Program-made: the position numbers and the translations under genes
Shown here: positions 1 to 64,000 of the stretch, one piece after another
Position numbering within the stretch: the first letter of the stretch is position 1
How the letters are laid out: every line of letters begins with the position of its first letter
The notes under the pieces: model-generated
What the model was told of the DNA's origin: nothing
The model's database searches: none
Seen by the model: the letters and a program-made list of their open reading frames with translations, nothing else
Assembly: GCF_055900595.2 (NCBI RefSeq)
Contig: NZ_CM148325.1
Direction: 5' to 3' (one strand)
DNA: 64,000 nucleotides

Positions 1-561
1 AGTCTCGGAGATAAGTACGAAGGCGTGACCGCCCAGCCAGTTGAGTTCAGCGAAAACGGCGTTATCGATAATCTTTTTGACCGTCAGTTAGATTTTATAA
101 TCTCCCCACAGCATGTATCTGCACGAGTTCAGGAACTGGAAAACCTGACTATTAGTGAACTACCACCGCTGCGATTGGGCTTTCTCGTTTCTCGCCGTTA
201 TGAAGAGCGACAAGAGCAAGAGTTGCTTCAGGAGCTACCCTGGCTACAAATGCGCTTTCAGAACCGGGCCAACTTCGAAGCAATGATTGATGCGAATATG
301 CGTCCTTGTGGGATCAATCCCACCATTATTTATCGACCTTACAGTTTTATGGCCAAAATCAGCGCCGTGGAGCGCGGACATTTTCTGACGGTGATCCCGC
401 ATTTTGCCTGGCGACTGGTTAATCCGGCAACGCTGAAATATTTTGATGCGCCGCACAGGCCGATGTATATGCAGGAATATCTTTATTCAATCAGAAATCA
501 TCGTTATACCGCCACGATGCTTCAGCATATTGCTGAAGATCGTGACGGGACGAGTCATTAA
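1..561 (+). CDS. ygfI: LysR-family transcriptional regulator YgfI, C-terminal part (5' end cut by window edge)
   Basis: Frame open from base 1 to the stop at 559-561; translated ORF track entry 25..561 resembles the LysR substrate-binding domain; lies next to scpC as in E. coli. Confidence 0.75.
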   Translation, partial: SLGDKYEGVTAQPVEFSENGVIDNLFDRQLDFIISPQHVSARVQELENLTISELPPLRLGFLVSRRYEERQEQELLQELPWLQMRFQNRANFEAMIDANMRPCGINPTIIYRPYSFMAKISAVERGHFLTVIPHFAWRLVNPATLKYFDAPHRPMYMQEYLYSIRNHRYTATMLQHIAEDRDGTSH

Positions 562-2036
562 CCCAGCATCGAGCCGGTTGCAATTAAATTACGGTGTAAA
601 TCGAAGACGTGGCTAAGATCGTGGTGAATATGTCCGCCGGGCGCATTTTCCAGATAGCGATGCAGATAATCCCTATACATAGGATGTGCACAATTATCAA
701 TGATGGTGCGGGCGCGTTGAAGCGGGGAAAGACCACGCAGATCGGCGATCCCTTGTTCGGTGATGATCACTTTGACGCTGTGTTCGCTGTGATCAACATG
801 GCTGCACATTGGCACGACGGTTGAGATCTTGCCTTCTTTAGCAATCGACGGGGCCATAAAGATCGACAGATACGCGTTGCGTTCAAAATCACCGCTGCCA
901 CCGATGCCGTTCATCAGATCGACCCCGGCTACGTGCGTTGAGTTGGCATGCCCGTAAATATCAAACTCCAGGCCGACGTTCAGAGCGATGACGCCCAGAC
1001 GACGGATGATTTCCGGGTTATTGGAAATCTCCTGCGGACGCAACACAATGCGGCTGGCAAAGTAATCCATATTGTCGTAAATCTTGCGCAGGGAATCGGC
1101 CGAGATAGTCAGGCTGGAGGCGCTGGCCCCGCTGATTTTGCCCGTTTCCAGTAAATGCACCACCGATTCCTGTAGCACTTCCGAATACATCATGAACGGA
1201 GGAATTTCCGGGTTTTCCCCTAGTCGCGCCATGACTGCATTATTGATATTGCCCACGCCACTTTGCAGCGGCAGAAATTCCGGTGGAATACGCCCATGCG
1301 CCATTTCCTGCAACAAGAACGTGACCACGTTATCGGCAATCTGCTGGCACATGGGATTTTGCTTATCCAGCATATTACCGGCGTCGGGCAAGTTGGTTTC
1401 CACGACGGCGACAATCTTTTTCGGATCGATTTGCACATAGCGGGTACCGACGCGATCCATTGCATGGAAGATCGACACGCTATTGCGCCGCGGTGGCGCG
1501 CCAGGAATCACAATATCCGCCAGTTCTGCAACGCGCGGATCGTGATAGTGATTGAGTTCAATGATCACTTTCTTCGCCCGCAGCAGCCAGGTCGGCGCAT
1601 TACCGATCCCGCTGGTTAACCAGACTCGGCCATCCGGTGCCAGTGCCGATGCTTCAATGACGGCAACATCAATTTCGCCGAAGAAACCGTAATTGACCAT
1701 TTGCGCCACTTCGCTCAAATGCAGGTCAACGAAACTCACCGCGCCCTGATTGATCTTTTTACGTAAACCGGACGATGTTTGATATGGCGCACGCCAGGAA
1801 ACAGCATCGGCGTCAGAAAGTACATCGTCAGCGGCGGCGCTGATTGACGCCCCCGTCAGCAGGCGAATTTGATACGGCTTTTTGGCCTCATGCTGTTCGT
1901 TAGCTCTGCGGGCAATCGCGTTGGGTAGGGCTTTCGGCGAACCCGCCGGGGTAAAGCCGCTAAATGCCACCATGTCGTTATGCTGGATAATTTCTGCCGC
2001 TTCATCGGCGGTCATCCTTGTCCACTGAGTTTCCAT
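558..2036 (-). CDS. scpC: propionyl-CoA:succinate CoA-transferase
   Basis: 492-aa ORF, length and sequence match E. coli ScpC/YgfH; last gene of the sbm operon. Confidence 0.9.
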   Translation of the reverse strand: METQWTRMTADEAAEIIQHNDMVAFSGFTPAGSPKALPNAIARRANEQHEAKKPYQIRLLTGASISAAADDVLSDADAVSWRAPYQTSSGLRKKINQGAVSFVDLHLSEVAQMVNYGFFGEIDVAVIEASALAPDGRVWLTSGIGNAPTWLLRAKKVIIELNHYHDPRVAELADIVIPGAPPRRNSVSIFHAMDRVGTRYVQIDPKKIVAVVETNLPDAGNMLDKQNPMCQQIADNVVTFLLQEMAHGRIPPEFLPLQSGVGNINNAVMARLGENPEIPPFMMYSEVLQESVVHLLETGKISGASASSLTISADSLRKIYDNMDYFASRIVLRPQEISNNPEIIRRLGVIALNVGLEFDIYGHANSTHVAGVDLMNGIGGSGDFERNAYLSIFMAPSIAKEGKISTVVPMCSHVDHSEHSVKVIITEQGIADLRGLSPLQRARTIIDNCAHPMYRDYLHRYLENAPGGHIHHDLSHVFDLHRNLIATGSMLG

Positions 2037-2059
2037 TTTTACTCCTTCGTTCGCAGGGA

Positions 2060-2845
2060 TTAATGACCAACGAAATTAGGTTTACGTTTTTCGAGGAAAG
2101 CGTTCATCCCTTCCTGGTAATCTTCGCTGTCATAAACCGCGCGGCGCATCCCCTGAATACGTTCAAATTCATCGGAGTTCATGGTGTGCGCTTCGCCCAG
2201 TACACGCAGTTCTTCTTTGATAACGGCAATGGCTAACGGCGCTTTCTCAGAGATGTGGTGCGCCATTTGTAAGGTGAAATCTTCCAGTTCTTCCACTTCC
2301 ACAACATGGTTGAGGATGCCGACAGCCAGCGCGCGCTGGGCTGTGATTGGCGAAGCGGTAAAAATCAGCTCTTTGACAATGTGGAAGCCCGCGTCGCGGG
2401 TCAGGTTGTGAATGCCGACCAGGTTATACGGGACGCCGAGGTTTACAGGCGTCATTGAGAAGGTTGAGGTACTGGCGGCGATGATCAGATCGGAATTCAT
2501 GATCATTTCAAATGCGCCCCCCCAAACACTACCTTCCACCATCGAAATGATCGGTTTCGGGAATTTTTGGATCATGCGGGTGATTTGACGCAACGGATCA
2601 TCATAGGAGAGCGGATCGCGACCGCCAGACGGCAGTTCGTGAATATCGTGACCTGCGGAGAAGACTTTGGATCCACTCGGCGCGCGCAAAATGATACAGC
2701 GAATTTCCGGCCGGTTGAGATCGCTTAATGCCTGCATAAGATCATCAATAAAGACTTTACTTAAGGCATTAAGTTTTCGGCCATAGTTAAACTCAATGAC
2801 CGCCACTTTGTTGATAGTGACAACGTTCACATACTGATAAGACAT
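2060..2845 (-). CDS. scpB: methylmalonyl-CoA decarboxylase (crotonase fold)
   Basis: ORF 2060..2887; internal ATG at 2843-2845 gives the 261-aa protein beginning MSYQYVNVVTINKVAVIEF. Confidence 0.88.
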   Translation of the reverse strand: MSYQYVNVVTINKVAVIEFNYGRKLNALSKVFIDDLMQALSDLNRPEIRCIILRAPSGSKVFSAGHDIHELPSGGRDPLSYDDPLRQITRMIQKFPKPIISMVEGSVWGGAFEMIMNSDLIIAASTSTFSMTPVNLGVPYNLVGIHNLTRDAGFHIVKELIFTASPITAQRALAVGILNHVVEVEELEDFTLQMAHHISEKAPLAIAVIKEELRVLGEAHTMNSDEFERIQGMRRAVYDSEDYQEGMNAFLEKRKPNFVGH

Positions 2846-2855
2846 AAAAATTCCT

Positions 2856-3851
2856 TTAATCAAAATATTGCGTCTGGATAAATTCACTGAGCTGTCGCAG
2901 GCCGGTGCGCGGTGAGAGCGTATTGTTTTTGACCGCTAAAAGCGTCTGGCGGTAATAGCGATCGAAATCTTCATTCGCGAACAGGTGATTCAGTACTTCT
3001 TCTTCGGTTTGTTTACGCAGCCATTCCACCGATTGTTGTTGCCGCACTTGCTGTAAACGACCACTGGCAGTTAGCGCGGTTTTGAAGTCGATGATGGCGT
3101 GCCAGATCTCATCGATTCCACGTTTTTCCAGTGCGCTACAAGTCAGAACTCGTGGCTGCCATTCGTCGTATTTACGTCGCAGAATATGCAGGGCACTCTC
3201 GTACATATGCCGGGCAATGGCGACATTGGTATGGTTATCGCCATCGTCTTTGTTGATAACGATCAGATCTGCCACTTCCATCAGCCCCTTTTTAATCCCC
3301 TGCAGATCATCGCCGCCACCGGCAATTTGCAACGAGATAAAACAGTCCACCATGCGGGCGACTTCCGTTTCCGACTGTCCGACGCCAACCGTTTCGACAA
3401 TCACTACGTCATAACCCGCCGCTTCGCATAACAGCATTAATTCCCGCGCTCGCTGACTGGCACCGCCCAGATGGCCGGAGGATGGTACCGGGCGAATAAA
3501 CGCCGCCTCGGCACGCGCCAGGTCATTCATGCGGGTTTTATCTCCGAGAATGCTACCGCCAGTGACCGGGCTGCTGGGATCGACCGCAATAACTGCAACC
3601 TTTAGTCCCTCACGAATCAACAACATGCCAAAGGCTTCAAGAAAGGTACTTTTCCCCGCGCCGGGTGTGCCGGTAACACCCAGTCGCAGGGCGTTACCAC
3701 AGAACGGCATAATGGCATCAAGCAGTTGCGTACTTAGCGCCTGATGACGCGGGTGACGGCTTTCCACCAGCGTCATGGCCTGGGCGAGCGTGGCACGCTC
3801 ACCCTGACGTAAGCGGCGAATACTTTCTGCCAGCGTAGCTTCATTAATCAT
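2856..3851 (-). CDS. argK: methylmalonyl-CoA mutase-associated GTPase (MeaB/ArgK)
   Basis: 331-aa ORF with P-loop [11 protein letters not shown]; start overlaps the scpA stop. Confidence 0.9.
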
Positions 3852-5988
3852 GATGCTGGCTTATCAGATTCAGTACGTCGCGCACGCTGTCGAGCATAGG
3901 CGTACCTGGACCATAAATCGCCGCCACGCCGCGCTCCTGCAGGAAGGCGTAATCCTGCGGCGGAATGACGCCACCCGCGACCACGCAGATATCTTCGCGT
4001 CCCCATTTTTTCAGCGCTTCGACCAGTTCCGGGATCAGCGTTTTATGACCGGCAGCCAGTGAAGATGCGCCCACTACGTGAACGTCGTTTTCTACTGCCA
4101 GGCGGGCGATCTCTTCAGGTGTAGAGAACATCGGGCTTAAATCTACGTCGAAACCGAGATCGGAATAGGCGCTGGCGATCACTTTCGCGCCGCGATCGTG
4201 CCCATCCTGGCCCATTTTGGCGATCAGAATGCGCGGGCGACGACCATTGTCGGCAAGGAACTGCTCCGTTTGCGCAACAATGGCATCGAACTCGGAGGCC
4301 GATTTCTCAGACTGATGATAGCTTTGCGCAATCACGCCGGTAACACACTGGCTTGGCACCAGATAACGGTCGAAAGCGGCTTCCAGCGCATCGGAAATTT
4401 CACCCAGGGTGGCGCGAACGCGAGCGGCATTAACAGCGGCAGCCAGCAGGTTTTCGTTATGCTGTGCGGCGTGAGTCAGGGCGTTCAACGCGGCGGTTAC
4501 GGCGGCATCATCACGGGTGGCGCGAATGCGTTCCAGCGAAGCAATTTGCTCGTTACGCACCATCACGTTGTCGATCTCAAGTACATCGGTTTCGTCTTCG
4601 TGATCCAGTTTGTACTTGTTGACACCAACGATGACACGTTTTCCCTGATCGATCAGCGACTGTTCACGCGCTGAGGCTTCTTCGATCATTCGTTTTGGCA
4701 GACCTGCTTCGATCGCTTTCGCCATACCTCCGGCTTCGTTGATCTGTTGGATAATGGCTCTGGCTTGTTTGACGATTTGATCGGTCAGCGATTCAACGTA
4801 ATAGGATCCGGCCAGTGGATCGACGGTGCGGCAGAGTTCTGATTCTTCCTGAATGATGATCTGGGTATTGCGGGCAATGCGTGCTGAGAAATCGGTAGGC
4901 AAACCAAGCGCTTCATCAAAGGCGTTGGTATGCAGTGACTGAGTACCGCCCAGCGTTGCAGCCAGTGCTTCAATGGTGGTGCGGATAACGTTGTTATACG
5001 GATCCTGTTCAGTCAGGCTCCAGCCTGAGGTCTGGCAGTGGGTACGCAGCGCCAGTGATTTCGGATCCTGTGCGCCAAATCCACTGACCGCTTCGCTCCA
5101 TAAATAACGTGCCGCACGCAACATGGCGACGTTCATAAACAGATCCATGCCAATGCCGAAGAAAAACGACAGGCGAGGAGCGAAGTCATCAATTTTCAGC
5201 CCAGCGGAGATTGCTGCTTTGATGTACTCAATCCCATCAGCGAGCGTAAATGCTACCTGCTGCACGCAGTTGGCACCCGCTTCACCCATATGGTAACCGC
5301 TGATACTGATGGTATTAAATCGCGGCATGTTGCCGGAACACCAGGCGATGATGTCTGCGATAATACGCATTGACGGTTTTGGCGGGTAAATATAGGTGTT
5401 GCGGCAAAGATACTCTTTGAGGATATCGTTCTGAATGGTGCCTGTCAGTTTATCGGGCGTAACTCCTTGCTCTTCTGCGGCGACGATATAAAACGCCAGT
5501 ACGGGTAACACTGCGCCATTCATGGTCATCGAAACCGACATTTTATCCAGCGGGATCTGGTCGAACAGGACTTTCATATCTTCCACGGTGTCGATAGCAA
5601 CGCCCGCTTTGCCGACGTCGCCCGCCACGCGCGGGTTATCGGAGTCGTAGCCACGGTGGGTGGCAAGGTCAAACGCAACGGAAAGACCTTTTTGCCCGGC
5701 GGCCAGGTTACGGCGATAAAAAGCGTTAGACTCTTTTGCTGTCGAGAAACCGGCATACTGACGGATAGTCCACGGTTGGGCGGTATACATAGTGGCACGC
5801 GGGCCACGAACGTAGGGTGGCAAACCAGGAAGGGTACCAGTCACTTCCAGATTATCGAGATCGGCTTCAGTATACAGCGGCTTGATGGCGATCCCTTCTG
5901 CGGTTTGCTGAACCAGCGAGTCGACAGTTTTCTCCCGACGACTCAATTCCTTGTTGGCAATCTGTTGCCACTCCTGCACGTTAGACAT
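3844..5988 (-). CDS. scpA: methylmalonyl-CoA mutase (B12-dependent)
   Basis: ORF 3844..6009; ATG at 5986-5988 gives 714 aa beginning [15 protein letters not shown], with a GGAG Shine-Dalgarno upstream. Confidence 0.9.
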
Positions 5989-6191
5989 TATTTGCTCCAT
6001 AAAACGCAATCAAAATGAGGGTATTTGCGCTTACGGTGAGCTTTTTACGTGGGTTTGTCGCCAGCAAAAAAAATGCATCCAGACGTCGTTTTTTGCCGCC
6101 TGAGATTTGTCTATTTTGTGATGTGATTCAAGGAATACAAAAAGAACTGGAGGTGATGCCTGGTATGTATTACCAGGCATTATTTGATGGA

Positions 6192-7085
6192 TTATTCCTG
6201 ACGAAGAACTTTGTGACCATAATCGAGCAACGCATCAGTGACTTTACGCATCATGCGGCTTTCAGGAGCAAAGCGGTGCCAGTAGAGCATCCGGCGTTGA
6301 AATAGCCCTGGCGTTAAGTCAATCAGTTCGCCGCTGGCCAGCTCTTTCTCGATTTGCAGGTGCGGGATCATACAGCAGGTGGTGCCCTGACGAGCAAGTT
6401 GCACGAATGCTTCCGAAGAATTAACGATATGGCACGGTACGCTGCCTGGGGGCAGATCGAAGTTTTGCTGCAAAAAGGCCTGGTGCATATCGTCAAGATG
6501 GTCAAAGGCGACCACAGGTGCTTTCAATAATGCCGAACGCGTTACGCCGTTAGGGAAATATTTTTCGGCAAACGGTTTTGAGCTGACGAACAGATAGTCA
6601 AGCGCACCGAGCTTATCGACAAGACAACTCGGCAGCGCCTGATGTTGAATACTCACCGCGCCGACCACTTCGCCGCGGCGCAGACGTTCCTGAGTGCGGG
6701 TTTCATCTTCTACCTGCAAGTTGAGGCGGATAGGCGAATCAGCTAACACAGGAGCCAGCGCCGGAAGCAACCACGTCGCCAGACTGTCAGCGTTGACCGC
6801 CAGTGAAAGCAGCAGCGGAGTTGAACCGGTTTGTTCATCGCCCAGCCACTCTTCTTCCAGTAACTCCACCTGGCGTAGCAGTGCCAGCAGTTTTTGCCCT
6901 TGTTCCGTCGGGCGCGGCGGTACGGTACGCACCAACAGCGGCTGCCCGAACATATTTTCCAGTTGCTTAATGCGCTGTGAGACGGCTGATTGTGTAATGC
7001 ACAGCTTTTGTGCCGCGCGCTCAAATCCTCGTTCACGTATCACCGCATCCAGTGCCTGTAATGTTCTGTAGTCCGGGCGTTTCAT
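6192..7085 (-). CDS. argP: LysR-family regulator ArgP (IciA)
   Basis: ORF 6192..7151; ATG at 7083-7085 gives 297 aa beginning [28 protein letters not shown], with an HTH near the N-terminus. Confidence 0.9.
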
Positions 7086-7545
7086 TGCTGTTGTCTGCTC
7101 CTGGTAAATGCTTTTTCCTGCACTATGACACAATTTTGCGTCAGGTTGCATATACCGAAGCCGTCGGCGGGTACATTTGTATCAGTGGTTAAACACGCAG
7201 CTTAAAAGATCAGGGATTTGCGCTATTGCATTTCGCTCAGCGAGTTCGCGCCCTGGAGCGGCATACCCAGACCTTTATATGCTTTATTTGCCGGGCGAAA
7301 GGGGATGCCCGCCATTGCGCGATATTTTATGGATGAGTTAACCACGCGGCTTGCCAACGGGGTCTGAATCGCTTTTTTTGTATATACTCGTCATACTTCA
7401 AGTTGCATGTGCTGTGTCTGCGTTCGCTCACCCCAGTCACTTACTTCTGTAAGCTCCTGGGGATTCACTCTCTTGTCGCCTTCCTGCAACTCGAATTATT
7501 TAGAGTATAATGCGAGTGAAATTTCATACCACAGGCGAAACGATC

Positions 7546-8205
7546 ATGACGCAGGATGAATTGAAAAAAGCAGTAGGATGGGCGGCACTTCAGTATGTTC
7601 AGCCCGGCACCATTGTTGGTGTAGGTACAGGTTCCACCGCCGCACACTTTATTGATGCGCTCGGCACGATGAAAGGCCAGATTGAAGGGGCCGTTTCCAG
7701 TTCGGATGCGTCCACTGAAAAACTGAAAAGCCTCGGCATTCACGTTTTTGATCTCAACGAAGTCGACAGCCTTGGCATCTACGTTGATGGCGCAGATGAA
7801 ATCAACGGCCACATGCAAATGATCAAAGGCGGCGGCGCGGCGCTGACCCGTGAAAAAATCATTGCTTCGGTTGCGGAAAAATTTATCTGTATTGCAGACG
7901 CTTCTAAGCAGGTTGATATTCTGGGCAAATTCCCGCTGCCAGTAGAAGTTATCCCGATGGCACGTAGTGCAGTGGCGCGCCAGCTGGTGAAACTGGGCGG
8001 TCGTCCGGAATACCGTCAGGGCGTGGTGACCGATAACGGCAACGTGATCCTCGACGTCCACGGCATGGAAATCCTTGACCCGATAGCGATGGAAAACGCC
8101 ATAAATGCGATTCCGGGCGTGGTGACTGTTGGCTTGTTTGCTAACCGTGGCGCGGACGTTGCGCTGATTGGCACACCTGACGGTGTCAAAACCATTGTGA
8201 AATGA
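7546..8205 (+). CDS. rpiA: ribose-5-phosphate isomerase A
   Basis: ATG at 7546 inside ORF 7510..8205 gives 219 aa [18 protein letters not shown]; a TATAAT-like box lies near 7505-7510. Confidence 0.92.
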
Positions 8206-8460
8206 TCTGACGGGGGAACCTCCCCCGTTAAAAAAATTCTCTTCATTAAATTTGGTGACATGTGTCACGTTTTTACCTGGCTATTGTCGATTGCTCTAAA
8301 TAAATCCTCTAATCCAGCATATTCATCCAAGAAAAACCTTTGCGTGATATTTCCTCAACATCGCGACGCAAACGTTCATATTGCCGCAATATTATTTTTT
8401 GATATGTTGAAAGGCGGATGCAAATCCGCACACAACATTTCAAAAGACAGGATTGGGTAA

Positions 8461-9693
8461 ATGGCAAAGGTATCGCTGGAGAAAGACAAGATTAAGTTTC
8501 TGCTGGTAGAAGGCGTGCACCAAAAGGCGCTGGAAAGCCTTCGTGCAGCGGGTTACACCAACATCGAATTTCACAAAGGCGCGCTGGATGATGAACAATT
8601 AAAAGAATCCATCCGCGATGCCCACTTCATCGGCCTGCGATCCCGTACCCATCTGACTGAAGACGTGATCAACGCCGCAGAAAAACTGGTCGCTATTGGC
8701 TGTTTCTGTATCGGAACGAACCAGGTTGATCTGGATGCAGCTGCAAAACGCGGGATCCCGGTATTTAACGCACCGTTCTCTAATACGCGCTCTGTTGCGG
8801 AGCTGGTAATTGGCGAACTTCTGCTGCTATTGCGCGGCGTACCGGAAGCCAACGCTAAAGCGCACCGTGGTGTCTGGAACAAGCTGGCAGCTGGCTCTTT
8901 TGAAGCGCGCGGCAAAAAGCTGGGTATCATCGGCTATGGTCATATTGGTACACAGTTGGGCATTCTGGCTGAATCGCTGGGAATGTATGTTTACTTTTAT
9001 GATATTGAAAACAAACTGCCGCTGGGCAACGCCACTCAGGTACAGCATCTTTCTGATCTGCTGAATATGAGCGATGTGGTGAGTTTGCATGTGCCAGAGA
9101 ATCCGTCTACCAAAAATATGATGGGCGCGAAAGAGATTTCGCTAATGAAGCCCGGCTCGTTGCTGATTAATGCCTCGCGCGGAACGGTGGTGGATATTCC
9201 GGCACTGTGTGATGCGCTGGCGAGCAAACACCTGGCAGGTGCGGCAATCGATGTCTTTCCGACGGAACCGGCGACCAACAGCGATCCGTTTACCTCTCCG
9301 CTGTGCGAGTTCGATAACGTCCTTCTGACGCCACATATTGGCGGTTCGACTCAGGAAGCACAGGAGAATATCGGTCTGGAAGTTGCAGGTAAATTAATCA
9401 AGTACTCTGACAATGGCTCAACGCTCTCTGCGGTGAACTTCCCGGAAGTCTCGCTGCCACTGCATGGTGGGCGTCGTCTGATGCACATCCACGAAAACCG
9501 TCCGGGCGTGTTAACTGCGCTGAACAAAATCTTCGCCGAGCAGGGCGTTAACATCGCTGCACAGTATCTGCAAACCTCAGCGCAGATGGGTTATGTGGTT
9601 ATTGATATTGAAGCTGACGAAGACGTTGCCGAAAAAGCGCTGCAGGCAATGAAAGCTATTCCGGGCACCATTCGCGCCCGTCTGCTGTACTGA
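8461..9693 (+). CDS. serA: D-3-phosphoglycerate dehydrogenase
   Basis: 410-aa ORF MAKVSLEKDKIKFLLVEGVHQKALE with a C-terminal ACT domain. Confidence 0.95.
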   Translation: MAKVSLEKDKIKFLLVEGVHQKALESLRAAGYTNIEFHKGALDDEQLKESIRDAHFIGLRSRTHLTEDVINAAEKLVAIGCFCIGTNQVDLDAAAKRGIPVFNAPFSNTRSVAELVIGELLLLLRGVPEANAKAHRGVWNKLAAGSFEARGKKLGIIGYGHIGTQLGILAESLGMYVYFYDIENKLPLGNATQVQHLSDLLNMSDVVSLHVPENPSTKNMMGAKEISLMKPGSLLINASRGTVVDIPALCDALASKHLAGAAIDVFPTEPATNSDPFTSPLCEFDNVLLTPHIGGSTQEAQENIGLEVAGKLIKYSDNGSTLSAVNFPEVSLPLHGGRRLMHIHENRPGVLTALNKIFAEQGVNIAAQYLQTSAQMGYVVIDIEADEDVAEKALQAMKAIPGTIRARLLY

Positions 9694-9715
9694 TCTCCCT
9701 TCTTTAATAATCAAC

Positions 9716-9744
9716 GGGCAAGTCACTGGCTTGCCCGTTTTTTT
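9716..9744 (+). terminator. rho-independent terminator of serA
   Basis: GC stem gggcaagtcactggcttgccc followed by a T7 run. Confidence 0.6.
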
Positions 9745-10455
9745 GTGCACAGAAAACCCCCAGCTAGGCTGGGGGTTCCGGAAAGCTTTCAGCTTTGAGC
9801 CAGTTATTAAAACCCCTTTTGATTTGTTAAAACACCTTGCGGTCTGGCAACTGCAAGTGTCAAACAAGAAATCAAAAGGGGGTCCCAATGGGGGACGAAA
9901 AGAGCTTAGCGCACACCCGCTGGAACTGTAAATATCACATAGTTTTTGCGCCGAAATACCGAAGACTGGCGTTTTACGGAGAGAAGCGTAGGGCGATAGG
10001 CAGTATTTTGAGAAAGCTGTGTGAGTGGAAAAGCGTACGGATTCTGGAAGCAGAGTGCTGCGCAGATCATATCCATATGCTTGTGGAAATCCCACCCAAA
10101 ATGAGCGTATCCGGCTTTATGGGATATCTGAAAGGGAAAAGCAGTCTGATGCTTTACGAGCAGTTTGGGGATTTGAAATTCAAATACAGAAACAGGGAGT
10201 TCTGGTGCCGAGGGTACTATGTCGATACGGTGGGTAAGAACACGGCGAAGATACAGGACTACATAAAGCACCAGCTTGAAGAGGATAAAATGGGGGAGCA
10301 GTTATCGATTCCATATCCGGGCAGCCCGTTTACGGGCCGTAAGTAACGAAGTTGAATGCAAATGTCAGATCGTATGCGCCTGTTAGGGCGCGGCTGGTAA
10401 CAGAGCCTTACAGGCGCATTTGAAAAACCTCCGGCTATGCCGGAGGATATTTATT
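9745..10455 (+). mobile_element. IS200-type insertion sequence (IS200/IS605 family); boundaries approximate
   Basis: Single 152-aa tnpA; perfect palindrome cccccagc-tag-gctggggg at 9757-9775 on the upstream side and two hairpins downstream (about 10374-10420 and 10428-10447); no terminal inverted repeats, as expected for IS200. Confidence 0.7.
9888..10346 (+). CDS. tnpA: IS200 transposase TnpA (Y1 HuH transposase)
   Basis: ATG at 9888 within ORF 9837..10346; protein MGDEKSLAHTRWNCKYHIVFAPKYRR...ADHIHML...RGYYVDTVGKN matches IS200 TnpA, including the HxH motif and the C-terminal tyrosines. Confidence 0.9.
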   Translation: MGDEKSLAHTRWNCKYHIVFAPKYRRLAFYGEKRRAIGSILRKLCEWKSVRILEAECCADHIHMLVEIPPKMSVSGFMGYLKGKSSLMLYEQFGDLKFKYRNREFWCRGYYVDTVGKNTAKIQDYIKHQLEEDKMGEQLSIPYPGSPFTGRK

Positions 10456-10599
10456 ATCCCTTTTCCCGCGCATGTCACTGCCATTTGTAATGCGCTGCAA
10501 TTGCCTTTGCGAGTCTGCTCGAAGAAATAAATCAAAGCCAGATCAATGCGTTGTGCTTATTTAAAGAGAGTTTACGATGGCAGGGCAGCATGGGGCTGT

Positions 10600-10743
10600 A
10601 ACGGTAAAGCCCTCACCGAAGCGAGGGCTTGAAGGAGAAGGGTTATGATGCGACTCGTCATCATACTGATTGTACTGTTACTGATAAGTTTGCCAGCTTA
10701 TTAACAGTCAGTCACAGGGGAGGAGTCATCCTCCCTTACCCTT
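10600..10743 (-). ncRNA. sibC: SibC antisense sRNA (antitoxin of ibsC); ends approximate
   Basis: Minus-strand sigma70-like promoter (TTGACA at 10779-10774, 17-bp spacer, TAATTT at 10756-10751) reading across ibsC; hairpin gccctc-accgaag-cgagggc at about 10611-10630. Confidence 0.5.
10645..10704 (+). CDS. ibsC: type I toxin IbsC (19-aa hydrophobic peptide)
   Basis: atgatgcgactcgtcatcatactgattgtactgttactgataagtttgccagcttattaa encodes MMRLVIILIVLLLISLPAY, preceded by the Shine-Dalgarno gaaggagaag; located between serA and fau as in K-12. Confidence 0.7.
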   Translation: MMRLVIILIVLLLISLPAY

Positions 10744-10804
10744 ACTCACTAAATTAGGTTAAAGAATCAACGATGTCAATCAGGGCGATGCAGGTGTGTC
10801 GCCC

Positions 10805-11353
10805 TTACCACTCCCAGACTTTCGACGGTGTAACCACCGCAGGAAGTGGGATATCCCACTCTTCAACGGGGAGTTTTTCCACCAACTGACAATCATGCGC
10901 ATAACCCACCGGTTGCATTTGATAGCTCTGCCAGTTTTGTAAGGTCCGATCATAAAAACCACCGCCCATTCCCAGGCGCTGACCGTACTCATCAAAGGCG
11001 ACCAGCGGTGTGATCAACACGTCTAATCGGGAAAGGGGTAGCACGTCACGCACATCCAGTTTTGGCTCATGGATCTTCAACCTGTTCATCACCAGTTCGC
11101 TTTGCGGATGGTAATTCAGGAACAGCAAATTACCGGCACTAAAGGGATGCAAAACTGGAAGATATACGCGCTTACCGGCGCGCCAGAGTTGTTCTATGAG
11201 TGGCTGGGTGTCGAGTTCGCCATCAAAAGAGAGGAATACAGCGACCGTATGTGCCATCACCACCGGGGGATACGTCATCATCCGGGTAGCGGCTTGTTGA
11301 CCCATTTCCTGCTGTTGTTCCGGCGTTAACGCACGACGACGTTGCCGAATCAT
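10805..11353 (-). CDS. fau: 5-formyltetrahydrofolate cyclo-ligase
   Basis: ORF 10805..11407; ATG at 11351-11353 gives 182 aa beginning MIRQRRRALTPEQQQEMGQQ; directly downstream of ssrS. Confidence 0.85.
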   Translation of the reverse strand: MIRQRRRALTPEQQQEMGQQAATRMMTYPPVVMAHTVAVFLSFDGELDTQPLIEQLWRAGKRVYLPVLHPFSAGNLLFLNYHPQSELVMNRLKIHEPKLDVRDVLPLSRLDVLITPLVAFDEYGQRLGMGGGFYDRTLQNWQSYQMQPVGYAHDCQLVEKLPVEEWDIPLPAVVTPSKVWEW

Positions 11354-11425
11354 TTTGCGGATTTCTTGTCGAGATAATGTCAGTGGGATTTCTGGTAGTT
11401 GCGTCATGGCTGGTGCCAGATAAGA

Positions 11426-11611
11426 AGGGAATCTCCGAGATGCCGCCGCAGGCTGTAACCCTTGAACCCTTGGTTCAAGGTGAATGTGTCGTCACAGTTT
11501 TAAGGCTTCTCGGACGGACCGAGCATGCTCACCAACCGCGGAGCGCCACATTCTTGTGGTATGAAATATCGGCTCAGGGGACTGGCCCGCTTGCGAACAT
11601 CTCAGAGAAAT
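11426..11611 (-). ncRNA. ssrS: 6S RNA
   Basis: Reverse complement begins AUUUCUCUGAGAUGUUCGCAAGCGGGCCAGUCCCCUGAGCC and ends ...CAUCUCGGAGAUUCCCU, matching E. coli 6S RNA; 3' end good to about 2 nt. Confidence 0.92.
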
Positions 11612-11652
11612 TTTGTCTTCACGGTTACTCTACCACAGTAAACCGAAAAGTG

Positions 11653-12048
<396 letters not shown>

Positions 12049-12149
12049 CTATAGCTACCCTGATGAGAAGAGACAAGCCCTTTTCTGGTCCACCAGGGCC
12101 CAAAGTGGTAGCATATCATGAATATTCCTCCCTTTGACGACGAATGCTT

Positions 12150-12728
12150 ATGTCTATACAGAACGAAATGCCTGGTTACAACGAAATGAACCAGTATCTG
12201 AACCAACAAGGGACGGGTCTGACCCCTGCTGAGATGCATGGTTTAATCAGTGGGATGATATGTGGTGGTAACGATGACAGCTCATGGCTGCCGCTGCTTC
12301 ACGACCTGACGAACGAAGGCATGGCTTTCGGTCATGAGCTGGCACAGGCATTGCGCAAAATGCACTCTGCTACCAGCGATGCCCTGCAGGATGACGGCTT
12401 CCTTTTTCAGCTTTATCTGCCTGATGGCGATGATGTCAGCGTTTTCGATCGGGCTGATGCGCTGGCAGGTTGGGTTAATCACTTCCTGCTTGGTCTTGGC
12501 GTTACGCAACCGAAGCTGGACAAAGTGACCGGCGAAACCGGTGAAGCCATCGACGATCTGCGTAACATCGCGCAGCTGGGCTACGACGAAGACGAAGATC
12601 AGGAAGAGCTGGAAATGTCGCTTGAAGAGATCATCGAGTACGTCCGTGTTGCCGCGCTGTTATGCCACGACACCTTTACTCATCCGCAACCGACCGCGCC
12701 AGAAGTACAAAAACCGACTCTACACTAA
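12150..12728 (+). CDS. ygfB: UPF0149 family protein YgfB
   Basis: ORF 12144..12728; the 192-aa protein begins [18 protein letters not shown] at the third codon. Confidence 0.85.
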
Positions 12729-12753
12729 AAACAAAAAACGTAAGGAGAGTGTT

Positions 12754-14079
12754 ATGAGTGAGATATCCCGGCAAGAGTTTCAGCGTCGCCGTCAGGCCCT
12801 GGTGGAGCAAATGCAACCCGGCAGCGCCGCGCTGATTTTTGCTGCACCAGAAGTAACACGTAGCGCCGACAGCGAATACCCCTATCGTCAGAACAGTGAC
12901 TTCTGGTACTTCACCGGCTTTAACGAACCGGAAGCGGTGCTGGTGCTGATTAAAAGTGATGACACTCATAACCACAGCGTTCTGTTTAACCGCGTACGCG
13001 ACCTGACGGCAGAGATCTGGTTTGGTCGCCGCTTAGGTCAGGATGCTGCACCGGATAAACTGGGCGTTGATCGCGCACTGGCGTTCAGCGAAATCAATCA
13101 GCAACTTTATCAACTACTTAATGGTCTGGATGTGGTGTACCACGCCCAGGGCGAATATGCATATGCTGATGAAATCGTGAACAGCGCGCTTGAAAAACTG
13201 CGTAAAGGTTCGCGACAGAATCTCACCGCCCCGGCAACGATGATCGACTGGCGTCCCATTGTTCATGAAATGCGCCTGTTCAAATCACCAGAAGAGATTG
13301 CCGTACTTCGCCGCGCGGGGGAAATCACCGCCCTGGCGCATACCCGGGCGATGGAAAAATGCCGTCCGGGAATGTTCGAGTACCATCTGGAAGGCGAAAT
13401 TCACCACGAATTTAACCGCCACGGTGCGCGCTATCCGTCCTATAACACCATTGTCGGCAGCGGTGAAAACGGCTGCATTCTGCACTACACCGAAAACGAG
13501 AGTGAACTGCGCGACGGTGACCTGGTGTTGATTGACGCGGGTTGTGAATACAAAGGTTACGCGGGCGATATTACCCGCACCTTCCCTGTTAACGGTAAAT
13601 TCACTCAGGCTCAGCGTGAAATCTACGACATTGTGCTGGAGTCTCTTGAAACCAGCCTGCGCCTGTATCGTCCGGGAACGTCCATTCAGGAAGTCACCGG
13701 TGAAGTGGTGCGCATCATGGTTAGCGGCCTGGTAAAACTCGGCATCCTGAAAGGTGATGTTGATGAACTGATCGCTCAGAACGCCCATCGTCCTTTCTTT
13801 ATGCATGGCCTTAGCCACTGGTTAGGACTGGATGTCCATGACGTTGGCGTTTATGGCCAGGATCGCTCGCGCATTCTGGAACCGGGCATGGTACTGACCG
13901 TAGAGCCGGGGCTGTATATTGCGCCGGATGCAGAAGTGCCAGAACAATATCGCGGTATCGGCATTCGTATTGAAGACGACATTGTGATTACCGAAACCGG
14001 TAACGAAAACCTCACCGCCAGCGTGGTGAAAAAGCCGGAAGAAATCGAAGCGTTGATGGCATCTGCGAGAAAGCAATGA
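12754..14079 (+). CDS. pepP: Xaa-Pro aminopeptidase (aminopeptidase P II)
   Basis: ATG at 12754 after Shine-Dalgarno taaggagag; 441 aa beginning MSEISRQEFQRRRQALVEQM; the upstream part of ORF 12541..14079 is a spurious extension across ygfB. Confidence 0.92.
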   Translation: MSEISRQEFQRRRQALVEQMQPGSAALIFAAPEVTRSADSEYPYRQNSDFWYFTGFNEPEAVLVLIKSDDTHNHSVLFNRVRDLTAEIWFGRRLGQDAAPDKLGVDRALAFSEINQQLYQLLNGLDVVYHAQGEYAYADEIVNSALEKLRKGSRQNLTAPATMIDWRPIVHEMRLFKSPEEIAVLRRAGEITALAHTRAMEKCRPGMFEYHLEGEIHHEFNRHGARYPSYNTIVGSGENGCILHYTENESELRDGDLVLIDAGCEYKGYAGDITRTFPVNGKFTQAQREIYDIVLESLETSLRLYRPGTSIQEVTGEVVRIMVSGLVKLGILKGDVDELIAQNAHRPFFMHGLSHWLGLDVHDVGVYGQDRSRILEPGMVLTVEPGLYIAPDAEVPEQYRGIGIRIEDDIVITETGNENLTASVVKKPEEIEALMASARKQ

Positions 14080-15254
14080 GCGTAATCATCGTCGGTGGCG
14101 GCATGGCGGGCGCGACGCTGGCGCTGGCTATTTCCCGGTTAAGTCACGGGGCGCTGCCGGTACATTTGATTGAAGCGACCGCGCCAGAGTCTCATGCTCA
14201 TCCGGGCTTTGATGGACGGGCTATTGCGTTGGCGGCGGGCACCTGTCAGCAACTGGCGCGCATCGGCGTCTGGCAATCTCTGGCAGATTGCGCAACCGCC
14301 ATCACTACCGTTCATGTCAGCGATCGTGGTCATGCCGGATTCGTCACCCTCGCCGCAGAAGATTACCAACTGGCGGCGCTGGGGCAGGTTGTCGAATTGC
14401 ATAATGTCGGGCAACGGCTGTTTGCATTGCTGCGCAAAGCACCTGGCGTAACGCTGCATTGCCCTGATCGCGTGGCTAACGTTGCCCGTGCTCAGAGTCA
14501 CGTTGAAGTGACGCTGGAGAGTGGCGAGACGCTGACGGGCTGCGTGCTGGTAGCCGCTGATGGCACCCATTCCGCGTTAGCCACCGCGTGCGGCGTTGAC
14601 TGGCAGCAGGAGCCTTACGAACAACTGGCTGTGATTGCTAACGTTGCGACTTCCGTTGCGCACGAAGGGCGCGCTTTTGAACGCTTTACGCAACATGGCC
14701 CGCTGGCGATGTTGCCGATGTCTGACGGACGCTGTTCGCTGGTCTGGTGTCATCCACTGGAACGGCGCGAAGAGGTGCTGTCGTGGAGCGACGAGACGTT
14801 TTGCCGTGAACTCCAGTCGGCCTTTGGTTGGCGACTTGGGAAAATTACCCACGCTGGTAAACGCAGTGCTTACCCGCTGGCGTTAACCCGCGCCGCCAGA
14901 CCTATTACCCATCGTACCGTGCTGGTGGGCAATGCGGCGCAAACTCTGCACCCGATTGCCGGGCAAGGGTTCAACCTCGGTATGCGGGATGTCATGAGCC
15001 TTGCGGAAACGCTGACTCAGGCTCAGGCACGTGAAGATGACATCGGTGATTACGGCGTATTGTGCCGTTATCAGCAGCGTCGGCAGAGCGATCGCGAAGC
15101 AACCATCGGTGTCACGGACAGCCTTGTACATCTTTTTGCCAACCGTTGGACGCCGCTGGTTGTCGGGCGCAACATCGGGCTGATGGCAATGGAATTATTC
15201 ACTCCGGCACGCGATGTGCTGGCGCAGCGCACCCTCGGTTGGGTGGCGCGTTAA
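14076..15254 (+). CDS. ubiH: 2-octaprenyl-6-methoxyphenol hydroxylase (flavin monooxygenase)
   Basis: 392-aa ORF with FAD-binding motif MSVIIVGGGMAGATLA; start overlaps the pepP stop. Confidence 0.92.
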   Translation: MSVIIVGGGMAGATLALAISRLSHGALPVHLIEATAPESHAHPGFDGRAIALAAGTCQQLARIGVWQSLADCATAITTVHVSDRGHAGFVTLAAEDYQLAALGQVVELHNVGQRLFALLRKAPGVTLHCPDRVANVARAQSHVEVTLESGETLTGCVLVAADGTHSALATACGVDWQQEPYEQLAVIANVATSVAHEGRAFERFTQHGPLAMLPMSDGRCSLVWCHPLERREEVLSWSDETFCRELQSAFGWRLGKITHAGKRSAYPLALTRAARPITHRTVLVGNAAQTLHPIAGQGFNLGMRDVMSLAETLTQAQAREDDIGDYGVLCRYQQRRQSDREATIGVTDSLVHLFANRWTPLVVGRNIGLMAMELFTPARDVLAQRTLGWVAR

Positions 15255-15276
15255 AGGCGGCTTTAAGGAATAAACA

Positions 15277-16479
15277 ATGCAAAGTGTTGATGTAGCCATT
15301 GTTGGCGGCGGCATGGTGGGGCTGGCGGTTGCCTGCGGCTTGCAGGGCAGCGGCTTACGCGTTGCCGTACTGGAGCAGCGCGTACCGGAACCCCTGGCGG
15401 CGGATGCACCACCACAACTGCGCGTTTCGGCTATCAATGCCGCCAGCGAAAAATTACTCACCCGTCTTGGCGTCTGGCAGGACATTCTCTCTCGTAGGGC
15501 CAGTTGTTATCACGGTATGGAAGTGTGGGACAAAGACAGTTTTGGTCACATTTCGTTTGACGATCAAAGCATGGGCTATAGCCATCTTGGGCATATCGTT
15601 GAAAACTCAGTGATTCACTACGCGCTGTGGAACAAAGCGCAGCAGTCGTCAGATATCACTCTGTTGGCCCCCGCAGAATTACAGCAGGTCGCCTGGGGAG
15701 AAAATGAAACCTTCCTGACGCTGAAAGATGGCAGCATGTTAACGGCGCGTCTGGTAATTGGCGCAGACGGCGCTAATTCCTGGTTGCGCAACAAAGCCGA
15801 TATTCCGCTGACTTTCTGGGATTATCTGCATCACGCGCTGGTGGCGACCATTCGCACGGAAGAACCGCATGATGCGGTGGCGCGACAGGTTTTCCATGGC
15901 GAAGGCATTCTGGCCTTTTTGCCGCTTAGCGATCCGCATCTTTGCTCAATTGTCTGGTCACTGTCGCCAGAGGAAGCACAGCGGATGCAGCAGGCAGGCG
16001 AAGACGAATTTAACCGCGAGTTAAATATCGCTTTTGATAATCGCCTGGGCTTATGCAAGGTTGAGAGTGAACGCCTGGTGTTCCCGCTGACTGGGCGTTA
16101 TGCGCGCCAGTTTGCCGCGCACCGTCTGGCGCTGGTGGGCGACGCCGCGCATACCATTCACCCGTTGGCGGGGCAGGGGGTGAATCTCGGCTTTATGGAT
16201 GCTGCAGAGCTGATTGCTGAACTGAAACGGTTGCATCGTCAGGGTAAAGACATCGGGCAGTACATTTACCTGCGTCGCTATGAGCGTAGCCGCAAGCACA
16301 GTGCGGCGCTGATGCTGGCAGGTATGCAGGGATTCCGCGATCTGTTTTCCGGGGCTCATCCGGCGAAAAAACTGCTGCGTGATATTGGCCTGAAACTGGC
16401 CGACACGCTTCCTGGCGTTAAACCACAACTTATCCGCCAGGCAATGGGATTAAACGATTTGCCTGAATGGCTGCGTTAA
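15277..16479 (+). CDS. ubiI: 2-octaprenylphenol hydroxylase (VisC)
   Basis: 400-aa ORF MQSVDVAIVGGGMVGLAVA, paralogous to UbiH. Confidence 0.92.
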   Translation: MQSVDVAIVGGGMVGLAVACGLQGSGLRVAVLEQRVPEPLAADAPPQLRVSAINAASEKLLTRLGVWQDILSRRASCYHGMEVWDKDSFGHISFDDQSMGYSHLGHIVENSVIHYALWNKAQQSSDITLLAPAELQQVAWGENETFLTLKDGSMLTARLVIGADGANSWLRNKADIPLTFWDYLHHALVATIRTEEPHDAVARQVFHGEGILAFLPLSDPHLCSIVWSLSPEEAQRMQQAGEDEFNRELNIAFDNRLGLCKVESERLVFPLTGRYARQFAAHRLALVGDAAHTIHPLAGQGVNLGFMDAAELIAELKRLHRQGKDIGQYIYLRRYERSRKHSAALMLAGMQGFRDLFSGAHPAKKLLRDIGLKLADTLPGVKPQLIRQAMGLNDLPEWLR

Positions 16480-16926
16480 AAATTTCTCCTCTGTTGTTTA
16501 TTTGATACCCATCACACTTTCATCTCCCGGTTTTTTCGCCGGGAGATTTTCCTCATTTGAAATAAACTAATTTCACCTCCGTTTTCGCATTATATTTTCT
16601 AATGTCACGAATTTTTGATTTAGTGTTTTTTGACATTTTTTCAGTTCTTAATATTGCCTTATTCAAATTAAGTTTCTCATCACATCATCTTTGTATAGAA
16701 AATGGAATGTTTTTTGGTTTTTTATTCTGTTGTTATTCTGGCGTTTTTTAACCATAAGCTAATGTGATGATCAATTTTACCTTATGGTTAACAGTCTGTT
16801 TCGGTGGTAAGTTCAGGGAAAAGAGAACGATTGCGTTGGGGACCGGGAGTGGCTCCGATGCTGGGTTTCGTGGTGATAATTTCGCCATGGAAAAGTTGTC
16901 AGCCCCGCTTATTCAATGAGGACAAG
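16480..16926 (+). promoter_or_regulatory. gcvTHP control region (AT-rich, no ORF)
   Basis: 447-bp AT-rich spacer upstream of gcvT containing a TTGACA hexamer near 16631; by established knowledge this region carries GcvA/Lrp/PurR/CRP sites in E. coli; individual sites were not mapped here. Confidence 0.4.
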
Positions 16927-18021
16927 ATGGCACAACAGACTCCTTTGTACGAACAACACACGCTTTGCGGCGCTCGCATGGTGGATTTCCACGGCTGGAT
17001 GATGCCGCTGCATTACGGTTCGCAAATCGACGAACATCATGCGGTACGTACCGATGCCGGAATGTTTGATGTGTCACATATGACCATCGTCGATCTTCGC
17101 GGCAGTCGCACCCGGGAGTTTCTGCGTTATCTGCTGGCGAACGATGTGGCGAAGCTCACCAAAAGCGGCAAAGCCCTTTACTCGGGGATGTTGAATGCCT
17201 CTGGCGGTGTGATAGATGATCTCATCGTTTACTACTTTACTGAAGATTTCTTCCGCCTCGTTGTTAACTCCGCCACCCGCGAAAAAGACCTCTCCTGGAT
17301 TACCCAACACGCTGAACCCTTCGGTATCGAAATTACCGTTCGTGATGACCTTTCCATGATTGCCGTACAAGGGCCGAATGCGCAGGCAAAAGCTGCCACA
17401 CTGTTTAATGATGCTCAGCGTCAGGCGGTGGAAGGGATGAAACCCTTCTTTGGCGTGCAGGCGGGCGCTCTGTTTATTGCCACCACCGGTTATACCGGTG
17501 AAGTGGGCTACGAAATTGCGCTGCCCAATGAAAAAGCGGCGGATTTCTGGCGTGCGCTGGTGGAAGCGGGCGTTAAGCCCTGCGGTCTGGGCGCGCGTGA
17601 CACGCTGCGTCTGGAAGCGGGTATGAATCTTTATGGTCAGGAGATGGACGAAACCATTTCTCCTTTAGCAGCCAACATGGGCTGGACCATCGCGTGGGAA
17701 CCGGCTGATCGTGACTTTATCGGTCGTGAAGCTCTGGAAGCGCAGCGTGAACATGGCACAGAAAAACTGGTTGGTCTGGTGATGACCGAAAAAGGCGTGC
17801 TGCGTAATGAACTGCCGGTACGTTTTACCGATGCGCAGGGCAATCAGCATGAAGGCATTATCACCAGCGGTACTTTCTCCCCGACGTTGGGTTACAGCAT
17901 TGCGCTGGCACGCGTGCCGGAAGGTATTGGCGAAACGGCGATTGTGCAAATTCGCAACCGTGAAATGCCGGTAAAAGTGACGAAACCTGTTTTTGTGCGT
18001 AACGGCAAAGCCGTCGCGTGA
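16927..18021 (+). CDS. gcvT: glycine cleavage system T protein (aminomethyltransferase)
   Basis: ATG at 16927 within ORF 16804..18021; 364 aa beginning [24 protein letters not shown]. Confidence 0.9.
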
Positions 18022-18044
18022 TTTACTTTTTTGGAGATTAATTG

Positions 18045-18434
18045 ATGAGCAACGTACCAGCAGAACTGAAATACAGCAAAGAACACGAATGGCTGCGTAA
18101 AGAAGCCGACGGCACTTACACTGTTGGCATCACTGAGCACGCTCAGGAGCTGTTAGGCGATATGGTGTTTGTTGACCTGCCGGAAGTGGGCGCAACGGTA
18201 AGCGCGGGCGATGACTGCGCGGTTGCCGAATCGGTAAAAGCGGCGTCAGACATTTATGCGCCAGTAAGCGGTGAAATCGTGGCGGTAAACGACGCACTGA
18301 GCGATTCTCCGGAACTGGTGAACAGCGAACCGTATGCAGGCGGCTGGATCTTCAAAATCAAAGCCAGCGATGAAAGCGAACTGGAATCACTGCTGGATGC
18401 GACCGCATACGAAGCATTGTTAGAAGACGAGTAA
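18045..18434 (+). CDS. gcvH: glycine cleavage system H protein (lipoyl carrier)
   Basis: 129 aa beginning [16 protein letters not shown]. Confidence 0.9.
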
Positions 18435-18552
18435 CGGCTTTATTCCTCTTCTGCGGAAGAGGATTAGGGTGAGGAACATTTACGCCTCACCCTCACTCTC
18501 TTCGCAAGGAGAGAGGTTCACAATTCACTGCACGTTTCAGGAACCATCGCTC

Positions 18553-21426
18553 ATGACACAGACGTTAAGCCAGCTTGAAAACAGCGGCGCTTTTATTGAA
18601 CGCCATATCGGACCGGACGCCGCGCAACAGCAAGAAATGCTGAATGCCGTTGGCGCACAATCGTTAAACGCGCTGACCGGCCAGATTGTGCCGAAAGATA
18701 TTCAGCTTGCGATACCACCGCAGGTTGGCGCACCGGCGACCGAATACGCCGCGCTGGCGGAACTCAAGGCTATTGCCAGTCGCAATAAACGCTTCACGTC
18801 TTACATCGGCATGGGTTACACCGCCGTGCAGCTACCGCCGGTTATCCTGCGTAACATGCTGGAAAATCCGGGCTGGTATACCGCGTATACTCCGTATCAA
18901 CCTGAAGTCTCCCAGGGCCGCCTTGAAGCACTGCTCAACTTCCAGCAGGTAACGCTGGATTTGACCGGGCTGGATATGGCTTCGGCTTCTCTTCTTGACG
19001 AAGCCACTGCTGCTGCCGAAGCAATGGCGATGGCAAAACGCGTCAGTAAACTGAAAAATGCCAACCGCTTCTTCGTTGCTTCTGACGTGCATCCGCAAAC
19101 TTTAGATGTAGTACGTACACGCGCAGAAACCTTTGGTTTTGAAGTGATTGTCGATGATGCACAAAAAGTGCTCGATCACCAGGACGTCTTCGGCGTGCTG
19201 TTACAGCAGGTCGGCACTACCGGTGAAATTCACGACTACACTGCGCTTATCAGCGAACTGAAATCACGCAAAATTGTAGTCAGCGTCGCCGCCGATATTA
19301 TGGCGCTGGTGCTGTTAACTGCACCGGGTAAACAGGGCGCGGATATTGTCTTTGGTTCGGCGCAACGCTTTGGCGTACCGATGGGCTACGGTGGCCCACA
19401 TGCGGCATTCTTTGCAGCGAAAGATGAATACAAACGCTCAATGCCGGGCCGTATTATTGGCGTATCGAAAGATGCCGCGGGCAATACTGCGCTGCGCATG
19501 GCGATGCAGACTCGCGAGCAACATATTCGCCGTGAGAAAGCGAACTCCAACATTTGTACTTCCCAGGTACTGCTGGCTAACATCGCCAGCCTGTATGCCG
19601 TTTATCACGGTCCGGTTGGCCTGAAACGTATCGCTAACCGCATCCACCGTCTGACCGATATCCTGGCTGCAGGTCTGCAACAAAAAGGTCAGAAGCTGCG
19701 CCATGCGCACTATTTCGATACTTTGTGTGTGGAAGTGGCCGACAAAGCGGGCGTGCTGGCGCGTGCCGAAGCGGCTGAAATCAACCTGCGTAGCGATATT
19801 CTGAATGCGGTGGGGATCACCCTTGATGAAACCACCACGCGCGAAAACGTGATGCAGCTTTTCAGCGTACTGCTGGGCGATAATCACGGACTGGACATCG
19901 ACACGCTGGACAAAGACGTGGCTCACGACAGCCGTTCTATTCAGCCTGCAATGCTGCGCGATGACGAAATTCTCACCCATCCGGTGTTTAATCGCTACCA
20001 CAGCGAAACCGAAATGATGCGCTATATGCACTCGCTGGAGCGTAAAGATCTGGCGCTGAATCAGGCGATGATCCCGCTGGGTTCCTGCACCATGAAACTG
20101 AACGCCGCCGCCGAGATGATCCCAATCACCTGGCCGGAATTTGCCGAACTGCACCCGTTCTGCCCGCCGGAACAGGCCGAAGGTTATCAGCAGATGATCG
20201 CCCAACTGGCTGACTGGCTGGTGAAACTGACCGGTTACGACGCCGTCTGTATGCAGCCGAACTCTGGCGCTCAGGGCGAATACGCGGGGCTGCTGGCGAT
20301 TCGTCATTATCATGAAAGCCGCAACGAAGGGCATCGCGATATCTGCCTGATCCCGGCTTCTGCGCATGGCACTAACCCGGCTTCCGCGCATATGGCAGGA
20401 ATGCAGGTGGTGGTTGTGGCGTGTGATAAAAACGGCAACATCGATCTGACTGACCTGCGCGCGAAAGCGGAGCAGGCGGGCGATAATCTCTCCTGCATTA
20501 TGGTGACCTATCCTTCCACCCACGGCGTGTACGAAGAAACGATCCGTGAAGTGTGTGAAATCGTGCATAAGTTCGGCGGTCAGGTTTACCTTGATGGCGC
20601 GAACATGAACGCCCAGGTTGGCATCACTTCGCCGGGCTTTATTGGCGCGGACGTTTCGCACCTTAACCTGCATAAAACTTTCTGCATTCCGCACGGCGGT
20701 GGTGGTCCGGGTATGGGACCGATCGGCGTGAAAGCGCATTTGGCACCGTTTGTTCCGGGTCATAGCGTGGTGCAAATCGAAGGCATGTTAACCCGTCAGG
20801 GCGCGGTTTCTGCGGCACCGTTCGGTAGCGCTTCTATTCTGCCAATTAGCTGGATGTACATCCGCATGATGGGCGCAGAAGGGCTGAAAAAAGCAAGCCA
20901 GGTGGCAATCCTCAACGCCAACTATATTGCCAGCCGCCTGCAGGATGCTTTCCCGGTGCTGTATACCGGTCGCGACGGTCGCGTGGCGCATGAATGTATT
21001 CTTGATATTCGTCCGTTGAAAGAAGAAACCGGCATCAGCGAGCTGGATATTGCCAAGCGCCTGATCGACTATGGTTTCCACGCGCCGACTATGTCGTTCC
21101 CGGTGGCGGGGACGCTGATGGTTGAACCGACTGAATCTGAAAGCAAAGTGGAACTGGATCGCTTTATTGATGCGATGCTGTCTATCCGCGCAGAAATCGA
21201 CCAGGTGAAAGCCGGTGTTTGGCCGCTGGAAGATAACCCGCTGGTGAACGCGCCGCACATTCAGAGCGAACTGGTCGCCGAGTGGGCGCATCCGTACAGC
21301 CGTGAAGTTGCAGTATTCCCGGCAGGCGTGGCAGACAAATACTGGCCAACAGTGAAACGTCTGGATGATGTTTACGGCGACCGTAACCTGTTCTGCTCCT
21401 GCGTACCGATTAGCGAATACCAGTAA
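18553..21426 (+). CDS. gcvP: glycine dehydrogenase (decarboxylating), P protein
   Basis: ATG at 18553 preceded by aggaa; 957 aa beginning [21 protein letters not shown]; the 5' part of ORF 18469..21426 is a GTG-initiated extension through the structured spacer. Confidence 0.92.
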
Positions 21427-21492
21427 TTTACTGATTCGACTATCTTCTAAAGGCGCTTCGGCGCCTTTGACACTGATGTCAAACTCAACATT

Positions 21493-21591
21493 GCCTGATG
21501 CACCTCGTTTATCAGGCCTACATAGTCTGTGCAATGTATTGAATTTGCACGATCTTGTAGGCTGGATAAGGCGTTCACGCCGCATCCGGCA
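21493..21591. repeat. BIME: two inverted REP units
   Basis: gcctgatgcacctcgtttatcaggcctaca and tgtaggctggataaggcgttcacgccgcatccggca match the REP consensus in opposite orientations. Confidence 0.65.
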
Positions 21592-21621
21592 TAATAAAAG
21601 CACTTTGTCATCAATAATTTG

Positions 21622-21649
21622 AAAGGCGCTTCGGCGCCTTTATTTTTTT
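21622..21649 (+). terminator. rho-independent terminator immediately upstream of the ygfF ribosome-binding site
   Basis: aaaggcgcttcggcgccttt stem followed by attttttt; the same 20-nt palindrome occurs at 21449-21468 without a T-run. Confidence 0.5.
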
Positions 21650-21659
21650 AGGAAAACAA

Positions 21660-22403
21660 ATGACTATAGCACTTGTGACCGGTGGCAGTCGCGGCATCGG
21701 GCGGGCAACTGCATTACTGTTGGCGCAAGAAGGGTATACGGTGGCGGTTAATTATCAGCAAAACCTCCACGCGGCGCAGGAAGTGGTGAAGTTAATCACG
21801 CAAGCCGGTGGCAAGGCATTCGTGCTTCAGGCGGATATCAGCGACGAAAATCAGGTCATCGCAATGTTTACAGCAATCGATCAGCACGATGAACCGCTAG
21901 CCGCGCTGGTCAATAACGCCGGGATCTTGTTTACCCAGTGCACCGTAGAAAACCTTACCGCAGAGCGAATCAACCGGGTACTTTCCACCAATGTGACGGG
22001 ATATTTTCTCTGTTGCCGCGAGGCGGTAAAACGCATGGCGCTTAAAAATGGCGGTAATGGCGGTGCTATCGTCAACGTCTCGTCAGTGGCCTCACGGCTG
22101 GGATCGCCGGGAGAATACGTTGACTATGCGGCATCGAAAGGGGCGATTGATACGTTAACCACCGGACTATCGCTGGAAGTCGCCGCGCAGGGGATCCGCG
22201 TTAACGGCGTGCGGCCAGGGTTTATTTATACCGAAATGCACGCCAGCGGTGGCGAGCCTGGACGCGTTGATCGCGTTAAGTCGAACATCCCCATGCAGCG
22301 TGGCGGACAGGCGGAAGAGGTCGCGCAGGCCATCGTCTGGCTGTTAAGTGATAAAGCCTCTTATGTTACGGGAAGTTTTATCGATTTGGCGGGCGGGAAA
22401 TAA
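21660..22403 (+). CDS. ygfF: short-chain dehydrogenase/reductase (NADP-dependent)
   Basis: 247-aa ORF with the SDR motifs TGGSRGIG and YxxxK. Confidence 0.85.
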   Translation: MTIALVTGGSRGIGRATALLLAQEGYTVAVNYQQNLHAAQEVVKLITQAGGKAFVLQADISDENQVIAMFTAIDQHDEPLAALVNNAGILFTQCTVENLTAERINRVLSTNVTGYFLCCREAVKRMALKNGGNGGAIVNVSSVASRLGSPGEYVDYAASKGAIDTLTTGLSLEVAAQGIRVNGVRPGFIYTEMHASGGEPGRVDRVKSNIPMQRGGQAEEVAQAIVWLLSDKASYVTGSFIDLAGGK

Positions 22404-22420
22404 AACAGGACAGTTGTCTG

Positions 22421-22453
22421 ACCGGATGCAACGCAACAAGTATTGCATCCGGT
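22421..22453. terminator. bidirectional hairpin between convergent ygfF and bglA
   Basis: accggatgcaa ... ttgcatccggt inverted repeat. Confidence 0.45.
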
Positions 22454-22464
22454 ACTTCATCGAC

Positions 22465-23925
<1,461 letters not shown>

Positions 23926-23942
23926 TTACAGGAAATAGTACC

Positions 23943-24254
23943 ATGCAGCCAAACGACATCACTTTTTTTCAACGATTCCAGGATGACATTCTGGCTGGGT
24001 GTAAAACCATCACCATCCGCGACGAGTCTGAATCGCACTTCAAAACGGGTGATGTGCTTCGTGTCGGGCGATTTGAAGATGACGGTTATTTTTGCACGAT
24101 TGAAGTCACCGCAACCTCAACCGTAACGCTGGATACACTGACGGAAAAACATGCAGAGCAGGAAAATATGACCCTGACTGATCTGAAAAAGGTCATTGCC
24201 GATATCTATCCCGGCCAGACACAGTTTTATGTGATTGAATTTAAATGCCTTTAA
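23943..24254 (+). CDS. yqfB: ASCH-domain protein YqfB
   Basis: 103-aa [31 protein letters not shown]. Confidence 0.85.
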
Positions 24255-24414
24255 ATTGAACTCACGCCTGTTAGTTGAAATTTCGCATTTAATTTCATGA
24301 TTTTTCGGAGATTAGTCTCAAATCAGAATTTATTTTAGCTAACAGGTGTTCACTGGAACTATTCTCAGTTACGCTGGAGAGGTATACATGTGCGTGTACG
24401 TTTCTCCGGAGTAA

Positions 24415-25077
<663 letters not shown>

Positions 25078-25088
25078 TTGGTGCGCCG

Positions 25089-25146
25089 TTGTAGGCATGA
25101 TAAGACGCGTCAGCGTCGCATCAGGCGATAAATGCCTGATGCGATA
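25089..25146. repeat. REP element between convergent yqfA and ygfZ
   Basis: gtaggcatgataagacgcgtcagcgtcgcatcaggcg plus a partial second unit gcctgatgcg. Confidence 0.55.
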
Positions 25147-25153
25147 CAGAGAT

Positions 25154-26134
25154 TTACTCTTCCAGCGAATAGGGCAGCGGCTCGATATGCAATGTATTCG
25201 CATCGTCGCGTACGCGGAAGATGCTGTCCGGTTCCATATCGTTATTCATGACGACCTGTACCACTACCTGGCCATCTTCCAGTTTTACCGCAGCCAGCAC
25301 CGTACCGGTACGACGCCAGTTCTCGCCCATTTTCAGCTCTAAATCTTCACCTGCTTCCGGCAGTCGACTGGCGCTACCTGCCAGCAGCCAGAGGGCACGT
25401 TTGTTGGCACCGCGGAATTTAGCTCGTGCCACCATCTCTTGTCCGGTATAGCAGCCTTTTTTAAAGCTGATGCCGCCCAGCGCCTGGAGGTTGGTCGCCT
25501 GTGGGATAAACTGCCCGCTGTTGGCGGCATCAATCACCGGAAAACCCGCTTCAATGTTTAATGCCAGCCACTGTTGGCTATTGTTCAGTTCCGCTTCACC
25601 GCGCAGTTTATCGGTCAGCGTATTGGCGGTAGCTTCATCGGTTACGATCAGGAAACGTTCTGCTGGGTGTTCAAACCATAGCAGGGTAGTCGCACCTTCT
25701 CTGATAACCTGCTTTTCCTTCGAAGGTAATTCACTAAAGAGGTTAGCCAGCGCAGCGCGTGCCTGAAAACCGGCAACACCAAGCAGCACACGTTCATCGT
25801 CTGGCGCGATGGTCACTTTAGAGAACACCGCATATTTTTTCAGTTCAGTCAGTTGCGACTCGCGCACGCTGCGCCGTTCAATCCACGCAAAGCCATCGCC
25901 GTCGCGGAACAGACGTAAATTGCTCCACATTTTACCTTTGGCGTCGCAATGGGCGGCGAGCAGGTGCTGATCTTCTGTCATCTGGCTGACATCTGCTGTC
26001 ACCTGACCCTGCATATATTTTTCGCTGTCCGTGCCAGTAATGGTGGCAAGCGCCCAGTCATCAAGCGTCATCAGCGTCAGCGGTAAACGGGCAGAAGCCG
26101 TAGGCTGACGGGGAGGAAAAGGTGTAAAAGCCAT
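25154..26134 (-). CDS. ygfZ: folate-binding Fe-S cluster repair / tRNA-modifying protein YgfZ
   Basis: ORF 25154..26200; 326 aa beginning [34 protein letters not shown]. Confidence 0.88.
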
Positions 26135-26373
26135 AATGGAGTCCTGTTTTACAAACGGCGTATTTATGACTAATGGTAAAAGAGCTATGAGGCAATGCAA
26201 GTGCTTTCACTACGCGATCTGTGCCTTCTGATATGCTTTGCGAGGCGACTTCCAAAAAAATGAAGCCCTTGAAATATTGTGGGTTAATTTCGCGATCGCG
26301 ATTGTGTTTACTGATATTCCCGCAAAAGAAGTCGAAAAACACGTTACAATAGCCTGGTACTGGATTTTCGTGA

Positions 26374-27040
<667 letters not shown>

Positions 27041-27079
27041 AGATGACGGCAAAGGCTGTGTGCTAAGCCGTCAGTGACA

Positions 27080-27601
27080 TCAGGCGTAATGCTCTGCCAT
27101 TTCGTTGAGGATTTGCTCGCACCAGCTCTGAATACGCTCGTCGCTAAGGTCATACTGGTTAGTTTCGTCCAGTGCCAGACCCACGAACAGTTGCCCGTCA
27201 GCAATCACCGGTTTCGGGCTGGTAAACTCATATCCTTCCGTTGGCCAGTAGCCGACGAACTTCACGCCTTTGGTCGAGAGTTTGTCATGCAGCATGCCGA
27301 GCGCATCGAGGAACCACTCGCCATACCCCAGTTGATCGCCAAGCCCATACAGCGCAACAATTTTACCTTCGAGATTCAGGTCGTCGAGCTGATCCCAGAC
27401 GGCTTCCCAGTCTTCCTGGATTTCGCCAAAATCCCAGGTCGGGATACCCAGAATGAGCACATCGTACTGCTCCATTAATTTCGGGGAGTCGTCCTTGAGG
27501 TTATGTAAGGTCACCAGTTCTGGGCCGATAATATCGCGGATTTTTTCTGCCGCCATTTCGGTATAACAGGTGCTGGAACCATAAAAAAGACCCATATTCA
27601 T
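27080..27601 (-). CDS. fldB: flavodoxin 2
   Basis: 173-aa [26 protein letters not shown]. Confidence 0.9.
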
Positions 27602-27712
27602 AACGTAAGCTTCTCGATTCTGCTGTGGCTTTTGCGGCTAGTGTATCAGAATCGCTTTAGTCACGGCACAATAAGGCATAATGGATCAAATGAGTGACCA
27701 TAAGGGGCGCAA

Positions 27713-28609
27713 GTGAAACAGGATCTGGCACGCATCGAGCAGTTTCTTGATGCTCTGTGGCTGGAAAAAAATCTGGCTGAAAATACGTTGAACGCATACC
27801 GTCGCGATCTGTCAATGATGGTGGAGTGGTTGCATCACCGCGGGTTGACGCTGGCGACGGCGCAAAGTGACGATTTGCAGGCATTACTGGCAGAACGGCT
27901 GGAGGGTGGGTATAAAGCCACCAGCTCAGCGCGTTTGCTGAGTGCAGTGCGCCGATTGTTCCAGTATCTTTATCGCGAAAAGTTTCGTGAAGACGATCCC
28001 AGCGCGCATCTCGCTTCGCCGAAATTGCCCCAGCGTTTGCCAAAAGATTTAAGCGAAGCGCAGGTCGAACGATTATTACAGGCACCATTAATTGATCAGC
28101 CACTGGAGCTGCGCGATAAAGCCATGCTTGAAGTGTTGTATGCTACCGGGCTGCGAGTCTCTGAACTGGTCGGGCTGACAATGAGTGATATCAGCCTGCG
28201 TCAGGGCGTAGTGCGGGTCATTGGTAAAGGCAACAAAGAACGCCTTGTGCCGTTAGGTGAAGAGGCGGTTTACTGGCTGGAAACTTATCTGGAACACGGG
28301 CGACCGTGGTTGCTAAACGGTGTGTCAATTGACGTGTTGTTTCCCAGCCAGCGCGCGCAGCAGATGACGAGACAAACCTTCTGGCACCGCATTAAACATT
28401 ATGCTGTGCTGGCGGGGATCGACAGCGAAAAGTTGTCACCGCATGTGTTGCGTCACGCCTTTGCCACTCATTTATTAAATCATGGTGCGGATTTACGCGT
28501 GGTTCAGATGCTACTGGGCCACAGCGATCTCTCTACCACGCAAATTTATACGCATGTCGCTACCGAGCGTCTGCGGCAACTTCATCAACAGCATCACCCG
28601 CGGGCGTGA
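27713..28609 (+). CDS. xerD: site-specific tyrosine recombinase XerD
   Basis: 298-aa ORF MKQDLARIEQFLDALWLEKNLAENTLNAYRRDL with the C-terminal catalytic motif HVLRHAFATHLL ... Y. Confidence 0.93.
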   Translation: MKQDLARIEQFLDALWLEKNLAENTLNAYRRDLSMMVEWLHHRGLTLATAQSDDLQALLAERLEGGYKATSSARLLSAVRRLFQYLYREKFREDDPSAHLASPKLPQRLPKDLSEAQVERLLQAPLIDQPLELRDKAMLEVLYATGLRVSELVGLTMSDISLRQGVVRVIGKGNKERLVPLGEEAVYWLETYLEHGRPWLLNGVSIDVLFPSQRAQQMTRQTFWHRIKHYAVLAGIDSEKLSPHVLRHAFATHLLNHGADLRVVQMLLGHSDLSTTQIYTHVATERLRQLHQQHHPRA

Positions 28610-28633
28610 TGTCTGAAAAGAACGGGAAGATTT

Positions 28634-29344
28634 ATGAAGAAAGGTTTTATGTTATTTACGTTGTTGGCGGCGTTTTCAGGCTTTGCTCAGGCGGATGACG
28701 CGGCAATTCAACAAACGTTAGCCAAAATGGGCATCAAAAGCAGTGATATTCAGCCTGCGCCCGTGGCTGGTATGAAGACAGTTCTGACTAACAGCGGTGT
28801 GTTGTACATCACTGATGATGGTAAACATATCATTCAGGGACCAATGTATGACGTTAGCGGAACGACTCCGGTCAATGTCACTAATAAGATGTTGTTAAAG
28901 CAGCTGAACGCGCTTGAAAACGAGATGATCGTTTATAAAGCGCCGCAGGAAAAACACGTCATTACCGTGTTTACTGATATTACCTGTGGTTACTGCCACA
29001 AACTGCATGAGCAAATGGCAGACTACAACGCGCTGGGGATCACCGTGCGTTATCTTGCTTTCCCGCGCCAGGGGCTGGAGAGCCAGGCTGAGCAACAAAT
29101 GAAAGCCATCTGGTGTGCGAAAGATAAAAAGAAAGCATTTGATGATGTGATGGCGGGTAAAGCTGCCACTCCGGCAAGTTGCGATATCGATATTGCCGAT
29201 CATTACGCACTTGGCGTCCAGCTTGGCGTTAGTGGCACTCCGGCAATTGTGCTGAGCAATGGCACACTTGTTCCGGGTTACCAGCCGCCGAAAGAGATGA
29301 AAGAATTCCTCGACGAACACCAAAAAATGACCAGCGGTAAATAA
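28634..29344 (+). CDS. dsbC: periplasmic disulfide isomerase DsbC
   Basis: 236-aa ORF with a signal peptide and the CGYC active site. Confidence 0.93.
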   Translation: MKKGFMLFTLLAAFSGFAQADDAAIQQTLAKMGIKSSDIQPAPVAGMKTVLTNSGVLYITDDGKHIIQGPMYDVSGTTPVNVTNKMLLKQLNALENEMIVYKAPQEKHVITVFTDITCGYCHKLHEQMADYNALGITVRYLAFPRQGLESQAEQQMKAIWCAKDKKKAFDDVMAGKAATPASCDIDIADHYALGVQLGVSGTPAIVLSNGTLVPGYQPPKEMKEFLDEHQKMTSGK

Positions 29345-29349
29345 TTCGC

Positions 29350-31083
29350 GTGAAACAACAGATACAACTTCGTCGCCGTGAAGTCGATGAAACGGCAGAC
29401 TTGCCCGCTGAATTGCCTCCCTTGCTGCGCCGTTTATATGCCAGCCGGGGAGTACGCAGTGCGCAAGAACTGGAACGTAGTGTAAAAGGTATGCTGCCCT
29501 GGCAGCAACTGAGCGGCGTCGAAAAGGCCGTTGAGATCCTTTACAACGCTTTTCGCGAAGGAACGCGGATTATGGTGGTCGGTGACTTCGACGCCGACGG
29601 TGCCACCAGCACGGCTCTAAGCGTGCTGGCGATGCGCTCGCTTGGTTGCAGCAATATCGACTACCTGGTACCAAACCGGTTCGAAGACGGTTACGGCTTA
29701 AGCCCGGAAGTGGTTGATCAGGCCCATGCCCGTGGCGCGCAGTTAATTGTCACGGTGGATAACGGTATTTCCTCCCATGCGGGGGTTGAACACGCTCGCT
29801 CGTTGGGCATTCCGGTTATTGTTACCGATCACCATTTGCCGGGCGAAACATTACCCGCGGCGGAAGCGATCATTAACCCTAACTTGCGCGACTGCAATTT
29901 CCCGTCGAAATCACTGGCAGGCGTGGGGGTGGCGTTTTATTTAATGCTGGCGCTGCGCACCTTTTTGCGTGATCAGGGCTGGTTTGATGAGCGTGGTATC
30001 GCAATTCCTAACCTGGCAGAACTGCTGGATCTGGTCGCATTGGGGACAGTGGCAGACGTCGTGCCGCTGGATGCTAATAATCGCATTCTGACCTGGCAGG
30101 GGATGAGTCGCATCCGTGCCGGAAAGTGCCGTCCAGGGATTAAAGCGCTGCTGGAAGTGGCCAACCGCGATGCGCAAAAACTCGCCGCCAGCGATTTAGG
30201 TTTTGCGCTGGGGCCACGTCTCAATGCTGCCGGGCGACTGGATGATATGTCCGTTGGTGTGGCGCTGTTGCTGTGCGACAACATCGGCGAAGCGCGCGTA
30301 CTGGCAAATGAACTCGATGCGCTAAACCAGACGCGAAAAGAGATCGAACAGGGAATGCAGGTTGAAGCCCTGACCCTGTGCGAGAAACTGGAGCGCAGCC
30401 GCGAGACACTACCCGGCGGGCTGGCAATGTATCACCCGGAATGGCATCAGGGCGTGGTTGGTATTCTGGCTTCGCGTATTAAAGAGCGTTTTCACCGTCC
30501 GGTTATCGCTTTTGCGCCTGCGGGTGACGGTACGCTGAAAGGTTCCGGTCGCTCCATTCAGGGGCTGCATATGCGTGATGCGCTGGAGCGGCTAGACACA
30601 CTCTACCCCGGCATGATGCTGAAATTTGGCGGTCATGCGATGGCGGCAGGCCTGTCGCTGGAAGAGGATAAATTCGAACTCTTTCAGCAACGGTTTGGCG
30701 AACTGGTTACTGAGTGGCTGGACCCTTCGCTATTGCAAGGCGAAGTGGTGTCAGACGGTCCGCTAAGCCCAGCCGAAATGACCATGGAAGTGGCGCAGCT
30801 GCTGCGCGATGCTGGCCCGTGGGGGCAGATGTTCCCGGAGCCGCTGTTTGACGGTCATTTCCGTCTGCTGCAACAGCGACTGGTGGGTGAACGTCATTTG
30901 AAAGTCATGGTCGAACCGGTCGGCGGCGGTCCGCTGCTGGACGGTATTGCTTTTAATGTCGATACCGCCCTCTGGCCGGATAATGGCGTGCGCGAAGTGC
31001 AACTGGCTTACAAGCTGGATATCAACGAGTTTCGTGGCAACCGCAGCCTGCAAATTATCATCGACAATATCTGGCCAATTTAG
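29350..31083 (+). CDS. recJ: single-stranded-DNA-specific exonuclease RecJ
   Basis: 577-aa ORF with GTG start and DHH motifs. Confidence 0.93.
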   Translation: MKQQIQLRRREVDETADLPAELPPLLRRLYASRGVRSAQELERSVKGMLPWQQLSGVEKAVEILYNAFREGTRIMVVGDFDADGATSTALSVLAMRSLGCSNIDYLVPNRFEDGYGLSPEVVDQAHARGAQLIVTVDNGISSHAGVEHARSLGIPVIVTDHHLPGETLPAAEAIINPNLRDCNFPSKSLAGVGVAFYLMLALRTFLRDQGWFDERGIAIPNLAELLDLVALGTVADVVPLDANNRILTWQGMSRIRAGKCRPGIKALLEVANRDAQKLAASDLGFALGPRLNAAGRLDDMSVGVALLLCDNIGEARVLANELDALNQTRKEIEQGMQVEALTLCEKLERSRETLPGGLAMYHPEWHQGVVGILASRIKERFHRPVIAFAPAGDGTLKGSGRSIQGLHMRDALERLDTLYPGMMLKFGGHAMAAGLSLEEDKFELFQQRFGELVTEWLDPSLLQGEVVSDGPLSPAEMTMEVAQLLRDAGPWGQMFPEPLFDGHFRLLQQRLVGERHLKVMVEPVGGGPLLDGIAFNVDTALWPDNGVREVQLAYKLDINEFRGNRSLQIIIDNIWPI

Positions 31084-31173
31084 CGTCATATTATCTATAA
31101 AAAAGAGCGTGGATTCGGTACAATCCCGCTCTTATCACCGCATTTTGACTAGCTCAATAAAAGAAATCAGACC

Positions 31174-32272
31174 ATGTTTGAAATTAATCCGGTAAATAAT
31201 CGCATTCAGGACCTCACGGAACGCTCCGACGTTCTTAGGGGGTATCTTTGACTACGACGCCAAGAAAGAGCGTCTGGAAGAAGTAAACGCCGAGCTGGAA
31301 CAGCCGGATGTCTGGAACGAACCCGAACGCGCACAGGCGCTGGGTAAAGAGCGTTCCTCCCTCGAAGCCGTTGTCGACACCCTCGACCAAATGAAACAGG
31401 GGCTGGAAGATGTTTCTGGTCTGCTGGAGCTGGCTGTAGAAGCTGACGACGAAGAAACCTTTAACGAAGCCGTTACTGAACTCGACGCCCTGGAAGAAAA
31501 ACTGGCGCAGCTTGAGTTCCGTCGTATGTTCTCTGGCGAATATGATAGCGCCGACTGCTACCTCGATATTCAGGCAGGTTCTGGCGGTACGGAAGCACAG
31601 GACTGGGCGAGCATGCTTGAGCGTATGTATCTGCGCTGGGCTGAATCGCGTGGTTTCAAAACTGAAATCATCGAAGAGTCGGAAGGTGAAGTGGCGGGTA
31701 TTAAATCCGTGACTATCAAAATCTCCGGCGATTACGCTTACGGCTGGCTGCGTACTGAAACCGGCGTTCACCGCCTGGTGCGCAAGAGCCCGTTTGACTC
31801 CGGCGGTCGTCGCCACACGTCGTTCAGCTCCGCGTTTGTTTACCCGGAAGTCGATGATGATATCGATATCGAAATCAATCCGGCGGATCTGCGCATCGAC
31901 GTTTATCGCGCATCCGGCGCGGGTGGTCAGCACGTTAACCGTACCGAATCTGCGGTGCGTATTACTCACATCCCAACCGGGATTGTGACCCAATGCCAGA
32001 ACGACCGTTCCCAGCACAAGAACAAAGACCAGGCCATGAAGCAGATGAAAGCGAAGCTTTATGAACTGGAGATGCAGAAGAAAAATGCCGAGAAACAGGC
32101 GATGGAAGATAACAAATCTGACATCGGCTGGGGCAGCCAGATTCGTTCTTATGTCCTTGATGACTCCCGCATTAAAGATCTGCGTACCGGGGTAGAAACT
32201 CGTAACACGCAGGCAGTGCTGGACGGCAGCCTGGATCAATTTATCGAAGCAAGTTTGAAAGCAGGGTTATGA
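31174..32272 (+). CDS. prfB: peptide chain release factor 2, needing a programmed +1 frameshift (codons 1-25 at 31174..31248, then 31250..32272)
   Basis: ATG at 31174 encodes [25 protein letters not shown], then in-frame TGA at 31249-31251 within cttAGGGGGtatCTTTGAC; the +1 frame continues [12 protein letters not shown]... through the GGQ motif to the stop at 32272 (365 aa total). Confidence 0.9.
31237..31252 (+). other. prfB: prfB autoregulatory +1 frameshift site (internal Shine-Dalgarno AGGGGG plus CUU UGA C slippery stop)
   Basis: Sequence AGGGGGTATCTTTGAC read directly. Confidence 0.9.
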
Positions 32273-32281
32273 GGAACCAAC

Positions 32282-33799
32282 ATGTCTGAACAACACGCAC
32301 AGGGCGCTGACGCGGTAGTCGATCTTAACAATGAACTGAAAACGCGTCGTGAGAAGCTGGCGAACCTGCGTGAGCAGGGGATTGCCTTCCCGAACGATTT
32401 CCGTCGCGATCATACCTCTGACCAATTGCACGCAGAATTCGACGGCAAAGAAAACGAAGAACTGGAAGCGCTGAACATCGAAGTTGCCGTTGCTGGCCGC
32501 ATGATGACCCGCCGTATTATGGGTAAAGCGTCTTTCGTTACCCTGCAGGATGTGGGGGGCCGCATTCAGCTGTACGTTGCTCGTGACGATCTGCCGGAAG
32601 GCGTTTACAACGAGCAGTTCAAAAAATGGGACCTCGGCGATATCCTCGGCGCGAAAGGTAAACTGTTCAAAACCAAAACCGGCGAACTGTCTATCCACTG
32701 CACCGAGCTGCGTCTGCTGACCAAAGCACTGCGTCCGCTGCCGGACAAATTCCACGGTTTGCAGGATCAGGAAGCGCGCTATCGTCAGCGTTATCTGGAT
32801 CTCATTTCTAACGATGAATCCCGCAACACCTTTAAAGTGCGTTCGCAGATCCTCTCTGGCATTCGCCAGTTCATGGTGAATCGTGGCTTTATGGAAGTTG
32901 AAACGCCGATGATGCAGGTGATCCCAGGCGGCGCGGCGGCGCGTCCGTTTATCACCCATCACAATGCGCTGGATCTCGACATGTACTTGCGTATCGCGCC
33001 GGAACTGTACCTCAAGCGTCTGGTGGTTGGTGGCTTCGAGCGTGTATTCGAAATCAACCGTAACTTCCGTAACGAAGGTATCTCCGTACGTCATAACCCA
33101 GAGTTCACCATGATGGAACTCTATATGGCTTACGCTGATTACAAAGATCTGATCGAGCTGACCGAATCGCTGTTCCGTACTCTGGCACAGGATATTCTCG
33201 GTAAGACCGAAGTGACCTACGGCGACGTGACGCTGGACTTCGGTAAACCGTTCGAAAAACTGACCATGCGTGAAGCGATCAAGAAATATCGCCCGGAAAC
33301 CGACATGGCGGATCTGGACAACTTCGACTCTGCGAAAGCGATTGCTGAATCTATCGGCATCCACGTTGAGAAGAGCTGGGGTCTGGGCCGTATCGTTACC
33401 GAGATCTTCGAAGAAGTGGCAGAAGCACATCTGATCCAGCCGACCTTCATTACTGAATATCCGGCAGAAGTTTCTCCGCTGGCGCGTCGTAACGACGTTA
33501 ACCCGGAAATCACTGACCGCTTTGAGTTCTTCATTGGTGGTCGTGAAATCGGTAACGGCTTTAGCGAGTTGAATGACGCGGAAGATCAGGCGCAGCGCTT
33601 CCTGGATCAGGTTGCCGCGAAAGACGCAGGCGACGACGAAGCGATGTTCTACGACGAAGATTACGTCACCGCACTGGAACACGGCTTACCGCCGACAGCA
33701 GGTCTGGGAATTGGTATCGACCGTATGGTAATGCTGTTCACCAACAGCCATACCATCCGCGACGTTATTCTGTTCCCGGCGATGCGTCCGGTGAAATAA
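32282..33799 (+). CDS. lysS: lysyl-tRNA synthetase (constitutive)
   Basis: 505-aa [36 protein letters not shown]. Confidence 0.93.
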
Positions 33800-33817
33800 G
33801 CATTACGTTATGCTCAC

Positions 33818-33845
33818 AACCCCGGCAAATGTCGGGGTTTTTTAT
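33818..33845 (+). terminator. rho-independent terminator of prfB-lysS
   Basis: aaccccggcaaatgtcgggg followed by ttttttatt; overlaps the idi stop codon (convergent). Confidence 0.65.
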
Positions 33846-34390
33846 TTAAGCTGGGTAAATGCAGATAATCGTTTTCTGGCTTCGCGATTTGTCGCCTGCA
33901 TCACCATCCACGGACTGAACGCCCACGGCGTGGCATCAATACCGCGTAAAACCGCTGCTAAATCACACCATTGATAATCCATCACTTCATCATCGTTGAT
34001 CTGTAACGCACTGGTCGTGCGTGCGGCAAATACCGGACATACTTCATTTTCTACAATGCCATTCGGATCGGTGGCGCGATAGCGAAAGTCAGGATAGATA
34101 GATTCAGGAGGTGTAATTTCCACGCCAAGCTCATAACGGCAACGGCGGATCACCGCGTCTTCGTTGCTTTCTCCCAGTTGTGGGTGCCCACAAACCGAGT
34201 TAGTCCACACGCCCGGCCATGCTTTTTTGCTAAGGGCGCGGCGGGTAACTAATAATTGCCCTTTGGCATTAAACAGCCAGCAGGAGAACGCGAGATGTAA
34301 GAGAGTGTCTGCCGTGTGTGCGGCATACTTTTCCAGCGTACCCGTGGGAACTCCCTGTGCATTCAATAAAATGACGTGTTCCGTTTGCAT
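33842..34390 (-). CDS. idi: isopentenyl-diphosphate delta-isomerase
   Basis: 182-aa Nudix-fold [28 protein letters not shown]. Confidence 0.9.
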
Positions 34391-34638
34391 AATTTCTCAC
34401 ATGTAATTCTAATCACTCATCATTATAGATAATTGAAGAGTGAAATGATTAACCAAGTGAGCGTTTATCGACAACCGCCCGTTTTGAGCGGATGTCGACA
34501 GGTAAAACCATTTAAAAAAGCAGCATCATATATTTGAAGCGACTTTCAATGGCCATTGCAACACAGTCAGAAATGACAGGAATAGAGAGAGTAAAAAGCA
34601 ACAACAGACTGAATATAGCGCGCATTAAAAGATTCATA

Positions 34639-36087
34639 TTATTCTCCATGCTCATTTTTCTTCAGCTTGCGCATCAGAAGCCACATACGTACTGTCCTGA
34701 CTTTTAAATTTTTATCAGAGACGGATTCCTTCACCAGATCAGCATGATGCTGATAGCCATTAAAGAAGACGTTCAGCACAACGGCGCTAAGGGTTGCGAG
34801 CATAATGCCGCTATGCAGCAACGGTTGCAGTACGGCCGGTAACTTAGAAAAGAAATCGTGAGAGAGCGTCGGAGTCATGCCAACGCCGAGACTGATCGCC
34901 ACAATATAGAGGTTGTAACGGTTAGTGGTGTAGTTACAGCGCGACAGAATTCGAATCCCCGTCGCCAGTACCATGCCGAACATCACCAGCCCTGCGCCGC
35001 CAAGCACAAATTGCGGAATCGAGGCTACCAGCACCGCCATTTTGGGCACCATGCCAAACATGATTAATATGATCCCCGAAGAAATACACACCCAGCGACT
35101 ATGAACGCGAGTCACGCTAACCAGGCCAACGTTTTGAGAAAATGACGTGTGGGGGAAGCTGTTAAACGTTCCGCCTATCATTGTCCCTACACCATCGACA
35201 CGCAGCCCGCGAATAATATCGTGCGAAGAGAGTTTACGACCGACTATTTCACCCAGTGCCAGGAACATCCCCATCGACTCGATAAACACGATGATTAACA
35301 CAGCGGTCATGGTTAGAATAGAAACGGGGTCAAATACCGGCATACCAAACGACATTGGGGTGACAATCGCAAACCACGAAGCATCATGTAGCCCGGACAA
35401 ATTGACTTCATTCATCATCCACGAAAGTAAAAAGCCAAATACAATCCCCAGTAATACGGCGACGTTGGACATAAATCCTTTCGCATAGCGAGTAATGAGC
35501 AAGATAAAAATTAAGACGGCAAAGGAGATACCTAAATAAACGGGATTACCATATTGCGGATTCCCTTTACCTCCAGCGGCCCAGTCAATACCGACCTGAA
35601 TAATGCTAAGCCCGATAGAAGTAATAACCACACCGGTAACCAGTGGCGGGAATAAAGGCATTAAGCGACCGATAAGTGGTGCTAATAATGTGGTGATAAA
35701 TCCCGCGGCGATAGTGGCACCAAATATCCCCAGCAGGCCGATATCCGGGTTCATGCCAATGGCTATCATTGGTGTTACAGCAGCAAAGGTTACCGACATA
35801 ATCACCGGCAGACGGATCCCCATAAAGCGGCCGATACCGATACATTGTAATAATGTGACGATCCCGCAGCAAAAGAGATCCGAGCTAATGAGCATCGCAA
35901 TAGCTTCTTTTGAGAGGCCCAGTCGGTCACCAATCATAAGAGGAACAGCGACTGCACCTGCGTACATTACAAGGACGTGTTGCAGACCGAGTATGATCAG
36001 CTTTCCTGGTGATAATATGCGGTCAACCTCATCAGTTGGGCGGTCTTGCCCTGAAGATGAGGGAAGTTGGGAATCTATGGCGCTCAT
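34639..36087 (-). CDS. uacT: uric acid transporter (NCS2/NAT family)
   Basis: ORF 34639..36216; 482 aa beginning MSAIDSQLPSSSGQDRP; polytopic. Confidence 0.88.
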   Translation of the reverse strand: MSAIDSQLPSSSGQDRPTDEVDRILSPGKLIILGLQHVLVMYAGAVAVPLMIGDRLGLSKEAIAMLISSDLFCCGIVTLLQCIGIGRFMGIRLPVIMSVTFAAVTPMIAIGMNPDIGLLGIFGATIAAGFITTLLAPLIGRLMPLFPPLVTGVVITSIGLSIIQVGIDWAAGGKGNPQYGNPVYLGISFAVLIFILLITRYAKGFMSNVAVLLGIVFGFLLSWMMNEVNLSGLHDASWFAIVTPMSFGMPVFDPVSILTMTAVLIIVFIESMGMFLALGEIVGRKLSSHDIIRGLRVDGVGTMIGGTFNSFPHTSFSQNVGLVSVTRVHSRWVCISSGIILIMFGMVPKMAVLVASIPQFVLGGAGLVMFGMVLATGIRILSRCNYTTNRYNLYIVAISLGVGMTPTLSHDFFSKLPAVLQPLLHSGIMLATLSAVVLNVFFNGYQHHADLVKESVSDKNLKVRTVRMWLLMRKLKKNEHGE

Positions 36088-36521
36088 CAGTGTTTCTCCT
36101 TTCGCCCGCCAGAGTAAAAAGCAACCGTTTACGTTATTGAAACTGTCTAAACATATGCTCGTGGAGTGCCAGTTTTTGCGAGGAAGGGGAGTTAGAGACA
36201 GGAATTGCGGAGGCAATCACATAATCGTGGTTAAACCACGAAAATGAGAAGAGAACCTGACAATGGAATTATCTGTAATTTTCTCATATTGATATTTCAT
36301 TAATCATTCTGGCATGTCGCACTCTCGCATTTAATCGTTTTTATCTGGATAGCGCTCTTTTGGTCGGCAATGTTGAAATAATGAAAGCGGCACAGATTGA
36401 GGGGTAATAATTTGAACTTAGTCACAAACTTATAATTAAAAAGTCATTCTACCTAATATATGCCCGTTTATTGCATCGCGAACTTTGAGAAGACATAACT
36501 CATTAAATGAAAGGGATGCAA

Positions 36522-38441
36522 ATGAATAAGTTTATCGCTGCTGAAGCTGCGGAATGTATAGGCTGTCATGCTTGTGAAATTGCCTGTGCGGTGGCACACA
36601 ATCAAGAAAACTGGCCGCTGAGTCACAGTGACTTTCGACCGCGTATCCACGTTGTAGGGAAAGGCCAGGCTGCGAATCCGGTGGCCTGTCATCACTGCAA
36701 CAATGCTCCTTGCGTTACGGCTTGTCCGGTTAATGCTCTGACTTTCCAGCCCGATAGCGTACAACTGGACGAGCAAAAATGTATTGGTTGTAAAAGATGC
36801 GCAATCGCTTGCCCCTTTGGCGTCGTTGAGATGGTCGATACGATTGCGCAGAAATGCGACCTTTGTAATCAGCGCAGTTCCGGCACGCAAGCCTGTATTG
36901 ACGTATGCCCAACACAGGCGTTACGGCTGATGGACGATAAAGGGTTGCAGCAGATAAAGGTGGCCCGCCAGCGCAAAACGGCAGCAGGAAAAGCGTCATC
37001 AGACGCTCAGCCATCTCGCAGTGCAGCGTTGCTCCCCGTTAACTCGCGTAAAGGCGCAGATAAAATTTCAGCGAGTGAACGGAAAACCCACTTTGGCGAA
37101 ATTTATTGCGGGCTGGATCCACAACAAGCGACTTATGAGAGTGACCGCTGTGTTTATTGTGCCGAAAAAGCTAACTGCAACTGGCATTGCCCGCTGCATA
37201 ACGCTATTCCGGATTACATCCGTCTGGTGCAGGAAGGAAAGATTATTGAAGCGGCAGAACTTTGCCACCAGACCAGTTCCTTACCAGAAATCTGCGGCAG
37301 GGTATGTCCACAGGACCGTCTTTGTGAAGGCGCATGTACTTTGAAAGATCACTCTGGCGCAGTCTCTATCGGGAATCTGGAACGCTACATCACCGATACC
37401 GCGTTGGCGATGGGCTGGCGTCCTGATGTCAGCCATGTTGTTCCCCGTATCGAAAAAGTGGCGGTGATTGGCGCAGGGCCTGCAGGGTTAGGGTGTGCTG
37501 ATATTCTGGCGCGCGCAGGAGTTCAGGTTGATGTCTTTGATCGCCATCCAGAAATTGGCGGTATGCTGACTTTTGGCATTCCTCCTTTCAAACTCGATAA
37601 AACAGTCTTAAGCCAGCGGCGTGAGATATTCACCGCAATGGGAATCGACTTTCATCTCAACTGTGAGATTGGCCGCGATATTACCTTTAGCGATTTAACT
37701 TCTGAATATGATGCAGTTTTCATCGGCGTGGGGACTTACGGGATGATGCGAGCAGATCTGCCGCATGAAGATGCGCCCGGTGTCATTCAGGCTCTACCGT
37801 TCCTGACTGCCCATACCCGCCAGTTGATGGGATTGCCGGAGTCTGAAGAGTATCCGCTGACGGATGTGGAAGGTAAGCGAGTCGTGGTATTGGGCGGTGG
37901 CGATACGACCATGGATTGTTTGCGGACTTCCATCCGCCTCAATGCCGCCAGCGTGACCTGCGCGTATCGTCGTGATGAAGTCAGTATGCCGGGCTCGCGC
38001 AAAGAGGTGGTCAATGCGCGCGAGGAAGGTGTCGAGTTTCAGTTCAATGTTCAGCCGCAATATATCGCTTGTGACGAAGATGGGCGTTTAACTGCGGTGG
38101 GCCTTATTCGTACCGCTATGGGTGAGCCGGGTCCGGATGGACGCCGTCGTCCTCGTCCGGTAGCGGGTTCAGAGTTTGAGCTGCCTGCCGATGTTCTGAT
38201 TATGGCCTTTGGTTTCCAGGCGCATGCCATGCCGTGGTTGCAAGGCAGCGGAATTAAGCTCGATAAATGGGGCCTGATTCAAACCGGGGACGTCGGGTAT
38301 TTACCCACCCAGACGCATCTGAAAAAAGTCTTTGCTGGTGGGGATGCAGTTCATGGCGCGGATCTGGTTGTCACTGCAATGGCCGCAGGAAGGCAGGCGG
38401 CGCGCGATATGTTAACTCTGTTTGATACGAAGGCATCGTGA
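36522..38441 (+). CDS. ygfT: Fe-S / FAD-NAD(P) oxidoreductase YgfT (N-terminal 4x[4Fe-4S] ferredoxin module fused to a GltD-like domain)
   Basis: ORF 36507..38441; Cys clusters [37 protein letters not shown] and CDLC, followed by the dinucleotide-binding motif VIGAGPAG. Confidence 0.85.
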
Positions 38442-38929
38442 TGAAATCGTTAATTATCGTTAATCCGGCTGACTGTATTGGCTGCCGTACTTGTGAAGTG
38501 GCCTGTGTGGTCGCTCACCCTTCAGAACAGGAGTTGAATGCCGATGTCTTTTTACCCCGGCTGAAGGTACAGCGACTGGACTGCATCAGTGCGCCGGTGA
38601 TGTGCCATCAGTGTGAAAACGCCCCTTGTGTTGGCGCTTGCCCCGTGGGAGCGCTGACGATGGGCGAGCAGGTGGTGCAGGCCAATTCTGCCCGTTGTAT
38701 TGGCTGTCAGAGTTGCGTCAGTGCGTGTCCGTTTGGGATGATCACCATTCAGTCGTTGCCGGGGGATACCCGGCAACAAATTGTGAAATGCGATCTCTGT
38801 GAACAGCGGGAAGAGGGGCCTGCCTGCGTTGAATCTTGCCCGACACAGGCGCTGCAGTTGCTTACTGAAAGAGAACTCAGGCTAGTCCGCCAGCAGCGTA
38901 TTGTTGCCAGCGGTGAGAATCCTCTCTGA
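38438..38929 (+). CDS. ygfS: 4Fe-4S ferredoxin-type protein YgfS
   Basis: 163-aa ORF with the same four Cys-cluster arrangement as the YgfT N-terminus; start overlaps the ygfT stop. Confidence 0.85.
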
Positions 38930-38933
38930 AAGA

Positions 38934-38961
38934 ATTCTCCGCGCTGAAAGGCGCGGAGAAT
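38934..38961. terminator. bidirectional hairpin between convergent ygfS and ghxQ
   Basis: attctccgcgc-tgaaag-gcgcggagaat perfect inverted repeat. Confidence 0.5.
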
Positions 38962-38964
38962 CTA

Positions 38965-40332
38965 TTAGATAGCCCATCCACCCGCGTAAAATGCGACCAG
39001 TGCGGCAGTAATGATTACCGTACCAATATTCAGCTTTTTCCATTCGCGTGCAAAGACGCGGCCTACGACCAGTGTCACAAAGCCCAGCATAATACCGGTA
39101 ACGATATTACAAGTCAGAACGATAAACACGGCACACACCAGGCCAGCCATTGCGTCAATAAAATCGTTGAAATCCAGCTTCGAGACGTTACTTAACATCA
39201 GCAAACCTACGTACATCAGAGCGGGTGCAGTGGCGTAACCAGGGATCAAAAATGACAGTGGTGATAAAAACAGAATCAACAGGAATAACGCCCCCACTAC
39301 GGTTGCGGTCAACCCTGTTTTACCCCCGGCGGCGGTTCCTGCCGCTGATTCGATATAAACCGCTGCGGGCGCAGCACCCACCAGGCCGGAGAATATTGAA
39401 CTTACTGAGTCACTGGTCAGGGCTTTACCGCCGTTGATGATCTGGTTGTCTTTATCTAACAAATTCGCCTGACCGGCGACGGCACGGATGGTACCGGTGG
39501 CGTCGAACACTGCGGTCATCACCAATGCCAGTACACTCGGAAGTACAGTTGGCTGGAGTGCCCCCATAATATCGAGGCTGAAAATCAGAGACTTACCATC
39601 TTCGCCAGTCAGACTGGGCATCGCCACCAGACCGTGGTACTTCACCGCTGGATCAAAGATTAAGCCGATGATCGAAATTGCAATAATCACCAACAAGATC
39701 CCGCCAGGTACGCGGCACTTTTCCAGACCGAAGATGACCGCCAGACCCAGTAAGCTCATCATCACCGGGAAGGAGGTAAACGCGCCGAGCGCCACCGGCA
39801 AGCCTTCAATCGGGTTTTTGATAACCATTCCCACACCGTTAGCAGCAATCAGCAGCAGAAACAGGCCGATACCGATACCTGTGCCGTGAGCGATACCCAT
39901 CGGTAAATTACGTAATATCCAGGTTCGCACACCGGTTACAGAAATGGCGGTGAAGATGACGCCCATCAGAAAGACCGCACCCAGTGCGACAGGAACGCTA
40001 ATTTGTTGCCCGAGTACCAGACTGAATGCGGTAAATGCCGTTAAGGAAATAGCGCAACCAATCGCCATTGGCAAGTTGGCCCACAAGCCCATCAGCAACG
40101 AGCCGAAGCCCGCGACCAGACAGGTGGCAACAAACACAGCTGCGGGAGGAAAACCTGCTTTGCCCAGCATTCCCGGAACGACGATAACGGAATAAACCAT
40201 GGCCAGAAAGGTCGTTAAGCCAGCCAGTACTTCCTGACGAACGGTACTGCCACGAGCGGTAATTTTAAAATAATTATCCAGTGCGCCTTGTGGCTTTGGT
40301 GCGTCCGGTGTTTGTAGGATGTCTCCAGACAT
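38965..40332 (-). CDS. ghxQ: guanine/hypoxanthine permease (AzgA-like NCS2)
   Basis: 455-aa polytopic [37 protein letters not shown]. Confidence 0.88.
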
Positions 40333-40367
40333 AATGATGTCCTCACGAGGATGTTAAAGTTTTATTA

Positions 40368-41687
40368 TTAGTTGCGTTCGTACACCAGACGACCATCAAC
40401 GTAGGTGCGGTAGATCGAACGGTCATCGCCCAACGTCATCATCACGAACAATTTGTCGACTAAAGAAACAGAGTTGTCATAGCGCAGCTGCTGTAGCGGG
40501 GTGGCGGTGGGTTCCATCACCACGAAATCAGCCTCTTTGCCAGGTAAAAAGTTGCCAATCAAATCGTCAAGGCCCAGAGATTTCGCCCCGCCGAGCGTGG
40601 CAAGGTAAAACGCTTCATATGCCGAGAGGCGATAGCCTTGTAATTGCAACACTTTGTAGGCTTCGTTCAGCGTTTGCAGCATGTTGAAAGTTGTTCCTGC
40701 GCCAATGTCAGTCCCCATGCCCACTTTGACTTTCTTCTGCCATGCTTTTTTCAAGTTGAATAAGCCACTGCCGAGGTAAAGGTTGGAGGTAGGACAGAAA
40801 GCAATGCTGGATTTGGTTTCGCTGAGACGATCCCACTCTTTCTCTTCGAGATGGACGCAGTGAGCAAAGACACAATTTTTACCTGTCAGACCGTACTGAT
40901 GGTAAACATCCAGATAACCATCATGGTCAGGATAAAGCGATTTGACCCAGGCAATTTCATCTTTATTTTCACAAAGATGGGTATGTACCCATGTATCGGG
41001 ATACTCTTCTTTCAGGCGTTGCGCCATCGCCATCTGTTCAGGAGATGAGGTTGGGGCGAAGCGTGGCGTAATCGCATACAACAGACGACCATTTTTGTGC
41101 CAGCGTTCGATCAGTTCTTTGCTTTGGTGATAGCTGCTTTCGGCAGTGTCGAGCAGATAATCCGGTGCGTTGCGGTCCATCATCACCTTACCGGCAATCA
41201 TACGCATATTGATATGACTGGCGGCTTCAAACAGCGCATCAACGGATTGCGGATGAACGGTACCAAACACCAACGCTGTGGTGGTTCCGTTACGTAAAAG
41301 CTGCTTGATGAAGAACGCCGACATTTCGCGGGCGTACTCTAAATCCTCATAACGACGTTCAGTAGGGAAGGTGTGTTTATTCAACCACTCCAACAATTGT
41401 TCACCATAGGCCCCAACCATTTCACTTTGCGGATAATGGATATGTGTATCGACAAAGCCCGGTACTACCAGTTTGCCGCGATAGTCGCGCACGCGAATGG
41501 TGTCAGGAATTTGATGCTTTCCGTCTTCCCATTCGCCAAACCATTCCACTTTTCCCTGTTTAATGAGTAATAAACCATCCTCAATAAACCGCAGCGCAGA
41601 GGCAATCTCTTCCGGGTTATCGACCGTACGGGTGACATCAATAAAACTGCCTCGTACCGCTTTTAACGTGTGTTCTCCTGACATCAT
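40368..41687 (-). CDS. guaD: guanine deaminase
   Basis: ORF 40368..41807; 439 aa beginning MMSGEHTLKAVRGSFIDV; amidohydrolase HxH motif. Confidence 0.9.
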   Translation of the reverse strand: MMSGEHTLKAVRGSFIDVTRTVDNPEEIASALRFIEDGLLLIKQGKVEWFGEWEDGKHQIPDTIRVRDYRGKLVVPGFVDTHIHYPQSEMVGAYGEQLLEWLNKHTFPTERRYEDLEYAREMSAFFIKQLLRNGTTTALVFGTVHPQSVDALFEAASHINMRMIAGKVMMDRNAPDYLLDTAESSYHQSKELIERWHKNGRLLYAITPRFAPTSSPEQMAMAQRLKEEYPDTWVHTHLCENKDEIAWVKSLYPDHDGYLDVYHQYGLTGKNCVFAHCVHLEEKEWDRLSETKSSIAFCPTSNLYLGSGLFNLKKAWQKKVKVGMGTDIGAGTTFNMLQTLNEAYKVLQLQGYRLSAYEAFYLATLGGAKSLGLDDLIGNFLPGKEADFVVMEPTATPLQQLRYDNSVSLVDKLFVMMTLGDDRSIYRTYVDGRLVYERN

Positions 41688-41701
41688 TGACTCCTTTACT
41701 G

Positions 41702-43102
41702 TTAATCCATCTCTTCCGCTGAGGTAATACCAGGCAGAACGTTTTCCTGTCGGTAGCCACCAGGGAGAATAATATTTAATAAAATCGCAGTTAACCCACC
41801 AGCACAAATAGGGTTTTCAACTAATACATAAATAGAGGCTGGCAATATTTTAAAAATTTCCGGATCGTAGGAGACGCCAAGCCCTAAACCTAAAGAAGTG
41901 GCGACAATAAGTGTTTCACGGCGCTTTAATCCGTTGGTGATGATGATGCGAATCCCAGCGATGGCAATCATGGAAAACATCAACGTCATTGCGCCTCCCA
42001 GAACAGCCGAGGGAATGGTCGTGAAGAAGCCGCCAATCATCGGAAACAAGCCGAGAATAACCAACATGACCGCGATGGTTCGCCCGACATAACGTGAAGC
42101 GACACCGGTCATCTGAATAACCCCATTATTTTGCGCAAACGTGGTTAACGGTAATGAACCGACAGCGGAAGCGATAACCGAAACCAGGCCATCTGCCAGT
42201 ACGCCGCCTTTCAGACGCGACTGATACTCTTCTCCCTGGATGGGGCGGCGGGAAACCATTGCCGTGGCGGTGATATCACCGACAGCTTCCAGCACGCTAA
42301 GCAAATAAATCGTGCCGACCACCAGGAACTGATGGAAGCTGAAACTAAACCCGTATTTGAACGGATGCGGGATGGTGATTAACGGCAAATTGCGCATACT
42401 GCTGAAATCCACCATGCCCAGGCATAACGACGCGATATAACCGACACATAGCCCAATGGCAATCCCTCCCATGCGTAGTAACGGACTGCGGCAGCAGTTA
42501 AAGCCGATCACCACAATCAAAACCAATAAACCAACGCCGAGATGTTCGTAATTGCCGAACGTACCGCTGCTTTTGGCAGCAAATCCTCCACCAAAATCGA
42601 TAATGCCGACTTTAATCAGGCTTAAGCCGATCATCAGCACCACAATGCCGCTAACGGTAGGTGTAATAACCCGACGTAAATAGGGCAGGATAAAAGAAGA
42701 GCCGACAACCAGAAATGCGCCAACGAAGGAGACGCCGAGAAGCGACGACATGATTAACTCTTCGTGAAAACCATCGCTTTTCATGCTGCTGCCCAGCGCA
42801 ATCATGACTGTAACAAATGAAAAATTGACTGACTGAATTGAGAGTAGGCCAGAACCGACGATGCCATAGCGGTTTACCTGTAACCAGGTACCAATACCAG
42901 AGGCGATCATCGCCATAGAAACAAGATAGGCGGTTGTTTCAGCGGAAAGCTGTAAGGCCGCACCGACGATTAACGCAGGGGTTACCATCGGAACGAAAAT
43001 TGCCAACAGATGGGTAATGGCACCAACGAGAGCCTGATGAAAGGGAGGGCGATCCTCCAGTTCAAATATAAGGTCAGAACCTGCATGGTTTATATCAGAC
43101 AT
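41702..43102 (-). CDS. xanQ: xanthine permease (NCS2/NAT)
   Basis: ORF 41702..43159; 466 aa beginning MSDINHAGSDLIFELEDRPPFHQALVGA. Confidence 0.88.
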   Translation of the reverse strand: MSDINHAGSDLIFELEDRPPFHQALVGAITHLLAIFVPMVTPALIVGAALQLSAETTAYLVSMAMIASGIGTWLQVNRYGIVGSGLLSIQSVNFSFVTVMIALGSSMKSDGFHEELIMSSLLGVSFVGAFLVVGSSFILPYLRRVITPTVSGIVVLMIGLSLIKVGIIDFGGGFAAKSSGTFGNYEHLGVGLLVLIVVIGFNCCRSPLLRMGGIAIGLCVGYIASLCLGMVDFSSMRNLPLITIPHPFKYGFSFSFHQFLVVGTIYLLSVLEAVGDITATAMVSRRPIQGEEYQSRLKGGVLADGLVSVIASAVGSLPLTTFAQNNGVIQMTGVASRYVGRTIAVMLVILGLFPMIGGFFTTIPSAVLGGAMTLMFSMIAIAGIRIIITNGLKRRETLIVATSLGLGLGVSYDPEIFKILPASIYVLVENPICAGGLTAILLNIILPGGYRQENVLPGITSAEEMD

Positions 43103-43266
43103 CCCTTCACTCCTTTTAAAGTAAATTTGATCATCTGAATCAGTAAAATAAATTCCCACGAATTTGGGGCGCAGGACGCCTTGAGAACGGCTTATCTCAT
43201 TTTCGCAGTCACTATTTAGTCATCGTTCAAACAGAGAAACAGGCCGCCGAAGCGGCCATTTATTAT

Positions 43267-46137
43267 TTATATTTTTTCCAGCGCGGTGAGTATTTTCTCC
43301 GGTGTGAAATGCCATTCGCGTAACCAGATGCCGCAGGCATCGTGAATTGCGGTAGCAATCGCCGGAGCTGCGCCATTTACACCGATTTCTGAGATTGATT
43401 TCGCCCCGAATGGGCCGACTTTATCGTCGCTCGGCACCAGCACAGCGCGGAAATCACGCGGAATGTCACCAATTTTCGGTGCGCCGTAACTGCGTAAATC
43501 ACGCGTTAACGGGTGGCCTTCGGCGTCATAAATGATTTCTTCGCTCATACTGTGCCCGATAGCACGCAGGGTGGCACCGTAGATTTGTCCCAACGCTAAC
43601 TCTGGATTGACCGGTGTACCGCAGTCCAGCAAGGCATAGAATTTATCCAGGCGGATTTCACCCGTACGTGTGTTGACGGCAACTTCAGCAAAGTTTGCGC
43701 CATACGGGAAGGCGAAATCAGGCGTGATATAACTGGCAGTTCCCACCAGTGAACCAAAACCGGTGCCGGTTTCGCCTTTATGGGCAATATCACCGAAACT
43801 AACTTCGCCTTTCTTGCCGCGAACGACACCCGGCGTTGCCAGTTGAACATCCTCCAGGGGTTCCCCCAGCATTTGTGCACCGTGGAACAGGATTTTCTCT
43901 CGGAGATTTTCTGCCGCCATACGCGCCGCGTTGCCGGAGAAACATGTACCGGACGAGGCATATGCGCCTTTATCAAACAGCGCATGATCGGTATCACCGG
44001 AGATAACATGCACGTCCTGCGGTGGGCAGTGCAGCACTTCTGCTGCCAGTTTCGTCACAACCGTATCCAGACCAGTACCAATATCCGCACCGCCAGAATG
44101 AACGATAAAAGTACCGTCCGATTCCAGTTTGATCATGCAGTTAGCCTGATCAATATCCGGGATACCCGATTTCTGCATGATAATGGCGACGCCGCGACCG
44201 ATGTGCCAGTCACCATTTTGCGGTTTTGGTGAAGACCATTGGATCATCTCGCGACCCTGACGCAGGATCTCTTCCAGCGCGCAGCTGGCGGCGGAAGGAA
44301 CGGAGGTCGGCGCTTTACCTTCACCAATCGCACCGAGAATTTTCAGCTCTTGCCCTTCGTGTACCCGATTACGTTCGATAATTTCCAGTTGATCGATCTG
44401 TAACTGTTCAGCCAGTTCCGCTAATGCCATGGTGATAGCGAAGTTACCTTTCGGTGCGCCATAACCCTGATAAGCACCATTTGGGCAAATGTTGCTGTAG
44501 TAGGTGGTGACCTGGAAATCGACGTTATCGCACGGATATAACGGCAGCGACAGCGCCGGTCCGTTACACGGTACGGTGAGTGAGTGGTTGCCGTAAGGGC
44601 CTGTGTTGGCGCGGAAATCCATCTTCACAGCCGTCAGGCGACCATCTTTCTTTGCCCCCAGTTTGACGGTGACTTTCGCGACGTGACGAGAGGTGTTAGC
44701 AATAAACTGTTCTTCACGGGTGTAGCGGAACAGTACCGGACGCCCGGTCACGCAGGTTGCCCAGGCGCACACTTCTTCCAGCAGGATGTCCTGTTTAGAC
44801 CCAAAACCGCCGCCAACTCGCTCTTTAATGACATGAACTTTATGTTGTTTCATGCCCACGAGGCGCGCGACCTGGCGGCGTAAGTGCCATGGTACCTGGG
44901 TGGAGGCGTGGATAACCAGACGATCGCCGTCCATACGGGTAAAGCAGATATGAGTTTCAGTCGGGCATTGCTGCGCCTGAGTTGAGTTATAGGTTCGCTC
45001 AATGATCACATCGGCATCGGCAAAGCCTTTATCCATATCGCCAATATGACCATGAATACTGGCGGCGATATTTTTACGAGGGCGAGAACCGATAGGGAAG
45101 TTGATAATCATATGCTCGCCGCGCTGGGCTGCATGGCTGTTATCGTCTTCCAGAGTGTCTGGCGCACCCGCCACATACACCACCGGTTCATCGTGTACGA
45201 CAGGCGCATCTTCCGCCATTGCCTCGTCAATCGACATTACAGGCTTAAGCACTTCATATTCAACGTCGATGAGCTTCAGTGCTTCGAGCGCAATTTCTTC
45301 ACTTTCAGCGACTACCGCAGCAACGCGATCGCCGACGTGACGCATTTTCTTGCCGAACATACGGCGGTCAAGCGGTGACGGTTCCGGTGCGCTCTGACCA
45401 CCCGGGGTGTAGTAGATATCCGGGCAATTCAGATGAGTAATAACGTGAACGACGCCTGGTAAGGCTTCAGCTTTGCTGACATCCAGGTGAGTAATCAGTG
45501 CGTGAGCGTGAGGGCTACGTAACATTTTAATGACGCAGGCGTCAGCCGTTACGCGGTCTTCAACATAGCAGGGTTTCGCCTGCACCATTTTTGCGGCATC
45601 AGTTTTAGGATAATGCTTACCAATGACTTCAAGGTCATCGCGGAAAGTCGGAGCGATATCAATGGTGGCCTGCGGGTTATTTTTACGTGCAACCGCCAGT
45701 TCAATGACCTGATAGTATTGTTGCCAGCCTGCATCGCGACTGAACAAACCAGAAAGCGCGTCGTCGATCTCTTCGCGGGTCGGTGCGGCGATACGCTCGA
45801 GCAGATCAGTGATAATCAGAGCAGCAGCTGGATCGTTATAACCAGACTGCACCACGCCAACATCAACCATTGCCTGTTGAACCAGACTTAACTCGTTCCA
45901 TTTTCCCAGAGACTCTGCGGTACGAATATTAGCCTTCTCTATCTGTGCGGCAATAAGTAAGGACGCGTTGACGATATTACCGTTAAAGATAATTGCGTCA
46001 GAACCGGCAAAACCGAATCCATCATCGCTGTTGCGTACAGAGTGCATTCCCATGTTAAACAACAGCTTTTGCACGTTTTCACCAGGATTAACGGTTAGCT
46101 CCTGGGGCGTGCCATTTAATGTAAAGTGGATGATCAT
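43267..46137 (-). CDS. xdhD: molybdopterin-containing hydroxylase, large subunit (xanthine dehydrogenase family, with N-terminal 2Fe-2S domain)
   Basis: 956-aa ORF. Confidence 0.88.
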   Translation of the reverse strand: MIIHFTLNGTPQELTVNPGENVQKLLFNMGMHSVRNSDDGFGFAGSDAIIFNGNIVNASLLIAAQIEKANIRTAESLGKWNELSLVQQAMVDVGVVQSGYNDPAAALIITDLLERIAAPTREEIDDALSGLFSRDAGWQQYYQVIELAVARKNNPQATIDIAPTFRDDLEVIGKHYPKTDAAKMVQAKPCYVEDRVTADACVIKMLRSPHAHALITHLDVSKAEALPGVVHVITHLNCPDIYYTPGGQSAPEPSPLDRRMFGKKMRHVGDRVAAVVAESEEIALEALKLIDVEYEVLKPVMSIDEAMAEDAPVVHDEPVVYVAGAPDTLEDDNSHAAQRGEHMIINFPIGSRPRKNIAASIHGHIGDMDKGFADADVIIERTYNSTQAQQCPTETHICFTRMDGDRLVIHASTQVPWHLRRQVARLVGMKQHKVHVIKERVGGGFGSKQDILLEEVCAWATCVTGRPVLFRYTREEQFIANTSRHVAKVTVKLGAKKDGRLTAVKMDFRANTGPYGNHSLTVPCNGPALSLPLYPCDNVDFQVTTYYSNICPNGAYQGYGAPKGNFAITMALAELAEQLQIDQLEIIERNRVHEGQELKILGAIGEGKAPTSVPSAASCALEEILRQGREMIQWSSPKPQNGDWHIGRGVAIIMQKSGIPDIDQANCMIKLESDGTFIVHSGGADIGTGLDTVVTKLAAEVLHCPPQDVHVISGDTDHALFDKGAYASSGTCFSGNAARMAAENLREKILFHGAQMLGEPLEDVQLATPGVVRGKKGEVSFGDIAHKGETGTGFGSLVGTASYITPDFAFPYGANFAEVAVNTRTGEIRLDKFYALLDCGTPVNPELALGQIYGATLRAIGHSMSEEIIYDAEGHPLTRDLRSYGAPKIGDIPRDFRAVLVPSDDKVGPFGAKSISEIGVNGAAPAIATAIHDACGIWLREWHFTPEKILTALEKI

Positions 46138-46913
46138 ACGGCTTCCTCCCCAGCCTGTTGGCAGTCGGCATAAAGGTCGGCTACCAGAACTCCCGTGATA
46201 TAGCGTTTATAGGCCACGCTGCCCCGCAAATCTTCCTGCGGGAAAATGGCGTTGGCGACAGCCTGTTCAAGGGCATCGCCTTCCAAGTTTTGTTTTTCAA
46301 CATCGTGCAGACGCAGTGCTTTACTGGCCACGCCATCCAACGCAATTCGCATACCGTCGTGATCGGTTAACGCAACGGCTGCCGTTACTACCGTTAACCC
46401 AGCCTGAGAACGGCTAATTTTGCGAGTCGCACAGGTGCGATACGGATCTTTAATGATGATTTCGGTTAGCAGGCGATCGCATGGGCAGGCCAGGTACTCC
46501 TCAATTGACAGAGTTTCACCGTTGCCAAAAACCAGTTCGGCATCCAGTGCCAGCAGGACGGGAAGCAGCACCGACTCTTCCTGCCGGGCGGCGATTTCAC
46601 CACCAATGGTCGACTGATTACGAATATGGCGAGAGTAGACAAAGCCGAGAGCCTCACGCAGTGCTGCAGGAATAAACCGTGCATCACGCAGTGTTTGCAA
46701 GCGAGACATCGCGCCAATCCGCAATGCACCGTTATCCCAGTCAACCCAGTCCAGTTCCAGATCCTGTAAGGATATGGCAATCTTTTTATCGGTACGGGTT
46801 GGTGTGGCGTTGAGTTTACTGCCTCCGGCAAACCAGACAGCTTCATCCTGATAGCGGCGCTTCAGTTCCAGCGCCTGTTCGACAGAGTCGGGTCTGAAAA
46901 ATTGTTCAATCAT
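46134..46913 (-). CDS. ygfM: FAD-binding subunit of molybdo-hydroxylase (CO dehydrogenase flavoprotein-like)
   Basis: 259-aa ORF; start overlaps xdhD. Confidence 0.85.
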   Translation of the reverse strand: MIEQFFRPDSVEQALELKRRYQDEAVWFAGGSKLNATPTRTDKKIAISLQDLELDWVDWDNGALRIGAMSRLQTLRDARFIPAALREALGFVYSRHIRNQSTIGGEIAARQEESVLLPVLLALDAELVFGNGETLSIEEYLACPCDRLLTEIIIKDPYRTCATRKISRSQAGLTVVTAAVALTDHDGMRIALDGVASKALRLHDVEKQNLEGDALEQAVANAIFPQEDLRGSVAYKRYITGVLVADLYADCQQAGEEAV

Positions 46914-46963
46914 CTTCTTTCCTTATTTAACCCTCTTCCTTTAAGGAAGAGGGTATCTGTCAT

Positions 46964-48292
46964 TTATGCCAGCGCATCCATCCGACGCCACATACTGGCG
47001 GCGGCTTTTTGGGCTTGCGCATAAATGGAATCGCAATCGAAGTTAAACTGACGGTCTTCATAGACCATAACGCCATTGACCATCACGCTATGAACGCTGC
47101 CTGAACCCATGCCGAAAGCGATATGTCCAGCGATATTGTCTGCCAGCAGTGGCGTCGGTGAGTTGTAATCGCAAATGGTTAAATCGGCTTTATAACCGGC
47201 TTCAAGAAGGCCAAATTTCGCGCCAAAGTTGCGGCTCATCAGTTCGTTGCCGTTAGCCAGAGCTTTGGCAAAGCTGTCAGGCCACAGCGGACCACCCGCA
47301 TCGCGATGTTTAAAGAAGGCAAATTTCATCTCTTCAAACATGTCCGAACCAATTCCGTCCGTTCCCAACGCCAGATTGCGGATGTCGCAAAGATGATGGT
47401 TGTAGCCGACATGGTTGTTCATGTTTGAACGGGCGTTATGCACCAGGAATGCATCACGCTGATTGAGCAACGCGATGTCGTCTTTAGACAGATAAAGCCC
47501 ATGAGCGACCAGCGTTTTGCTGTCGATGAGATCGAATTGCGCTAATCGTGCCAGCAGATCTTTGCCGTACCAGTGATGACTATGGGAAACATCGTAAAGG
47601 TCTTCCGCAGCGTGAATATGTAAACCACGGCCTGTGGCTTTCACGGCCTCACGCAGCATTTCCAGACCGGCATCCGGCACAGTAAACGGCGCGTGAGCAC
47701 CAATATGAGCCTCTACCAGATACGGTTCAGTTGCCGCTTTCTTCGCATCATCAATCTGACGGGCGAAGCGGATATTTTCCTCTACTCCTTCCTGTAGTTC
47801 TTTAATGCCGTTGTTACGGTCAGTGGTTTCAAAACAGGTCATCGCACGCAGGCCAACTTTTAAAAATGCGTTGCGCAATGTGGAGAGCGACCCGCCGATA
47901 TACGCCGGAGAGGCATGGTGATCGATAACAGATGTACATCCGCTCTTAATCGCTTCCAGGGAACAAATCAGTCCGCTGTAATAGAGAGACTCTTCATCAA
48001 GGGCGCGATCGAGTCGCCACCAGAGATTTTTCAGCGTTGAGATGAAATCCGGGCAGGGGGCGATGTTTGCCATAATTCCACGGGAAAGCCCCGAGTAAAA
48101 ATGGTTGTGCGAGCAGACAATTCCCGGCATCACAATCCGACCATGCATCTCTTTGTAGCTGGCATCGGGGTAGCGTTGCGTCAGAGCATCGCCTATAGCG
48201 ACAATCACATCATTTTCGATGGCGATATCAACGCCTTCCTGCACTTTCGCCGGGTGTAACTGCACTGCGGTGACATTCTTCAGAATCAACAT
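46964..48292 (-). CDS. ssnA: amidohydrolase-superfamily protein SsnA (chlorohydrolase/deaminase-like)
   Basis: 442-aa ORF with an HxH metal-binding motif. Confidence 0.88.
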   Translation of the reverse strand: MLILKNVTAVQLHPAKVQEGVDIAIENDVIVAIGDALTQRYPDASYKEMHGRIVMPGIVCSHNHFYSGLSRGIMANIAPCPDFISTLKNLWWRLDRALDEESLYYSGLICSLEAIKSGCTSVIDHHASPAYIGGSLSTLRNAFLKVGLRAMTCFETTDRNNGIKELQEGVEENIRFARQIDDAKKAATEPYLVEAHIGAHAPFTVPDAGLEMLREAVKATGRGLHIHAAEDLYDVSHSHHWYGKDLLARLAQFDLIDSKTLVAHGLYLSKDDIALLNQRDAFLVHNARSNMNNHVGYNHHLCDIRNLALGTDGIGSDMFEEMKFAFFKHRDAGGPLWPDSFAKALANGNELMSRNFGAKFGLLEAGYKADLTICDYNSPTPLLADNIAGHIAFGMGSGSVHSVMVNGVMVYEDRQFNFDCDSIYAQAQKAAASMWRRMDALA

Positions 48293-48294
48293 GA

Positions 48295-51200
48295 TTACAC
48301 CTCCACGCGGCCCAGCAGATAATGATGATGCTGGTGGACATGGCTAATGATGCGGCACATATCGTTCAGCTCCGGTGGTACGTTGTTGAACTGACCTTCG
48401 CTGTCGATGTTTAACACCCAGCTTTGGTTATTCAGACGTATGCGTACCTGGCAATCTTCCACAAGGAAGCCTGGGTTGCTGCTGTTATCAAAGTCTTGCG
48501 ACAGGCTGAATACGGTGATTTTGTCTTTATATGGTTTACCGTTCCACGGGCAGAACTGGGCGCAGTTGCCGCATTCGTTACAGTAAGCGTCGAGGTGCAG
48601 CGTCTGGAAACGGTTCTGGAATCCAGGGACCGCAATTGAGACATTGGCGCGGTTAGGGCAGACATCCACACACTTGCTGCAAACGTAGTTACATTCAAGA
48701 CAGCGAGAAGCTTCCTGAGCGACAAACGCATCACGATCGTCGCTATCCACCAGGGTGATAGAGATATCGCCTTTGCGTTGATAGATTTCCGCCGGATTGA
48801 CGTTGTTCCAGTATTTATCGTTCTGGTGGGAACGGATATTTTCCCGACTAAGGATGGCATCGGTCGCCCGACGCGCGGTTCCGACAGCAGCGACAATGGA
48901 GGATGGTCCGCGCTGTACGTCGCCGATCATAAAGACGTCAGTCAGACGAGTTTCGCCATTATGGTCGACGTCTGGCCAGCCGTTTTTGTCCAGCGGCACG
49001 CCCATCGCATTCAGGGCTTCAGTATCCTGCTGTTCACCAATGGCGGTGATCAGGCTGTCTACATGCAGTGTTACTGTTTCGTTGGTTTCAACCGGACGGC
49101 GACGACCTTTCTCATCAGGTTCGCCAAGCGACATAACGCGCAAGGTTAAGGTGCCATCAGCATCGAAACGTTCCGGATTATTCAGGAAACGGAACTCCAC
49201 GCCGTCGTGCAACGCTTCTTCATACTCTTCGCGCCATGCTGGCATCTCTTGCAGTGAACGACGGTAAACGACCGTTGCTTTTTCTACGCCTGGAACGCGT
49301 AACGCCGCACGAGCGCAGTCCATTGCGGTGTTACCCGCCCCGACAACGACCACATGTTTGCCCAGCTTGAGCGCTGTGCCCTTGTTGTATTCACGCAGGA
49401 AGGGGAGTGATTTCCAGACATTTTGGTTGTCGCCCGCCAGTTTCACACCGCTATTTTTATCAGTGCCGGTGGCAATCAGAACATAGTGGAAGCCCTGATT
49501 TTTTAACTGTTCAACGGTCAGATCGGGTGAGCAGCCATACTCAAATTTCACGCCGTGAGCGGCAACAAAATCGATATCGTGCTGAATTAACTCTGCAGGA
49601 ATACGGAACTGAGGAATGATATTTTTCACCACGCCGCCCGCATTGGCTTCGCGTTCAAACAGCGTAACCGGATGGCCCGCTCTGGCAAGGAAGTAACCTG
49701 CTGCCAGACCCGCCGGACCTGCACCAATCACGGCAACCGGATGGCGTGAACCAGAACCGGCTGGTTTGTGCCAGCGTTGCTTATATTCATCCCAACCTTT
49801 TTCCAGCGCGACTTTTTTCAGTTCGCGGATATTCAGCGCACTGTCGTAATCCAGGCGGGTACAGTTGTATTGGCACTGGTGATCGCAAATATGACCGGTA
49901 ATGGCGGGCAGGGCGTTGCGTTGGTAGATGAGTTCCAGTGCGTCGGCATAGCGGTGTTCGCCAAGCAGACGGATGTATTCCGGAATATCCTGTTTAATGG
50001 CGCAAGCAGTAACGCACGGTGCAACGTAGCAGTCGGTCAACGGCAGGTCTTCTGCCACTTCAATACGCTCTTCTGGCTTCCAGTGTTTCTGAGTGTATTC
50101 CATGGTTAACGCGTCTGCTGCCAGTTTGTTCAGTCGTTCGACGTCAACATGGTCAAGCCCCCAGGCGTCGGAGCCTTCCAGCTCGCGCATGCAGGCACTT
50201 AAGCGCAGATAGCCGCCAGGTTTCAGCAGGTCGGTTGCCATAGTAATAGGGCGAATACCAGTATCAAAAATATCGCGGATAGTCAGCTGACTGGCACCAC
50301 CGGAATAAGAAATGGGCAGTTTGCCGTCAAAGGCGCGAGAGAGAACTGCTGCAACATTGATGGAGAGCGGGAACAGCGCACGGCCTGACATATACATCTC
50401 TTCACCAGGCAGTGCGCCTTTATTGTTGATGGTGCCGAGAGTGTTAGTCAGTTTTACGCCAAAGCCGAGTGATTTTTCTTTTGCCAGTACCATCAGGCGT
50501 TCCAGCATTTCCAGCGCTTGCGTCAGCTTGAGGTCGTGATCAAATGACTCTTCTTTTAAGCCTATGTAACCGAAACCGCAGACATCGAGGATCTCACGAA
50601 CACGCGCGTACCCCAGTAAGGTCGGGTTGAGTTTCACAAAGGTATTGAGCCCTTTTTCTTCCAGCATGTAGCGGCAAATGGCTTCGATTTCATGCGGAGG
50701 ACAGCCGTGCATCGTGGAGAGGGTGACGCCCTGCACCATGCTGGTGGGGATGCGAGCGGGTAAGGCCTGCAAGCATTCGCGTTTTTCCTGTAAGCCGTGG
50801 CGGGCTAAAAATGCGTCATCCTGGAGTAATTTATTCAGCGTATCGCGATATTGAGCGAATTTCGGATGGTCAGATGCGTCCATCATATTGTCGATGAACT
50901 GTTGCATTGGCGGTTGCTTAATACCTTCGAGGTTGTAACCGACGCTCATATTAAAGATGAACGATTTACCGGAATCAGAAGGCTGGAACATCGCTTCGAG
51001 AAGGTGCAGGGCAAACCAGGCTTTGAGGTATTCATCCCAGGCTTTAAGCAGGGTAAATTCGGTAGACCATTCGGTGTTAAAGCACTCGTCTTCAGCGTCG
51101 ATACAGGGCTTTTCCAGTTCCAGGCGGTCAAGAATTTGGACAGTTTTTAGTTCGATGAAGCGTCCGCCAGTCAGCCAGGATGTGACAATATTTTGCGCGA

Positions 51201-51393
51201 GCTGCGTGTGCGGACCAGCGGCAGGGCCGACGGGAGTGGCACAGGTTTCACCGAAGACGCTAACAGTTTTACCTTTTACGGGTGAGTAAAACTGTTGCTC
51301 GGGAATACCAAAGATTGAGCGTTGTTGTTGGTATTCATCAAATATGCGCGTCAAAAGTTCCTCAAACGGAATGGGACGCATAATATCCCCCAT
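48295..51393 (-). CDS. ygfK: large Fe-S flavoprotein YgfK (GltD/DPD-like with ferredoxin domains; annotated putative selenate reductase component)
   Basis: 1032-aa ORF MGDIMRPIPFEELLTRIFDEYQQQRSIFGIP. Confidence 0.88.
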   Translation of the reverse strand: MGDIMRPIPFEELLTRIFDEYQQQRSIFGIPEQQFYSPVKGKTVSVFGETCATPVGPAAGPHTQLAQNIVTSWLTGGRFIELKTVQILDRLELEKPCIDAEDECFNTEWSTEFTLLKAWDEYLKAWFALHLLEAMFQPSDSGKSFIFNMSVGYNLEGIKQPPMQQFIDNMMDASDHPKFAQYRDTLNKLLQDDAFLARHGLQEKRECLQALPARIPTSMVQGVTLSTMHGCPPHEIEAICRYMLEEKGLNTFVKLNPTLLGYARVREILDVCGFGYIGLKEESFDHDLKLTQALEMLERLMVLAKEKSLGFGVKLTNTLGTINNKGALPGEEMYMSGRALFPLSINVAAVLSRAFDGKLPISYSGGASQLTIRDIFDTGIRPITMATDLLKPGGYLRLSACMRELEGSDAWGLDHVDVERLNKLAADALTMEYTQKHWKPEERIEVAEDLPLTDCYVAPCVTACAIKQDIPEYIRLLGEHRYADALELIYQRNALPAITGHICDHQCQYNCTRLDYDSALNIRELKKVALEKGWDEYKQRWHKPAGSGSRHPVAVIGAGPAGLAAGYFLARAGHPVTLFEREANAGGVVKNIIPQFRIPAELIQHDIDFVAAHGVKFEYGCSPDLTVEQLKNQGFHYVLIATGTDKNSGVKLAGDNQNVWKSLPFLREYNKGTALKLGKHVVVVGAGNTAMDCARAALRVPGVEKATVVYRRSLQEMPAWREEYEEALHDGVEFRFLNNPERFDADGTLTLRVMSLGEPDEKGRRRPVETNETVTLHVDSLITAIGEQQDTEALNAMGVPLDKNGWPDVDHNGETRLTDVFMIGDVQRGPSSIVAAVGTARRATDAILSRENIRSHQNDKYWNNVNPAEIYQRKGDISITLVDSDDRDAFVAQEASRCLECNYVCSKCVDVCPNRANVSIAVPGFQNRFQTLHLDAYCNECGNCAQFCPWNGKPYKDKITVFSLSQDFDNSSNPGFLVEDCQVRIRLNNQSWVLNIDSEGQFNNVPPELNDMCRIISHVHQHHHYLLGRVEV

Positions 51394-51473
51394 AACCCTC
51401 TCCTTAGCTTATACAGATATCATTGAGTGACCGGTGTTGAGAAATCCGGTGGTTTAGGGGGATAGAGCAACAA

Positions 51474-51490
51474 TCGCACCACTCTTGCCA
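51474..51490 (-). promoter_or_regulatory. candidate sigma54 (-24/-12) promoter for the ygfK-ssnA-ygfM-xdhD operon
   Basis: Minus-strand TGGCAA-gagtg-GTGC about 83 nt upstream of the ygfK ATG; GG and GC spaced as in the consensus TGGCAC-N5-TTGC. Confidence 0.3.
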
Positions 51491-51714
51491 GGTTTGGCGG
51501 GAAATATAAAAAAATGTGAGGCGGCTCGAAACTTAAGGGCTTTTTGTGAATGAACTCACAGGTGCCAAATGAGAATTAAAATCACTCCTGGAAATTATTA
51601 TTACCAGCCCATTTATCACTTTTTCTCTTTTCTCAAAATCAGTGATTCCTTATCATAATGATAAAGCAGGCTGGATGGTTTAAATATTTGAGCGCAAACG
51701 TTTAACTACGTTTT

Positions 51715-52293
51715 CTAAATTTCAGTATACCTTTTTTGCGCTGTAATAAAGTCGTCCGGAGTATCAATATCTAAAATTATTTCTGCATTCTCTATTTCGA
51801 CGGAATAATGTTCTCCCATAAGGAGTGCCTGACGCATATTGGTGACATTGGGTCGCTGGGTTGCCTGCATCAGGCATGGCTTTGACACTAAAATCGGATG
51901 GCCGGGGATACCTTTATGGAGTGGCAGTATTGCGCCATCATTACGTAACGACCAGATTTTTCTAAAAATATCGATGGTGAGGGTTGGCATGTCACCGTGG
52001 GTGAGAAAACAATGTTCGGTTTGCACCGCGGGTACTGCGGCCTTTACTGATGTCAGTAAACCCTGCGCATAATTTGGGTTGTGGATAATAGTGATATTAC
52101 TCTGGTTCGCATAACGTTCGTGCAGTTCATTACCACGATAGCCGGTGACTAAAATAATTCGGCTACAAAACTGCAACGCATTTTTGATACTTGCATCAAG
52201 AATTGTTCCCTGTTGCCAGGGTAACATCATTTTCCATTGCCCCATTCTTGATGATAATCCGGCAGCGGTAATTATACAGTCGATGGCTGACAT
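51715..52293 (-). CDS. mocA: molybdenum cofactor cytidylyltransferase
   Basis: 192-aa ORF MSAIDCIITAAGLSSRMGQWKMMLPW (MobA-like nucleotidyltransferase). Confidence 0.85.
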   Translation of the reverse strand: MSAIDCIITAAGLSSRMGQWKMMLPWQQGTILDASIKNALQFCSRIILVTGYRGNELHERYANQSNITIIHNPNYAQGLLTSVKAAVPAVQTEHCFLTHGDMPTLTIDIFRKIWSLRNDGAILPLHKGIPGHPILVSKPCLMQATQRPNVTNMRQALLMGEHYSVEIENAEIILDIDTPDDFITAQKRYTEI

Positions 52294-52395
52294 AGTGGTT
52301 CCATTATTTATAGGGGCTAATAACGCCTGATAATTGCGTTACTTCCTGATGGATTAAGTTGGGGATAATTTATCCCAGAGAGGTCATAAAGACTC

Positions 52396-53166
52396 GTGAA
52401 AAGTATAGTTGACCCATCGGCATTATTCATTGATTTAGGCGCGCAGAAACGCCCCACTGTGATTTCTGTTGTTGGGGCTGGGGGGAAAACCAGCTTGCTT
52501 TTTTGGCTGGCAGAACTGCTCCAGGCTAGCGGCAGGCGTGTGTTAATCACTACGACGACACATATGTTTATGCCAACGTCTCACTGGCCCGTGGTTTTCT
52601 GTCGTGATCCCGCCATGCTTCCTCATGCGTCTCTTACATCCCCCATTTCATTTTGTTTTCACAGCTGGAAAGCGAACCAGGGAAAAGTGCAGGGATTTAT
52701 GCCAGAAGCGATTGATGCACTGGTGCAACGACCAGAGTGTGACGTAATTCTCATTGAGGCAGATGGCTCGCGTGGAATGCCGTTAAAAGCGCCTGATGAG
52801 CACGAACCTTGCATACCCAAAAGCAGTTGCTGCGTGATTGCTGTGATGGGAGGACATATTTTGGGTGCGAAAGTGAGCACAGAAAATGTCCATCGCTGGT
52901 CGCAGTTTGCTGATATTACCGGGTTAACACCTGATGCAACCTTGCAACTGAGCGATCTCGTTGCGCTGGTTCGCCACCCTCAGGGCGCATTTAAAAACGT
53001 ACCGCAAGGTTGTCGGCGAGTCTGGTTCATTAACCGTTTTTCTCAATGTGAGAATGCGATTGCGCAAAGCGAGCTCCTTCAACCGCTGCAACAACACGAC
53101 GTAGAGGCAATCTGGCTGGGCGATATACAAGAACATCCTGCAATCGCGCGCAGATTTGTGAATTAG
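52396..53166 (+). CDS. yqeC: YqeC, accessory protein of the putative selenium-dependent molybdenum hydroxylase system
   Basis: 256-aa ORF with P-loop-like VVGAGGKTS. Confidence 0.8.
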   Translation: MKSIVDPSALFIDLGAQKRPTVISVVGAGGKTSLLFWLAELLQASGRRVLITTTTHMFMPTSHWPVVFCRDPAMLPHASLTSPISFCFHSWKANQGKVQGFMPEAIDALVQRPECDVILIEADGSRGMPLKAPDEHEPCIPKSSCCVIAVMGGHILGAKVSTENVHRWSQFADITGLTPDATLQLSDLVALVRHPQGAFKNVPQGCRRVWFINRFSQCENAIAQSELLQPLQQHDVEAIWLGDIQEHPAIARRFVN

Positions 53167-53213
53167 CGGCCCGGGTATTCCGGGTTACTGAAAGGATATC
53201 CATTGAGGTTGGT

Positions 53214-54839
53214 ATGAATATTTTCACAGAGGCTGCAAAACTTGAAGAGCAAAATTGTCCGTTTGCGATGGCGCAAATTGTTGATAGCCGAGGCTCGACT
53301 CCCCGCCATTCTGCACAAATGTTAGTGCGCGCCGATGGTTCTATCGTCGGTACAATTGGTGGTGGAATGGTTGAGCGGAAGGTGATTGAAGAGTCGCTTC
53401 AGGCATTGCAGGAACGTAAGCCGCGATTATTCCATGGACGTATGGCTCGTAACGGTGTGGATGCTGTCGGGTCAGATTGTGGAGGTGCAATGTCCGTGTT
53501 TATCAGCGTCCATGGTATGCGTCCTCGTCTGGTGTTGATTGGCGCGGGGCATGTCAACCGGGCGATAGCCCAGAGTGCGGCGCTATTAGGATTTGATATT
53601 GCCGTTGCCGATATTTATCGCGAAAGCCTTAATCCTGAATTATTCCCACCATCAACCACGCTTCTCCATGCTGAGTCGTTTGGTGCGGCAGTGGAAGCAC
53701 TGGATATTCGCCCTGATAATTTTGTCCTGATTGCCACGAATAATCAGGATCGTGAAGCCCTCGACAAACTCATTGAACAGCCCATTGCATGGCTGGGGTT
53801 GCTGGCAAGTCGCCGCAAGGTTCAGCTTTTCCTACGTCAATTGCGTGAGAAAGGCGTGGCTGAAGAACATATTGCCCGTTTACATGCGCCCGTTGGTTAC
53901 AACATAGGTGCGGAAACGCCGCAGGAGATCGCCATCAGCGTGCTGGCAGAAATATTACAGGTGAAAAATAACGCGCCGGGTGGGCTGATGATGAAACCTT
54001 CTCATCCTTCCGGACACCAGCTGGTGGTGATTCGCGGTGCGGGGGATATCGCCAGTGGTGTGGCGCTACGTCTGTATCATGCGGGTTTTAAAGTGATCAT
54101 GCTGGAAGTGGAAAAACCGACAGTGATTCGTTGTACCGTGGCGTTTGCCCAGGCCGTGTTCGATGGCGAAATGACGGTCGAAGGCGTCACTGCCCGCCTG
54201 GCAACCAGCTCTGCGGAAGCGATGAAACTTACCGAACGCGGATTCATCCCTGTGATGGTAGATCCCGCCTGTTCATTGCTTGATGAACTGAAACCGCTTT
54301 GCGTGGTGGACGCTATTCTGGCGAAACAGAATTTGGGTACGCGGGCAGATATGGCACCAGTAACAATCGCGCTTGGGCCGGGCTTTACTGCTGGGAAGGA
54401 TTGCCATGCGGTAATTGAAACAAATCGCGGGCACTGGCTCGGTCAGGTGATTTACTCTGGTTGTGCGCAGGAGAATACCGGTGTTCCCGGCAATATTATG
54501 GGGCATACCACCCGACGGGTGATCCGTGCTCCTGCTGCAGGCATTATGCGATCCAACGTGAAATTAGGCGATCTGGTGAAAGAGGGCGATGTGATTGCCT
54601 GGATTGGTGAGCATGAAATTAAAGCACCGTTGACGGGGATGGTGCGTGGCTTGTTGAACGACGGACTGGCGGTGGTCGGTGGTTTTAAAATTGGTGATAT
54701 CGATCCACGTGGTGAAACGGCTGATTTCACCAGCGTTTCTGATAAAGCCCGGGCAATTGGCGGCGGCGTACTTGAGGCATTAATGATGTTGATGCATCAG
54801 GGCGTTAAAGCGACAAAAGAAGTGCTGGAAGTGGCTTAA
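53214..54839 (+). CDS. yqeB: YqeB, XdhC/CoxI-family molybdo-hydroxylase maturation protein
   Basis: 541-aa ORF MNIFTEAAKLEEQNCPFAMAQIVDSRGSTPRHSAQMLV. Confidence 0.85.
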   Translation: MNIFTEAAKLEEQNCPFAMAQIVDSRGSTPRHSAQMLVRADGSIVGTIGGGMVERKVIEESLQALQERKPRLFHGRMARNGVDAVGSDCGGAMSVFISVHGMRPRLVLIGAGHVNRAIAQSAALLGFDIAVADIYRESLNPELFPPSTTLLHAESFGAAVEALDIRPDNFVLIATNNQDREALDKLIEQPIAWLGLLASRRKVQLFLRQLREKGVAEEHIARLHAPVGYNIGAETPQEIAISVLAEILQVKNNAPGGLMMKPSHPSGHQLVVIRGAGDIASGVALRLYHAGFKVIMLEVEKPTVIRCTVAFAQAVFDGEMTVEGVTARLATSSAEAMKLTERGFIPVMVDPACSLLDELKPLCVVDAILAKQNLGTRADMAPVTIALGPGFTAGKDCHAVIETNRGHWLGQVIYSGCAQENTGVPGNIMGHTTRRVIRAPAAGIMRSNVKLGDLVKEGDVIAWIGEHEIKAPLTGMVRGLLNDGLAVVGGFKIGDIDPRGETADFTSVSDKARAIGGGVLEALMMLMHQGVKATKEVLEVA

Positions 54840-54879
54840 ATGAAAATGGCCGGATGGTATTACCCACCCGGCCTTTAAA

Positions 54880-55812
54880 TTACTGACAAATCACCGTTCC
54901 GGTTTTGCCTTCAATCCCTTCTTTCGCTTTGCTCAATACGGTAATCAGTGCTTCGCGTCCAGCGCGAGAGCGAGCAAACGAGGCGGCTGCTTCCACTTTA
55001 GGCAGCATAGAACCTTTCGCAAAATGACCTTCTTCGATAAAGCGTTCAGCATCGACCAATGACAGGCGGTCGAGCCACTGCTCATTCTCTTTACCGAAGT
55101 TAATGGCCACTTTTTCTACCGCGGTCAGAATGATCAGCATATCGGCATCAATCATTTCTGCTAAACGGGCACTGGCCCAGTCTTTATCGATAACCGCGCT
55201 GGCACCACGCAGATGGTTACCTTCACGAATAACAGGAATACCACCACCGCCAACGGTGATCACTACCTGGCCTGCATCTACCAGAGCTTTAACCGTTTCT
55301 TTTTCAATGATATCAACCGGTTTTGGCGAGGCAACAACACGGCGATAGCCGCGACCAGCATCTTCTTTCAGAGTGTAACCCTGTTTTGTCAGTTGCTCGG
55401 CTTCCTGCTCGGTAAAGAACGAACCGATTGGTTTGGTCGGGTTGAGGAATGCCGGATCGTTAGCGTCGACTTCGACCTGGGTAACCAGCGTTGCTACAGG
55501 TTTATTAATGCCACGAGAAAGCAGTTCTTCTCTTAAGGCGTTTTGTAGATCGTAACCAATATAACCCTGGCTTAAGGCAACACAGACAGACATCGGCAGC
55601 ATTGGCGAGTGCGCTTCCGTTTTTGCGGCAGCTTCAAAGGCCTGGTTAATCATGCCCACCTGCGGCCCGTTACCATGAGTGACGATGACCTCATGTCCCT
55701 GGGCAATTAAATCAACAATTGCCTGAGACGTAATTTTTACCGCTTTCATTTGTCCGGCTAGATCGTCGCCCAGCGCATTCCCGCCCAGGGCGAGAACAAT
55801 TTTCTTACTCAT
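54880..55812 (-). CDS. yqeA: carbamate kinase-like protein
   Basis: 310-aa ORF MSKKIVLALGGNALG (amino acid kinase family). Confidence 0.88.
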   Translation of the reverse strand: MSKKIVLALGGNALGDDLAGQMKAVKITSQAIVDLIAQGHEVIVTHGNGPQVGMINQAFEAAAKTEAHSPMLPMSVCVALSQGYIGYDLQNALREELLSRGINKPVATLVTQVEVDANDPAFLNPTKPIGSFFTEQEAEQLTKQGYTLKEDAGRGYRRVVASPKPVDIIEKETVKALVDAGQVVITVGGGGIPVIREGNHLRGASAVIDKDWASARLAEMIDADMLIILTAVEKVAINFGKENEQWLDRLSLVDAERFIEEGHFAKGSMLPKVEAAASFARSRAGREALITVLSKAKEGIEGKTGTVICQ

Positions 55813-55859
55813 TTTTCCTCACTCATCATTCTTGATTGTGTATAGATCCCTGGCAGTGG

Positions 55860-57245
55860 TTAGAGCACGGGAGGGACAAACGGTTTGCGTCGCAGGAAAC
55901 GACCTCGCCCGGCTTTACCTGTAAAGGTGCCGTCACAGAAAATCGTTTCACCACGGGATAATGTTCTGACAATTGCGCCCTGACAGGTAAAACCCTCCCA
56001 GGGCGAGTAGTCGGCGTTGTCGTGGAGATGGCGGTGTTGAATTTGTTGACTCTGACGTGGGTCGATAATTACCACATCACCATCTGAGCCGGGCGCTAAT
56101 AATCCTTTTTGTGGCCACAGGCCAAATAGCCTGGCGGGCATCGCACTGGTCAATTCAACAAAACGCTCCGGTGTGATACGTCCCGTCATCACGCCACTGG
56201 AGAACAGCAACTGCATGCGGTTTTCCACACCGGGCAAGCCATTTGGGCAGCGGCTGAAATCGCCTTTAGAAATTTGCTGGCGCTGGGCCATCGAGAAGGT
56301 GCAGTGATCGGTCGCCACTACGTCAATCGCACCATCACTAATGCCACACCACAGTTTGTCCTGCTCACGCACGTTACGCAGTGGTGGGCTAAGAATGAAC
56401 TTCATGCCGTCTTCTGTATCGTAACTGCGTTCGTCCAGCAGGAGATATTGCGGGCAGGTTTCAACCCAGACTGGCTGGTGATTCGCGCGGGCAAGACGCA
56501 GATAATCCAGACCTAAGCCGTTAGAGAGGTGGACGATATAGAGCGGGGCGTTACCGGCAATTTGTGCCAGGTTAATCATGCGTGCGATGGCTTCCGCTTC
56601 GCATTCCAGAGGGCGACTCAAGGCGTGATAGCGCGGCGCGGTTAACCCTGCGGCGATAAACTCCGCCCGCTTGCTGGCGATAGCCGCGTCATTTTCCGGG
56701 TGCACGGTGGTCAGCGCGCCGGACTCATGCAAGCGGCGTAACGCCTGCAAAACCTCGTCGTCGTTGAGTTTGTATTGATAGGTTAAATAGAGTTTAAAAC
56801 TGCTCAGTCCTTCTTCGACCATCATCGGAATTTCGTCGAGGATGGCGTGATTAATGTGCTGGATAACACCGTGAAAGCTGTAGTCAATAACCGCTTTATG
56901 GGCGGCATAACCACGATAAACTTCCAGTTGATGGCGTAACCGGCAGCCATTCGGGCCAAATCCCATATGGTCAATAATGGTTGTTGTACCGCCACACGCA
57001 GCTGCGCGGGTACCGGTAAAAAAATCATCACAACTGCGCGCGATGCCGACATCAATATTGAAATGCGTATGGACATCCACGCCGCCAGGGAAAACGTAAC
57101 AGCCAGTGGCATCAATTTCTTCATACGGGAGCTGCGGCGAAATATTGCTGCCCAATTGGCGAACAATCCCGCTCTCAATCAGCAAATCTTGTTTGGCTTG
57201 TCCATCTGCGTTAACGACAGTGCCGTTTTTGATCAATACGCGCAT
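55860..57245 (-). CDS. hyuA: D-phenylhydantoinase / dihydropyrimidinase-like cyclic amidohydrolase
   Basis: ORF 55860..57257; 461 aa beginning MRVLIKNGTVVNADGQ. Confidence 0.88.
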   Translation of the reverse strand: MRVLIKNGTVVNADGQAKQDLLIESGIVRQLGSNISPQLPYEEIDATGCYVFPGGVDVHTHFNIDVGIARSCDDFFTGTRAAACGGTTTIIDHMGFGPNGCRLRHQLEVYRGYAAHKAVIDYSFHGVIQHINHAILDEIPMMVEEGLSSFKLYLTYQYKLNDDEVLQALRRLHESGALTTVHPENDAAIASKRAEFIAAGLTAPRYHALSRPLECEAEAIARMINLAQIAGNAPLYIVHLSNGLGLDYLRLARANHQPVWVETCPQYLLLDERSYDTEDGMKFILSPPLRNVREQDKLWCGISDGAIDVVATDHCTFSMAQRQQISKGDFSRCPNGLPGVENRMQLLFSSGVMTGRITPERFVELTSAMPARLFGLWPQKGLLAPGSDGDVVIIDPRQSQQIQHRHLHDNADYSPWEGFTCQGAIVRTLSRGETIFCDGTFTGKAGRGRFLRRKPFVPPVL

Positions 57246-57297
57246 AGCAAACTCCAAAAACCCTCCGGCGAACCGGAGGGGAATAAGTGAAGAGTAA

Positions 57298-58509
57298 TTA
57301 TTCGGTTGCCAGCCAGCTTAACGGGATTGCAGCGTACATAGCGGCACAGGTCACCAGGTGAGATTTCCAGGTTTTTTCGTTAGGTGCGTGCGCTTCAGGT
57401 TCTTTACCAGGGCCAAAACCGATCACCGGAATGCCGTGACGACCCATGATGGAGACGCCGTTAGTTGAGAAGGTCCACTTATCAACAACCGGCGCTTTGC
57501 CAAACAGCCCTTCGTAGGCGTTCACCAGGGCTTTAACAGTGAAGTGATCTTCTTCCACTTTCCAGGTCGGGAAGTAGCATTCGGTTGGGTAAACCAGGCC
57601 AGTCCAGGAAGGACGGTCGTAGTTGTACATAGAAACAACCGCGTTAGCTTTCTGTACCGCAGGCAGGGCGCGGATTTCGTCCAGCGCGCCTTCCCAGGTT
57701 TCGCCCCAGGTCAGACGACGGTCAATTGAAACTGCGCAGCTGTCTGCTACAGCGCAACGGCTTGGAGATGTGAAGAAGATTTCAGAAACGGTGAGGGTGC
57801 CTTTGCCGAGGAATTCGTCATAGCCCAGGCGCTGGGAGAGTTCCTGCAATTCTCCAAGAATCGGACCCATTTTGAAAATGGCGTTATCACCGCGTTCTGG
57901 CGCAGAGCCGTGGCAGCTAACGCCCTGAACATCAATGCGAATTTCCATACGACCGCGTTGACCACGATATACCTGGCAGTCGGTTGGTTCGGTACTGACC
58001 ACAAATTCCGGGCGAATGCCAGATTGTTCAATAATGTACTGCCAGCACAGACCGTCGCAGTCTTCTTCCTGCACAGTGCCGGTGACCAGCAGGGTGTATT
58101 CATCTTCCAGACCGAGGTCTTTAATGATTTTACCGGCATAAACCATAGATGCCATGCCGCCTTCCTGGTCGGAAGTACCACGGCCGCCTATCAGCTCATC
58201 AGTTTCCATGCCTTCGTACGGATCGAAGTCCCAGTTTTTGATGTTGCCAATGCCGACGGTGTCGATATGCGCGTCCATCGCCACCAGACGCGGGCCGTGA
58301 CCGATATAACCGAGCACGTTGCCCATCGGGTCGATTTCAACTTTATCGAAGCCGACTTTTTCCATCTCTTCTTTAATACGATGCACTACGCGTTTTTCGT
58401 CGCAGCTTTCGCTGGGGATCGCAACCATGTCGCGCAGGAAGCGAGTCATGTCTGCCTGGTAATCTCTTGCTTTTTCAAGAATCAGTTTGAATGGAATATT
58501 CTTAGCCAT
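57298..58509 (-). CDS. ygeY: M20-family peptidase / amidohydrolase YgeY
   Basis: 403-aa ORF. Confidence 0.88.
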
Positions 58510-58566
58510 TATTTTTCTCCAGATTTTTTACTCCCCGTTTGGCGGGGAGCAGTTCCAATAGGGTGA

Positions 58567-59763
58567 TTAAGGTGCTACAGAGTGTTTGCCTTCCCAGACA
58601 ACTTCGCGGTAGTGCTTCACGTCGGTGTCGCCTTCAGTGCTGATAACCAGCACCACGGCATCTTTGTTCAGCGCTAGTTTTTCCATCAGGCTTTGACGTT
58701 GCGGGTGATAATGAACCGCCGCGAGAACGCCCAAACCGACAGCGCCGGATTCACCGGAGATGATGCGCGGGTCGTTGCCGTACGGATTACCCAGCACGCG
58801 CATACCTAATGCGGCAACGCTGTCCTGGCAGGAGATGAATTGGGTGGCGCAGTTACGTAGAATCTCCCAGCCCAGCGGGTTAGGTTCGCCGCAGGCCAGA
58901 CCCGCCATGATGGTGGCCATATCGCCGCCAACGTTGACGATGTCGCCTTTGACGCCGGAGCGATAAATACAGTCAGCTTTGTCAGGTTCAACAATAATGC
59001 TGTGCAGATTTTGCGGGCTGTAGACGTCGACCAGATAACCCAGTACGCCGCCGGCCATCGCGCCGACACCGGCTTGCAGCAGAACGTGAGTTGGGGTTAC
59101 GCCCATTTCACGCATTTGCTCGACGGCTTCATCTGCCAGAGTGGCATAGCCCTGCATGATCCAGGTTGGGATTTTGGTGTAGCCTTCCCAGGCGGTATCT
59201 TGCACCACTTCCCAGCCGTGTTGCTGCGCGTGTTGCATGGTCAGACGAACGGTATCGTCATAGTTCATATCAGTGACGATGCACTCGGCTCCGAGGTTCA
59301 GAATGGCGTCAACGCGTTCCTGAGCGGAACCTTTCGGCATGTAAATTACCGCGTTCTGACCGAGTTGCTGTGCTGCCCAGGCAACACCGCGCCCGTGGTT
59401 GCCGTCGGTCGTTGTAGCAAATGTCATTTTTTCGCCGATGGCACTTTTCAGATGCTCGAATGACAGTGTTTCGATATCAAGATGATATTTTTCGCACAAC
59501 AACTGAGCGATGGCATATGCGCCGCCGAGCATTTTGAATGCGTTCAGACCGAATCGTTTTGATTCGTCCTTAACGAGAATTTTTTTTACCCCAAAAAGGT
59601 TTGCGAGATCGTCCAGCGCGCAAAGTGGTGTTGGGCGATAGCCAGCAATTTTCTGGTGGAACTGGCGCGCCAGTTTTGCCTGGCTTTGCGAAAAGAGCGG
59701 TGATGTTTCGCCGTTGAAAAATTTGTTATCGGCGATATCAATCTTCAATGAGAAAACGGACAT
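58567..59763 (-). CDS. dpaL: diaminopropionate ammonia-lyase (PLP-dependent)
   Basis: 398-aa ORF (YgeX). Confidence 0.88.
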   Translation of the reverse strand: MSVFSLKIDIADNKFFNGETSPLFSQSQAKLARQFHQKIAGYRPTPLCALDDLANLFGVKKILVKDESKRFGLNAFKMLGGAYAIAQLLCEKYHLDIETLSFEHLKSAIGEKMTFATTTDGNHGRGVAWAAQQLGQNAVIYMPKGSAQERVDAILNLGAECIVTDMNYDDTVRLTMQHAQQHGWEVVQDTAWEGYTKIPTWIMQGYATLADEAVEQMREMGVTPTHVLLQAGVGAMAGGVLGYLVDVYSPQNLHSIIVEPDKADCIYRSGVKGDIVNVGGDMATIMAGLACGEPNPLGWEILRNCATQFISCQDSVAALGMRVLGNPYGNDPRIISGESGAVGLGVLAAVHYHPQRQSLMEKLALNKDAVVLVISTEGDTDVKHYREVVWEGKHSVAP

Positions 59764-59821
59764 ATCCTATCCTTTTGGCCTCTGGAAATAGAGAGCCGAC
59801 CTGTCGATCGGCCCGAGGGGG

Positions 59822-61012
59822 TTATTTCACGCGTTCTTGCGCTTCTTTCAGCAGTTGTTCGAGCAGTGCGCCTGGTTTGGAATATTTACGGGAAAGGATC
59901 ATTGCTGCGATGATGTATGGCTTCCAGCTGGCTTCTTTGTAGGTCGCGATACGGTATTTTTCGAATACGCCTTCAGTGACTTCACCTTCTTTGCAGGATA
60001 CGCCGCTGATATCTGCTGGCAGGCAGTGCATGTACAGGGCTTCGCCATCACGGGTCAGTTCCATCATCTCTTCAGTGCAATGCCAGTCTTTGTGTTGCGC
60101 GTTCTGTGCCAGACACTGTTTTTCCAGTGCTTTTAAGCCTTCGTGATCGTTCGCACGCAGCAGTTCAGTACGCTCTTCCATCACTTTGTAAGGTGCCCAT
60201 GACTTCGGATAAACGATGTCTGCGTCTTTGAAGGCTTCTTCCATGCTGGTGACCTGACGGAAGCTACCGCCAGAGGCTTTAGCATTATTTTTAGCTACTT
60301 CAACTACATCCGGGATCAAATCGTAGCCTTCCGGATGGGCCAGGGTGACATCCATACCGAAGCGGGTCATCAGGCCGATAATGCCTTGCGGTACAGAGAG
60401 CGGTTTGCCGTAGCTTGGCGAGTATGCCCAGGTCATGGCGATTTTTTTACCTTTCAGGTTTTCGAGCGAACCAAAGTGTTCACGCAACCATGCCAGGTCA
60501 GCCATTGACTGAGTCGGATGGTCGATATCGCATTGCAGGTTCACTAAAGCCGGACGCTGTGGAAGCACGCCCTGCTTGTAGCCGTCATCAAGCGCAGCGC
60601 CAACTTCACGCATATAGGCGTTACCTGCGCCCAGATACATATCGTCACGAATACCAATAGAGTCGGCGCAGAAGGAGATCATATTGGCGGTTTCACGTAC
60701 GGTTTCGCCGTGAGCGATTTGTGATTTGCCTTCGTCGAGATCTTGCTGTGCAAGGCCGAGCAGGTTAAGCGCGGAAGCATAAGAGAAGCGGGTACGGGTG
60801 GAGTTGTCGCGGAATACGGAAATACCTAATCCACTATTAAAGACTTTGGTTGAGATGTTTTCAGCACGCAGTGCTTTTAATGCTGCGGCAACGTCCAGTA
60901 CTTGTTTCAGTTCATCAGGCGTCTGTTCCCACGTTAACAAAAAATCTTTCTCGTGAAGGTGAGAGGTCAGCGAATTGATATCCTTAATCAGCTCATTAAC
61001 AGTTTTCATCAT
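59822..61012 (-). CDS. ygeW: carbamoyltransferase YgeW (ATCase/OTCase fold)
   Basis: 396-aa ORF MMKTVNELIKDINSLTSHLHEKDF with carbamoyl-phosphate-binding STRTR. Confidence 0.88.
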   Translation of the reverse strand: MMKTVNELIKDINSLTSHLHEKDFLLTWEQTPDELKQVLDVAAALKALRAENISTKVFNSGLGISVFRDNSTRTRFSYASALNLLGLAQQDLDEGKSQIAHGETVRETANMISFCADSIGIRDDMYLGAGNAYMREVGAALDDGYKQGVLPQRPALVNLQCDIDHPTQSMADLAWLREHFGSLENLKGKKIAMTWAYSPSYGKPLSVPQGIIGLMTRFGMDVTLAHPEGYDLIPDVVEVAKNNAKASGGSFRQVTSMEEAFKDADIVYPKSWAPYKVMEERTELLRANDHEGLKALEKQCLAQNAQHKDWHCTEEMMELTRDGEALYMHCLPADISGVSCKEGEVTEGVFEKYRIATYKEASWKPYIIAAMILSRKYSKPGALLEQLLKEAQERVK

Positions 61013-61103
61013 AAAGTCCCGGTAGTGGAATGACAGGCAAAGTGGTTTATTTCACTGTGACTTGCCAAAGTGATTGGTGTTTTCACAGCTATACCAGGGA
61101 CTA

Positions 61104-61118
61104 ACAATAAGTGTGCCA
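61104..61118 (-). promoter_or_regulatory. candidate sigma54 promoter for ygeW
   Basis: Minus-strand TGGCAC-actta-TTGT about 90 nt upstream of the ygeW ATG; -24 element perfect, -12 has GT instead of GC. Confidence 0.3.
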
Positions 61119-61487
61119 GAATTATCCACGCGGCTATAAAAGACTAATTTGACGGGTAATGTGTGGTGTAGATCACAAATTGATGCCAGCTTCCGGTTGT
61201 GTGTAAAATACGAAAACGTTTGGCTTTTTTTATTGCGTTGTTTATTTGCTGCTAAGTATCAGAAATAAGATAAAGGGGCAGGCTATCCCTCGTCAGTTTG
61301 ATAAACTCACCGCTGTAATTCTCATATTGATATAGAAATGTGATATCTCTTCCATAATTTCATTAGAAAGTGATAAAAACCTTATGTTTTTATCAAAGCC
61401 AATTTCGCCTGAGTTAATATCATGATGATCTGTGAACCATCAACGTCTTCAATGATCGACTTTTAAGTAAGTCTGGAAGGTAAAGCT

Positions 61488-63266
61488 ATGGAGCTTGCTA
61501 CTACGCAGTCAGTATTGATGCAAATTCAACCGACAATTCAGCGTTTTGCCAGAATGCTTGCCAGCGTTTTGCAGCTTGAGGTTGAGATCGTTGATGAAAA
61601 CTTGTGTCGCGTCGCCGGAACGGGCGCGTATGGGAAGTTTCTTGGCCGCCAGTTGAGCGGCAACTCACGCCTGCTCCGCCACGTCCTGGAAACGAAAACT
61701 GAAAAAGTTGTGACACAGTCTCGCTTCGATCCCCTTTGCGAAGGTTGCGATAATAAAGATAATTGTCGCGAAAAAGCATTTCTGGGTACGCCTGTCATTT
61801 TACAGGATCGTTGTGTTGGGGTGATAAGTTTGATTGCAGTTACCCACGAGCAACAAGAACATATCAGTGATAATTTACGCGAGTTTTCTGATTACGTTCG
61901 CCATATATCCACCATTTTTGTTTCGAAACTTCTGGAGGATCAGGGACCAGGAGATAACATCAGTAAAATATTCGCGACCATGATCGATAATATGGATCAG
62001 GGCGTATTAGTTGTTGATGACGATAATCGGGTTCAGTTTGTTAATCAGACGGCCTTAAAAACACTCGGTGTTGTGCAAAATAATATTATTGGGAAACCTA
62101 TCCGTTTCAGACCATTAACATTTGAGAGTAATTTTACCCACGGACATATGCAACATATTGTTTCGTGGGACGATAAAAGTGAATTAATCATTGGTCAATT
62201 GCATAACATTCAGGGCAGACAATTATTTTTAATGGCGTTTCACCAATCGCATACCAGTTTTTCTGTAGCAAATGCACCTGATGAACCGCATATTGAACAA
62301 TTGGTTGGCGAGTGCCGTGTTATGCGGCAATTAAAACGACTCATTAGCCGTATTGCGCCCAGCCCATCCAGCGTTATGGTGGTTGGTGAAAGCGGCACGG
62401 GTAAAGAAGTCGTCGCGCGTGCAATCCATAAGTTGAGTGGAAGACGAAATAAACCCTTTATTGCTATCAACTGTGCCGCGATTCCTGAACAACTTCTGGA
62501 GAGCGAACTATTCGGTTATGTTAAAGGCGCATTTACTGGCGCTTCAGCCAACGGTAAAACAGGGTTGATTCAGGCGGCGAATACGGGCACGCTGTTTCTC
62601 GATGAAATTGGTGATATGCCATTAATGTTGCAGGCTAAATTACTGCGCGCTATTGAGGCGCGTGAAATACTGCCGATTGGTGCCAGTAGCCCAATTCAGG
62701 TCGACATCCGAATCATTTCTGCAACTAACCAGAATTTGGCCCAGTTCATTGCCGAAGGTAAATTCCGCGAAGATCTCTTCTACCGACTCAATGTTATCCC
62801 GATCACTCTTCCACCGCTGCGTGAACGTCAGGAAGATATTGAACTGCTGGTACATTACTTTTTACATCTGCATACCCGTCGTCTGGGATCGGTTTATCCG
62901 GGTATTGCTCCCGATGTCGTCGAGATATTGCGTAAGCATCGTTGGCCCGGAAACCTGCGCGAGTTAAGCAATTTAATGGAATATCTGGTTAACGTTGTTC
63001 CTTCAGGTGAAGTTATCGACAGCACGCTATTGCCTCCAAATTTGCTGAATAATGGCACAACGGAGCAAAGTGATGTAACAGAGGTCAGCGAGGCGCACTT
63101 GGCACTCGATGATGCGGGCGGCACGGCGCTGGAGGAGATGGAAAAGCAAATGATCCGCGAGGCGCTTTCACGTCATAACAGCAAGAAGCAAGTTGCTGAT
63201 GAACTGGGTATCGGCATTGCTACGCTCTATCGCAAGATAAAGAAATATGAGTTGTTAAACGCATAA
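61488..63266 (+). CDS. ygeV: sigma54-dependent transcriptional activator (bacterial enhancer-binding protein)
   Basis: 592-aa ORF with Walker A GESGTGKE, GAFTGA motif and C-terminal HTH. Confidence 0.9.
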   Translation: MELATTQSVLMQIQPTIQRFARMLASVLQLEVEIVDENLCRVAGTGAYGKFLGRQLSGNSRLLRHVLETKTEKVVTQSRFDPLCEGCDNKDNCREKAFLGTPVILQDRCVGVISLIAVTHEQQEHISDNLREFSDYVRHISTIFVSKLLEDQGPGDNISKIFATMIDNMDQGVLVVDDDNRVQFVNQTALKTLGVVQNNIIGKPIRFRPLTFESNFTHGHMQHIVSWDDKSELIIGQLHNIQGRQLFLMAFHQSHTSFSVANAPDEPHIEQLVGECRVMRQLKRLISRIAPSPSSVMVVGESGTGKEVVARAIHKLSGRRNKPFIAINCAAIPEQLLESELFGYVKGAFTGASANGKTGLIQAANTGTLFLDEIGDMPLMLQAKLLRAIEAREILPIGASSPIQVDIRIISATNQNLAQFIAEGKFREDLFYRLNVIPITLPPLRERQEDIELLVHYFLHLHTRRLGSVYPGIAPDVVEILRKHRWPGNLRELSNLMEYLVNVVPSGEVIDSTLLPPNLLNNGTTEQSDVTEVSEAHLALDDAGGTALEEMEKQMIREALSRHNSKKQVADELGIGIATLYRKIKKYELLNA

Positions 63267-63275
63267 CCTCAGTAA

Positions 63276-63299
63276 ATCCGGCCTGAGTTCAGGCCGGAT
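63276..63299 (+). terminator. hairpin terminator between convergent ygeV and xdhC
   Basis: atccggcctga-gt-tcaggccggat followed by atcctttt. Confidence 0.5.
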
Positions 63300-63305
63300 A
63301 TCCTT

Positions 63306-63785
63306 TTACTTCGTTTTCTCGCAATCCAGAACTGTATTTACAATCATCTGATACCCCGTGCAGCGACAAAGATTTCCCGCCAGGCCGCGACGAATCTCCG
63401 TAATAGTTAATGGCTTCTCGCGTGGTTTCGCCAGCATTGCCGTGGTAGCCATAATCAGGCCAGGCGTACAAAACCCGCACTGCACCGCGCCGGATTTCGC
63501 ATAAGCTTGCTGGACGTGAGAAAGTTTTCCGCCTTTCGCTTCACCTTCCAGCGTGCGGATTTCTTTGCCTTCAGCCCAGGCGGCAAGGTATAAGCAACTG
63601 TCTATCGCAGTACCGTCGACCAGCACCGTACAGGCACCACATTCACCCACGCAGCAACCTTGCTTGACGCTTAGCAGCCCTTGTTCGCGGAGTAATTCCG
63701 AGAGCGGCGTGCCTGGCGTGGCGTGAAGCTGAAAAGGTATCTCGTTAATGGTGCATTCGATGGTAATTGTTTCGCTGTGATTCAT
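63306..63785 (-). CDS. xdhC: xanthine dehydrogenase Fe-S subunit (2x[2Fe-2S])
   Basis: 159-aa ORF with [11 protein letters not shown] and CGFCTPG motifs. Confidence 0.88.
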
Positions 63786-64000
63786 TGCAGTTTTCCCCCC
63801 GCCGCGGCGACGGCTTCACTAATCACTTTTTTGGTCATCGTCTGGATGAGATGCAGACGAAACTCTTTGCTGGCCCGCCATGAAGAACGCGGGGCGACAT
63901 CCTGCAGGACTGATTCGCTGATGGCTTCCAGCGTTTGCAGGTTTAATGGCGCATTTTGTGCAGTTTGTTCGGCATGTTGGCAGCGAATCGGCGTTGGCGC
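63782..64000 (-). CDS. xdhB: xanthine dehydrogenase FAD-binding subunit, C-terminal 72 codons (5' end beyond window)
   Basis: Minus-strand frame open from the window edge to TGA at 63782-63784, ending ...[16 protein letters not shown]; stop overlaps the xdhC start (ATGA). Confidence 0.75.

Follow-up and report, generated by a model that had tools for sequence, protein, structure and literature searches.

Does the region between positions 558 and 6009 of the window (the whole 64,000-nucleotide stretch that was analysed, from contig NZ_CM148325.1 of RefSeq assembly GCF_055900595.2) carry an undamaged set of genes for turning succinate into propionate, and would such a set amount to a working pathway? 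Four successive open reading frames on the minus strand occupy this region in the ORF list. We conclude that they are almost certainly the sbm (‘sleeping beauty mutase’) operon scpA-argK-scpB-scpC of the Escherichia coli chromosome, with no gene missing or damaged (Table 1).

That these are the sbm genes, as an earlier note had proposed, is borne out by curated protein-family models, by near-identity to the K-12 proteins, and by RefSeq annotation, which places the same four genes at the corresponding position in MG1655 and in other E. coli genomes. The synteny around the operon likewise agrees with K-12 and other E. coli. All four products exceed their curated NCBIfam cut-offs, and the E-values against the family models range from 0 to 1e-146; thus, the identification is far beyond chance. 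The products are 99.2-99.6% identical to their K-12 counterparts, with one to five amino-acid differences each. The claim of intactness stands as well: every gene begins with ATG, ends with TAA, has no internal stop and matches the K-12 length, and comparison with K-12 reveals neither a frameshift nor a premature stop in any of the four. None of the cofactor and catalytic motifs that we looked for in the products has been lost.

Table 1. Features of the sbm locus and its surroundings, in positions of the window.
Feature	Position	Strand	Remarks
srsR (ygfI) 3' part, LysR-family regulator, convergent with scpC	1..561	+	last 186 of 298 codons
scpC (ygfH), propionyl-CoA:succinate CoA-transferase	558..2036	-	492 aa, same length as K-12 b2920
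scpB-scpC spacer, 23 nt	2037..2059	-	Shine-Dalgarno AAGGAG at 2042-2047; from junction sequence; annotated K-12 spacing equal
scpB (ygfG), biotin-independent methylmalonyl-CoA decarboxylase, crotonase superfamily	2060..2845	-	261 aa, same length as in K-12
argK-scpB spacer, 10 nt	2846..2855	-	AGGAATTTTT, carries the scpB Shine-Dalgarno; from junction sequence; annotated K-12 spacing equal
argK (ygfD/meaB), G3E P-loop GTPase chaperone of the mutase	2856..3851	-	331 aa, same length as K-12 b2918
scpA (sbm), adenosylcobalamin-dependent methylmalonyl-CoA mutase	3844..5988	-	714 aa, same length as K-12 b2917
argP-scpA intergenic region, 203 nt	5989..6191	-	
argP (iciA), LysR-family regulator, neighbour outside the operon	6192..7085	-	297 aa, directly upstream of scpA

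The product of scpA matches the methylmalonyl-CoA mutase model NF006944 over residues 4-713 of 714 (1252.5 bits against a cut-off of 876), and it contains the Pfam domains MM_CoA_mutase (PF01642, residues 28-539) and B12-binding (PF02310, residues 586-701). Both cobalamin fingerprints are present, DxHxxG as DGHDRG at 595-600 and SxL...GG as SSL...GG at 642-673, and among PDB entries the human and P. shermanii mutases match it best, with E-values of 1e-270 to 1e-278. Five residues differ from K-12 b2917 (L10I, H27Q, I398V, D417N and V537A), while the nucleotide identity of the gene is 97.25%. Given that 709 of its 714 residues are identical to those of the characterised K-12 enzyme, whose mutase biochemistry is known to us as cited in PMC5512728 and PMC3850637, ScpA would be expected to interconvert succinyl-CoA and methylmalonyl-CoA with adenosylcobalamin. 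Position 6009, given by the earlier note as the end of the operon, is the TTG of the longest reading frame and must be revised: the start of scpA is the ATG at 5988, which has a GGAG 6 nt upstream.

ArgK differs from K-12 b2918 at two residues. It scores 494.5 bits against the MeaB model NF006958 (cut-off 329), contains the Pfam domain MeaB (PF03308), and retains a Walker A motif (GTPGAGKS, 61-68), a switch/Walker B region (149-159, including ETVGVGQ at 153-159) and the NKxD motif (NKDD, 200-203). Its gene adjoins that of the B12-dependent mutase, and a physical interaction between the two K-12 proteins has been reported (Froese et al. 2009, as cited in PMC3850637).

ScpB differs from the crystallised E. 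coli enzyme (PDB 1EF8) by a single change, S117N, so that 260 of 261 residues agree. It matches the methylmalonyl-CoA decarboxylase model NF008506 over residues 1-261 (485 bits against a cut-off of 257) and the Pfam family ECH_1, and H66, G110 and Y140, which we take to be the active-site residues of the E. coli enzyme in 1EF8, are all present. A longer reading frame of 275 codons, beginning at GTG 2887 and overlapping argK by 32 nt, lacks a ribosome-binding site. We rejected this longer form since the ATG at 2845 follows such a site, AAGGA, and agrees with both the crystallised 261-residue protein and the current K-12 annotation. ScpC, which differs from K-12 b2920 at four residues, exceeds the cut-offs of two models, TIGR03458 (YgfH; 754.3 bits against 658.7) and NF053853 (602 bits against 500), and it contains the N- and C-terminal AcetylCoA_hydro domains (PF02550 and PF13336).

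One might ask whether the genes are misnamed paralogues, for instance a mutase of the isobutyryl-CoA type, a generic enoyl-CoA hydratase, and either an acetyl-CoA hydrolase or a butyryl-CoA:acetate transferase. Many enoyl-CoA hydratase models do match ScpB, but at no more than 161 bits against cut-offs of at least 237; the butyryl-CoA:acetate CoA-transferase model NF053666 gives ScpC 709.7 bits, which is below its own cut-off of 740; and the partial match of ScpA to IcmF reaches 350.7 bits against a cut-off of 1500. By contrast, all products pass the sbm-specific equivalog models, only one to five residues separate them from biochemically characterised K-12 proteins, and ScpB is essentially the crystallised enzyme. 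The K-12 comparison, the NCBIfam scores and the 1EF8 match thus effectively refute this reading, to which we assign next to no probability.

The four genes, accepted as those of the sbm operon, lie on one strand between argP and the convergent srsR, leaving no space for an internal promoter or terminator. This spacing suggests that they are co-transcribed as a single mRNA. The genes had been described as packed with overlapping start and stop codons, which is correct for one junction and not for the other two. The argK ATG overlaps the scpA stop in an 8-nt overlap (ATGATTAA, 3844-3851), whereas argK and scpB are separated by a 10-nt gap and scpB and scpC by a 23-nt gap. An overlap between argK and scpB arises only with the longest scpB reading frame (GTG 2887), not with the annotated form. 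Seven plus-strand reading frames of 96-158 aa, which lie over the operon or just upstream of it, have no Pfam match and were taken as mechanical products of GC-rich coding sequence.

The window is collinear with positions 3,066,837→3,003,274 of K-12, at 96-97.5% identity. Compared with the sbm operon of MG1655 (b2917-b2920), the gene order, strands, lengths and flanking genes argP and srsR are the same, and so are the spacings: the 8-nt scpA/argK overlap, the 10- and 23-nt gaps, the 4-nt srsR overlap and the 203-nt upstream region. The differences consist of nucleotide substitutions, 1.3-2.8% per operon gene (2.4% across the first 7.2 kb of the window) and nearly all of them synonymous, together with 12 amino-acid replacements summed over the operon. 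Upstream of scpA, a T in place of C adds an in-frame ATG four codons before the start, inside the ribosome-binding region. We do not expect these differences to matter. The copy is without unusual features, and the operon is already well described. A public E. coli contig agrees with positions 1-9838 at every base (100% identity), and each of the four products has an exact match under the same name in public collections, where the individual sequences occur on 297 to more than 1000 contigs. As a textbook E. coli locus whose allele is already in public databases, the region has little discovery value.

ScpA shares the architecture, a TIM barrel and a DxHxxG B12-binding domain, of the human MMUT/MMAA, Propionibacterium shermanii MutAB and Methylobacterium MCM/MeaB systems. 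As in systems of methylmalonyl-CoA mutase and MeaB, a MeaB-type G3E GTPase is encoded beside the mutase. The locus differs from these systems in that scpA encodes one product, which corresponds to the catalytic (large, alpha) subunit, and a gene for the small subunit is absent here. Moreover, the partners of the mutase in this locus are a biotin-independent decarboxylase and a CoA-transferase, in place of an epimerase together with a carboxylase or transcarboxylase.

The weak native promoter of the operon should lie in the argP-scpA intergenic region. Just past argP, a second LysR-family gene that the earlier note left unmentioned and whose product differs from K-12 b2916 at one residue and scores 418 bits against NF002964 (cut-off 197), there is a terminator-like hairpin at 6156-6180 (-15.7 kcal/mol, z = -5.3), in which a G:C to A:T change relative to K-12 is compensatory. 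The 167 nt nearest scpA contain just four variable columns among four lineages, and their conservation exceeds that of synonymous sites. A promoter scan of positions 1-7500 returned 4 promoter-like sites against 6.9 expected, with no convincing sigma-70 promoter upstream of scpA; the only promoter-like match near this region, at 6219-6191, is within chance expectation. A terminator scan over the same positions was also at chance level (10 sites against 9.2 expected). Neither a cobalamin riboswitch nor any other Rfam family was found inside 558-6191, in searches at permissive thresholds over positions 1-11000 and at gathering thresholds over the whole window.

How the operon fares in the species bears on whether it has a function at all. 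Of the 5425 complete E. coli genomes with a match, 4273 (~79%) align to at least 80% of the operon query. A deletion of about 4.3 kb is found in 1114 of 5426 complete genomes (~21%), and other E. coli genomes carry an IS1 insertion or small length changes in the operon. Since the operon has been lost in about 21% of complete genomes, it is dispensable. The loss appears to be a single deletion allele in apparent B2-type lineages. In such strains (for example O18, CP007275) the locus occupies the same site between argP and srsR and retains sequence homologous to the window from the 5' part of scpA and from the 3' end of scpC. What these strains lack corresponds to positions ~712-5061, which take in most of scpC, the whole of scpB and argK, and two-thirds of scpA at its 3' end. 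Their remnants are annotated as pseudogenes, while the window holds the full ancestral operon. A full-text search for a published account of this deletion returned nothing relevant, which leaves publication elsewhere possible.

These losses, together with the absence of B12 synthesis in E. coli and reports that the operon is silent and poorly expressed (PMC5512728, PMC3850637), could indicate a cryptic relic in the course of becoming a pseudogene cluster, intact here by chance and without a selected function. The pattern of substitution argues otherwise. Relative to K-12, dN/dS ranges from 0.023 to 0.062 across the four genes (about 0.03), of the same order as for argP (0.011); such values, 0.02-0.06 in all four genes over ~2.5% nucleotide divergence, mean that the operon is held under strong purifying selection. 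By comparison, the scpA remnant of the deletion-carrying strains, which is truly abandoned, shows decay, having lost 39 nt in frame and accumulated about 8 amino-acid changes over 296 codons. Conservation of the upstream 167 nt beyond synonymous sites, and retention of at least 80% of the query by most matching genomes, also count against a relic, which we consider very improbable.

What the selected operon would do follows from the step assignments established for the K-12 proteins (Haller et al. 2000, as cited in PMC3850637 and PMC10832534). ScpA would convert succinyl-CoA into methylmalonyl-CoA using adenosylcobalamin, assisted by ArgK/MeaB as the mutase-associated GTPase, with argK coupled translationally to scpA through the 8-nt overlap. 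[quoted passage not shown] The predicted net reaction is succinate to propionate and CO2. For the copy in the window we infer, or take from the literature, its enzymatic activity, its weak native expression and its dependence on scavenged B12.

The pathway had also been called intact in the earlier note. This holds at the level of four intact genes; according to the literature, however, the operon is expressed natively at very low levels and depends on B12 from outside, and it is disputed whether an epimerase is needed as well. Native amounts of the sbm enzymes do not suffice for a functional pathway according to PMC3850637, which also states that B12 is not made by E. coli. PMC5512728 describes the native operon as an incomplete pathway without a methylmalonyl-CoA epimerase, a description disputed by PMC10832534. 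In the account of PMC5512728, ScpA makes the (R)-form of methylmalonyl-CoA and decarboxylases use the (S)-form; in minimal medium with glucose, propionate was absent unless a methylmalonyl-CoA epimerase was added (PMC5512728). Whether ScpB uses the stereoisomer made by ScpA is thus denied by PMC5512728 and affirmed by PMC10832534 and, as cited there, by Haller et al. (2000).

The four genes, although intact, might therefore fall short of a self-sufficient route from succinate to propionate for lack of an epimerase, and their natural role might be in another flux, such as methylmalonyl-CoA or propionyl-CoA from amino-acid or odd-chain catabolism. In agreement with this, the epimerase that allowed propionate formation from glucose came from Propionibacterium, the operon raised the degradation of amino acids to propionate and permitted isoleucine degradation (PMC5512728), and no epimerase-like gene lies in or beside the operon, whose neighbours are argP and srsR. 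On the other hand, a Pseudomonas presumed to have no epimerase formed propionyl-CoA in mineral medium when given just scpA-argK-scpB (PMC10832534); succinyl-CoA was converted to propionyl-CoA in vitro by mutase and decarboxylase only (Haller et al. 2000, according to PMC10832534); and in several engineering studies, activation of the operon by itself yielded propionate or 1-propanol (PMC3850637). We regard the incomplete route as unlikely, if deserving of some weight. The need for an epimerase and the natural purpose of the operon are questions general to E. coli, rather than specific to this window. In practical terms, our analysis serves as an annotation check: the sbm operon of this strain is complete, which is not so in roughly a fifth of sequenced E. 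coli, and the strain thereby has the genetic potential for B12-dependent formation of propionyl-CoA and propionate that metabolic engineers exploit.

As to natural purpose, the ‘silent’ operon may be in regular use, for instance in decarboxylating gut succinate with scavenged cobamides. We offer this tentatively, at well below an even chance; purifying selection, the conserved upstream region and the loss through what appears to be a single deletion allele, which would point to a niche-dependent value, all fit it.

The stationary-phase regulator gene srsR (ygfI) might be thought to bear on the quietness of the operon. It does converge on scpC from the opposite strand, as had been claimed, and its end shares the 4 nt TTAA (558-561) with that gene; the window, however, begins inside srsR and so holds an incomplete copy. 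None of scpA, scpC, sbm, ygfH and yggE is named in the SrsR paper (PMC9181523), which therefore offers no support for SrsR as a regulator of the operon. Neither side of the scpC/srsR overlap has a terminator signal above chance, so that the convergent transcripts could extend into one another, and antisense interference at this point could contribute to keeping the operon quiet. The part of srsR present matches profile positions 112-294 of NF047842 (SrsR), and its 186 C-terminal residues are identical to those of K-12 YgfI. The apparent upstream stop in ygfI, suggested by an ORF listed at 25-561, is an artefact of how the ORF list picks the first start codon; the reading frame has no stop from base 1 onwards, and its translation equals that of K-12.

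An ORF list for positions 1-9000 shows four successive minus-strand ORFs (3844-6009, 2856-3851, 2060-2887 and 558-2036) occupying the interval reported as the sbm ("sleeping beauty mutase") operon of Escherichia coli, along with a plus-strand ORF that terminates at 561. When the start codons are taken from the annotation of E. coli K-12 MG1655 (K-12), these ORFs yield scpA, argK, scpB and scpC. All four genes begin with ATG, end with TAA, contain zero internal stops and equal their K-12 counterparts in length; they are 97.2-98.7% identical to K-12 in nucleotide sequence, with 5 (scpA), 2 (argK), 1 (scpB) and 4 (scpC) amino-acid differences. Neither a frameshift nor a premature stop was found in any of them and, at the level of the genes, the operon is intact, as the earlier note had claimed.

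The gene identities are likewise borne out, by NCBIfam scores above the family cut-offs, by the expected Pfam domain architectures, by near-identity to K-12 and by individual motifs. ScpA carries the cobalamin-binding motifs DGHDRG (595-600) and SxL...GG (642-673), and its closest solved relatives are the human and Propionibacterium mutases; ArgK has the Walker A motif GTPGAGKS, ETVGVGQ and NKDD; and ScpB, with H66, G110 and Y140 in place, shares 260 of its 261 residues with 1EF8, the crystal structure of the E. coli enzyme. As alternative identities, IcmF and the generic enoyl-CoA hydratases score under their own NCBIfam cut-offs, as does the butyryl-CoA:acetate transferase (709.7 against 740 bits).

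Features of the sbm operon and of other parts of the window, in window positions
Feature	Coordinates	Strand	Size	Match or remark
scpA	3844-5988	-	714 aa	NF006944 methylmalonyl-CoA mutase, 1252.5 bits (cut-off 876)
argK	2856-3851	-	331 aa	NF006958 MeaB, 494.5 bits (cut-off 329)
scpB	2060-2845	-	261 aa	NF008506 methylmalonyl-CoA decarboxylase, 485 bits (cut-off 257)
scpC	558-2036	-	492 aa	TIGR03458 YgfH, 754.3 bits (cut-off 658.7)
Hairpin 3' of argP	6156-6180	-	10-bp	-15.7 kcal/mol, z = -5.3
yqfE pseudogene	~7226-7386			LysR fragment
ERIC/IRU-type repeat	7387-7510		~124 nt	
IS200-like element	9744-10505	+	~720 nt	
STnc490, in IS200-like element	9755-9878			Rfam, 146 bits
Y1 transposase ORF, in IS200-like element	9888-10346		152 aa	Pfam Y1_Tnp, 126 bits
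SibC antitoxin RNA	10629-10779	-		136 bits; expected, intact
6S RNA	11428-11611	-		138 bits; expected, intact
Repeat-element difference from K-12	21468-21639			small
ES036/CssrF match	21514-21556			Rfam, 38.4 bits (threshold 37.6)
Repeat-element difference from K-12	54847-54874			small

The earlier note has the coding regions overlapping at their start and stop codons, and this is so for one of the three internal junctions. The scpA and argK genes share a genuine 8-nt overlap, ATGATTAA, as is usual where a mutase and its GTPase are translationally coupled. The other two junctions are gaps: 10 nt between argK and scpB (TAA-AGGAATTTTT-ATG, carrying the ribosome-binding site AAGGA), and 23 nt between scpB and scpC, with AAGGAG inside. 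An argK/scpB overlap would need the longest ORF, from GTG 2887, a start that has no ribosome-binding site. Similarly, an operon end at 6009 corresponds to the TTG of the longest ORF, and we place the scpA start instead at ATG 5988, which has GGAG at the proper distance upstream. A T where K-12 and the B2-type strain have C gives the window an additional in-frame ATG at 5998-6000 (minus strand), ATGGAGCAAATAATG, four codons ahead of the scpA ATG; its overlap with the GGAG ribosome-binding site makes use as a translation start unlikely. At the other end, srsR (the newer name of ygfI) does converge on scpC, with the TTAA at 558-561 common to both, but the gene is incomplete: since the window begins inside it, only the last 186 of its 298 codons are present, and that portion is identical to K-12. 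Once the number of overlaps, the start of scpA and the incomplete state of ygfI are corrected, the original observation is real and its interpretation right.

For the mechanism of the operon we draw on published studies of the K-12 proteins (Haller et al. 2000; Froese et al. 2009; both cited in PMC3850637). [quoted passage not shown] The statement that this pathway is intact holds insofar as its four genes are undamaged, but is limited by three reported features of E. coli. Native sbm expression is reportedly too low to make the pathway work, and the term silent has been applied to the operon (PMC3850637, PMC5512728). E. coli does not make B12, and the mutase therefore depends on external cobalamin (PMC3850637). 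Finally, according to PMC5512728, the pathway encoded by the native operon is incomplete and requires methylmalonyl-CoA epimerase, whereas in PMC10832534 scpA-argK-scpB alone gave propionyl-CoA in mineral medium, and the original in vitro reconstitution is also invoked against the requirement. No epimerase gene lies at the sbm locus.

A second LysR-family gene, argP, absent from the earlier note, lies on the same strand 203 nt upstream of scpA. Between the window lineage and K-12, the hairpin immediately 3' of its stop codon shows a compensatory G:C to A:T change, and it is probably the argP terminator, in which case it would shield scpA from read-through. Its T-run is displaced, and a simple terminator scan misses it. 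Among four lineages, the 167 nt closest to scpA contain 4 variable positions, and are more conserved than the synonymous sites of scpA itself (dS = 0.11). An Rfam search in and upstream of the operon found no family, cobalamin riboswitch included; promoter-like and terminator-like matches around the operon occur at chance frequency; and plus-strand ORFs overlapping it have no Pfam match. The paper characterising SrsR says nothing of the scp genes, and thus offers no evidence that convergent SrsR controls the operon.

Nei-Gojobori estimates of dN/dS between the window and K-12 are 0.027 (scpA), 0.023 (argK), 0.031 (scpB) and 0.062 (scpC), with 0.011 for neighbouring argP. At least 80% of the operon is covered in 4273 of 5425 matching genomes, and a probe across the junction of a single shared ~4.3-kb deletion is contiguous in 1114 of 5426 complete E. 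coli genomes (about 21%). Compared with locus L005 of strain O18 (CP007275, 2501-3758), the deletion corresponds to window ~712-5061: scpB and argK are gone entirely, along with most of scpC and the 3' two-thirds of scpA. What remains of scpA is a 5' fragment and of scpC a 3' fragment, each annotated as a pseudogene. Among the strains with the deletion are O18, O1:K1:H7 and O127:H6 strains, probably of phylogroup B2. Judged by its sequence, the orphaned scpA fragment shows pseudogene decay, or relaxed selection, having a 39-nt in-frame deletion and ~8 replacements in 296 codons, as against two between the window and K-12 across the same stretch; this contrast speaks for purifying selection where the operon is intact. 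A search of a limited full-text collection gave no account of the deletion. It is possible that selection actively maintains the "sleeping" operon and that one lineage has lost it, perhaps with some interplay from convergent srsR transcription, a reading that concerns E. coli biology generally rather than this window in particular. Strains retaining the operon have occasional lesions: an IS1 insertion in BHD6, and length differences of +1 nt in TOE3, -9 nt in USMARC-51688 and -27 nt in 01_3327.

By BLAST, the entire window is collinear, in reverse orientation, with MG1655 3,066,837→3,003,274, at 96-97.5% identity and with no more than a few small indels. Of 5426 complete RefSeq E. coli genomes, one fails to match the region; among the rest, the best match is just 99.2-99.4% identical. 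Looking up the exact ScpA sequence leads to public E. coli assemblies whose DNA agrees with the first 9.8-14 kb of the window at 99.98-100% identity, and public collections contain the exact protein sequences of all four genes, named as expected (297 to >1000 contigs). We conclude that the window represents a natural E. coli lineage whose allele is already on record, and that the sbm feature is known in every respect, down to its exact protein sequences.

Several smaller elements differ from K-12. The IS200-like element, between serA and the sibC/ibsC toxin-antitoxin locus, is missing from K-12 at the same site and present in near-identical public contigs. The ERIC/IRU-type repeat, between the yqfE remnant and rpiA, is absent from K-12 and found in strain 2020CK-00188; it contains what we take to be the exact reverse complement of the ERIC2 primer and an ERIC1R site with one mismatch, and in Rfam has a weak sub-threshold V_AS5 match alone. 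The yqfE pseudogene is itself shortened further, lacking ~64-77 nt that K-12 (3059504-3059581) and 2020CK-00188 have; the flanking alignments overlap by ~13 nt, which may reflect a short direct repeat where the deletion occurred. Finally, ~135 nt between gcvP and ygfF are 81% similar to an element that K-12 carries between yqeA and yqeB, a site where the window lacks it, and the ES036/CssrF match, barely over threshold, may simply reflect this gcvP-ygfF repeat.

What the first reader, a model, noticed from the sequence alone, without database searches (positions are those of the whole stretch)
9745..10455. IS200-type element inserted between the serA terminator and the sibC/ibsC locus
A complete 152-aa IS200 TnpA ORF, bracketed by strong palindromes, begins immediately after the serA terminator. 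From memory, K-12 has only about 0.3 kb between serA and fau and no IS here, so this looks like a strain-specific insertion. Its right end lies about 150 bp from the SibC terminator, so read-through or structure from the IS could affect the toxin-antitoxin pair.
Basis: partly seen in the sequence, partly recalled or inferred. Interest (0 to 1): 0.45.

Follow-up and report, generated by a model that had tools for sequence, protein, structure and literature searches.

The report
Ordinary IS200 inserted after serA terminator
This is a complete, already well-known small jumping gene (IS200) sitting just behind the serA gene's stop signal, the kind of site this element family habitually lands on, and nothing in the sequence suggests that it disturbs its neighbours.

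Summary
Window 9745-10455 is a 711-bp IS200 with an intact 152-aa Y1/HUH transposase (9888-10346), the left-end terminator hairpin, the stem-loop that sequesters the ribosome-binding site, and a right-end hairpin. There is no target duplication. It lies between the T7 tail of the serA terminator and ATCC. K-12 MG1655 and 99.7% of complete E. coli genomes have the empty site CCCG-T7-ATCC.

The element is 100% identical to annotated IS200 copies at four other loci in four E. coli strains, so it is known and recently mobile.

It is not unique to this strain. 17 of 5426 complete E. coli genomes carry an IS200 at this site, in two variants about 4% apart and with differing junction registers, so the site was probably hit more than once.

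The position is typical. 94 of 118 IS200/IS1541 left junctions from other genomes abut a GC hairpin plus a TTNTT tail, against 0.7% of random positions.

SibC (10603-10743, minus strand) and ibsC (10645-10704) are intact, 147 and 189 nt away. Terminator-like hairpins lie at both IS ends, so an effect on the toxin-antitoxin pair is unsupported but untested.

Verdict: an ordinary, known element of low interest. The terminator-targeting pattern is a modest side finding.

The parts
8461..9693 (+). serA (phosphoglycerate dehydrogenase), the upstream neighbour
   Evidence: 410-aa ORF. Annotated as serA in all matching E. coli records.
9713..9744 (+). serA intrinsic terminator: hairpin 9713-9739 plus a T7 tail at 9738-9744. 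The tail is the target, and the last 5 nt of the left flank are TTTTT.
   Evidence: Terminator scan, inverted repeat I3, DNA fold. The T7 run is retained intact in both filled and empty sites.
9745..10455 (+). IS200 element, 711 bp, no terminal inverted repeats and no target-site duplication
   Evidence: Empty-site alignments. The ends GTGCACAGAA... and ...GGAGGATATTTATT are shared with other copies whose flanks differ. It is 711/711 identical to copies at the pckA, cutC, potE and HCP5S3 loci.
9755..9777 (+). Left-end perfect hairpin AACCCCCAGC-TAG-GCTGGGGGTT. It corresponds to the bidirectional terminator (IS200 nt 12-34) and is the presumed TnpA-binding hairpin.
   Evidence: Function taken from Ellis 2015. 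TnpA binding is inferred from the IS608 paradigm.
9755..9878 (+). tnpA 5' region matched end to end by Rfam RF01405 (STnc490)
   Evidence: 146.4 bits, E 4.9e-31, model positions 1-124 of 124.
9813..9881 (+). 5'UTR stem-loop whose 3' arm covers the Shine-Dalgarno sequence AAGGGGGT (9876-9883)
   Evidence: Inverted repeat I1, 16 nt, 94% complementary. Corresponds to IS200 nt 69-138 in Ellis 2015.
9808..9898 (-). Predicted art200 antisense sRNA (about 90 nt, 5' end at IS200 nt 153/154). Coordinates are inferred by transfer and are accurate to about 2 nt.
   Evidence: Positions transferred from Ellis 2015. Expression was not tested here.
9888..10346 (+). tnpA, a 152-aa Y1 HUH transposase with H61-I62-H63 and catalytic Y125
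   Evidence: Y125F is catalytically dead in Ellis 2015. The DNA is identical to copies annotated WP_000502112.1.
10374..10419 (+). Inner right-end hairpin (14-nt arms)
   Evidence: Inverted repeat I2, DNA fold.
10428..10455 (+). Terminal right-end hairpin CCTCCGGC-TAT-GCCGGAGG plus the tail ATATTTATT. It is terminator-like on both strands and has the same overall form as the left-end hairpin.
   Evidence: It is conserved in about 60 Yersinia IS1541 copies, after which the flanks diverge.
10603..10743 (-). SibC antitoxin sRNA, intact, with its 3' end 147 nt from the IS right end
   Evidence: Rfam SIB_RNA at 135.9 bits (10629-10779; the model includes the promoter). Transcript ends transferred from the K-12 sibC annotation.
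10645..10704 (+). ibsC toxin ORF (MMRLVIILIVLLLISLPAY), intact, with its start codon 189 nt from the IS right end
   Evidence: Aligned to K-12 ibsC.

Best explanation
Window 9745-10455 is an intact copy of the known insertion sequence IS200 (IS200/IS605 family, IS200 group). It carries only tnpA, which encodes a Y1 HUH single-strand transposase.

It entered this lineage recently by the family's 'peel and paste' single-strand route. It landed directly 3' of the TTTTT tail of the serA intrinsic terminator. Its top strand lies on the lagging-strand template. It duplicated no target bases.

The position is not accidental. IS200-group elements insert overwhelmingly right after a GC-rich hairpin followed by a TTNTT tail. 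That structure looks like the element's own right end (hairpin plus ATATTTATT). This makes the serA terminator a reusable landing pad and explains why other E. coli lineages carry IS200 at the same spot.

The copy is self-silenced by its left-end terminator hairpin, the stem-loop that hides the ribosome-binding site, and the art200 antisense RNA. It leaves the serA terminator, SibC and ibsC intact, so it is most likely neutral for its neighbours.

Shown here: identity, boundaries, the empty site, recurrence at the site, and the flank statistics. Inferred: the single-strand mechanism, recognition of the hairpin by TnpA, silencing in this host, and neutrality.
For: Identity: Pfam Y1_Tnp; NCBIfam transpos_IS200 equivalog; solved homologues including IS608 and ISDra2 TnpA; Rfam STnc490 matched over its full length; 711/711 identity to annotated IS200 copies at four other E. 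coli loci.

Boundaries and absence of duplication.

Empty site: K-12 and nearly all E. coli, since only 17 of 5426 genomes are filled. The closest relatives at this locus, EC42405 and 2020CK-00188, match it in two pieces covering 61% of the query, the empty-site pattern. EC42405 was confirmed empty by alignment.

Recent arrival: the IS is 100% identical to copies elsewhere, whereas the chromosomal flanks are about 94.5-98.7% identical to E. coli.

Recurrent hits: two IS variants differing at 27-33 of 711 positions, five junction registers and at least six fau alleles among carriers.

Target rule: 94 of 118 unique left junctions abut a hairpin plus T tail, against 0.7% of random positions and 5.6% of all TTNTT sites in the same loci. 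T is invariant at positions -5, -2 and -1. Five of five E. coli copies at other loci follow the rule. In Y. pestis, tandem copies sit on another copy's right end.

Orientation: GC skew is positive across the window, so the + strand is the lagging-strand template.

Insulation: terminator-like hairpins at both ends, with function from Ellis 2015. A preprint reports terminator-like sequences enriched just upstream of IS200/IS605 elements.
Against: No transposition, RNA or protein data exist for this copy.

The hairpin association could partly reflect survival of harmless insertions rather than target choice.

It is dominated by Y. pestis, Vibrio ruber and a few MAGs, so the 118 junctions are not a balanced sample.

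T-run length differences between same-site copies could come from replication slippage rather than separate insertions.

A 2-nt ambiguity remains in the cleavage register.

Recent literature describes IS200 as essentially immobile (2024 bioRxiv abstract). That fits poorly with 'recent' arrival, unless E. coli differs from Salmonella.

An effect on ibsC/SibC cannot be excluded from sequence alone.
Confidence: 0.9

Rival explanations
1. The IS alters expression of the SibC/ibsC toxin-antitoxin pair. This could happen through read-through from tnpA into ibsC, an outward promoter, or changed local structure.
For: tnpA and ibsC are on the same strand, and the right end is only 189 nt upstream of the ibsC start codon and 147 nt from the SibC 3' end. 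IS200 5' transcripts act in trans on other genes in Salmonella (abstracts).
Against: The right-end hairpin scores as terminator-like on both strands. tnpA has a weak promoter and the left end carries a bidirectional terminator (Ellis 2015). The 10456-10644 segment matches empty-site strains apart from a few SNPs. SibC and ibsC are intact. The insertion lies outside both transcripts.
Confidence: 0.08
2. The terminator-adjacent position reflects selection only. IS200 would insert at any T-rich pentanucleotide, and only harmless insertions behind terminators would persist. No hairpin recognition would be involved.
For: Intergenic sites downstream of genes are the least harmful. The preprint that reports the enrichment interprets it as a niche that limits transposase expression. 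In IS608 and ISDra2 the target is a bare tetra- or pentanucleotide (and established knowledge).
Against: The hairpin abuts the junction within a few bases in 80% of copies, against 5.6% of all TTNTT sites. The pattern holds in Y. pestis, where IS expansion is recent and selection is relaxed (established knowledge). Insertions also occur on another copy's right-end hairpin and on the palindrome inside the lac operon between lacZ and lacY. The same nucleotide is hit repeatedly at serA.
Confidence: 0.25
3. The element is an old resident at this locus, inherited vertically, and the empty sites in other E. coli arose by precise excision. Alternatively, the filled allele arrived by homologous recombination of a larger segment from another carrier rather than by transposition in this lineage.
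For: The IS200/IS605 family excises seamlessly, so an empty site does not by itself prove that the site was never occupied (established knowledge). Seventeen other genomes carry IS200 here.
Against: The IS is 100% identical to copies at other loci, while the flanks differ from E. coli by 1.3-5.5%. 99.7% of genomes are empty, and the nearest relatives at this locus show the empty-site pattern. The two same-variant carriers (19KM1831, OX030728) have a different right-flank allele and a different junction register from the window, which argues against a shared imported segment.
Confidence: 0.07

Closest known systems
IS200 of Salmonella and E. coli (IS200/IS605 family, IS200 group; RefSeq TnpA WP_000502112.1)
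   Same: The whole element matches: a single tnpA, left-end terminator hairpin, stem-loop that sequesters the ribosome-binding site, art200 region, right-end hairpin and no target duplication. It is 711/711 identical to annotated E. coli copies. The layout matches Ellis 2015.
   Different: It is 711 bp rather than the 707 bp quoted for the Salmonella reference. It differs at 27-33 of 711 positions (4-8 amino acids) from the commoner E. coli 'IS200C' variant, which occupies the same serA site in other strains.
IS1541 of Yersinia pestis and Y. pseudotuberculosis
   Same: The 24-nt left-end hairpin and the right-end hairpin plus ATATTTATT are identical. The left-flank rule (hairpin plus TTNTT) is the same.
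   Different: The first 10 nt are GTGCCCAGAA rather than GTGCACAGAA. Copy number is high, with tandem dimers in Y. pestis. Whole-element divergence was not measured.
IS608 (H. pylori) and ISDra2 (D. radiodurans), the mechanistic paradigms
   Same: They share a homologous Y1 HUH TnpA (E 3e-19 and 5e-16), sub-terminal hairpins, insertion 3' of a short target, single-strand intermediates and a bias for the lagging-strand template (established knowledge).
   Different: They also carry tnpB. Their targets (TTAC, TTGAT) are not reported to need an adjacent hairpin. IS200's cleavage sites have not been mapped biochemically, to my knowledge.
Group IIC introns and REP-targeting IS elements such as ISPpu9 (similar in behaviour only)
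   Same: These mobile elements home to DNA hairpins: intrinsic terminators or attC sites for IIC introns (established knowledge), and REP palindromes for ISPpu9 (abstract). They therefore land in harmless intergenic sites.
   Different: Their enzymes and chemistry are unrelated (retrohoming; other transposase families). This is a resemblance in behaviour, not membership.

Membership tests
IS200/IS605 family, IS200 group | Encodes a Y1 (HUH) transposase of the IS200 type | tested here: met
   Pfam PF01797 E 9.1e-37. NCBIfam NF033573 equivalog at 144.4 bits against a cut-off of 55. PDB homologues 2EC2, 2F4F, 2A6M and 2XM3.
IS200/IS605 family, IS200 group | HUH motif and catalytic tyrosine present, reading frame intact | tested here: met
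   H61-I62-H63 and Y125 in an uninterrupted 152-aa ORF. Y125F is catalytically dead in Ellis 2015.
IS200/IS605 family, IS200 group | tnpA is the only gene (no tnpB) and the length is about 0.7 kb | tested here: met
   711 bp, with 143 nt before tnpA and 109 nt after it.
IS200/IS605 family, IS200 group | No terminal inverted repeats; sub-terminal hairpins at both ends | tested here: met
   Left-end hairpin 9755-9777 and right-end hairpin 10428-10446. The ends GTGCAC... and ...TTTATT are not inverted copies of each other.
IS200/IS605 family, IS200 group | No target-site duplication; insertion 3' of a short specific target | tested here: met
   The empty site T7-ATCC becomes T7-IS-ATCC. The left flank TTTTT fits the TTNTT consensus from 97 copies in the four best-sampled left-end groups.
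IS200/IS605 family, IS200 group | IS200-specific left-end regulatory layout: terminator hairpin, stem-loop that sequesters the ribosome-binding site, art200 region | tested here: met
   Rfam RF01405 matched over its full length at 146 bits. The positions match nt 12-34 and 69-138 of Ellis 2015.
IS200/IS605 family, IS200 group | Top strand on the lagging-strand template | tested here: met
   Positive GC skew on the + strand across the window. tnpA is on the + strand and runs in the same direction as serA. The rule itself comes from established knowledge (Ton-Hoang et al. 2010, recalled from memory).
IS200/IS605 family, IS200 group | Transposes through single-strand excision and integration catalysed by TnpA | not testable with these tools
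   Needs a biochemical or mating-out assay. Salmonella TnpA is active in E. coli according to Ellis 2015.
Type I toxin-antitoxin locus SibC/ibsC (neighbour, not part of the IS) | Sib sRNA overlapping, on the opposite strand, an intact 19-codon ibs ORF | tested here: met
   Rfam SIB_RNA at 135.9 bits. ibsC translates to 19 aa. It aligns to K-12 sibC/ibsC.

The most novel reading that the evidence does not exclude
IS200-group transposases may actively recognise intrinsic terminators in single-stranded DNA (a GC hairpin followed by TTNTT) as mimics of the element's own right end. Terminators such as serA's would then be reusable, nucleotide-precise landing pads. IS200, usually described as nearly immobile, would still be moving in E. 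coli. [quoted passage not shown] The right-end-mimicry mechanism and the recurrent same-nucleotide hits would be new.
Probability: 0.45. Interest if true: 0.4.

Novelty: already known. Interest (0 to 1): 0.15.

Why it matters
For the window itself it matters little. It is a correctly recognised copy of a long-known insertion sequence in an intergenic spot, with no sign of damage to serA, SibC/ibsC or fau.

Its practical value is as an annotation and typing marker. The site is filled in only about 0.3% of complete E. coli genomes.

The wider point is modest. The position behind the serA terminator shows a strong, family-wide habit of IS200/IS1541 of landing on a terminator hairpin plus T tail. 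The serA terminator also seems to have been hit more than once. If the preference reflects true target recognition, it would explain why these elements are so often harmless. It would also give a concrete substrate (the serA terminator oligonucleotide) for the still missing biochemistry of IS200 target choice.

Tried and rejected
(1) Literature on IS200/IS1541 target choice. Six full-text searches found no explicit statement that IS200 targets terminators. The exception is one preprint that reports the enrichment. The He et al. 2015 family review is not held, so prior description there cannot be excluded.

I therefore fetched six other E. coli copies singly. Five gave clean left junctions. In the sixth (SC418) my string search did not find the left end, and I did not pursue it.

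(4) I considered that the IS might extend to 10461, because BLAST identity with the EC21Z-151 copy ran into ATCCCT. I rejected this. ATCC is present in every empty site, and the EC21Z-151 right flank merely begins with the same 6 nt by chance.

(5) I considered that the invariant TT before the left end belongs to the IS. Empty sites cannot resolve this. I kept the family convention that the target lies 5' of the left end.

(6) The organism was not identified. The locus is about 94.5-97% identical and gcvP at best 98.7% identical to 5425 E. coli genomes. That fits a divergent E. coli-level lineage absent from the collection. Placing it in 'cryptic clade I' would be a guess.

(7) The promoter scan found no consensus ibsC promoter on the + strand. 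A weak TTGTGC-N16-TACGAT candidate at about 10552-10579 comes from my reading only.

Full report
**What is in the sequence.**
serA ends at 9693. Its intrinsic terminator follows: a hairpin at 9713-9739 and a run of seven T at 9738-9744. From 9745 to 10455 lies a 711-bp block that K-12 MG1655 and almost all E. coli lack. The block contains these features:
- a perfect 10-bp hairpin at 9755-9777;
- a long stem-loop (arms 9813-9828 and 9866-9881) whose 3' arm covers the Shine-Dalgarno sequence AAGGGGGT;
- an uninterrupted 152-codon ORF at 9888-10346;
- two further hairpins, at 10374-10419 and 10428-10446;
- the tail ATATTTATT, ending at 10455.

As single-stranded DNA both ends fold far better than shuffled sequence, with z-scores of -6.1 and -3.4.

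**Identity.**
- The ORF matches Pfam Y1_Tnp (E 9.1e-37).
- It matches the NCBIfam equivalog transpos_IS200 at 144 bits against a cut-off of 55.
- It aligns to the solved TnpA structures of Sulfolobus IS200-like elements, IS608 and ISDra2.
- The HUH motif is H61-I62-H63. The tyrosine at position 125 is the one whose Y125F change abolishes IS200 TnpA activity (Ellis et al. 2015, PMC4513863).
- Rfam RF01405 (STnc490, the IS200 5' region) matches 9755-9878 over its full length at 146 bits.
- The layout agrees with the published map: terminator hairpin at nt 12-34 and stem-loop at nt 69-138. The antisense RNA art200 has its 5' ends at nt 153/154. By transfer, art200 lies at about 9808-9898 on the minus strand.
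- The whole 711 bp is identical, base for base, to annotated IS200 copies next to pckA, cutC and potE and at a fourth locus, in four unrelated E. coli strains. In those strains the TnpA is WP_000502112.1.

**Boundaries and the empty site.**
I aligned the window with filled and empty alleles and with K-12 MG1655. The empty site reads CTTGCCCG-TTTTTTT-ATCC. The filled site reads T7-[GTGCACAGAA...GGAGGATATTTATT]-ATCC. Nothing is duplicated. Because the insert ends in TT, its register is ambiguous by 2 nt. The right end is confirmed independently: about 60 Yersinia IS1541 copies share ...GGAGGATATTTATT and diverge immediately after it. The K-12 serA-fau gap is 388 bp. Here it is 1111 bp, which is 400 bp plus the IS.

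**How common the insertion is.**
About half of complete E. coli genomes (2646 of 5426) hold IS200-like sequence, with a median of 2 and up to 35 places per genome. Only 17 of 5426 have it between serA and ibsC.
- The nearest relatives of the window at this locus (EC42405, 2020CK-00188) match it in two pieces covering 61% of the query, the pattern of an empty site. EC42405 was confirmed empty by alignment.
- The chromosomal flanks are about 94.5-97% identical to E. coli here, and gcvP is at best 98.7% identical. The IS, in contrast, is 100% identical to copies elsewhere. It therefore arrived recently and is not an old resident.
- Of the twelve same-site copies I examined, two are the window's variant (one difference in 711). 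Ten are the 'IS200C' type, differing at 27-33 of 711 positions. One of these has a premature stop in tnpA.
- Junction registers differ. T7|IS|ATCC occurs in the window and six other genomes. T6|IS|T-ATCC occurs in 19KM1831. T7|IS|T-ATCC occurs in three genomes. TUM2330 has T8, and SX4 has T7ATT|IS|T-ATCC.
- Carriers have at least six different fau protein alleles.

Together this points to several independent hits on the same T-run. Slippage in the T-run and gene conversion between IS copies could account for part of the variation.

**Why this spot.**
I scanned one genome per species for the 24-nt left-end hairpin. The scan returned 120 stretches from Y. pestis, Vibrio ruber, Brenneria, Edwardsiella, Pluralibacter and several gut MAGs. 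Nearly every left junction lies directly after a GC-rich hairpin followed by a T-rich tail.
- By a strict rule (stem of at least 5 bp, loop of 3-8 nt, T-rich tail of 3-9 nt abutting the IS), 94 of 118 unique junctions qualify.
- The same rule is met by 0.7% of random positions and by 5.6% of all TTNTT sites in the same loci.
- The last five flank bases are TTNTT. T is invariant at positions -5, -2 and -1 in 55 Y. pestis junctions.
- Five E. coli copies at other loci follow the rule: after the pckA and cutC terminators, next to potE, at the HCP5S3 locus, and on the palindrome between lacZ and lacY.
- In Y. pestis some copies sit directly on another copy's right end, which is itself a hairpin plus ATATTTATT.

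The serA terminator (hairpin plus T7) is thus a textbook target.

[quoted passage not shown] It interprets this as a niche that limits transposase expression. My reading is that TnpA or the single-strand pathway recognises the hairpin plus tail as a mimic of the right end. That is an inference. Survival of harmless insertions is the main alternative.

**Orientation.**
GC skew is positive on the + strand across the window. The + strand is therefore the lagging-strand template, and it carries the IS top strand. This is the orientation expected for this family (established knowledge).

**Neighbours.**
- By transfer from the K-12 annotation, SibC is 10603-10743 on the minus strand. ibsC is 10645-10704 on the plus strand and encodes MMRLVIILIVLLLISLPAY.
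- The IS right end is 147 nt from the SibC 3' end and 189 nt from the ibsC start codon.
- The segment in between matches empty-site strains apart from a few substitutions.
- The serA terminator keeps its full T7 tail.
- The IS carries terminator-like hairpins at both ends. The left one is a documented bidirectional terminator, and tnpA has a weak promoter.

I therefore see no sequence support for an effect on the toxin-antitoxin pair, though only RNA measurements could exclude one.

**Verdict.**
The element is an already known IS200, the insertion is not unique to this strain, and its position is typical for the family. Interest is low. The one point worth keeping is the strong terminator-tail targeting and the repeated use of this terminator as a landing site.

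Noticed in passing
L006-L067: The exact 24-nt IS200 left-end hairpin occurs in MAGs assigned to very distant groups: Oxalobacter, Peptococcaceae, a Bacillota bacterium, Saccharibacteria, Mailhella/Desulfovibrio and Elusimicrobiaceae. It is usually 10-200 nt from a contig end. Each group has its own 10-11-nt leader (for example GTGAAACGAA or GGTTAAAAGAA). This may reflect wide horizontal spread or binning contamination.
   Followed up: partly
L071 2403-3800, L073 1330-2750, L070, L117 (minus-strand coordinates as): Yersinia pestis NCTC5923 carries head-to-tail IS1541 dimers in which ...ATATTTATT of one copy directly abuts GTGCCCAGAA of the next.
   Followed up: partly
window 9755-9878 (+): Rfam RF01405 'STnc490' matches the tnpA sense strand. 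Ellis 2015 describes STnc490/art200 as the RNA antisense to this region. The Rfam model therefore appears to represent the 5'UTR strand.
   Followed up: partly
window 10629-10779 (-) versus 10603-10743 (-): The Rfam SIB_RNA match is shifted about 30 nt upstream relative to the K-12 sibC annotation. The model begins with the TTGACA promoter box and stops before the terminator hairpin (10607-10630).
   Followed up: yes
window 10645-10704 (+): IbsC ends ...ISLPAY here but ...ISFSAY in K-12 MG1655, a difference of two residues in a 19-aa toxin.
   Followed up: partly
window 10465-10500: Just right of the insertion site, E. coli has two alleles of a short segment. The long form is CCCGCGCATGTC.CTGCCATTTGTA.TGCGCTGCAATTGC (window, EcPF15, EC42405, WP8). 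A 12-nt shorter, unrelated-looking form is CCACACCGTTGCCGC.TTGCGCATTCTAC (K-12 and most carriers).
   Followed up: no
L129 (SX4) and L127 (TUM2330), left and right junctions: SX4 has T7-ATT before the IS, which may be a footprint of an earlier event or of another copy's right end. TUM2330 has T8 before the IS and a right end reading ATATTTTTT instead of ATATTTATT.
   Followed up: no
L134 (CU42ET-1) 684-1097: The same-site IS200 copy in this strain has a premature stop in tnpA. It is annotated as a 414-nt CDS, and the 459-nt frame contains a stop codon.
   Followed up: partly
L137 (FFFEB2): An IS200 copy lies inside the lac operon between lacZ and lacY, in the opposite orientation to the operon, landed on the intercistronic palindrome plus TTATT.
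   Followed up: partly
window 21514-21556 (-): A borderline Rfam match to ES036 (CssrF) sRNA, at 38.4 bits against a gathering score of 37.6, lies just after gcvP.
   Followed up: no
window, whole: No genome among 5426 complete E. coli is closer than 98.7% (gcvP) or 97.1% (the serA-fau locus). The window therefore comes from a divergent E. coli-level lineage that is not in that collection.
   Followed up: partly

What the first reader, a model, noticed from the sequence alone, without database searches (positions are those of the whole stretch)
10600..10745. ibsC/sibC type I toxin-antitoxin locus
A 19-codon hydrophobic ORF (MMRLVIILIVLLLISLPAY) has a strong Shine-Dalgarno sequence and a convergent minus-strand promoter that would give a fully overlapping antisense RNA. 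This matches the known Ibs/Sib family; the peptide here differs at two residues from the K-12 IbsC sequence as I recall it.
Basis: partly seen in the sequence, partly recalled or inferred. Interest (0 to 1): 0.35.

Follow-up and report, generated by a model that had tools for sequence, protein, structure and literature searches.

The report
Known Ibs/Sib toxin-antitoxin locus, variant allele
This is an ordinary, already catalogued Ibs/Sib type I toxin-antitoxin module (a 19-residue membrane toxin gene fully covered by an antisense antitoxin RNA) sitting at the usual sibC position between serA and fau, and its two amino-acid differences from the K-12 toxin fall in the RNA loop that sets toxin-antitoxin pairing specificity.

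Summary
The observation and the interpretation both hold. Window 10645-10704 (+) encodes MMRLVIILIVLLLISLPAY behind an AAGGAG Shine-Dalgarno sequence. The minus strand matches Rfam SIB_RNA at 135.9 bits (cut-off 56). The peptide matches Pfam Ibs_toxin at 39.7 bits (cut-off 27).

Alignment to the annotated K-12 sibC places the antitoxin RNA at 10743->10603 (141 nt, +1A), with a TTGACA-17-TAATTT promoter. The locus lies between serA and fau, as in K-12, and occurs in 5424 of 5426 complete E. coli genomes.

This 4-nt block is Sib +49..+52, in the apical loop of the TRD1 recognition hairpin (Han et al. 2010). It is the only multi-base variable site in the transcribed units I aligned, with alleles FS, FG, FP and LP.

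LP is a minority allele (345 of 7295 copies). It is mostly the fau-proximal copy of the O157:H7 tandem, and RefSeq annotates it as 'Ibs family toxin' (WP_100635201.1).

The window carries one copy, in a rare divergent Escherichia lineage, with an IS200 inserted about 130 bp upstream of the ibs transcription start. Nothing here is new in kind. Interest is low.

The parts
10551..10578 (+). Inferred ibs promoter: -35 TTGTGC (10551-10556), 16-nt spacer, -10 TACGAT (10573-10578)
   Evidence: Positioned from the ibs start site deduced below. The -10 and the start site are identical to K-12, and only the spacer differs (AAAGAGAG vs AATGGGGA). I chose the hexamers myself. Figure 4B of Han 2010 could not be viewed.
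10585..10743 (+). ibs toxin mRNA (159 nt), by homology to the K-12 ibsC mRNA
   Evidence: Han 2010 (PMC2943612) reports a 159-nt mRNA with an 18-nt 5' overhang beyond the SibC 3' end, and mRNA G50/G51/G53 pairing with SibC C110/C109/C107. On the window these map to G10634, G10635 and G10637, giving +1 = 10585. Both routes agree. The 3' end was only predicted in that paper.
10632..10637 (+). Shine-Dalgarno AAGGAG, 7 nt upstream of the ATG
   Evidence: Read directly from the sequence.
10645..10704 (+). ibs toxin ORF, 19 codons plus stop: MMRLVIILIVLLLISLPAY
   Evidence: Translation. Pfam PF13956 Ibs_toxin gives 39.7 bits against a cut-off of 27 over all 19 profile positions, with the peptide padded by the upstream in-frame codon (V) to reach the tool's 20-aa minimum. 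An identical 19-aa gene on GCA_043978215.1 carries a precomputed PF13956 hit. The identical protein WP_100635201.1 is annotated in RefSeq.
10718..10735 (+). GGGAGGA-GTCA-TCCTCCC hairpin near the ibs mRNA 3' end (its complement is the P2 hairpin of Sib)
   Evidence: Folds. Compensatory changes occur in this stem among Sib paralogues.
10751..10779 (-). sib promoter: -35 TTGACA (10779-10774), 17-nt spacer, -10 TAATTT (10756-10751)
   Evidence: Alignment to K-12 upstream of the annotated sibC start. There is a single spacer difference (G->A). The Rfam model's first ~35 positions cover this promoter.
10603..10743 (-). Sib antitoxin RNA, 141 nt, +1 = A at 10743
   Evidence: Gapless alignment with K-12 sibC, NC_000913.3 3056851-3056991. 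Rfam SIB_RNA scores 135.9 bits. MFE is -54.7 kcal/mol with z = -5.3. The consensus structure of 9 Sib RNAs has 42 pairs, 10 of them with compensatory changes.
10676..10698 (-). TRD1 (Sib +46..+68), whose apical loop +48..+55 is CUGGCAAA; the variable block +49..+52 (UGGC here, GCUG in K-12) is the complement of codons 16-17
   Evidence: TRD coordinates come from Han 2010. The loop position comes from the folds.
10629..10645 (-). TRD2 (Sib +99..+115), whose single-stranded J1/7 segment is complementary to the SD and start codon; identical to K-12
   Evidence: Han 2010, alignment, and unpaired +107..+113 in the fold.
10607..10630 (-). Sib terminator hairpin (+114..+137), followed by UUUACC
   Evidence: Fold. 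There are 4 compensatory pairs among the paralogues. The K-12 annotated 3' end falls just after it.

Best explanation
This is a type I toxin-antitoxin module of the Ibs/Sib family at the chromosomal sibC locus, between serA and fau.

The plus strand gives a ~159-nt mRNA (about 10585-10743) for a 19-residue hydrophobic inner-membrane peptide. The minus strand gives a constitutive 141-nt antisense RNA (10743->10603) that is perfectly complementary to the ribosome-binding site and the whole ORF.

The antisense RNA first contacts the mRNA through one of two elements. TRD1 is a loop that targets codons 11-18. TRD2 is a single-stranded segment that targets the SD and AUG. Pairing then spreads, which blocks translation and leads to mRNA decay, so the toxin is normally not made. 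If made in excess, the peptide depolarises the membrane and stops growth.

What is shown here: the sequence anatomy, membership of both families, synteny, conservation across the species, RNA structure with covariation, and the location of the two amino-acid differences in the TRD1 loop.

What is inferred from K-12 and Salmonella experiments: transcription, repression, toxicity, and the likely NAD capping of the +1A Sib transcript.
For: Family and anatomy:
- Rfam SIB_RNA scores 135.9 bits against a cut-off of 56.
- Pfam Ibs_toxin scores 39.7 bits against a cut-off of 27.
- The ORF and SD are intact.
- Sib promoter, start site and terminator align without gaps to the annotated K-12 sibC. Nine positions differ within the 141-nt RNA and one in the promoter spacer.

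Position and conservation:
- Gene order is serA-ibs/sib-fau-ssrS-zapA, as in K-12.
- The locus is present in 5424 of 5426 complete E. coli genomes, with an annotated Ibs CDS under every sampled match.
- The same ORF occurs in Escherichia sp. E1V33.

RNA structure:
- The fold is stable, with z = -5.3.
- The consensus structure has 10 of 42 pairs with compensatory changes.

Published mechanism:
- Han 2010, PMC2943612.
- Review PMC8309996 on depolarisation and alpha-helix formation.
- SibC NAD capping with +1A, PMC12956327.
Against: There are no expression or toxicity data for this strain or this allele. F16L is absent from all five K-12 Ibs peptides. According to the review of Mok 2010, residues 6-19 matter for IbsC toxicity, so reduced toxicity cannot be excluded. 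Pro17, however, is natural in IbsB and IbsE.

Both promoters are weak matches to consensus in one hexamer, and the generic scan did not flag either. NCBIfam gave no hit. The primary papers, Fozo 2008 and Mok 2010, were not available to read.
Confidence: 0.93

Rival explanations
1. Same family, different history. The window's copy is not the orthologue of K-12 ibsC but the surviving fau-proximal paralogue of a two-copy (tandem) ancestor that lost the serA-proximal copy by recombination.
For: The peptide is identical to the fau-proximal copy of O157:H7 (WP_100635201.1). The ibs promoter spacer (AAAGAGAG) and the T in the sib promoter spacer match the 'copy 2' units rather than K-12 or 'copy 1'. 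Tandems occur in 1868 of 5426 genomes.
Against: The far-upstream flank (10456-10545) is a third type. It is neither the inter-copy spacer nor the K-12 flank.

Alleles are not tied to position: in the O145 strain the FS allele is the fau-proximal copy.

Escherichia sp. E1V33 and E. whittamii each have a single copy with the LP-type loop. This fits single-copy LP being ancestral rather than derived by deletion.
Confidence: 0.2
2. Decaying module. The Sib RNA is kept, but the toxin is inactive (F16L/S17P) or not expressed, so the locus no longer acts as a toxin-antitoxin pair.
For: The C-terminal residues contribute to IbsC toxicity according to the review of Mok 2010. A real example of decay exists: E. 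whittamii lacks 11 nt, GTTATGATGCG, spanning both start codons just downstream of an intact SD, while sib stays intact. [quoted passage not shown]
Against: The SD, both ATGs, the frame, the stop, the -10 and the start site are all intact. The same LP peptide is kept unchanged in 345 genomes and in another Escherichia species. Pro17 is normal in IbsB and IbsE. Leu for Phe keeps the position hydrophobic.
Confidence: 0.05
3. Chance ORF. Only the sRNA is real, and the 19-codon frame is an accident of the antisense sequence.
For: The ORF is very short, and the ORF lister reports dozens of short frames in this region.
Against: The Pfam hit has E = 4e-10 over the full profile. The frame, the SD and the 18-19 codon length are preserved in all five K-12 paralogues and in all ten sibC-locus units examined. 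Outside codons 16-17 the substitutions are synonymous (codons 4 and 13), apart from one V5A.
Confidence: 0.01

Closest known systems
E. coli K-12 ibsC/sibC (b4665/b4446)
   Same: It has the same genomic position between serA and fau, the same 141-nt Sib length and the same +1A. The -35, the -10, TRD2, the terminator, the SD and 17 of 19 residues are identical.
   Different: Nine positions differ within the RNA: Sib +17, +18, +30, +49-52, +61 and +88. Five of them lie in TRD1, including the 4-nt loop block that changes F16L/S17P. The upstream flank is of a different type, and an IS200 lies next to it.
Fau-proximal Ibs/Sib copy of the O157:H7 tandem (WP_100635201.1, 'Ibs family toxin')
   Same: The peptide and the TRD1 loop are identical, and the 241-bp unit is 99.2% identical.
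   Different: In O157:H7 it is the second of two tandem units, and the partner unit (..SFGAY) differs in both TRD1 (3 nt) and TRD2 (1 nt). The window has a single unit.
K-12 IbsD/SibD and IbsE/SibE (also IbsA/B)
   Same: They share the family, the architecture and the secondary structure. SibC, SibD and SibE all start with A and are NAD-capped in K-12.
   Different: They lie at other loci (yqiK-hldE, yegL-mdtA), carry K3 instead of R3, and have different TRD1 and TRD2 sequences.
Salmonella IbsA/SibA
   Same: It is a 19-aa Ibs toxin repressed by an overlapping Sib RNA.
   Different: A preprint reports a specific target, the Fo a/b subunits of ATP synthase, dependent on His3. The window peptide has Arg3, so that mechanism cannot simply be transferred.

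Membership tests
Sib antitoxin RNA (Rfam RF00113) | Sequence and structure match to the covariance model at or above the gathering score | tested here: met
   135.9 bits against 56, E = 7e-28, model positions 1-147 of 147.
Sib antitoxin RNA (Rfam RF00113) | Conserved multi-hairpin fold closed by stem P1, with a terminator hairpin and covariation support | tested here: met
   The MFE fold has the same architecture as K-12 SibC. The consensus of 9 Sib RNAs has 42 pairs, 10 with compensatory changes.
Sib antitoxin RNA (Rfam RF00113) | Own promoter and ~140-nt transcript antisense to the whole ibs ORF and ribosome-binding site | tested here: met
   The promoter, +1A and 3' end align without gaps to the annotated K-12 sibC, and the transcript span 10743-10603 covers the SD and the ORF. 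This is sequence evidence only.
Sib antitoxin RNA (Rfam RF00113) | Abundant ~140-nt RNA detected in vivo | not testable with these tools
   No transcriptome data are available. K-12 SibC is detected in the literature.
Ibs toxin (Pfam PF13956) | An 18-19-residue hydrophobic peptide matching the family profile above the cut-off | tested here: met
   39.7 bits against 27 over profile positions 1-19 of 19. The query was padded with one upstream residue to meet the 20-aa input minimum. A precomputed PF13956 hit exists on the identical gene.
Ibs toxin (Pfam PF13956) | Toxic on overexpression (membrane depolarisation) and repressed by the cognate Sib | not testable with these tools
   Known for K-12 IbsC only.
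sibC locus (position) | Lies in the serA-fau(ygfA) intergenic region, with ibs on the serA strand | tested here: met
   serA is at 8461-9693 (+) and fau at 10805-11407 (-), followed by ssrS and zapA. The order is the same in K-12 and strain 2020CK-00188.
IbsC/SibC in the strict K-12 allele sense | TRD1 recognition sequence (Sib +46..+68) identical to K-12 SibC | tested here: not met
   Five of 23 nt differ (+49-52 and +61). The peptide differs at F16L and S17P. PGAP names this protein 'Ibs family toxin', not IbsC.
IbsC/SibC in the strict K-12 allele sense | TRD2 recognition sequence (Sib +99..+115) identical to K-12 SibC | tested here: met
   All 17 nt are identical. An unbroken identical stretch runs from +89 to the 3' end.

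The most novel reading that the evidence does not exclude
Codons 16-17 of ibs, which are the apical TRD1 loop of Sib, may act as a population-level specificity dial. Four main alleles (FS, FG, FP, LP) circulate at one locus in E. coli. They are shuffled between single and tandem arrangements. Selection would then act on RNA-RNA discrimination rather than on the peptide.

On this reading, the window's LP allele is the state shared with other Escherichia species and forms a recognition class partly insulated from K-12 SibC. This extends the paralogue-level finding of Han et al. 2010 to allelic variation. It does not reveal a new kind of system.
Probability: 0.3. Interest if true: 0.3.

Novelty: already known. 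Interest (0 to 1): 0.12.

Why it matters
It matters little beyond correct annotation. Ibs genes are too short for most gene callers, so confirming the module, its transcript boundaries and its allele is useful bookkeeping.

The one point of modest interest concerns the two residues that distinguish this toxin from K-12 IbsC. They are encoded by the four bases of the Sib loop that experiments identified as a determinant of cognate-pair recognition, and this block is the main variable site at the locus across more than 5,000 E. coli genomes. If pursued, that would give a natural allelic series for testing how antisense RNAs avoid cross-talk.

Tried and rejected
Tools and sources that gave nothing:
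- The generic promoter/terminator scan flagged neither real promoter. It reported two promoter-like sites inside the ORF on the minus strand (10696-10669 and 10687-10660). That is 2 found against 0.6 expected, with no homology support, so I treat them as chance.
- NCBIfam gave no hit for either the window peptide or the K-12 peptide. PGAP presumably names these peptides by other rules.
- Fozo 2008 (PMC2597788) and Mok 2010 (PMC3009890) are not held. Statements about toxicity and residue requirements rest on Han 2010 and a review.
- PMC11264685 does not mention ibs.

Features considered and set aside:
- A 30-aa minus-strand ORF (10572-10664) lies inside Sib. It starts in the palindromic ATGATGA/TCATCAT hairpin and has no SD. 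I rejected it as a by-product of the antisense sequence.
- IS200 read-through driving ibs is possible in principle, because tnpA is on the same strand. However, a terminator-like hairpin at 10428-10446 sits at the IS200 right end, so I did not adopt this idea.

Rfam boundaries are not transcript boundaries:
- The Rfam hit (10779-10629) includes the promoter and omits the terminator.

Full report
**Observation**

Window 10645-10704 (+) reads ATGATGCGACTCGTC...TTGCCAGCTTATTAA and translates to MMRLVIILIVLLLISLPAY*. AAGGAG lies at 10632-10637, 7 nt upstream of the first ATG. The ORF lister did not report the ORF only because that tool's floor is 20 aa.

A scan of the whole window against Rfam found SIB_RNA (RF00113) on the minus strand at 10779..10629. 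The score was 135.9 bits against a gathering score of 56, with E = 7e-28 and the full model matched. There is no other Sib copy in the 64 kb.

The peptide was padded with the upstream in-frame codon (V) to reach the tool's 20-aa minimum. It then matches Pfam PF13956 Ibs_toxin at 39.7 bits against a cut-off of 27, over all 19 profile positions. The K-12 peptide, padded the same way, gives 45 bits.

The feature is real and far beyond chance.

**Anatomy by homology to K-12**

Gene order in the window is serA (8461-9693, +), ibs/sib, fau/ygfA (10805-11407, -), ssrS 6S RNA (11428-11611, -), zapA, ygfB. K-12 has the same order, with sibC (b4446, 141 nt) and ibsC (b4665) between fau and serA.

A gapless alignment of the window with K-12 transfers the annotated ends:

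- Sib +1 is the A at 10743 and the 3' end is 10603 (141 nt).
- The -35 is TTGACA at 10779-10774, followed by a 17-nt spacer and the -10 TAATTT at 10756-10751.
- The only promoter difference from K-12 is one spacer base.

The Rfam hit boundaries are shifted because that model includes the promoter and omits the terminator.

Han et al. 2010 (PMC2943612) give three relevant facts about the ibsC mRNA. It is 159 nt long. Its 5' end overhangs the SibC 3' end by 18 nt. Its G50/G51/G53 pair with SibC C110/C109/C107.

Both relations place the ibs start at window 10585, because G10634, G10635 and G10637 are the SD guanines. The mRNA would then span 10585-10743. I infer a weak promoter for it, TTGTGC-16-TACGAT at 10551-10578.

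The same paper defines TRD1 as Sib +46..+68 and TRD2 as +99..+115. On the window these are 10698-10676, inside the ORF at codons 11-18, and 10645-10629, over the SD and the start codon.

**RNA structure**

The window's Sib folds to -54.7 kcal/mol (z = -5.3 against shuffles). Its architecture matches K-12 SibC:

- a closing stem P1 (+1-6 with +101-106);
- three internal hairpins;
- a single-stranded +107-113;
- a terminator hairpin at +114-137.

A consensus fold of nine Sib RNAs (the window, four other sibC-locus alleles, and K-12 SibA, B, D and E) has 42 pairs, 10 of which show compensatory double changes.

**The two amino-acid differences**

On the Sib strand this is +49..+52, GCUG -> UGGC. 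It lies in the 8-nt apical loop (+48..+55) of the TRD1 hairpin. Han et al. mutated these same positions (G49CU51 -> UGC) to retarget SibC to ibsD.

Overall, TRD1 differs from K-12 at 5 of 23 nt. TRD2 is identical, and the identical stretch runs from +89 to the 3' end. Han et al. found that either TRD alone suffices for repression. I therefore expect K-12 SibC would still repress this ibs through TRD2. That is an inference.

**Population context**

The 241-bp unit is present in 5424 of 5426 complete E. coli genomes, with 7295 copies in total. In 1868 genomes the locus is a tandem of two units about 390 bp apart.

Across ten units from seven genomes, the transcribed region is nearly invariant. 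The exception is the 4-nt block in codons 16-17, which gives ..SFSAY..SFGAY..SFPAY and ..SLPAY. The other ORF changes are synonymous (codons 4 and 13), apart from one V5A.

Allele-specific 38-mers gave these copy counts:

| Allele | Copies |
|---|---|
| FS | 2168 |
| FG | 1844 |
| FP | 2791 |
| LP | 345 |

LP is thus about 5% of copies. Most of the listed LP records are O157:H7 or similar large cattle- and beef-associated genomes. In the one examined in detail, strain 108, it is the fau-proximal unit next to a serA-proximal ..SFGAY unit. In that tandem the two units differ in both TRD1 (3 nt) and TRD2 (1 nt).

RefSeq annotates the LP peptide as WP_100635201.1, 'type I toxin-antitoxin system Ibs family toxin'. 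Seven Ibs genes were already counted in O157:H7 Sakai by Fozo et al. 2010 (PMC2887945).

Neither the allele nor the copy-number variation is new.

**The window's haplotype**

The window has a single unit. Its upstream flank (10456-10545) is a third type, found in only 68 genomes, and only 4 of those exceed 95% identity.

The closest complete genome is strain 2020CK-00188. It is 100% identical over the unit and 99.75% over 10450-13300.

Window 10458-12907 is identical to a contig of GCA_043978215.1, which ends at the IS200 edge.

The window's serA is 90-95% identical to serA in 5399 of 5425 E. coli genomes, and above 95% in only 26. The sequence therefore comes from a rare divergent lineage.

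A pattern scan of species-representative genomes gave the following:

- Escherichia sp. E1V33 has the same LP ORF, base for base, as a single copy.
- E. whittamii has a single copy with the LP-type loop. It lacks 11 nt (GTTATGATGCG) that span both start codons just downstream of the intact SD, while sib is intact.

This makes it plausible that single-copy LP is an old state in the genus rather than a recent deletion product. I did not build a phylogeny to test that.

**Mechanism**

The following rests on published K-12 work. Sib RNAs are constitutive ~140-nt antisense RNAs. Ibs peptides are toxic when overproduced. Repression is specific to the cognate pair and is accompanied by mRNA decay.

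IbsC overexpression depolarises the membrane within minutes and induces the psp operon. K-12 SibC starts with A, is largely NAD-capped in stationary phase, and its synthesis is stimulated by ppGpp/DksA.

The window keeps the +1A, and its promoter differs by one spacer base. The same behaviour is therefore likely, but it is inferred.

A preprint assigns Salmonella IbsA a specific target, the ATP synthase Fo a/b subunits, dependent on His3. The window peptide has Arg3, so that result should not be transferred.

**Rivals**

- A decayed toxin is unlikely. All expression signals are intact. The LP peptide is conserved unchanged in 345 genomes and in another species. Pro17 is normal in IbsB and IbsE.
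- A chance ORF is excluded by the profile match and by conservation of the frame across paralogues.
- Whether the unit is 'the' orthologue of K-12 ibsC or the survivor of a tandem is a question of history, not of function. Alleles are not tied to position, because the FS allele is the fau-proximal copy in an O145 strain. Orthology within this locus is therefore ill-defined.

**Verdict**

This is a known family at a known locus, carrying an already annotated allele.

The only added value is the precise mapping of the parts, and the note that the two differing residues coincide with the TRD1 specificity loop, which is the main variable site of the locus across E. coli. Interest is low.

Noticed in passing
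window 9745-10455: An IS200 (IS200C-type) is inserted directly after the serA terminator T-run and about 130 bp upstream of the inferred ibs start. It carries a 152-aa tnpA at 9888-10346 (+), and Rfam STnc490 matches its left end at 9755-9878 with 146 bits. Only one of 5426 complete E. coli genomes (EcPF15, with the FP allele) has an IS200 at the same site and in the same orientation, and the two IS copies are only 96% identical.
   Followed up: partly
window 10428-10446: A terminator-like hairpin (CCTCCGGCTATGCCGGAGG) sits at the right end of IS200 and scores as a terminator on both strands. It lies between tnpA and the ibs promoter and would limit read-through into ibs.
   Followed up: no
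window 8461-9744: serA and its terminator are unusually divergent. They are 90-95% identical to 5399 of 5425 complete E. coli genomes and above 95% to only 26, whereas the 8 kb downstream of ibs/sib is 95-99% identical to every genome (98.1-98.4% in the twelve best). The window therefore comes from a rare divergent Escherichia lineage or has a recombination boundary near the ibs/sib locus.
   Followed up: partly
L013 4659-5002 (Escherichia whittamii Sa2BVA5): At the same locus, E. whittamii keeps an intact sib promoter, Sib body and LP-type TRD1 loop. An 11-nt deletion (GTTATGATGCG) just after the SD has removed both ibs start codons. This is a natural example of a toxin pseudogene with a retained antitoxin RNA.
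   Followed up: partly
L005 2151-2684 (E. coli strain 108), L006, L008: The serA-fau locus is a tandem of two Ibs/Sib units in 1868 of 5426 complete genomes. There are at least three spacer types (at least 99%, 90-95% and 80-90% identical to the spacer of strain 108) and different allele combinations: FG+LP, FG+FP(A5) and FP+FS.
   Followed up: partly
window 11428-11611 (-): 6S RNA (ssrS) is found at 138 bits, in its normal place between fau and zapA.
   Followed up: no
window 21514-21556 (-): There is a borderline Rfam hit to ES036 (CssrF) sRNA, at 38.4 bits against a gathering score of 37.6.
   Followed up: no
E. coli genome searches: One record classed as a plasmid carries the whole serA-ibs/sib-fau region. 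It may be a mis-assigned replicon or an F-prime-like element. Two of the 5426 genomes lack the ibs/sib unit.
   Followed up: no

Follow-up and report, generated by a model that had tools for sequence, protein, structure and literature searches.

The gcvH and gcvP genes of the glycine cleavage operon gcvTHP of Escherichia coli are separated by a highly structured spacer of 118 nt, and the question that this locus raises is what such a spacer does between two genes of one operon and where its sequence came from. In the window (i.e., the whole 64-kb stretch of DNA that was analysed), this region is that of E. coli and is 100% identical to the corresponding sequence of strain 2013C-4282. The spacer (18435-18552) extends from the gcvH stop codon TAA (18432-18434) to the gcvP start codon ATG at 18553, and the proteins encoded on its two sides, GcvH and GcvP, both match NCBIfam equivalogs (Table 1). 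BLAST searches found the spacer in 5425 of 5426 complete E. coli genomes, with one copy per genome, and the possibility that it is itself a dispersed repeat was rejected on the basis of this single copy.

A sequence-only reading of the window had proposed three stem-loops between gcvH and gcvP, and the MFE fold of the spacer RNA reproduces exactly these three hairpins (h1, h2 and h3; Table 1), with a free energy of -44.7 kcal/mol and a z of -4.72. None of the 200 dinucleotide shuffles that served as the control for the whole-spacer fold was as stable. When the hairpins were folded singly, each also had a z of -4.7 or below, and again 0 of 200 shuffles reached the stability of any of them. The loop of h3 is of the GNRA type in both E. 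coli alleles, being GCAA in one and GUAA in the other.

Table 1. Features of the gcvH-gcvP region (positions are those of the window; energies are for hairpins folded singly).
Feature	Position	Strand	Basis or value
gcvH CDS, 129 aa + stop; upstream stabilised cistron	18045..18434	+	ORF list; NCBIfam TIGR00527 gcvH, E = 8.8e-61
h1: 8 bp, UCCUCUUC-UGCG-GAAGAGGA, UNCG-type loop	18444..18463	+	-13.1 kcal/mol, z = -5.5
Left degenerate BoxC/TMECO-like unit, TCCTCTTCT-gc-GGAAGAGGA-TTA-GGGTGAGGA	18444..18475	+	Consensus comparison; TMECO HMM
h2: 9 bp, AGGGUGAGG-N10-CCUCACCCU, variable 10-nt loop	18466..18493	+	-15.6 kcal/mol
Right degenerate BoxC-like unit, inverted; reverse complement CCTCTCTCC-TTGC-GAAGAGAG-TGA-GGGTGAGG	18485..18516	-	Inverted repeat I1; HMMs
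h3: 8 bp including one U-G, CUCUCUUC-GCAA-GGAGAGAG, GNRA loop	18496..18515	+	-12.2 kcal/mol, z = -4.7
Equivalent of the published term-seq 3' end	18497	+	S6-table sequence ending ...CCTCACCCTCACT, placed on the window by sequence
gcvP translation-initiation leader ATTCACTGCACGTTTCAGGAACCATCGCTC	18523..18552	+	Spacer comparison
gcvP CDS, 957 aa + stop; downstream less stable cistron	18553..21426	+	NCBIfam TIGR00461 gcvP, E = 0

The 3' arm of h3 carries a Shine-Dalgarno-like run, AAGGAGAGAGG. As had been noticed from the letters of the sequence, no properly spaced start codon follows it: ATG, GTG and TTG are all absent from the spacer at Shine-Dalgarno distance 3' of the run, and the sole start candidate there is an ATT at 18523 in the gcvP frame, which is an improbable start. 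A hidden ORF in the spacer was rejected on this ground, and the GTG-started ORF of the ORF list (18469..21426) is merely an in-frame upstream extension of gcvP. The ribosome-binding site of gcvP is a separate one, AGGAA at 18539-18543, as the same reading had stated. Its suggestion that the spacer couples translation of the two genes is unsupported, given a spacer of this length, a Shine-Dalgarno-like run that is enclosed in h3 and a gcvP gene with a ribosome-binding site of its own. In the genera of Enterobacteriaceae, the 30 nt that immediately precede the gcvP ATG hardly vary, whatever unrelated repeat lies upstream of them. The conservation of this leader exceeds what a Shine-Dalgarno sequence alone needs, and folding of the region 18494-18560 revealed no convincing structure (z = -1.4).

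The other role that the sequence-only reading had suggested, that of an RNase-protective element setting the gcvH:gcvP ratio, agrees well with published mRNA data. In their genome-wide study, Dar and Sorek list gene pairs of E. coli that decay differentially, and for one of these, gcvH-gcvP, they give a gcvH/gcvP half-life ratio of 2.21 +/- 0.02 and a steady-state mRNA ratio of 5.03 +/- 1.33, as well as a half-life ratio of 1.42 from the Moffitt 2016 data (Dar and Sorek, 2018, PLoS Genet, PMC5927463, S3 table). Under the heading 'E. coli 3' protective structures', the same authors give a term-seq 3' end at position 3042456 of BW25113, directly 3' of ...GGGTGAGGAAAATTTATGCCTCACCCTCACT of h2, together with the upstream sequence CTTTATTCCTCTTCTGCGGGAGAGGATCAGGGTGAGGAAAATTTATGCCTCACCCTCACT and a fold that is h2, with -15.7 kcal/mol (PMC5927463, S6 table). 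Placed on the window, this 3' end falls within the 5' arm of h3, 4 nt beyond the final pair of h2, and the placement agrees with the coordinates of the BW25113 record when a 4-nt length offset is allowed for. The mapped barrier is h2 only, among the three hairpins. Salmonella keeps the differential abundance of gcvH and gcvP (2.64 +/- 0.19), and its 3' end follows a REP hairpin in the gcvH-gcvP spacer (PMC5927463, S5 table). The E. coli spacer therefore combines a stable intercistronic hairpin, which was computed here, with a 3' end and a longer upstream half-life, which were published, and these are the features of a 3' protective structure. Decay alone is not the full explanation, as the half-life ratio (2.2, or 1.4 in the Moffitt data) falls short of the mRNA ratio (5.0). 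The published evidence on gcvH-gcvP decay is genome-wide and correlative, and we found no mutational study of this spacer in the literature. The gcvTH-protective function of the spacer hairpin is already published, and the case is a tidy example of a known mechanism.

What the sequence-only reading did not recognise is that the spacer is a relic of a BoxC-family repeat. BoxC, also called PIT or TMECO, has been treated by Bergler (1992), Bachellier (1990s), Hoyne and Maher (2000) and Holder et al. (2015; PMC4666352). It is a dispersed family without demonstrated function, with the consensus CCCTCNCCC-N3-6-GGGNGAGGG-N3-GGGNGAGGG; of its 23 listed copies in K-12, 10 form five inverted dimers (5 of 18 loci), and the gcvH-gcvP spacer is absent from this list (Holder et al., 2015, PMC4666352). 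The h2 loop is the centre of an imperfect palindrome that makes up the core of the spacer, with an inverted repeat, I1, whose 29-nt arms (18446-18474 and 18485-18513) are 76% complementary. The three-block architecture of BoxC, with its short loops and in the arrangement of an inverted dimer, is found at 18444-18516, where h1 is made from the pyrimidine block and the first purine block of the left unit and h2 from the third blocks of both inverted units. The 21-nt purine part of the left unit has 3 mismatches to the BoxC consensus, and all six departures of this unit from the consensus are GC-to-AT transitions.

By strict consensus, membership in the BoxC family was rejected, as pattern and HMM searches gave weak matches only. 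An HMM of the 23 K-12 TMECO copies matched the left unit with E = 0.24 and the right unit, on the minus strand at 18516-18486, with E = 4.1; neither value is significant, and the two units rank first and fourth, respectively, among the matches in the 64-kb window. The same HMM matched BoxC-type gcvH-gcvP spacers from outside Escherichia at 1e-7 to 1e-10 on both strands, and these spacers are therefore genuine BoxC members. A second HMM, which was built only from non-Escherichia BoxC dimer cores (of Enterobacter, Pseudocitrobacter, Siccibacter and Buttiauxella) after removal of the conserved flanks, matched the window at 18445-18515 with E = 3.6e-8 and on the reverse strand with E = 2.1e-7, and it found nothing comparable elsewhere in the 64 kb. 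Homology to the family is thus established via the orthologous dimers. A covariance model of the spacers, R1, also detected the canonical K-12 BoxC dimer 3' of gcvP (TMECO #10/#11) with 51 bits, which supports the spacer set; for the E. coli sequence it is no independent test, as R1 included E. coli rows. No Rfam family matched the spacer even at E <= 10 in a search of 16000-22000, and assignment of the spacer to REP/BIME or to an Rfam family was rejected, REP-related matches being found only 3' of gcvP, at 21514-21601. We conclude from these comparisons that the core of the E. coli spacer is a decayed BoxC inverted dimer, i.e., a homologue of the family that no longer conforms to its consensus.

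The gcvH-gcvP junctions of other bacteria were taken from 80 species-representative genomes and 120 metagenome contigs, a sample without E. albertii, E. fergusonii and Shigella, and the spacers were then extracted. The two genes are adjacent in 79 species, and in 74 of these the spacer is 55 nt or longer; the MFE z of these 74 spacers has a median of -2.45 and is below -2 in 50 of them. Canonical or near-canonical BoxC inverted dimers occupy the spacer in Enterobacter cloacae, E. asburiae, Pseudocitrobacter, Buttiauxella, Siccibacter and several other Enterobacteriaceae; these BoxC-dimer spacers outside E. coli are 113-131 nt in length, about that of E. coli, and their flanks are mostly similar. 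The spacer of Pluralibacter contains a BoxC monomer, while those of Cedecea, Phytobacter and others contain one CCCTCTCCC/GGGAGAGGG hairpin. REP/BIME sequences are found in Citrobacter, Lelliottia, some Enterobacter and metagenome contigs that we took as Salmonella, the latter carrying no organism label and encoding a GcvH that is 97.7% identical. ERIC, sometimes together with REP, is found in Citrobacter koseri, Kluyvera and contigs taken as Klebsiella. The spacers of Photorhabdus, Providencia, Serratia, Yersinia, Dickeya, Pectobacterium, Shewanella and Idiomarina contain a GC hairpin that is mostly followed by a T-run, and those of Erwinia and Rosenbergiella are 8-23 nt in length with no hairpin. 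Across Enterobacterales, the requirement for a stable hairpin 3' of gcvH is conserved, whereas its source changes between BoxC, REP, ERIC and terminator-like hairpins. The BoxC ancestry and the turnover of modules at this site, which we did not find in the literature, appear to be a modest addition to a known case.

The sequence-only reading had proposed that conservation and covariation of the stems in Enterobacteriaceae be examined. The stems do covary, in an alignment of 28 distinct BoxC-type spacers, but the spacer sequence is not conserved across Enterobacteriaceae, as other genera have unrelated hairpin-forming repeats in its place. In this alignment, 91.3% of cells pair in the three-hairpin structure and 10 pairs show changes on both sides, counts that ignore phylogeny and in which perfect canonical stems may come from the repeat family itself, by recent insertion or gene conversion, rather than from local selection. 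The observed percentage paired, number of double changes and covariation score were reached by 0 of 500 shuffles, and in controls with slid partners pairing falls to 57-68%. Some rows of the MAFFT and covariance-model alignments are still one position out of register, which makes the pair counts for helix 2 conservative. The MFE structure of canonical BoxC dimers is one long nested hairpin. This single nested hairpin was rejected as the structure under covariation, as its covariation is not above that of its shuffles, and therefore the arms covary locally.

The window allele itself shows how pairing was kept. Relative to canonical BoxC, C-G pairs have become U-A pairs through double changes at 18444/18463, 18450/18457 and 18497/18514, and a U-G wobble is found at 18502/18509. 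For the pair 18450/18457, the intermediate U-G is present in the common K-12 allele. Similar compensatory events occur in Siccibacter and in the spacer groups of L198/L161, L183/L100, L099 and L011, and for some of the events outside E. coli a G-U intermediate is kept in a sister sequence. The E. coli spacer RNA folds 7-11 kcal/mol better in the sense than in the antisense direction, whereas canonical dimers are symmetric, and the unique helices contain 25 G-U pairs versus 6 A-C mismatches (binomial p ~ 9e-4). Among the E. coli alleles compared (those of the window and K-12 and five from metagenomes), variation is seen at 1 of 50 stem positions, where the change is structure-neutral, versus 5 of 22 loop or linker positions (Fisher p = 0.009). 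This contrast may come partly from hypermutable loops, since the flanks, with changes at 0 of 46 sites, vary no more than the stems do. In their thermodynamic stability the hairpins are exceptional; their pairing on the sense strand has been kept up by compensatory changes and wobbles, and they share their ancestry with BoxC dimers. The polymorphism of E. coli sits in the hairpin loops and the linker (18475-18484 and 18505; alleles in L082-L200) and consists of C/T changes and one 1-nt indel, with stems (the single neutral change apart) and flanks fixed; the hairpin loops may be local mutational hotspots.

Taking origin and function together, we consider it likely that the spacer core is a decayed BoxC inverted pair that has been retained because its hairpins act as a 3' protective structure for the gcvTHP mRNA. 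Differential operon decay of the malE-malF type is the best-supported reading of how such a structure would work. The polycistronic transcript would be cut 3' of the hairpins, probably in the AU-rich single-stranded stretch 18517-18538 or within gcvP, and 3'-to-5' exonucleases, the presumed nucleases, would then strip the gcvP part and stall a few nt after h2. A longer-lived gcvT-gcvH message would be left over, by which one promoter could provide mRNA for the H protein (and the T protein) at about five-fold the level of that for the P protein. Under this mechanism, h1 and h3 may contribute and protein stoichiometry would presumably be affected, and hairpin-dependent transcription attenuation may add some of the effect.

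A different account of the same mRNA ratio, which we regard as unlikely, is that the hairpins terminate transcription within the operon in a leaky, non-canonical way or make the polymerase pause, possibly with the aid of NusA or Rho. Fewer polymerases would then transcribe gcvP, and the 3' end after h2 would be a termination product. This account would accommodate the abundance ratio in E. coli (5.0) being larger than the half-life ratio (2.2), and an internal termination site 3' of gcvH with 71 +/- 22% termination has been reported in Dickeya, in stated agreement with E. coli SMRT-Cappable-seq and SEnd-seq data (PMC9239193). The GC hairpins and T-runs in the spacers of Photorhabdus, Providencia, Serratia, Yersinia and Shewanella, all outside Enterobacteriaceae, point in the same direction. 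In E. coli, however, the tails 3' of h1, h2 and h3 are UUAGGG, CACUCU and GUUCAC, so that no U-tract follows any of the hairpins, and a promoter and terminator scan of 18435-18552 found neither an intrinsic terminator nor a promoter; as a Rho-independent terminator, which has a hairpin with an immediate U-tract, the spacer was rejected. Moreover, BoxC/PIT had no terminator activity in earlier reporter work (summarised in PMC4666352), the half-life difference between gcvH and gcvP was measured directly (PMC5927463) and we did not find a gcv entry in the SMRT-Cappable-seq supplements.

It is also conceivable, although very unlikely in our view, that a palindromic repeat, selfish or spreading passively, left the spacer behind as a neutral relic, in which the hairpins are a by-product of BoxC palindromy and the effect on the mRNA is incidental. 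BoxC is, after all, a dispersed family without demonstrated function, the presence of REP, ERIC or BoxC according to genus makes the gcvH-gcvP site look like a landing pad for repeats, and Erwinia and Rosenbergiella cope with their short, hairpin-free spacers. Yet pairing has survived the decay of the repeat via the three C-G to U-A double changes and wobbles that are tolerated on the sense strand only, a pairing-preserving pattern for which a simple simulation gave p ~ 0.004. The element is also present in nearly all of the complete E. coli genomes (5425/5426), its stem pairing is intact in all alleles examined and stabilisation of the upstream cistron has been measured (PMC5927463).

Action at the level of DNA rather than RNA, in which an intrastrand triplex or cruciform would affect replication, recombination or local genome stability, is scarcely credible here: although oligonucleotides of canonical TMECO form triplexes in vitro, TMECO loci are hypervariable between strains (PMC4666352) and one E. 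coli strain has an apparently palindrome-mediated inverted duplication within this spacer, in vivo DMS footprinting saw no triplex at canonical copies (PMC4666352), the G-to-A changes in E. coli would break about 3 of 9 purine-motif triplets on reading of the sequence (about 6 of 9 remaining compatible, with G18467, G18473 and A18475 facing A or a non-canonical partner), and the sense/antisense asymmetry and the UNCG and GNRA tetraloops point to RNA.

Beyond retention of the E. coli hairpins for mRNA protection, a broader proposal may be advanced tentatively, namely that BoxC repeats, like REP, are a general source of mRNA 3'-protective hairpins, of which the gcvH-gcvP copy is a domesticated one, with REP, ERIC and BoxC as interchangeable modules that replace one another at a single intercistronic site in the course of evolution. 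The BoxC family, which has been without an assigned function for about 30 years, would then have one, and the gcvH-gcvP copy would have stayed under selection at the RNA level well after its departure from the consensus.

Further repeats and rearranged alleles were observed around this locus. In K-12, the gcvP-ygfF intergenic region contains a canonical BoxC inverted dimer, TMECO #10 and #11 (L001:2490-2600; NC_000913.3 ~3,045,989-3,046,087). Because these two copies occupy that region, gcvP of K-12 has a decayed BoxC dimer on its 5' side and an intact one on its 3' side. The gcvP-ygfF site of the window strain (21427-21660) is REP-like instead, with Rfam ES036 at 21514-21556 and a sub-threshold naRNA4 match at 21560-21601, and its REP-like sequence is flanked by two identical AAAGGCGCTTCGGCGCCTTT hairpins at 21449-21468 and 21622-21641. 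In E. coli VTB96775v (NZ_CP178634.1; L202:146-315), the gcvH-gcvP spacer is 170 nt in length, compared with 118 nt in the window, and through an inverted duplication its order is h1, h2, inverted h3, h2 and h3. This looks like a palindrome-mediated rearrangement, which fits the reported instability of BoxC loci. Elsewhere in the window, ssnA (46964-48292) and a gene for a ygfM-like FAD subunit (46134-46913), both on the minus strand, are separated by a 50-nt spacer in which a perfect BoxC-like hairpin, ACCCTCTTCC-TTTAA-GGAAGAGGGT, is found at 46930-46954. Both BoxC profiles rank this hairpin second among their matches in the window, and it is a candidate for a further intercistronic stabiliser.

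The gcvH-gcvP case joins three subjects, the orphan BoxC family, hairpins as barriers to exonucleases and the need of glycine cleavage for more H than P protein, and it opens no new question. For engineering of gcvTHP, e.g., in reductive-glycine pathways, it matters that the spacer probably sets the mRNA ratio, and in annotation the spacer can be recorded as a degenerate BoxC dimer.

Compared with known systems, the E. coli spacer shares with that of Dickeya dadantii and of other gammaproteobacteria outside Enterobacteriaceae a GC-rich hairpin directly 3' of gcvH, at the same position of the operon, and in D. dadantii gcvTH is likewise in excess over gcvP (PMC9239193). The Dickeya-type hairpins act as terminators and have a T-run on their 3' side, whereas the E. 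coli hairpins are without a U-tract. With BoxC repeats, the spacer core shares the pyrimidine block, short loop and purine block, the TTA/TCA linker, GGGTGAGG, the intergenic location and the arrangement as an inverted dimer, and it is positionally orthologous to the canonical dimers of Enterobacter and others, with homology at the level of profiles. It differs from them in failing the strict consensus, in being confined to a single locus outside the 23 K-12 copies and in having two type-A-like linkers where an A+B pair is expected; moreover, the family has no assigned function, while the gcvH-gcvP copy coincides with a measured protective 3' end. Intercistronic REP/BIME stabilisers, those of malE-malF and hisJ-hisQ, were reportedly described by Newbury and Higgins in 1987. 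The gcvH-gcvP spacer differs from such stabilisers in belonging to another repeat family, with neither REP sequence nor Rfam match, and in having three tandem hairpins, compared with one or two in the classic cases. In common with them, it places a stable hairpin 3' of the stabilised cistron, with an RNA 3' end a few nt beyond the hairpin, a longer upstream half-life and more abundant upstream mRNA, and malE-malF is found in the same published table as gcvH-gcvP (PMC5927463).

What the first reader, a model, noticed from the sequence alone, without database searches (positions are those of the whole stretch)
21449..21660. Two identical 20-nt GC palindromes bracket a BIME between gcvP and ygfF; the second forms a terminator 10 nt before the ygfF ribosome-binding site
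aaaggcgcttcggcgccttt occurs at 21449-21468 and again at 21622-21641, 173 bp apart, flanking two inverted REP units. Only the second copy is followed by a T-run. This looks like a duplicated terminator stem around a REP insertion and leaves no room for a ygfF promoter, so ygfF expression may depend on read-through or attenuation.
Basis: seen in the sequence. Interest (0 to 1): 0.3.

Follow-up and report, generated by a model that had tools for sequence, protein, structure and literature searches.

The report
Mobile repeat duplicated the gcvP terminator
A 153-bp mobile repeat (BIME-1) inserted at the hairpin that ends the gcvP gene and copied the whole hairpin onto both of its sides, and the same signature at many other sites gives a concrete clue to how these abundant bacterial repeats spread.

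Summary
AAAGGCGCTTCGGCGCCTTT occurs at 21449-21468 and 21622-21641, and only the second copy is followed by a T-run.

The 153 bp between the copies is a complete BIME-1 (RIP/RIB) element: A motif, Y REP, IHF-type linker, Z1 REP, B motif. The 20-mer is not part of that element. It is the gcvP terminator hairpin, duplicated.

- Three E. coli genomes carry the exact empty site: one hairpin, then the T-run and the ygfF ribosome-binding site.
- Two other BIME-1 loci show the same precise presence/absence, each with its own hairpin.
- Of 67 independent BIME-1 loci, 28 have locus-specific flanking repeats, against 0.5% of controls. The junctions are fixed, and the repeat is usually one whole hairpin of 16-31 nt.

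The intact allele is rare (8 of 5,426 genomes). The K-12 allele looks like a decayed derivative that has lost the second hairpin. A cryptic Escherichia species carries two tandem units.

I infer insertion at the feet of an extruded hairpin. This leaves copy 1 without a U-tract and copy 2 as the working terminator.

The attenuation idea is not supported. The lack of room for a promoter is real but predates the insertion. I could not read the 1990s BIME papers, so the general rule may not be new.

The parts
18553..21426 (+). gcvP coding sequence (glycine decarboxylase); stop codon at 21424-21426
   Evidence: The ORF ends at 21426. Identical or near-identical E. coli sequence is annotated gcvP, 2874 nt. 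The start coordinate is inferred from that length.
21449..21468 (+). Hairpin copy 1 (H1): the original position of the gcvP terminator stem-loop, now separated from its U-tract
   Evidence: Exact 20-mer. 8-bp stem with UUCG loop, -14.2 kcal/mol. Followed by GACACTG, not by a T-run. Present as the only copy in K-12, CFT073, O157 and the empty-site strains.
21469..21492 (.). BIME-1 outer 'A' motif (left end of the inserted element; imperfect terminal inverted repeat with the B motif)
   Evidence: Matches the consensus GAGACTGATGACAAACGCAAAATT of 64 loci. The flanking repeat ends exactly 24 nt before the Y REP in most loci. A/B inverted-repeat alignment.
21493..21521 (.). Y-type REP (palindromic unit)
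   Evidence: Sequence read; profile match; pattern match.
21522..21556 (.). L linker with an IHF-type site (ATTCAATACATTG on the minus strand, 21532-21544)
   Evidence: One mismatch to WATCAANNNNTTR, the same as in the family consensus. The Rfam ES036/CssrF model matches 21514-21556 on the minus strand.
21557..21590 (.). Z1-type REP, inverted relative to the Y REP
   Evidence: Sequence read; profile match.
21591..21621 (.). BIME-1 outer 'B' motif (right end of the inserted element)
   Evidence: Matches the consensus ATGAACAAAGCGCACTTTGTCAGCAATCTGA. The flanking repeat starts about 30 nt after the Z1 REP in most loci.
21622..21641 (+). Hairpin copy 2 (H2): the duplicated terminator stem-loop, still attached to the U-tract
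   Evidence: Exact 20-mer; -13.3 kcal/mol; the only terminator-like site in the spacer.
21642..21649 (+). A followed by T7: the U-tract of the gcvP intrinsic terminator
   Evidence: Sequence read; terminator scan. It directly follows the single hairpin in the empty-site allele.
21650..22403 (+). ygfF Shine-Dalgarno (AGGA, 21650-21653) and coding sequence (21660-22403; SDR-family oxidoreductase)
   Evidence: ORF; RefSeq annotation of matching sequence.

Best explanation
The two 20-nt palindromes are a target duplication. A 153-bp BIME-1 (RIP/RIB) element, made of A motif, Y REP, IHF-type linker, Z1 REP and B motif, inserted at the intrinsic-terminator hairpin downstream of gcvP. The whole hairpin ended up on both sides of the element.

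Shown:
- The element has fixed ends.
- The repeat is locus-specific and is exactly one hairpin.
- Exact empty sites exist at this locus and at two others.
- The same architecture recurs at a large fraction of BIME-1 loci in several Escherichia and Pseudocitrobacter genomes.

Inferred (about 45% for this specific mechanism): the two strand transfers occurred at the two feet of the hairpin, probably extruded as a cruciform or on single-stranded DNA. Gap repair then copied the entire stem-loop. This would explain why the duplication length (16-31 nt) follows the size of the target hairpin rather than being constant.

Consequences (inferred):
- Copy 1 lost its U-tract and is now only a stable 3'-UTR hairpin.
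- Copy 2 kept the U7 tract and is the working gcvP terminator. Termination is therefore preserved, and the BIME-1 sits inside the gcvP 3' UTR.
- The 20-bp repeats allow precise loss of the element and tandem amplification of the unit.
- ygfF, whose ATG lies 18 nt after copy 2, can only be reached by read-through in this allele, as in the empty-site allele.
- In the common K-12-type allele copy 2 has decayed.
For: This locus:
- The exact repeat has 0 chance expectation. The element matches a 64-locus BIME-1 profile at E=3e-42 over positions 4-149 of 153.
- Three E. coli genomes have ...ttctAAAGGCGCTTCGGCGCCTTTATTTTTTTAGGAAAACAAATG with one hairpin and no BIME.
- The occupied allele is in 8 genomes, plus 1 with IS621 inside it.

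Other loci with their own hairpins:
- The prohibitin/tkt spacer has GGGCCGCTTTCGCGGCCC on both sides; the site is empty in IAI39.
- The yddM/fdnI spacer is empty in strain 2/0, has one unit in 14EC033 and two tandem units with three hairpins in K-12.

Survey of 67 distinct solo loci:
- A flanking repeat scoring >=14 was found in 28, against 0.5% of 4422 mismatched-flank controls.
- Junctions lie 24 nt before the Y REP and 30 nt after the Z1 REP.
- In 16 of 17 precise-junction loci the repeat is a hairpin from end to end, 16-31 nt long.
- T-runs follow the right copy in 15 of 28 loci and A-runs precede the left copy in 16 of 28.
- 18 of the 39 loci without a repeat still have a hairpin abutting one canonical end, against 1.5-3% at control positions.

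Age of the insertion:
- Escherichia sp. E1V33 has hairpin-element-hairpin-element-hairpin at gcvP-ygfF.
- The K-12 spacer keeps A-motif (p=0.001) and B-motif (p<0.0004) remnants. Exactly 20 nt then follow, 12 of 20 identical to the hairpin, before the same T-run.
Against: - No enzyme is identified. Published TnpA_REP (RAYT) cleavage sites lie inside REPs and linkers, not at the A/B ends, and IS200/IS605-type transposition makes no target duplication (PMC3333891, PMC2817692).
- 39 of the 67 surveyed loci show no clear repeat. I attribute this to decay, but some may never have had one.
- The survey pattern selects well-conserved elements in a few genomes.
- At this locus the empty sites nest within the occupied haplogroup: ygfF is 99.2% identical to an occupied allele, against 92% to E1V33. 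They are therefore probably secondary precise deletions rather than the ancestral state.
- Terminator activity of copy 2 and the lack of it at copy 1 are predicted, not measured.
Confidence: 0.7

Rival explanations
1. The structure is the same (hairpin-element-hairpin), but no transposase was involved. A DNA polymerase stalled at the terminator hairpin and switched template to another BIME-1 copy, using the T/A shoulder microhomology. It copied the element, then switched back across the base of the hairpin and copied the hairpin a second time.
For: The duplicated segments usually begin with A(A) and end with T(T), and the element ends abut these shoulders, which is what microhomology-guided switching needs. 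Duplication length equals hairpin length, as expected if the hairpin base defines the re-entry point. No transposase with matching ends is known. Hairpin-promoted slippage is established knowledge for palindrome deletion.
Against: The element boundaries are very precise across many loci (24 and 30 nt). The imperfect terminal inverted repeats look like recognition ends of a mobile element. Two consecutive accurate switches between distant loci would have to recur dozens of times.
Confidence: 0.2
2. The duplicated palindromes are maintained as a regulatory device. Pairing of copy 1 with copy 2 competes with the copy 2 terminator hairpin and sets the level of read-through into ygfF (attenuation).
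For: In the full-length RNA, the lowest-energy fold pairs copy 1 with copy 2 and closes a giant BIME hairpin: -83.8 kcal/mol, z = -6.9. ygfF has no room for its own promoter after copy 2.
Against: Stepwise folding keeps copy 1 as a local UUCG hairpin until copy 2 is complete. The long-range form is only about 3 kcal/mol better than two local hairpins. The same hairpin-element-hairpin layout occurs between convergent genes and at dozens of unrelated loci. The allele is rare, 8 of 5,426 genomes, and the empty site has the same terminator-RBS adjacency. No sensing element is evident.
Confidence: 0.07
3. The 20-mer belongs to the canonical BIME/REP repeat unit or to another repeat family, so its two copies are simply parts of the repeat.
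For: The BIME-1 element is itself nearly palindromic, and its ends abut the 20-mers without any gap.
Against: Other BIME-1 copies carry different, locus-specific hairpins at the same positions. The 153-nt family consensus stops at the A and B motifs. The 20-mer with its flank occurs at one place per genome. It is present as a single copy without a BIME in empty-site strains.
Confidence: 0.02
4. The terminator hairpin was first duplicated in tandem for unrelated reasons, and the BIME-1 later landed between the two copies.
For: None directly. Tandem hairpins with BIMEs between them do exist in arrays.
Against: No allele with two adjacent hairpins and no BIME was seen at any of the three loci examined; empty sites have exactly one hairpin. 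It would require the same two-step coincidence at more than 28 loci with identical junction spacing.
Confidence: 0.02

Closest known systems
BIME-1 / RIP / RIB elements of E. coli (Y and Z1 palindromic units, L linker with IHF site, A and B outer motifs; at 3' ends of transcription units)
   Same: Same composition, order, length (153 bp) and sequence (profile E=3e-42). IHF-type site in the linker. Extragenic position after a gene. Present or absent as a whole between strains, as summarised for BIME-1 in PMC1187871, which cites Bachellier et al. 1997.
   Different: None of the papers I could read describes the feature stressed here: duplication of the complete target terminator hairpin with fixed junctions. 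The original 1990s papers are not in the library, so prior description cannot be excluded.
REPINs mobilised by RAYT / TnpA_REP (IS200/IS605-like Y1 HUH transposases)
   Same: Two inverted REPs with a spacer, non-autonomous, hundreds of copies, single-strand hairpin-forming (PMC3116915, PMC3337134, PMC3333891).
   Different: IS200/IS605-type transposition makes no target duplication (PMC2817692). The mapped TnpA_REP cleavage sites lie within iREPs and linkers, not at the A/B ends (PMC3333891). Here a 16-31 nt, structure-sized duplication flanks the element.
Miniature inverted-repeat transposable elements (MITEs), e.g. ERIC or Correia
   Same: Small, non-coding, with imperfect terminal inverted repeats, flanked by direct repeats of target sequence, polymorphic between strains.
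   Different: MITE target duplications have a fixed short length set by the transposase (PMC3184786). Here the length varies with the target hairpin, and the target is a structure (a terminator stem-loop), not a sequence.
CRISPR spacer integration by Cas1-Cas2 with IHF (mechanistic analogy only)
   Same: Staggered attacks at the two borders of a palindromic repeat, followed by gap filling, duplicate the whole repeat on both sides of the insert. In vitro, Cas1-Cas2 also integrates next to a cruciform-prone inverted repeat and needs supercoiled target DNA. IHF is a cofactor in E. coli (PMC5389526).
   Different: The insert here is a 153-bp repeat element, not a 33-bp prespacer. The targets are many different terminators, not a CRISPR array. 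No involvement of Cas proteins was tested or is implied.
Mobile elements that home to terminators or REP hairpins (group IIC introns after intrinsic terminators; IS1397, IS621 into REPs)
   Same: They use extragenic stem-loops as safe landing sites. IS621 is seen inside this very BIME-1 in one strain.
   Different: From general knowledge, those elements insert beside or inside the hairpin with no duplication or one of 2-4 bp. They do not regenerate a complete second hairpin.

Membership tests
BIME-1 (RIP/RIB) | One Y and one Z1 palindromic unit in inverted orientation | tested here: met
   Y REP at 21493-21521 and Z1 REP at 21557-21590. nhmmer gives 132.6 bits, E=3e-42, against a profile of 64 BIME-1 loci.
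BIME-1 (RIP/RIB) | Long L linker carrying an IHF consensus site | tested here: met
   35-nt linker. ATTCAATACATTG (minus strand, 21532-21544) has 1 mismatch to WATCAANNNNTTR, the same as the family consensus. IHF binding itself cannot be tested here.
BIME-1 (RIP/RIB) | Conserved outer motifs (A, B) flanking the two units | tested here: met
   21469-21492 and 21591-21621 align to the consensus ends.
BIME-1 (RIP/RIB) | Extragenic, at the 3' end of a transcription unit | tested here: met
   Lies 43 nt after the gcvP stop codon, between gcvP and ygfF.
Intrinsic (Rho-independent) terminator | GC-rich stem-loop immediately followed by a U-tract | tested here: met
   Copy 2: 8-bp stem, UUCG loop, -13.3 kcal/mol, then AUUUUUUU. 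Copy 1 has the stem but no U-tract, so copy 1 alone does not meet this feature.
Intrinsic (Rho-independent) terminator | RNA 3' ends formed at the U-tract in vivo or in vitro | not testable with these tools
   No 3'-end data exist for this allele.
MITE (non-autonomous DDE-type transposon) | Terminal inverted repeats | tested here: inconclusive
   The A motif and the reverse complement of the B motif share a core, (A)GA(C/T)TG(A/C)TGACAAA. The match is imperfect, and weaker in the window copy.
MITE (non-autonomous DDE-type transposon) | Target-site duplication of fixed short length | tested here: not met
   A duplication is present but measures 16-31 nt and equals the target hairpin.
MITE (non-autonomous DDE-type transposon) | A related autonomous IS with the same ends | not tested
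   I did not search for an IS with these ends.
REPIN mobilised by RAYT (IS200/IS605-like) | Two inverted REPs able to form one long hairpin | tested here: met
   In the predicted fold the Y and Z1 REPs and the A and B motifs pair.
REPIN mobilised by RAYT (IS200/IS605-like) | Insertion without target duplication, next to a short guide-matched target | tested here: not met
   A whole-hairpin duplication flanks the element here and at 28 of 67 loci.
Transcription attenuator controlling ygfF | Mutually exclusive terminator and anti-terminator structures with a kinetic route to the anti-terminator | tested here: inconclusive
   A copy1:copy2 duplex exists thermodynamically (-83.3 against -80.4 kcal/mol), but it is not predicted at any co-transcriptional intermediate. 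No sensor is evident.

The most novel reading that the evidence does not exclude
BIME-1 is a structure-homing mobile element. It is integrated by staggered strand transfer at the two feet of an extruded terminator cruciform, by an enzyme not yet assigned (not the mapped RAYT reaction). The topology is that of CRISPR spacer integration, possibly helped by the element's own IHF site. Each insertion therefore regenerates the terminator it lands in. This would explain both how these repeats spread harmlessly to 3' ends of genes and why they form tandem arrays.
Probability: 0.35. Interest if true: 0.75.

Novelty: new variant of a known kind. Interest (0 to 1): 0.5.

Why it matters
How REP/BIME elements move has been open since the 1980s, and the current RAYT model predicts no target duplication. 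Three things found here give a sharp, testable constraint on the mechanism:
- defined element ends;
- a structural target, the terminator hairpin;
- a duplication whose length equals the hairpin, with exact empty sites.

Together they also give a simple reason why these repeats accumulate at 3' ends of genes without breaking termination.

For this locus, it explains a four-state polymorphism in E. coli: empty site, intact BIME-1, decayed K-12 form, and ygfF absent. It also identifies natural strain pairs in which terminator read-through into ygfF can be measured.

Tried and rejected
- Chance repeat: rejected.
- The 20-mer as part of the BIME unit: rejected.
- A ygfF promoter in the spacer: only one 9/12 sigma-70 match (TTGAAA-16-TATTTT, 21619-21646) overlapping copy 2, with 1.5 expected by chance. 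It would start inside or after the Shine-Dalgarno sequence. The K-12 spacer gave none, although in-vitro RNA polymerase binding is reported there (PMC3946193, PMC8743547).
- Attenuation through copy1:copy2 pairing: not supported kinetically.
- Rfam: only repeat-derived 'sRNA' families were hit, ES036 and naRNA4, which adds nothing.
- An nhmmer search of the K-12 spacer with the whole-element profile found nothing. The remnants became significant only in motif-level alignments with shuffles. The decayed second hairpin in K-12 is not significant on its own (p=0.48) and rests on position and exact length.
- Literature: nine searches and several papers gave no description of hairpin duplication. 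Bachellier 1997, Gilson 1991 and Boccard & Prentki 1993 are not held.
- The MG1655 record shows no repeat features at either locus I checked.
- I did not use the protein, structure or metagenome tools, because nothing here turned on them.

Full report
**Observation.** The 20-mer AAAGGCGCTTCGGCGCCTTT is at 21449-21468 and 21622-21641 and nowhere else in the window, even with three mismatches allowed; none was expected by chance. It lies between the gcvP stop codon (21426) and the ygfF ATG (21660). Gene names come from RefSeq records with identical or near-identical sequence. Each copy folds into an 8-bp stem with a UUCG loop, at -14.2 and -13.3 kcal/mol. Only copy 2 is followed by a T-run (A then T7), and it is the only terminator-like site in the spacer.

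**What lies between the copies.** The 153 bp at 21469-21621 is a complete BIME-1 element:
- a 24-nt outer motif;
- a Y REP;
- a 35-nt linker with an IHF-type site;
- a Z1 REP;
- a 31-nt outer motif.

A profile built from 64 other loci matches it at E=3e-42. The family consensus is also 153 nt and stops exactly where the 20-mers begin.

**The key lead.** A similarity search with the spacer found weaker matches at other E. coli loci that started exactly at the first palindrome. Reading them showed the same layout with different palindromes. GGGCCGCTTTCGCGGCCC lies on both sides of the BIME-1 in the prohibitin/tkt spacer. AAATGGCGC..GCGCCATTT lies on both sides in the yddM/fdnI spacer. So the flanking palindrome is locus-specific and is not part of the repeat.

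**Survey.** One scan of species-representative genomes with a BIME-1 core pattern returned 120 loci, mostly from Escherichia and Pseudocitrobacter genomes.
- They reduced to 67 distinct solo elements. Of these, 28 have a flanking direct repeat with a local alignment score of at least 14, against 0.5% of 4422 controls that pair the left flank of one locus with the right flank of another.
- The junctions are fixed. The repeat ends 24 nt before the Y REP and restarts 30 nt after the Z1 REP.
- In 16 of 17 precise-junction loci the duplicated segment is a hairpin from end to end, 16-31 nt long, usually with A...T shoulders.
- T-runs follow the right copy in 15 of 28 loci and A-runs precede the left copy in 16 of 28. 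The targets therefore look like terminators, and there is no orientation bias.
- Of the 39 loci without a repeat, 18 still have a hairpin abutting exactly one canonical end, against 1.5-3% at control positions. This fits decay of one copy.

**Empty sites.** A synthetic query that joins the left flank, one hairpin and the right flank matched three E. coli genomes in a single piece. Their sequence reads ...ttctAAAGGCGCTTCGGCGCCTTTATTTTTTTAGGAAAACAAATG. The same test found exact empty sites at the tkt locus (IAI39) and at the yddM/fdnI locus. It also found alleles with two tandem units; K-12 has three hairpins and two BIME-1 at yddM/fdnI.

**Population and history at this locus.**
- The intact allele is in 8 of 5,426 complete genomes, plus one where IS621 sits in its Y REP.
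- The K-12-type spacer is in 3,010 genomes.
- About 2,370 genomes lack ygfF altogether.
- The K-12 spacer keeps an A-motif remnant directly after the hairpin (p=0.001) and a full B motif (p<0.0004). Exactly 20 nt follow, 12 of 20 identical to the hairpin, and then the same T-run and ribosome-binding site. That stretch no longer folds (-0.7 kcal/mol), and a G-rich boxC-type repeat replaces the REP core.
- Escherichia sp. E1V33, a separate species, has hairpin-element-hairpin-element-hairpin at the same place.
- ygfF of the empty allele is 99.2% identical to an occupied allele but about 92% identical to E1V33.
- I therefore infer an old insertion, decay in the K-12 lineage, and recent precise loss between the 20-bp repeats in the three empty strains. 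Recombination between lineages could blur this order.

**Mechanism.** The element has defined ends, the target is a hairpin, the duplication is the hairpin, and the event is reversible; these points are shown. I infer that the two strand joinings happen at the two feet of the extruded hairpin and that gap repair copies the stem-loop. I put about 45% on this mechanism.
- The nearest known reaction with this topology is Cas1-Cas2 spacer integration at the borders of a palindromic repeat. In vitro it also targets a cruciform-prone inverted repeat, and in E. coli it uses IHF (PMC5389526). This is an analogy, not a claim of involvement.
- The main rival is polymerase template switching across the hairpin base.
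- The RAYT model does not predict a duplication, and its mapped cleavage sites are elsewhere (PMC3333891, PMC2817692).

**Consequences for expression.** Copy 1 has lost its U-tract. Copy 2 keeps it, so termination should now occur after the BIME-1, which becomes part of the gcvP 3' UTR. The ygfF ATG lies 18 nt after copy 2, and no better-than-chance promoter is present. The empty site has the same adjacency, so the BIME did not create this situation. Attenuation through pairing of the two copies is thermodynamically possible but not predicted along the transcription path. For K-12, in-vitro RNA polymerase binding in its different spacer is reported (PMC3946193, PMC8743547), and RegulonDB, as quoted in PMC5100583, treats ygfF as its own transcription unit. 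None of this transfers to the window allele.

**Novelty.** None of the accessible papers on REPs, BIMEs, REPINs or RAYTs mentions duplication of the target hairpin. The paper that reported 'excisions of a whole BIME-1' (Bachellier et al. 1997, abstract recalled from memory) and the RIB/RIP papers could not be read. The locus itself is an ordinary member of a known family. The general rule looks like an undescribed or forgotten property, so I rate it a new variant of a known kind with moderate interest.

Noticed in passing
L008 150-260 and 1480-1520 (E. coli 2017-02-2CC; corresponds to window about 21519): An IS621 (IS110-family) copy sits inside the Y REP of this same BIME-1. The junctions read tatcaggcct|IS...IS|ctacatag, so the CT core is repeated. 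This is a natural example of the known REP targeting by this element.
   Followed up: partly
L002 2700-2845 (CFT073); also L003, L004: About 2,370 of 5,425 E. coli genomes lack ygfF. In them the single gcvP hairpin is followed by a degenerate BIME-1 in the opposite orientation (nhmmer E=4e-15) that runs up to the bglA stop codon. This suggests a second, independent insertion at the same hairpin.
   Followed up: partly
L001 1720-1900 (K-12 gcvP-ygfF spacer): A pair of G-rich boxC-type repeats (called hairpin-G-quadruplex elements in PMC5100583) occupies the place of the REP core of the old BIME-1. This spacer type is in 3,010 genomes.
   Followed up: partly
L133 250-650; L089 1700-2070; L022; L124; L125; L112; L098: There are tandem arrays whose repeating unit is one BIME-1 plus one copy of the local hairpin (2 to more than 6 units). 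This fits unequal exchange between the duplicated hairpins. Other arrays (L126, L127, L108, L117) have units of about 115 nt with no hairpin and fused outer motifs.
   Followed up: no
window 21514-21556 (minus strand): Rfam family RF02751 (ES036/CssrF 'sRNA') matches the BIME-1 linker above its gathering score. The family appears to model this repeat rather than a distinct gene.
   Followed up: no
L097 (261-nt contig labelled Methylobacterium frigidaeris): A tiny contig carries an enterobacterial BIME-1. It is probably contamination in that assembly.
   Followed up: no
L130 1590-1600 (E. coli 18KM2445): In this K-12-type allele the ygfF start codon reads TTG instead of ATG.
   Followed up: no
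window 25077-25103 (minus strand): There is a partial Y-REP-like match (3 mismatches to the BIME-1 core pattern) further downstream in the window. I did not examine it.
   Followed up: no
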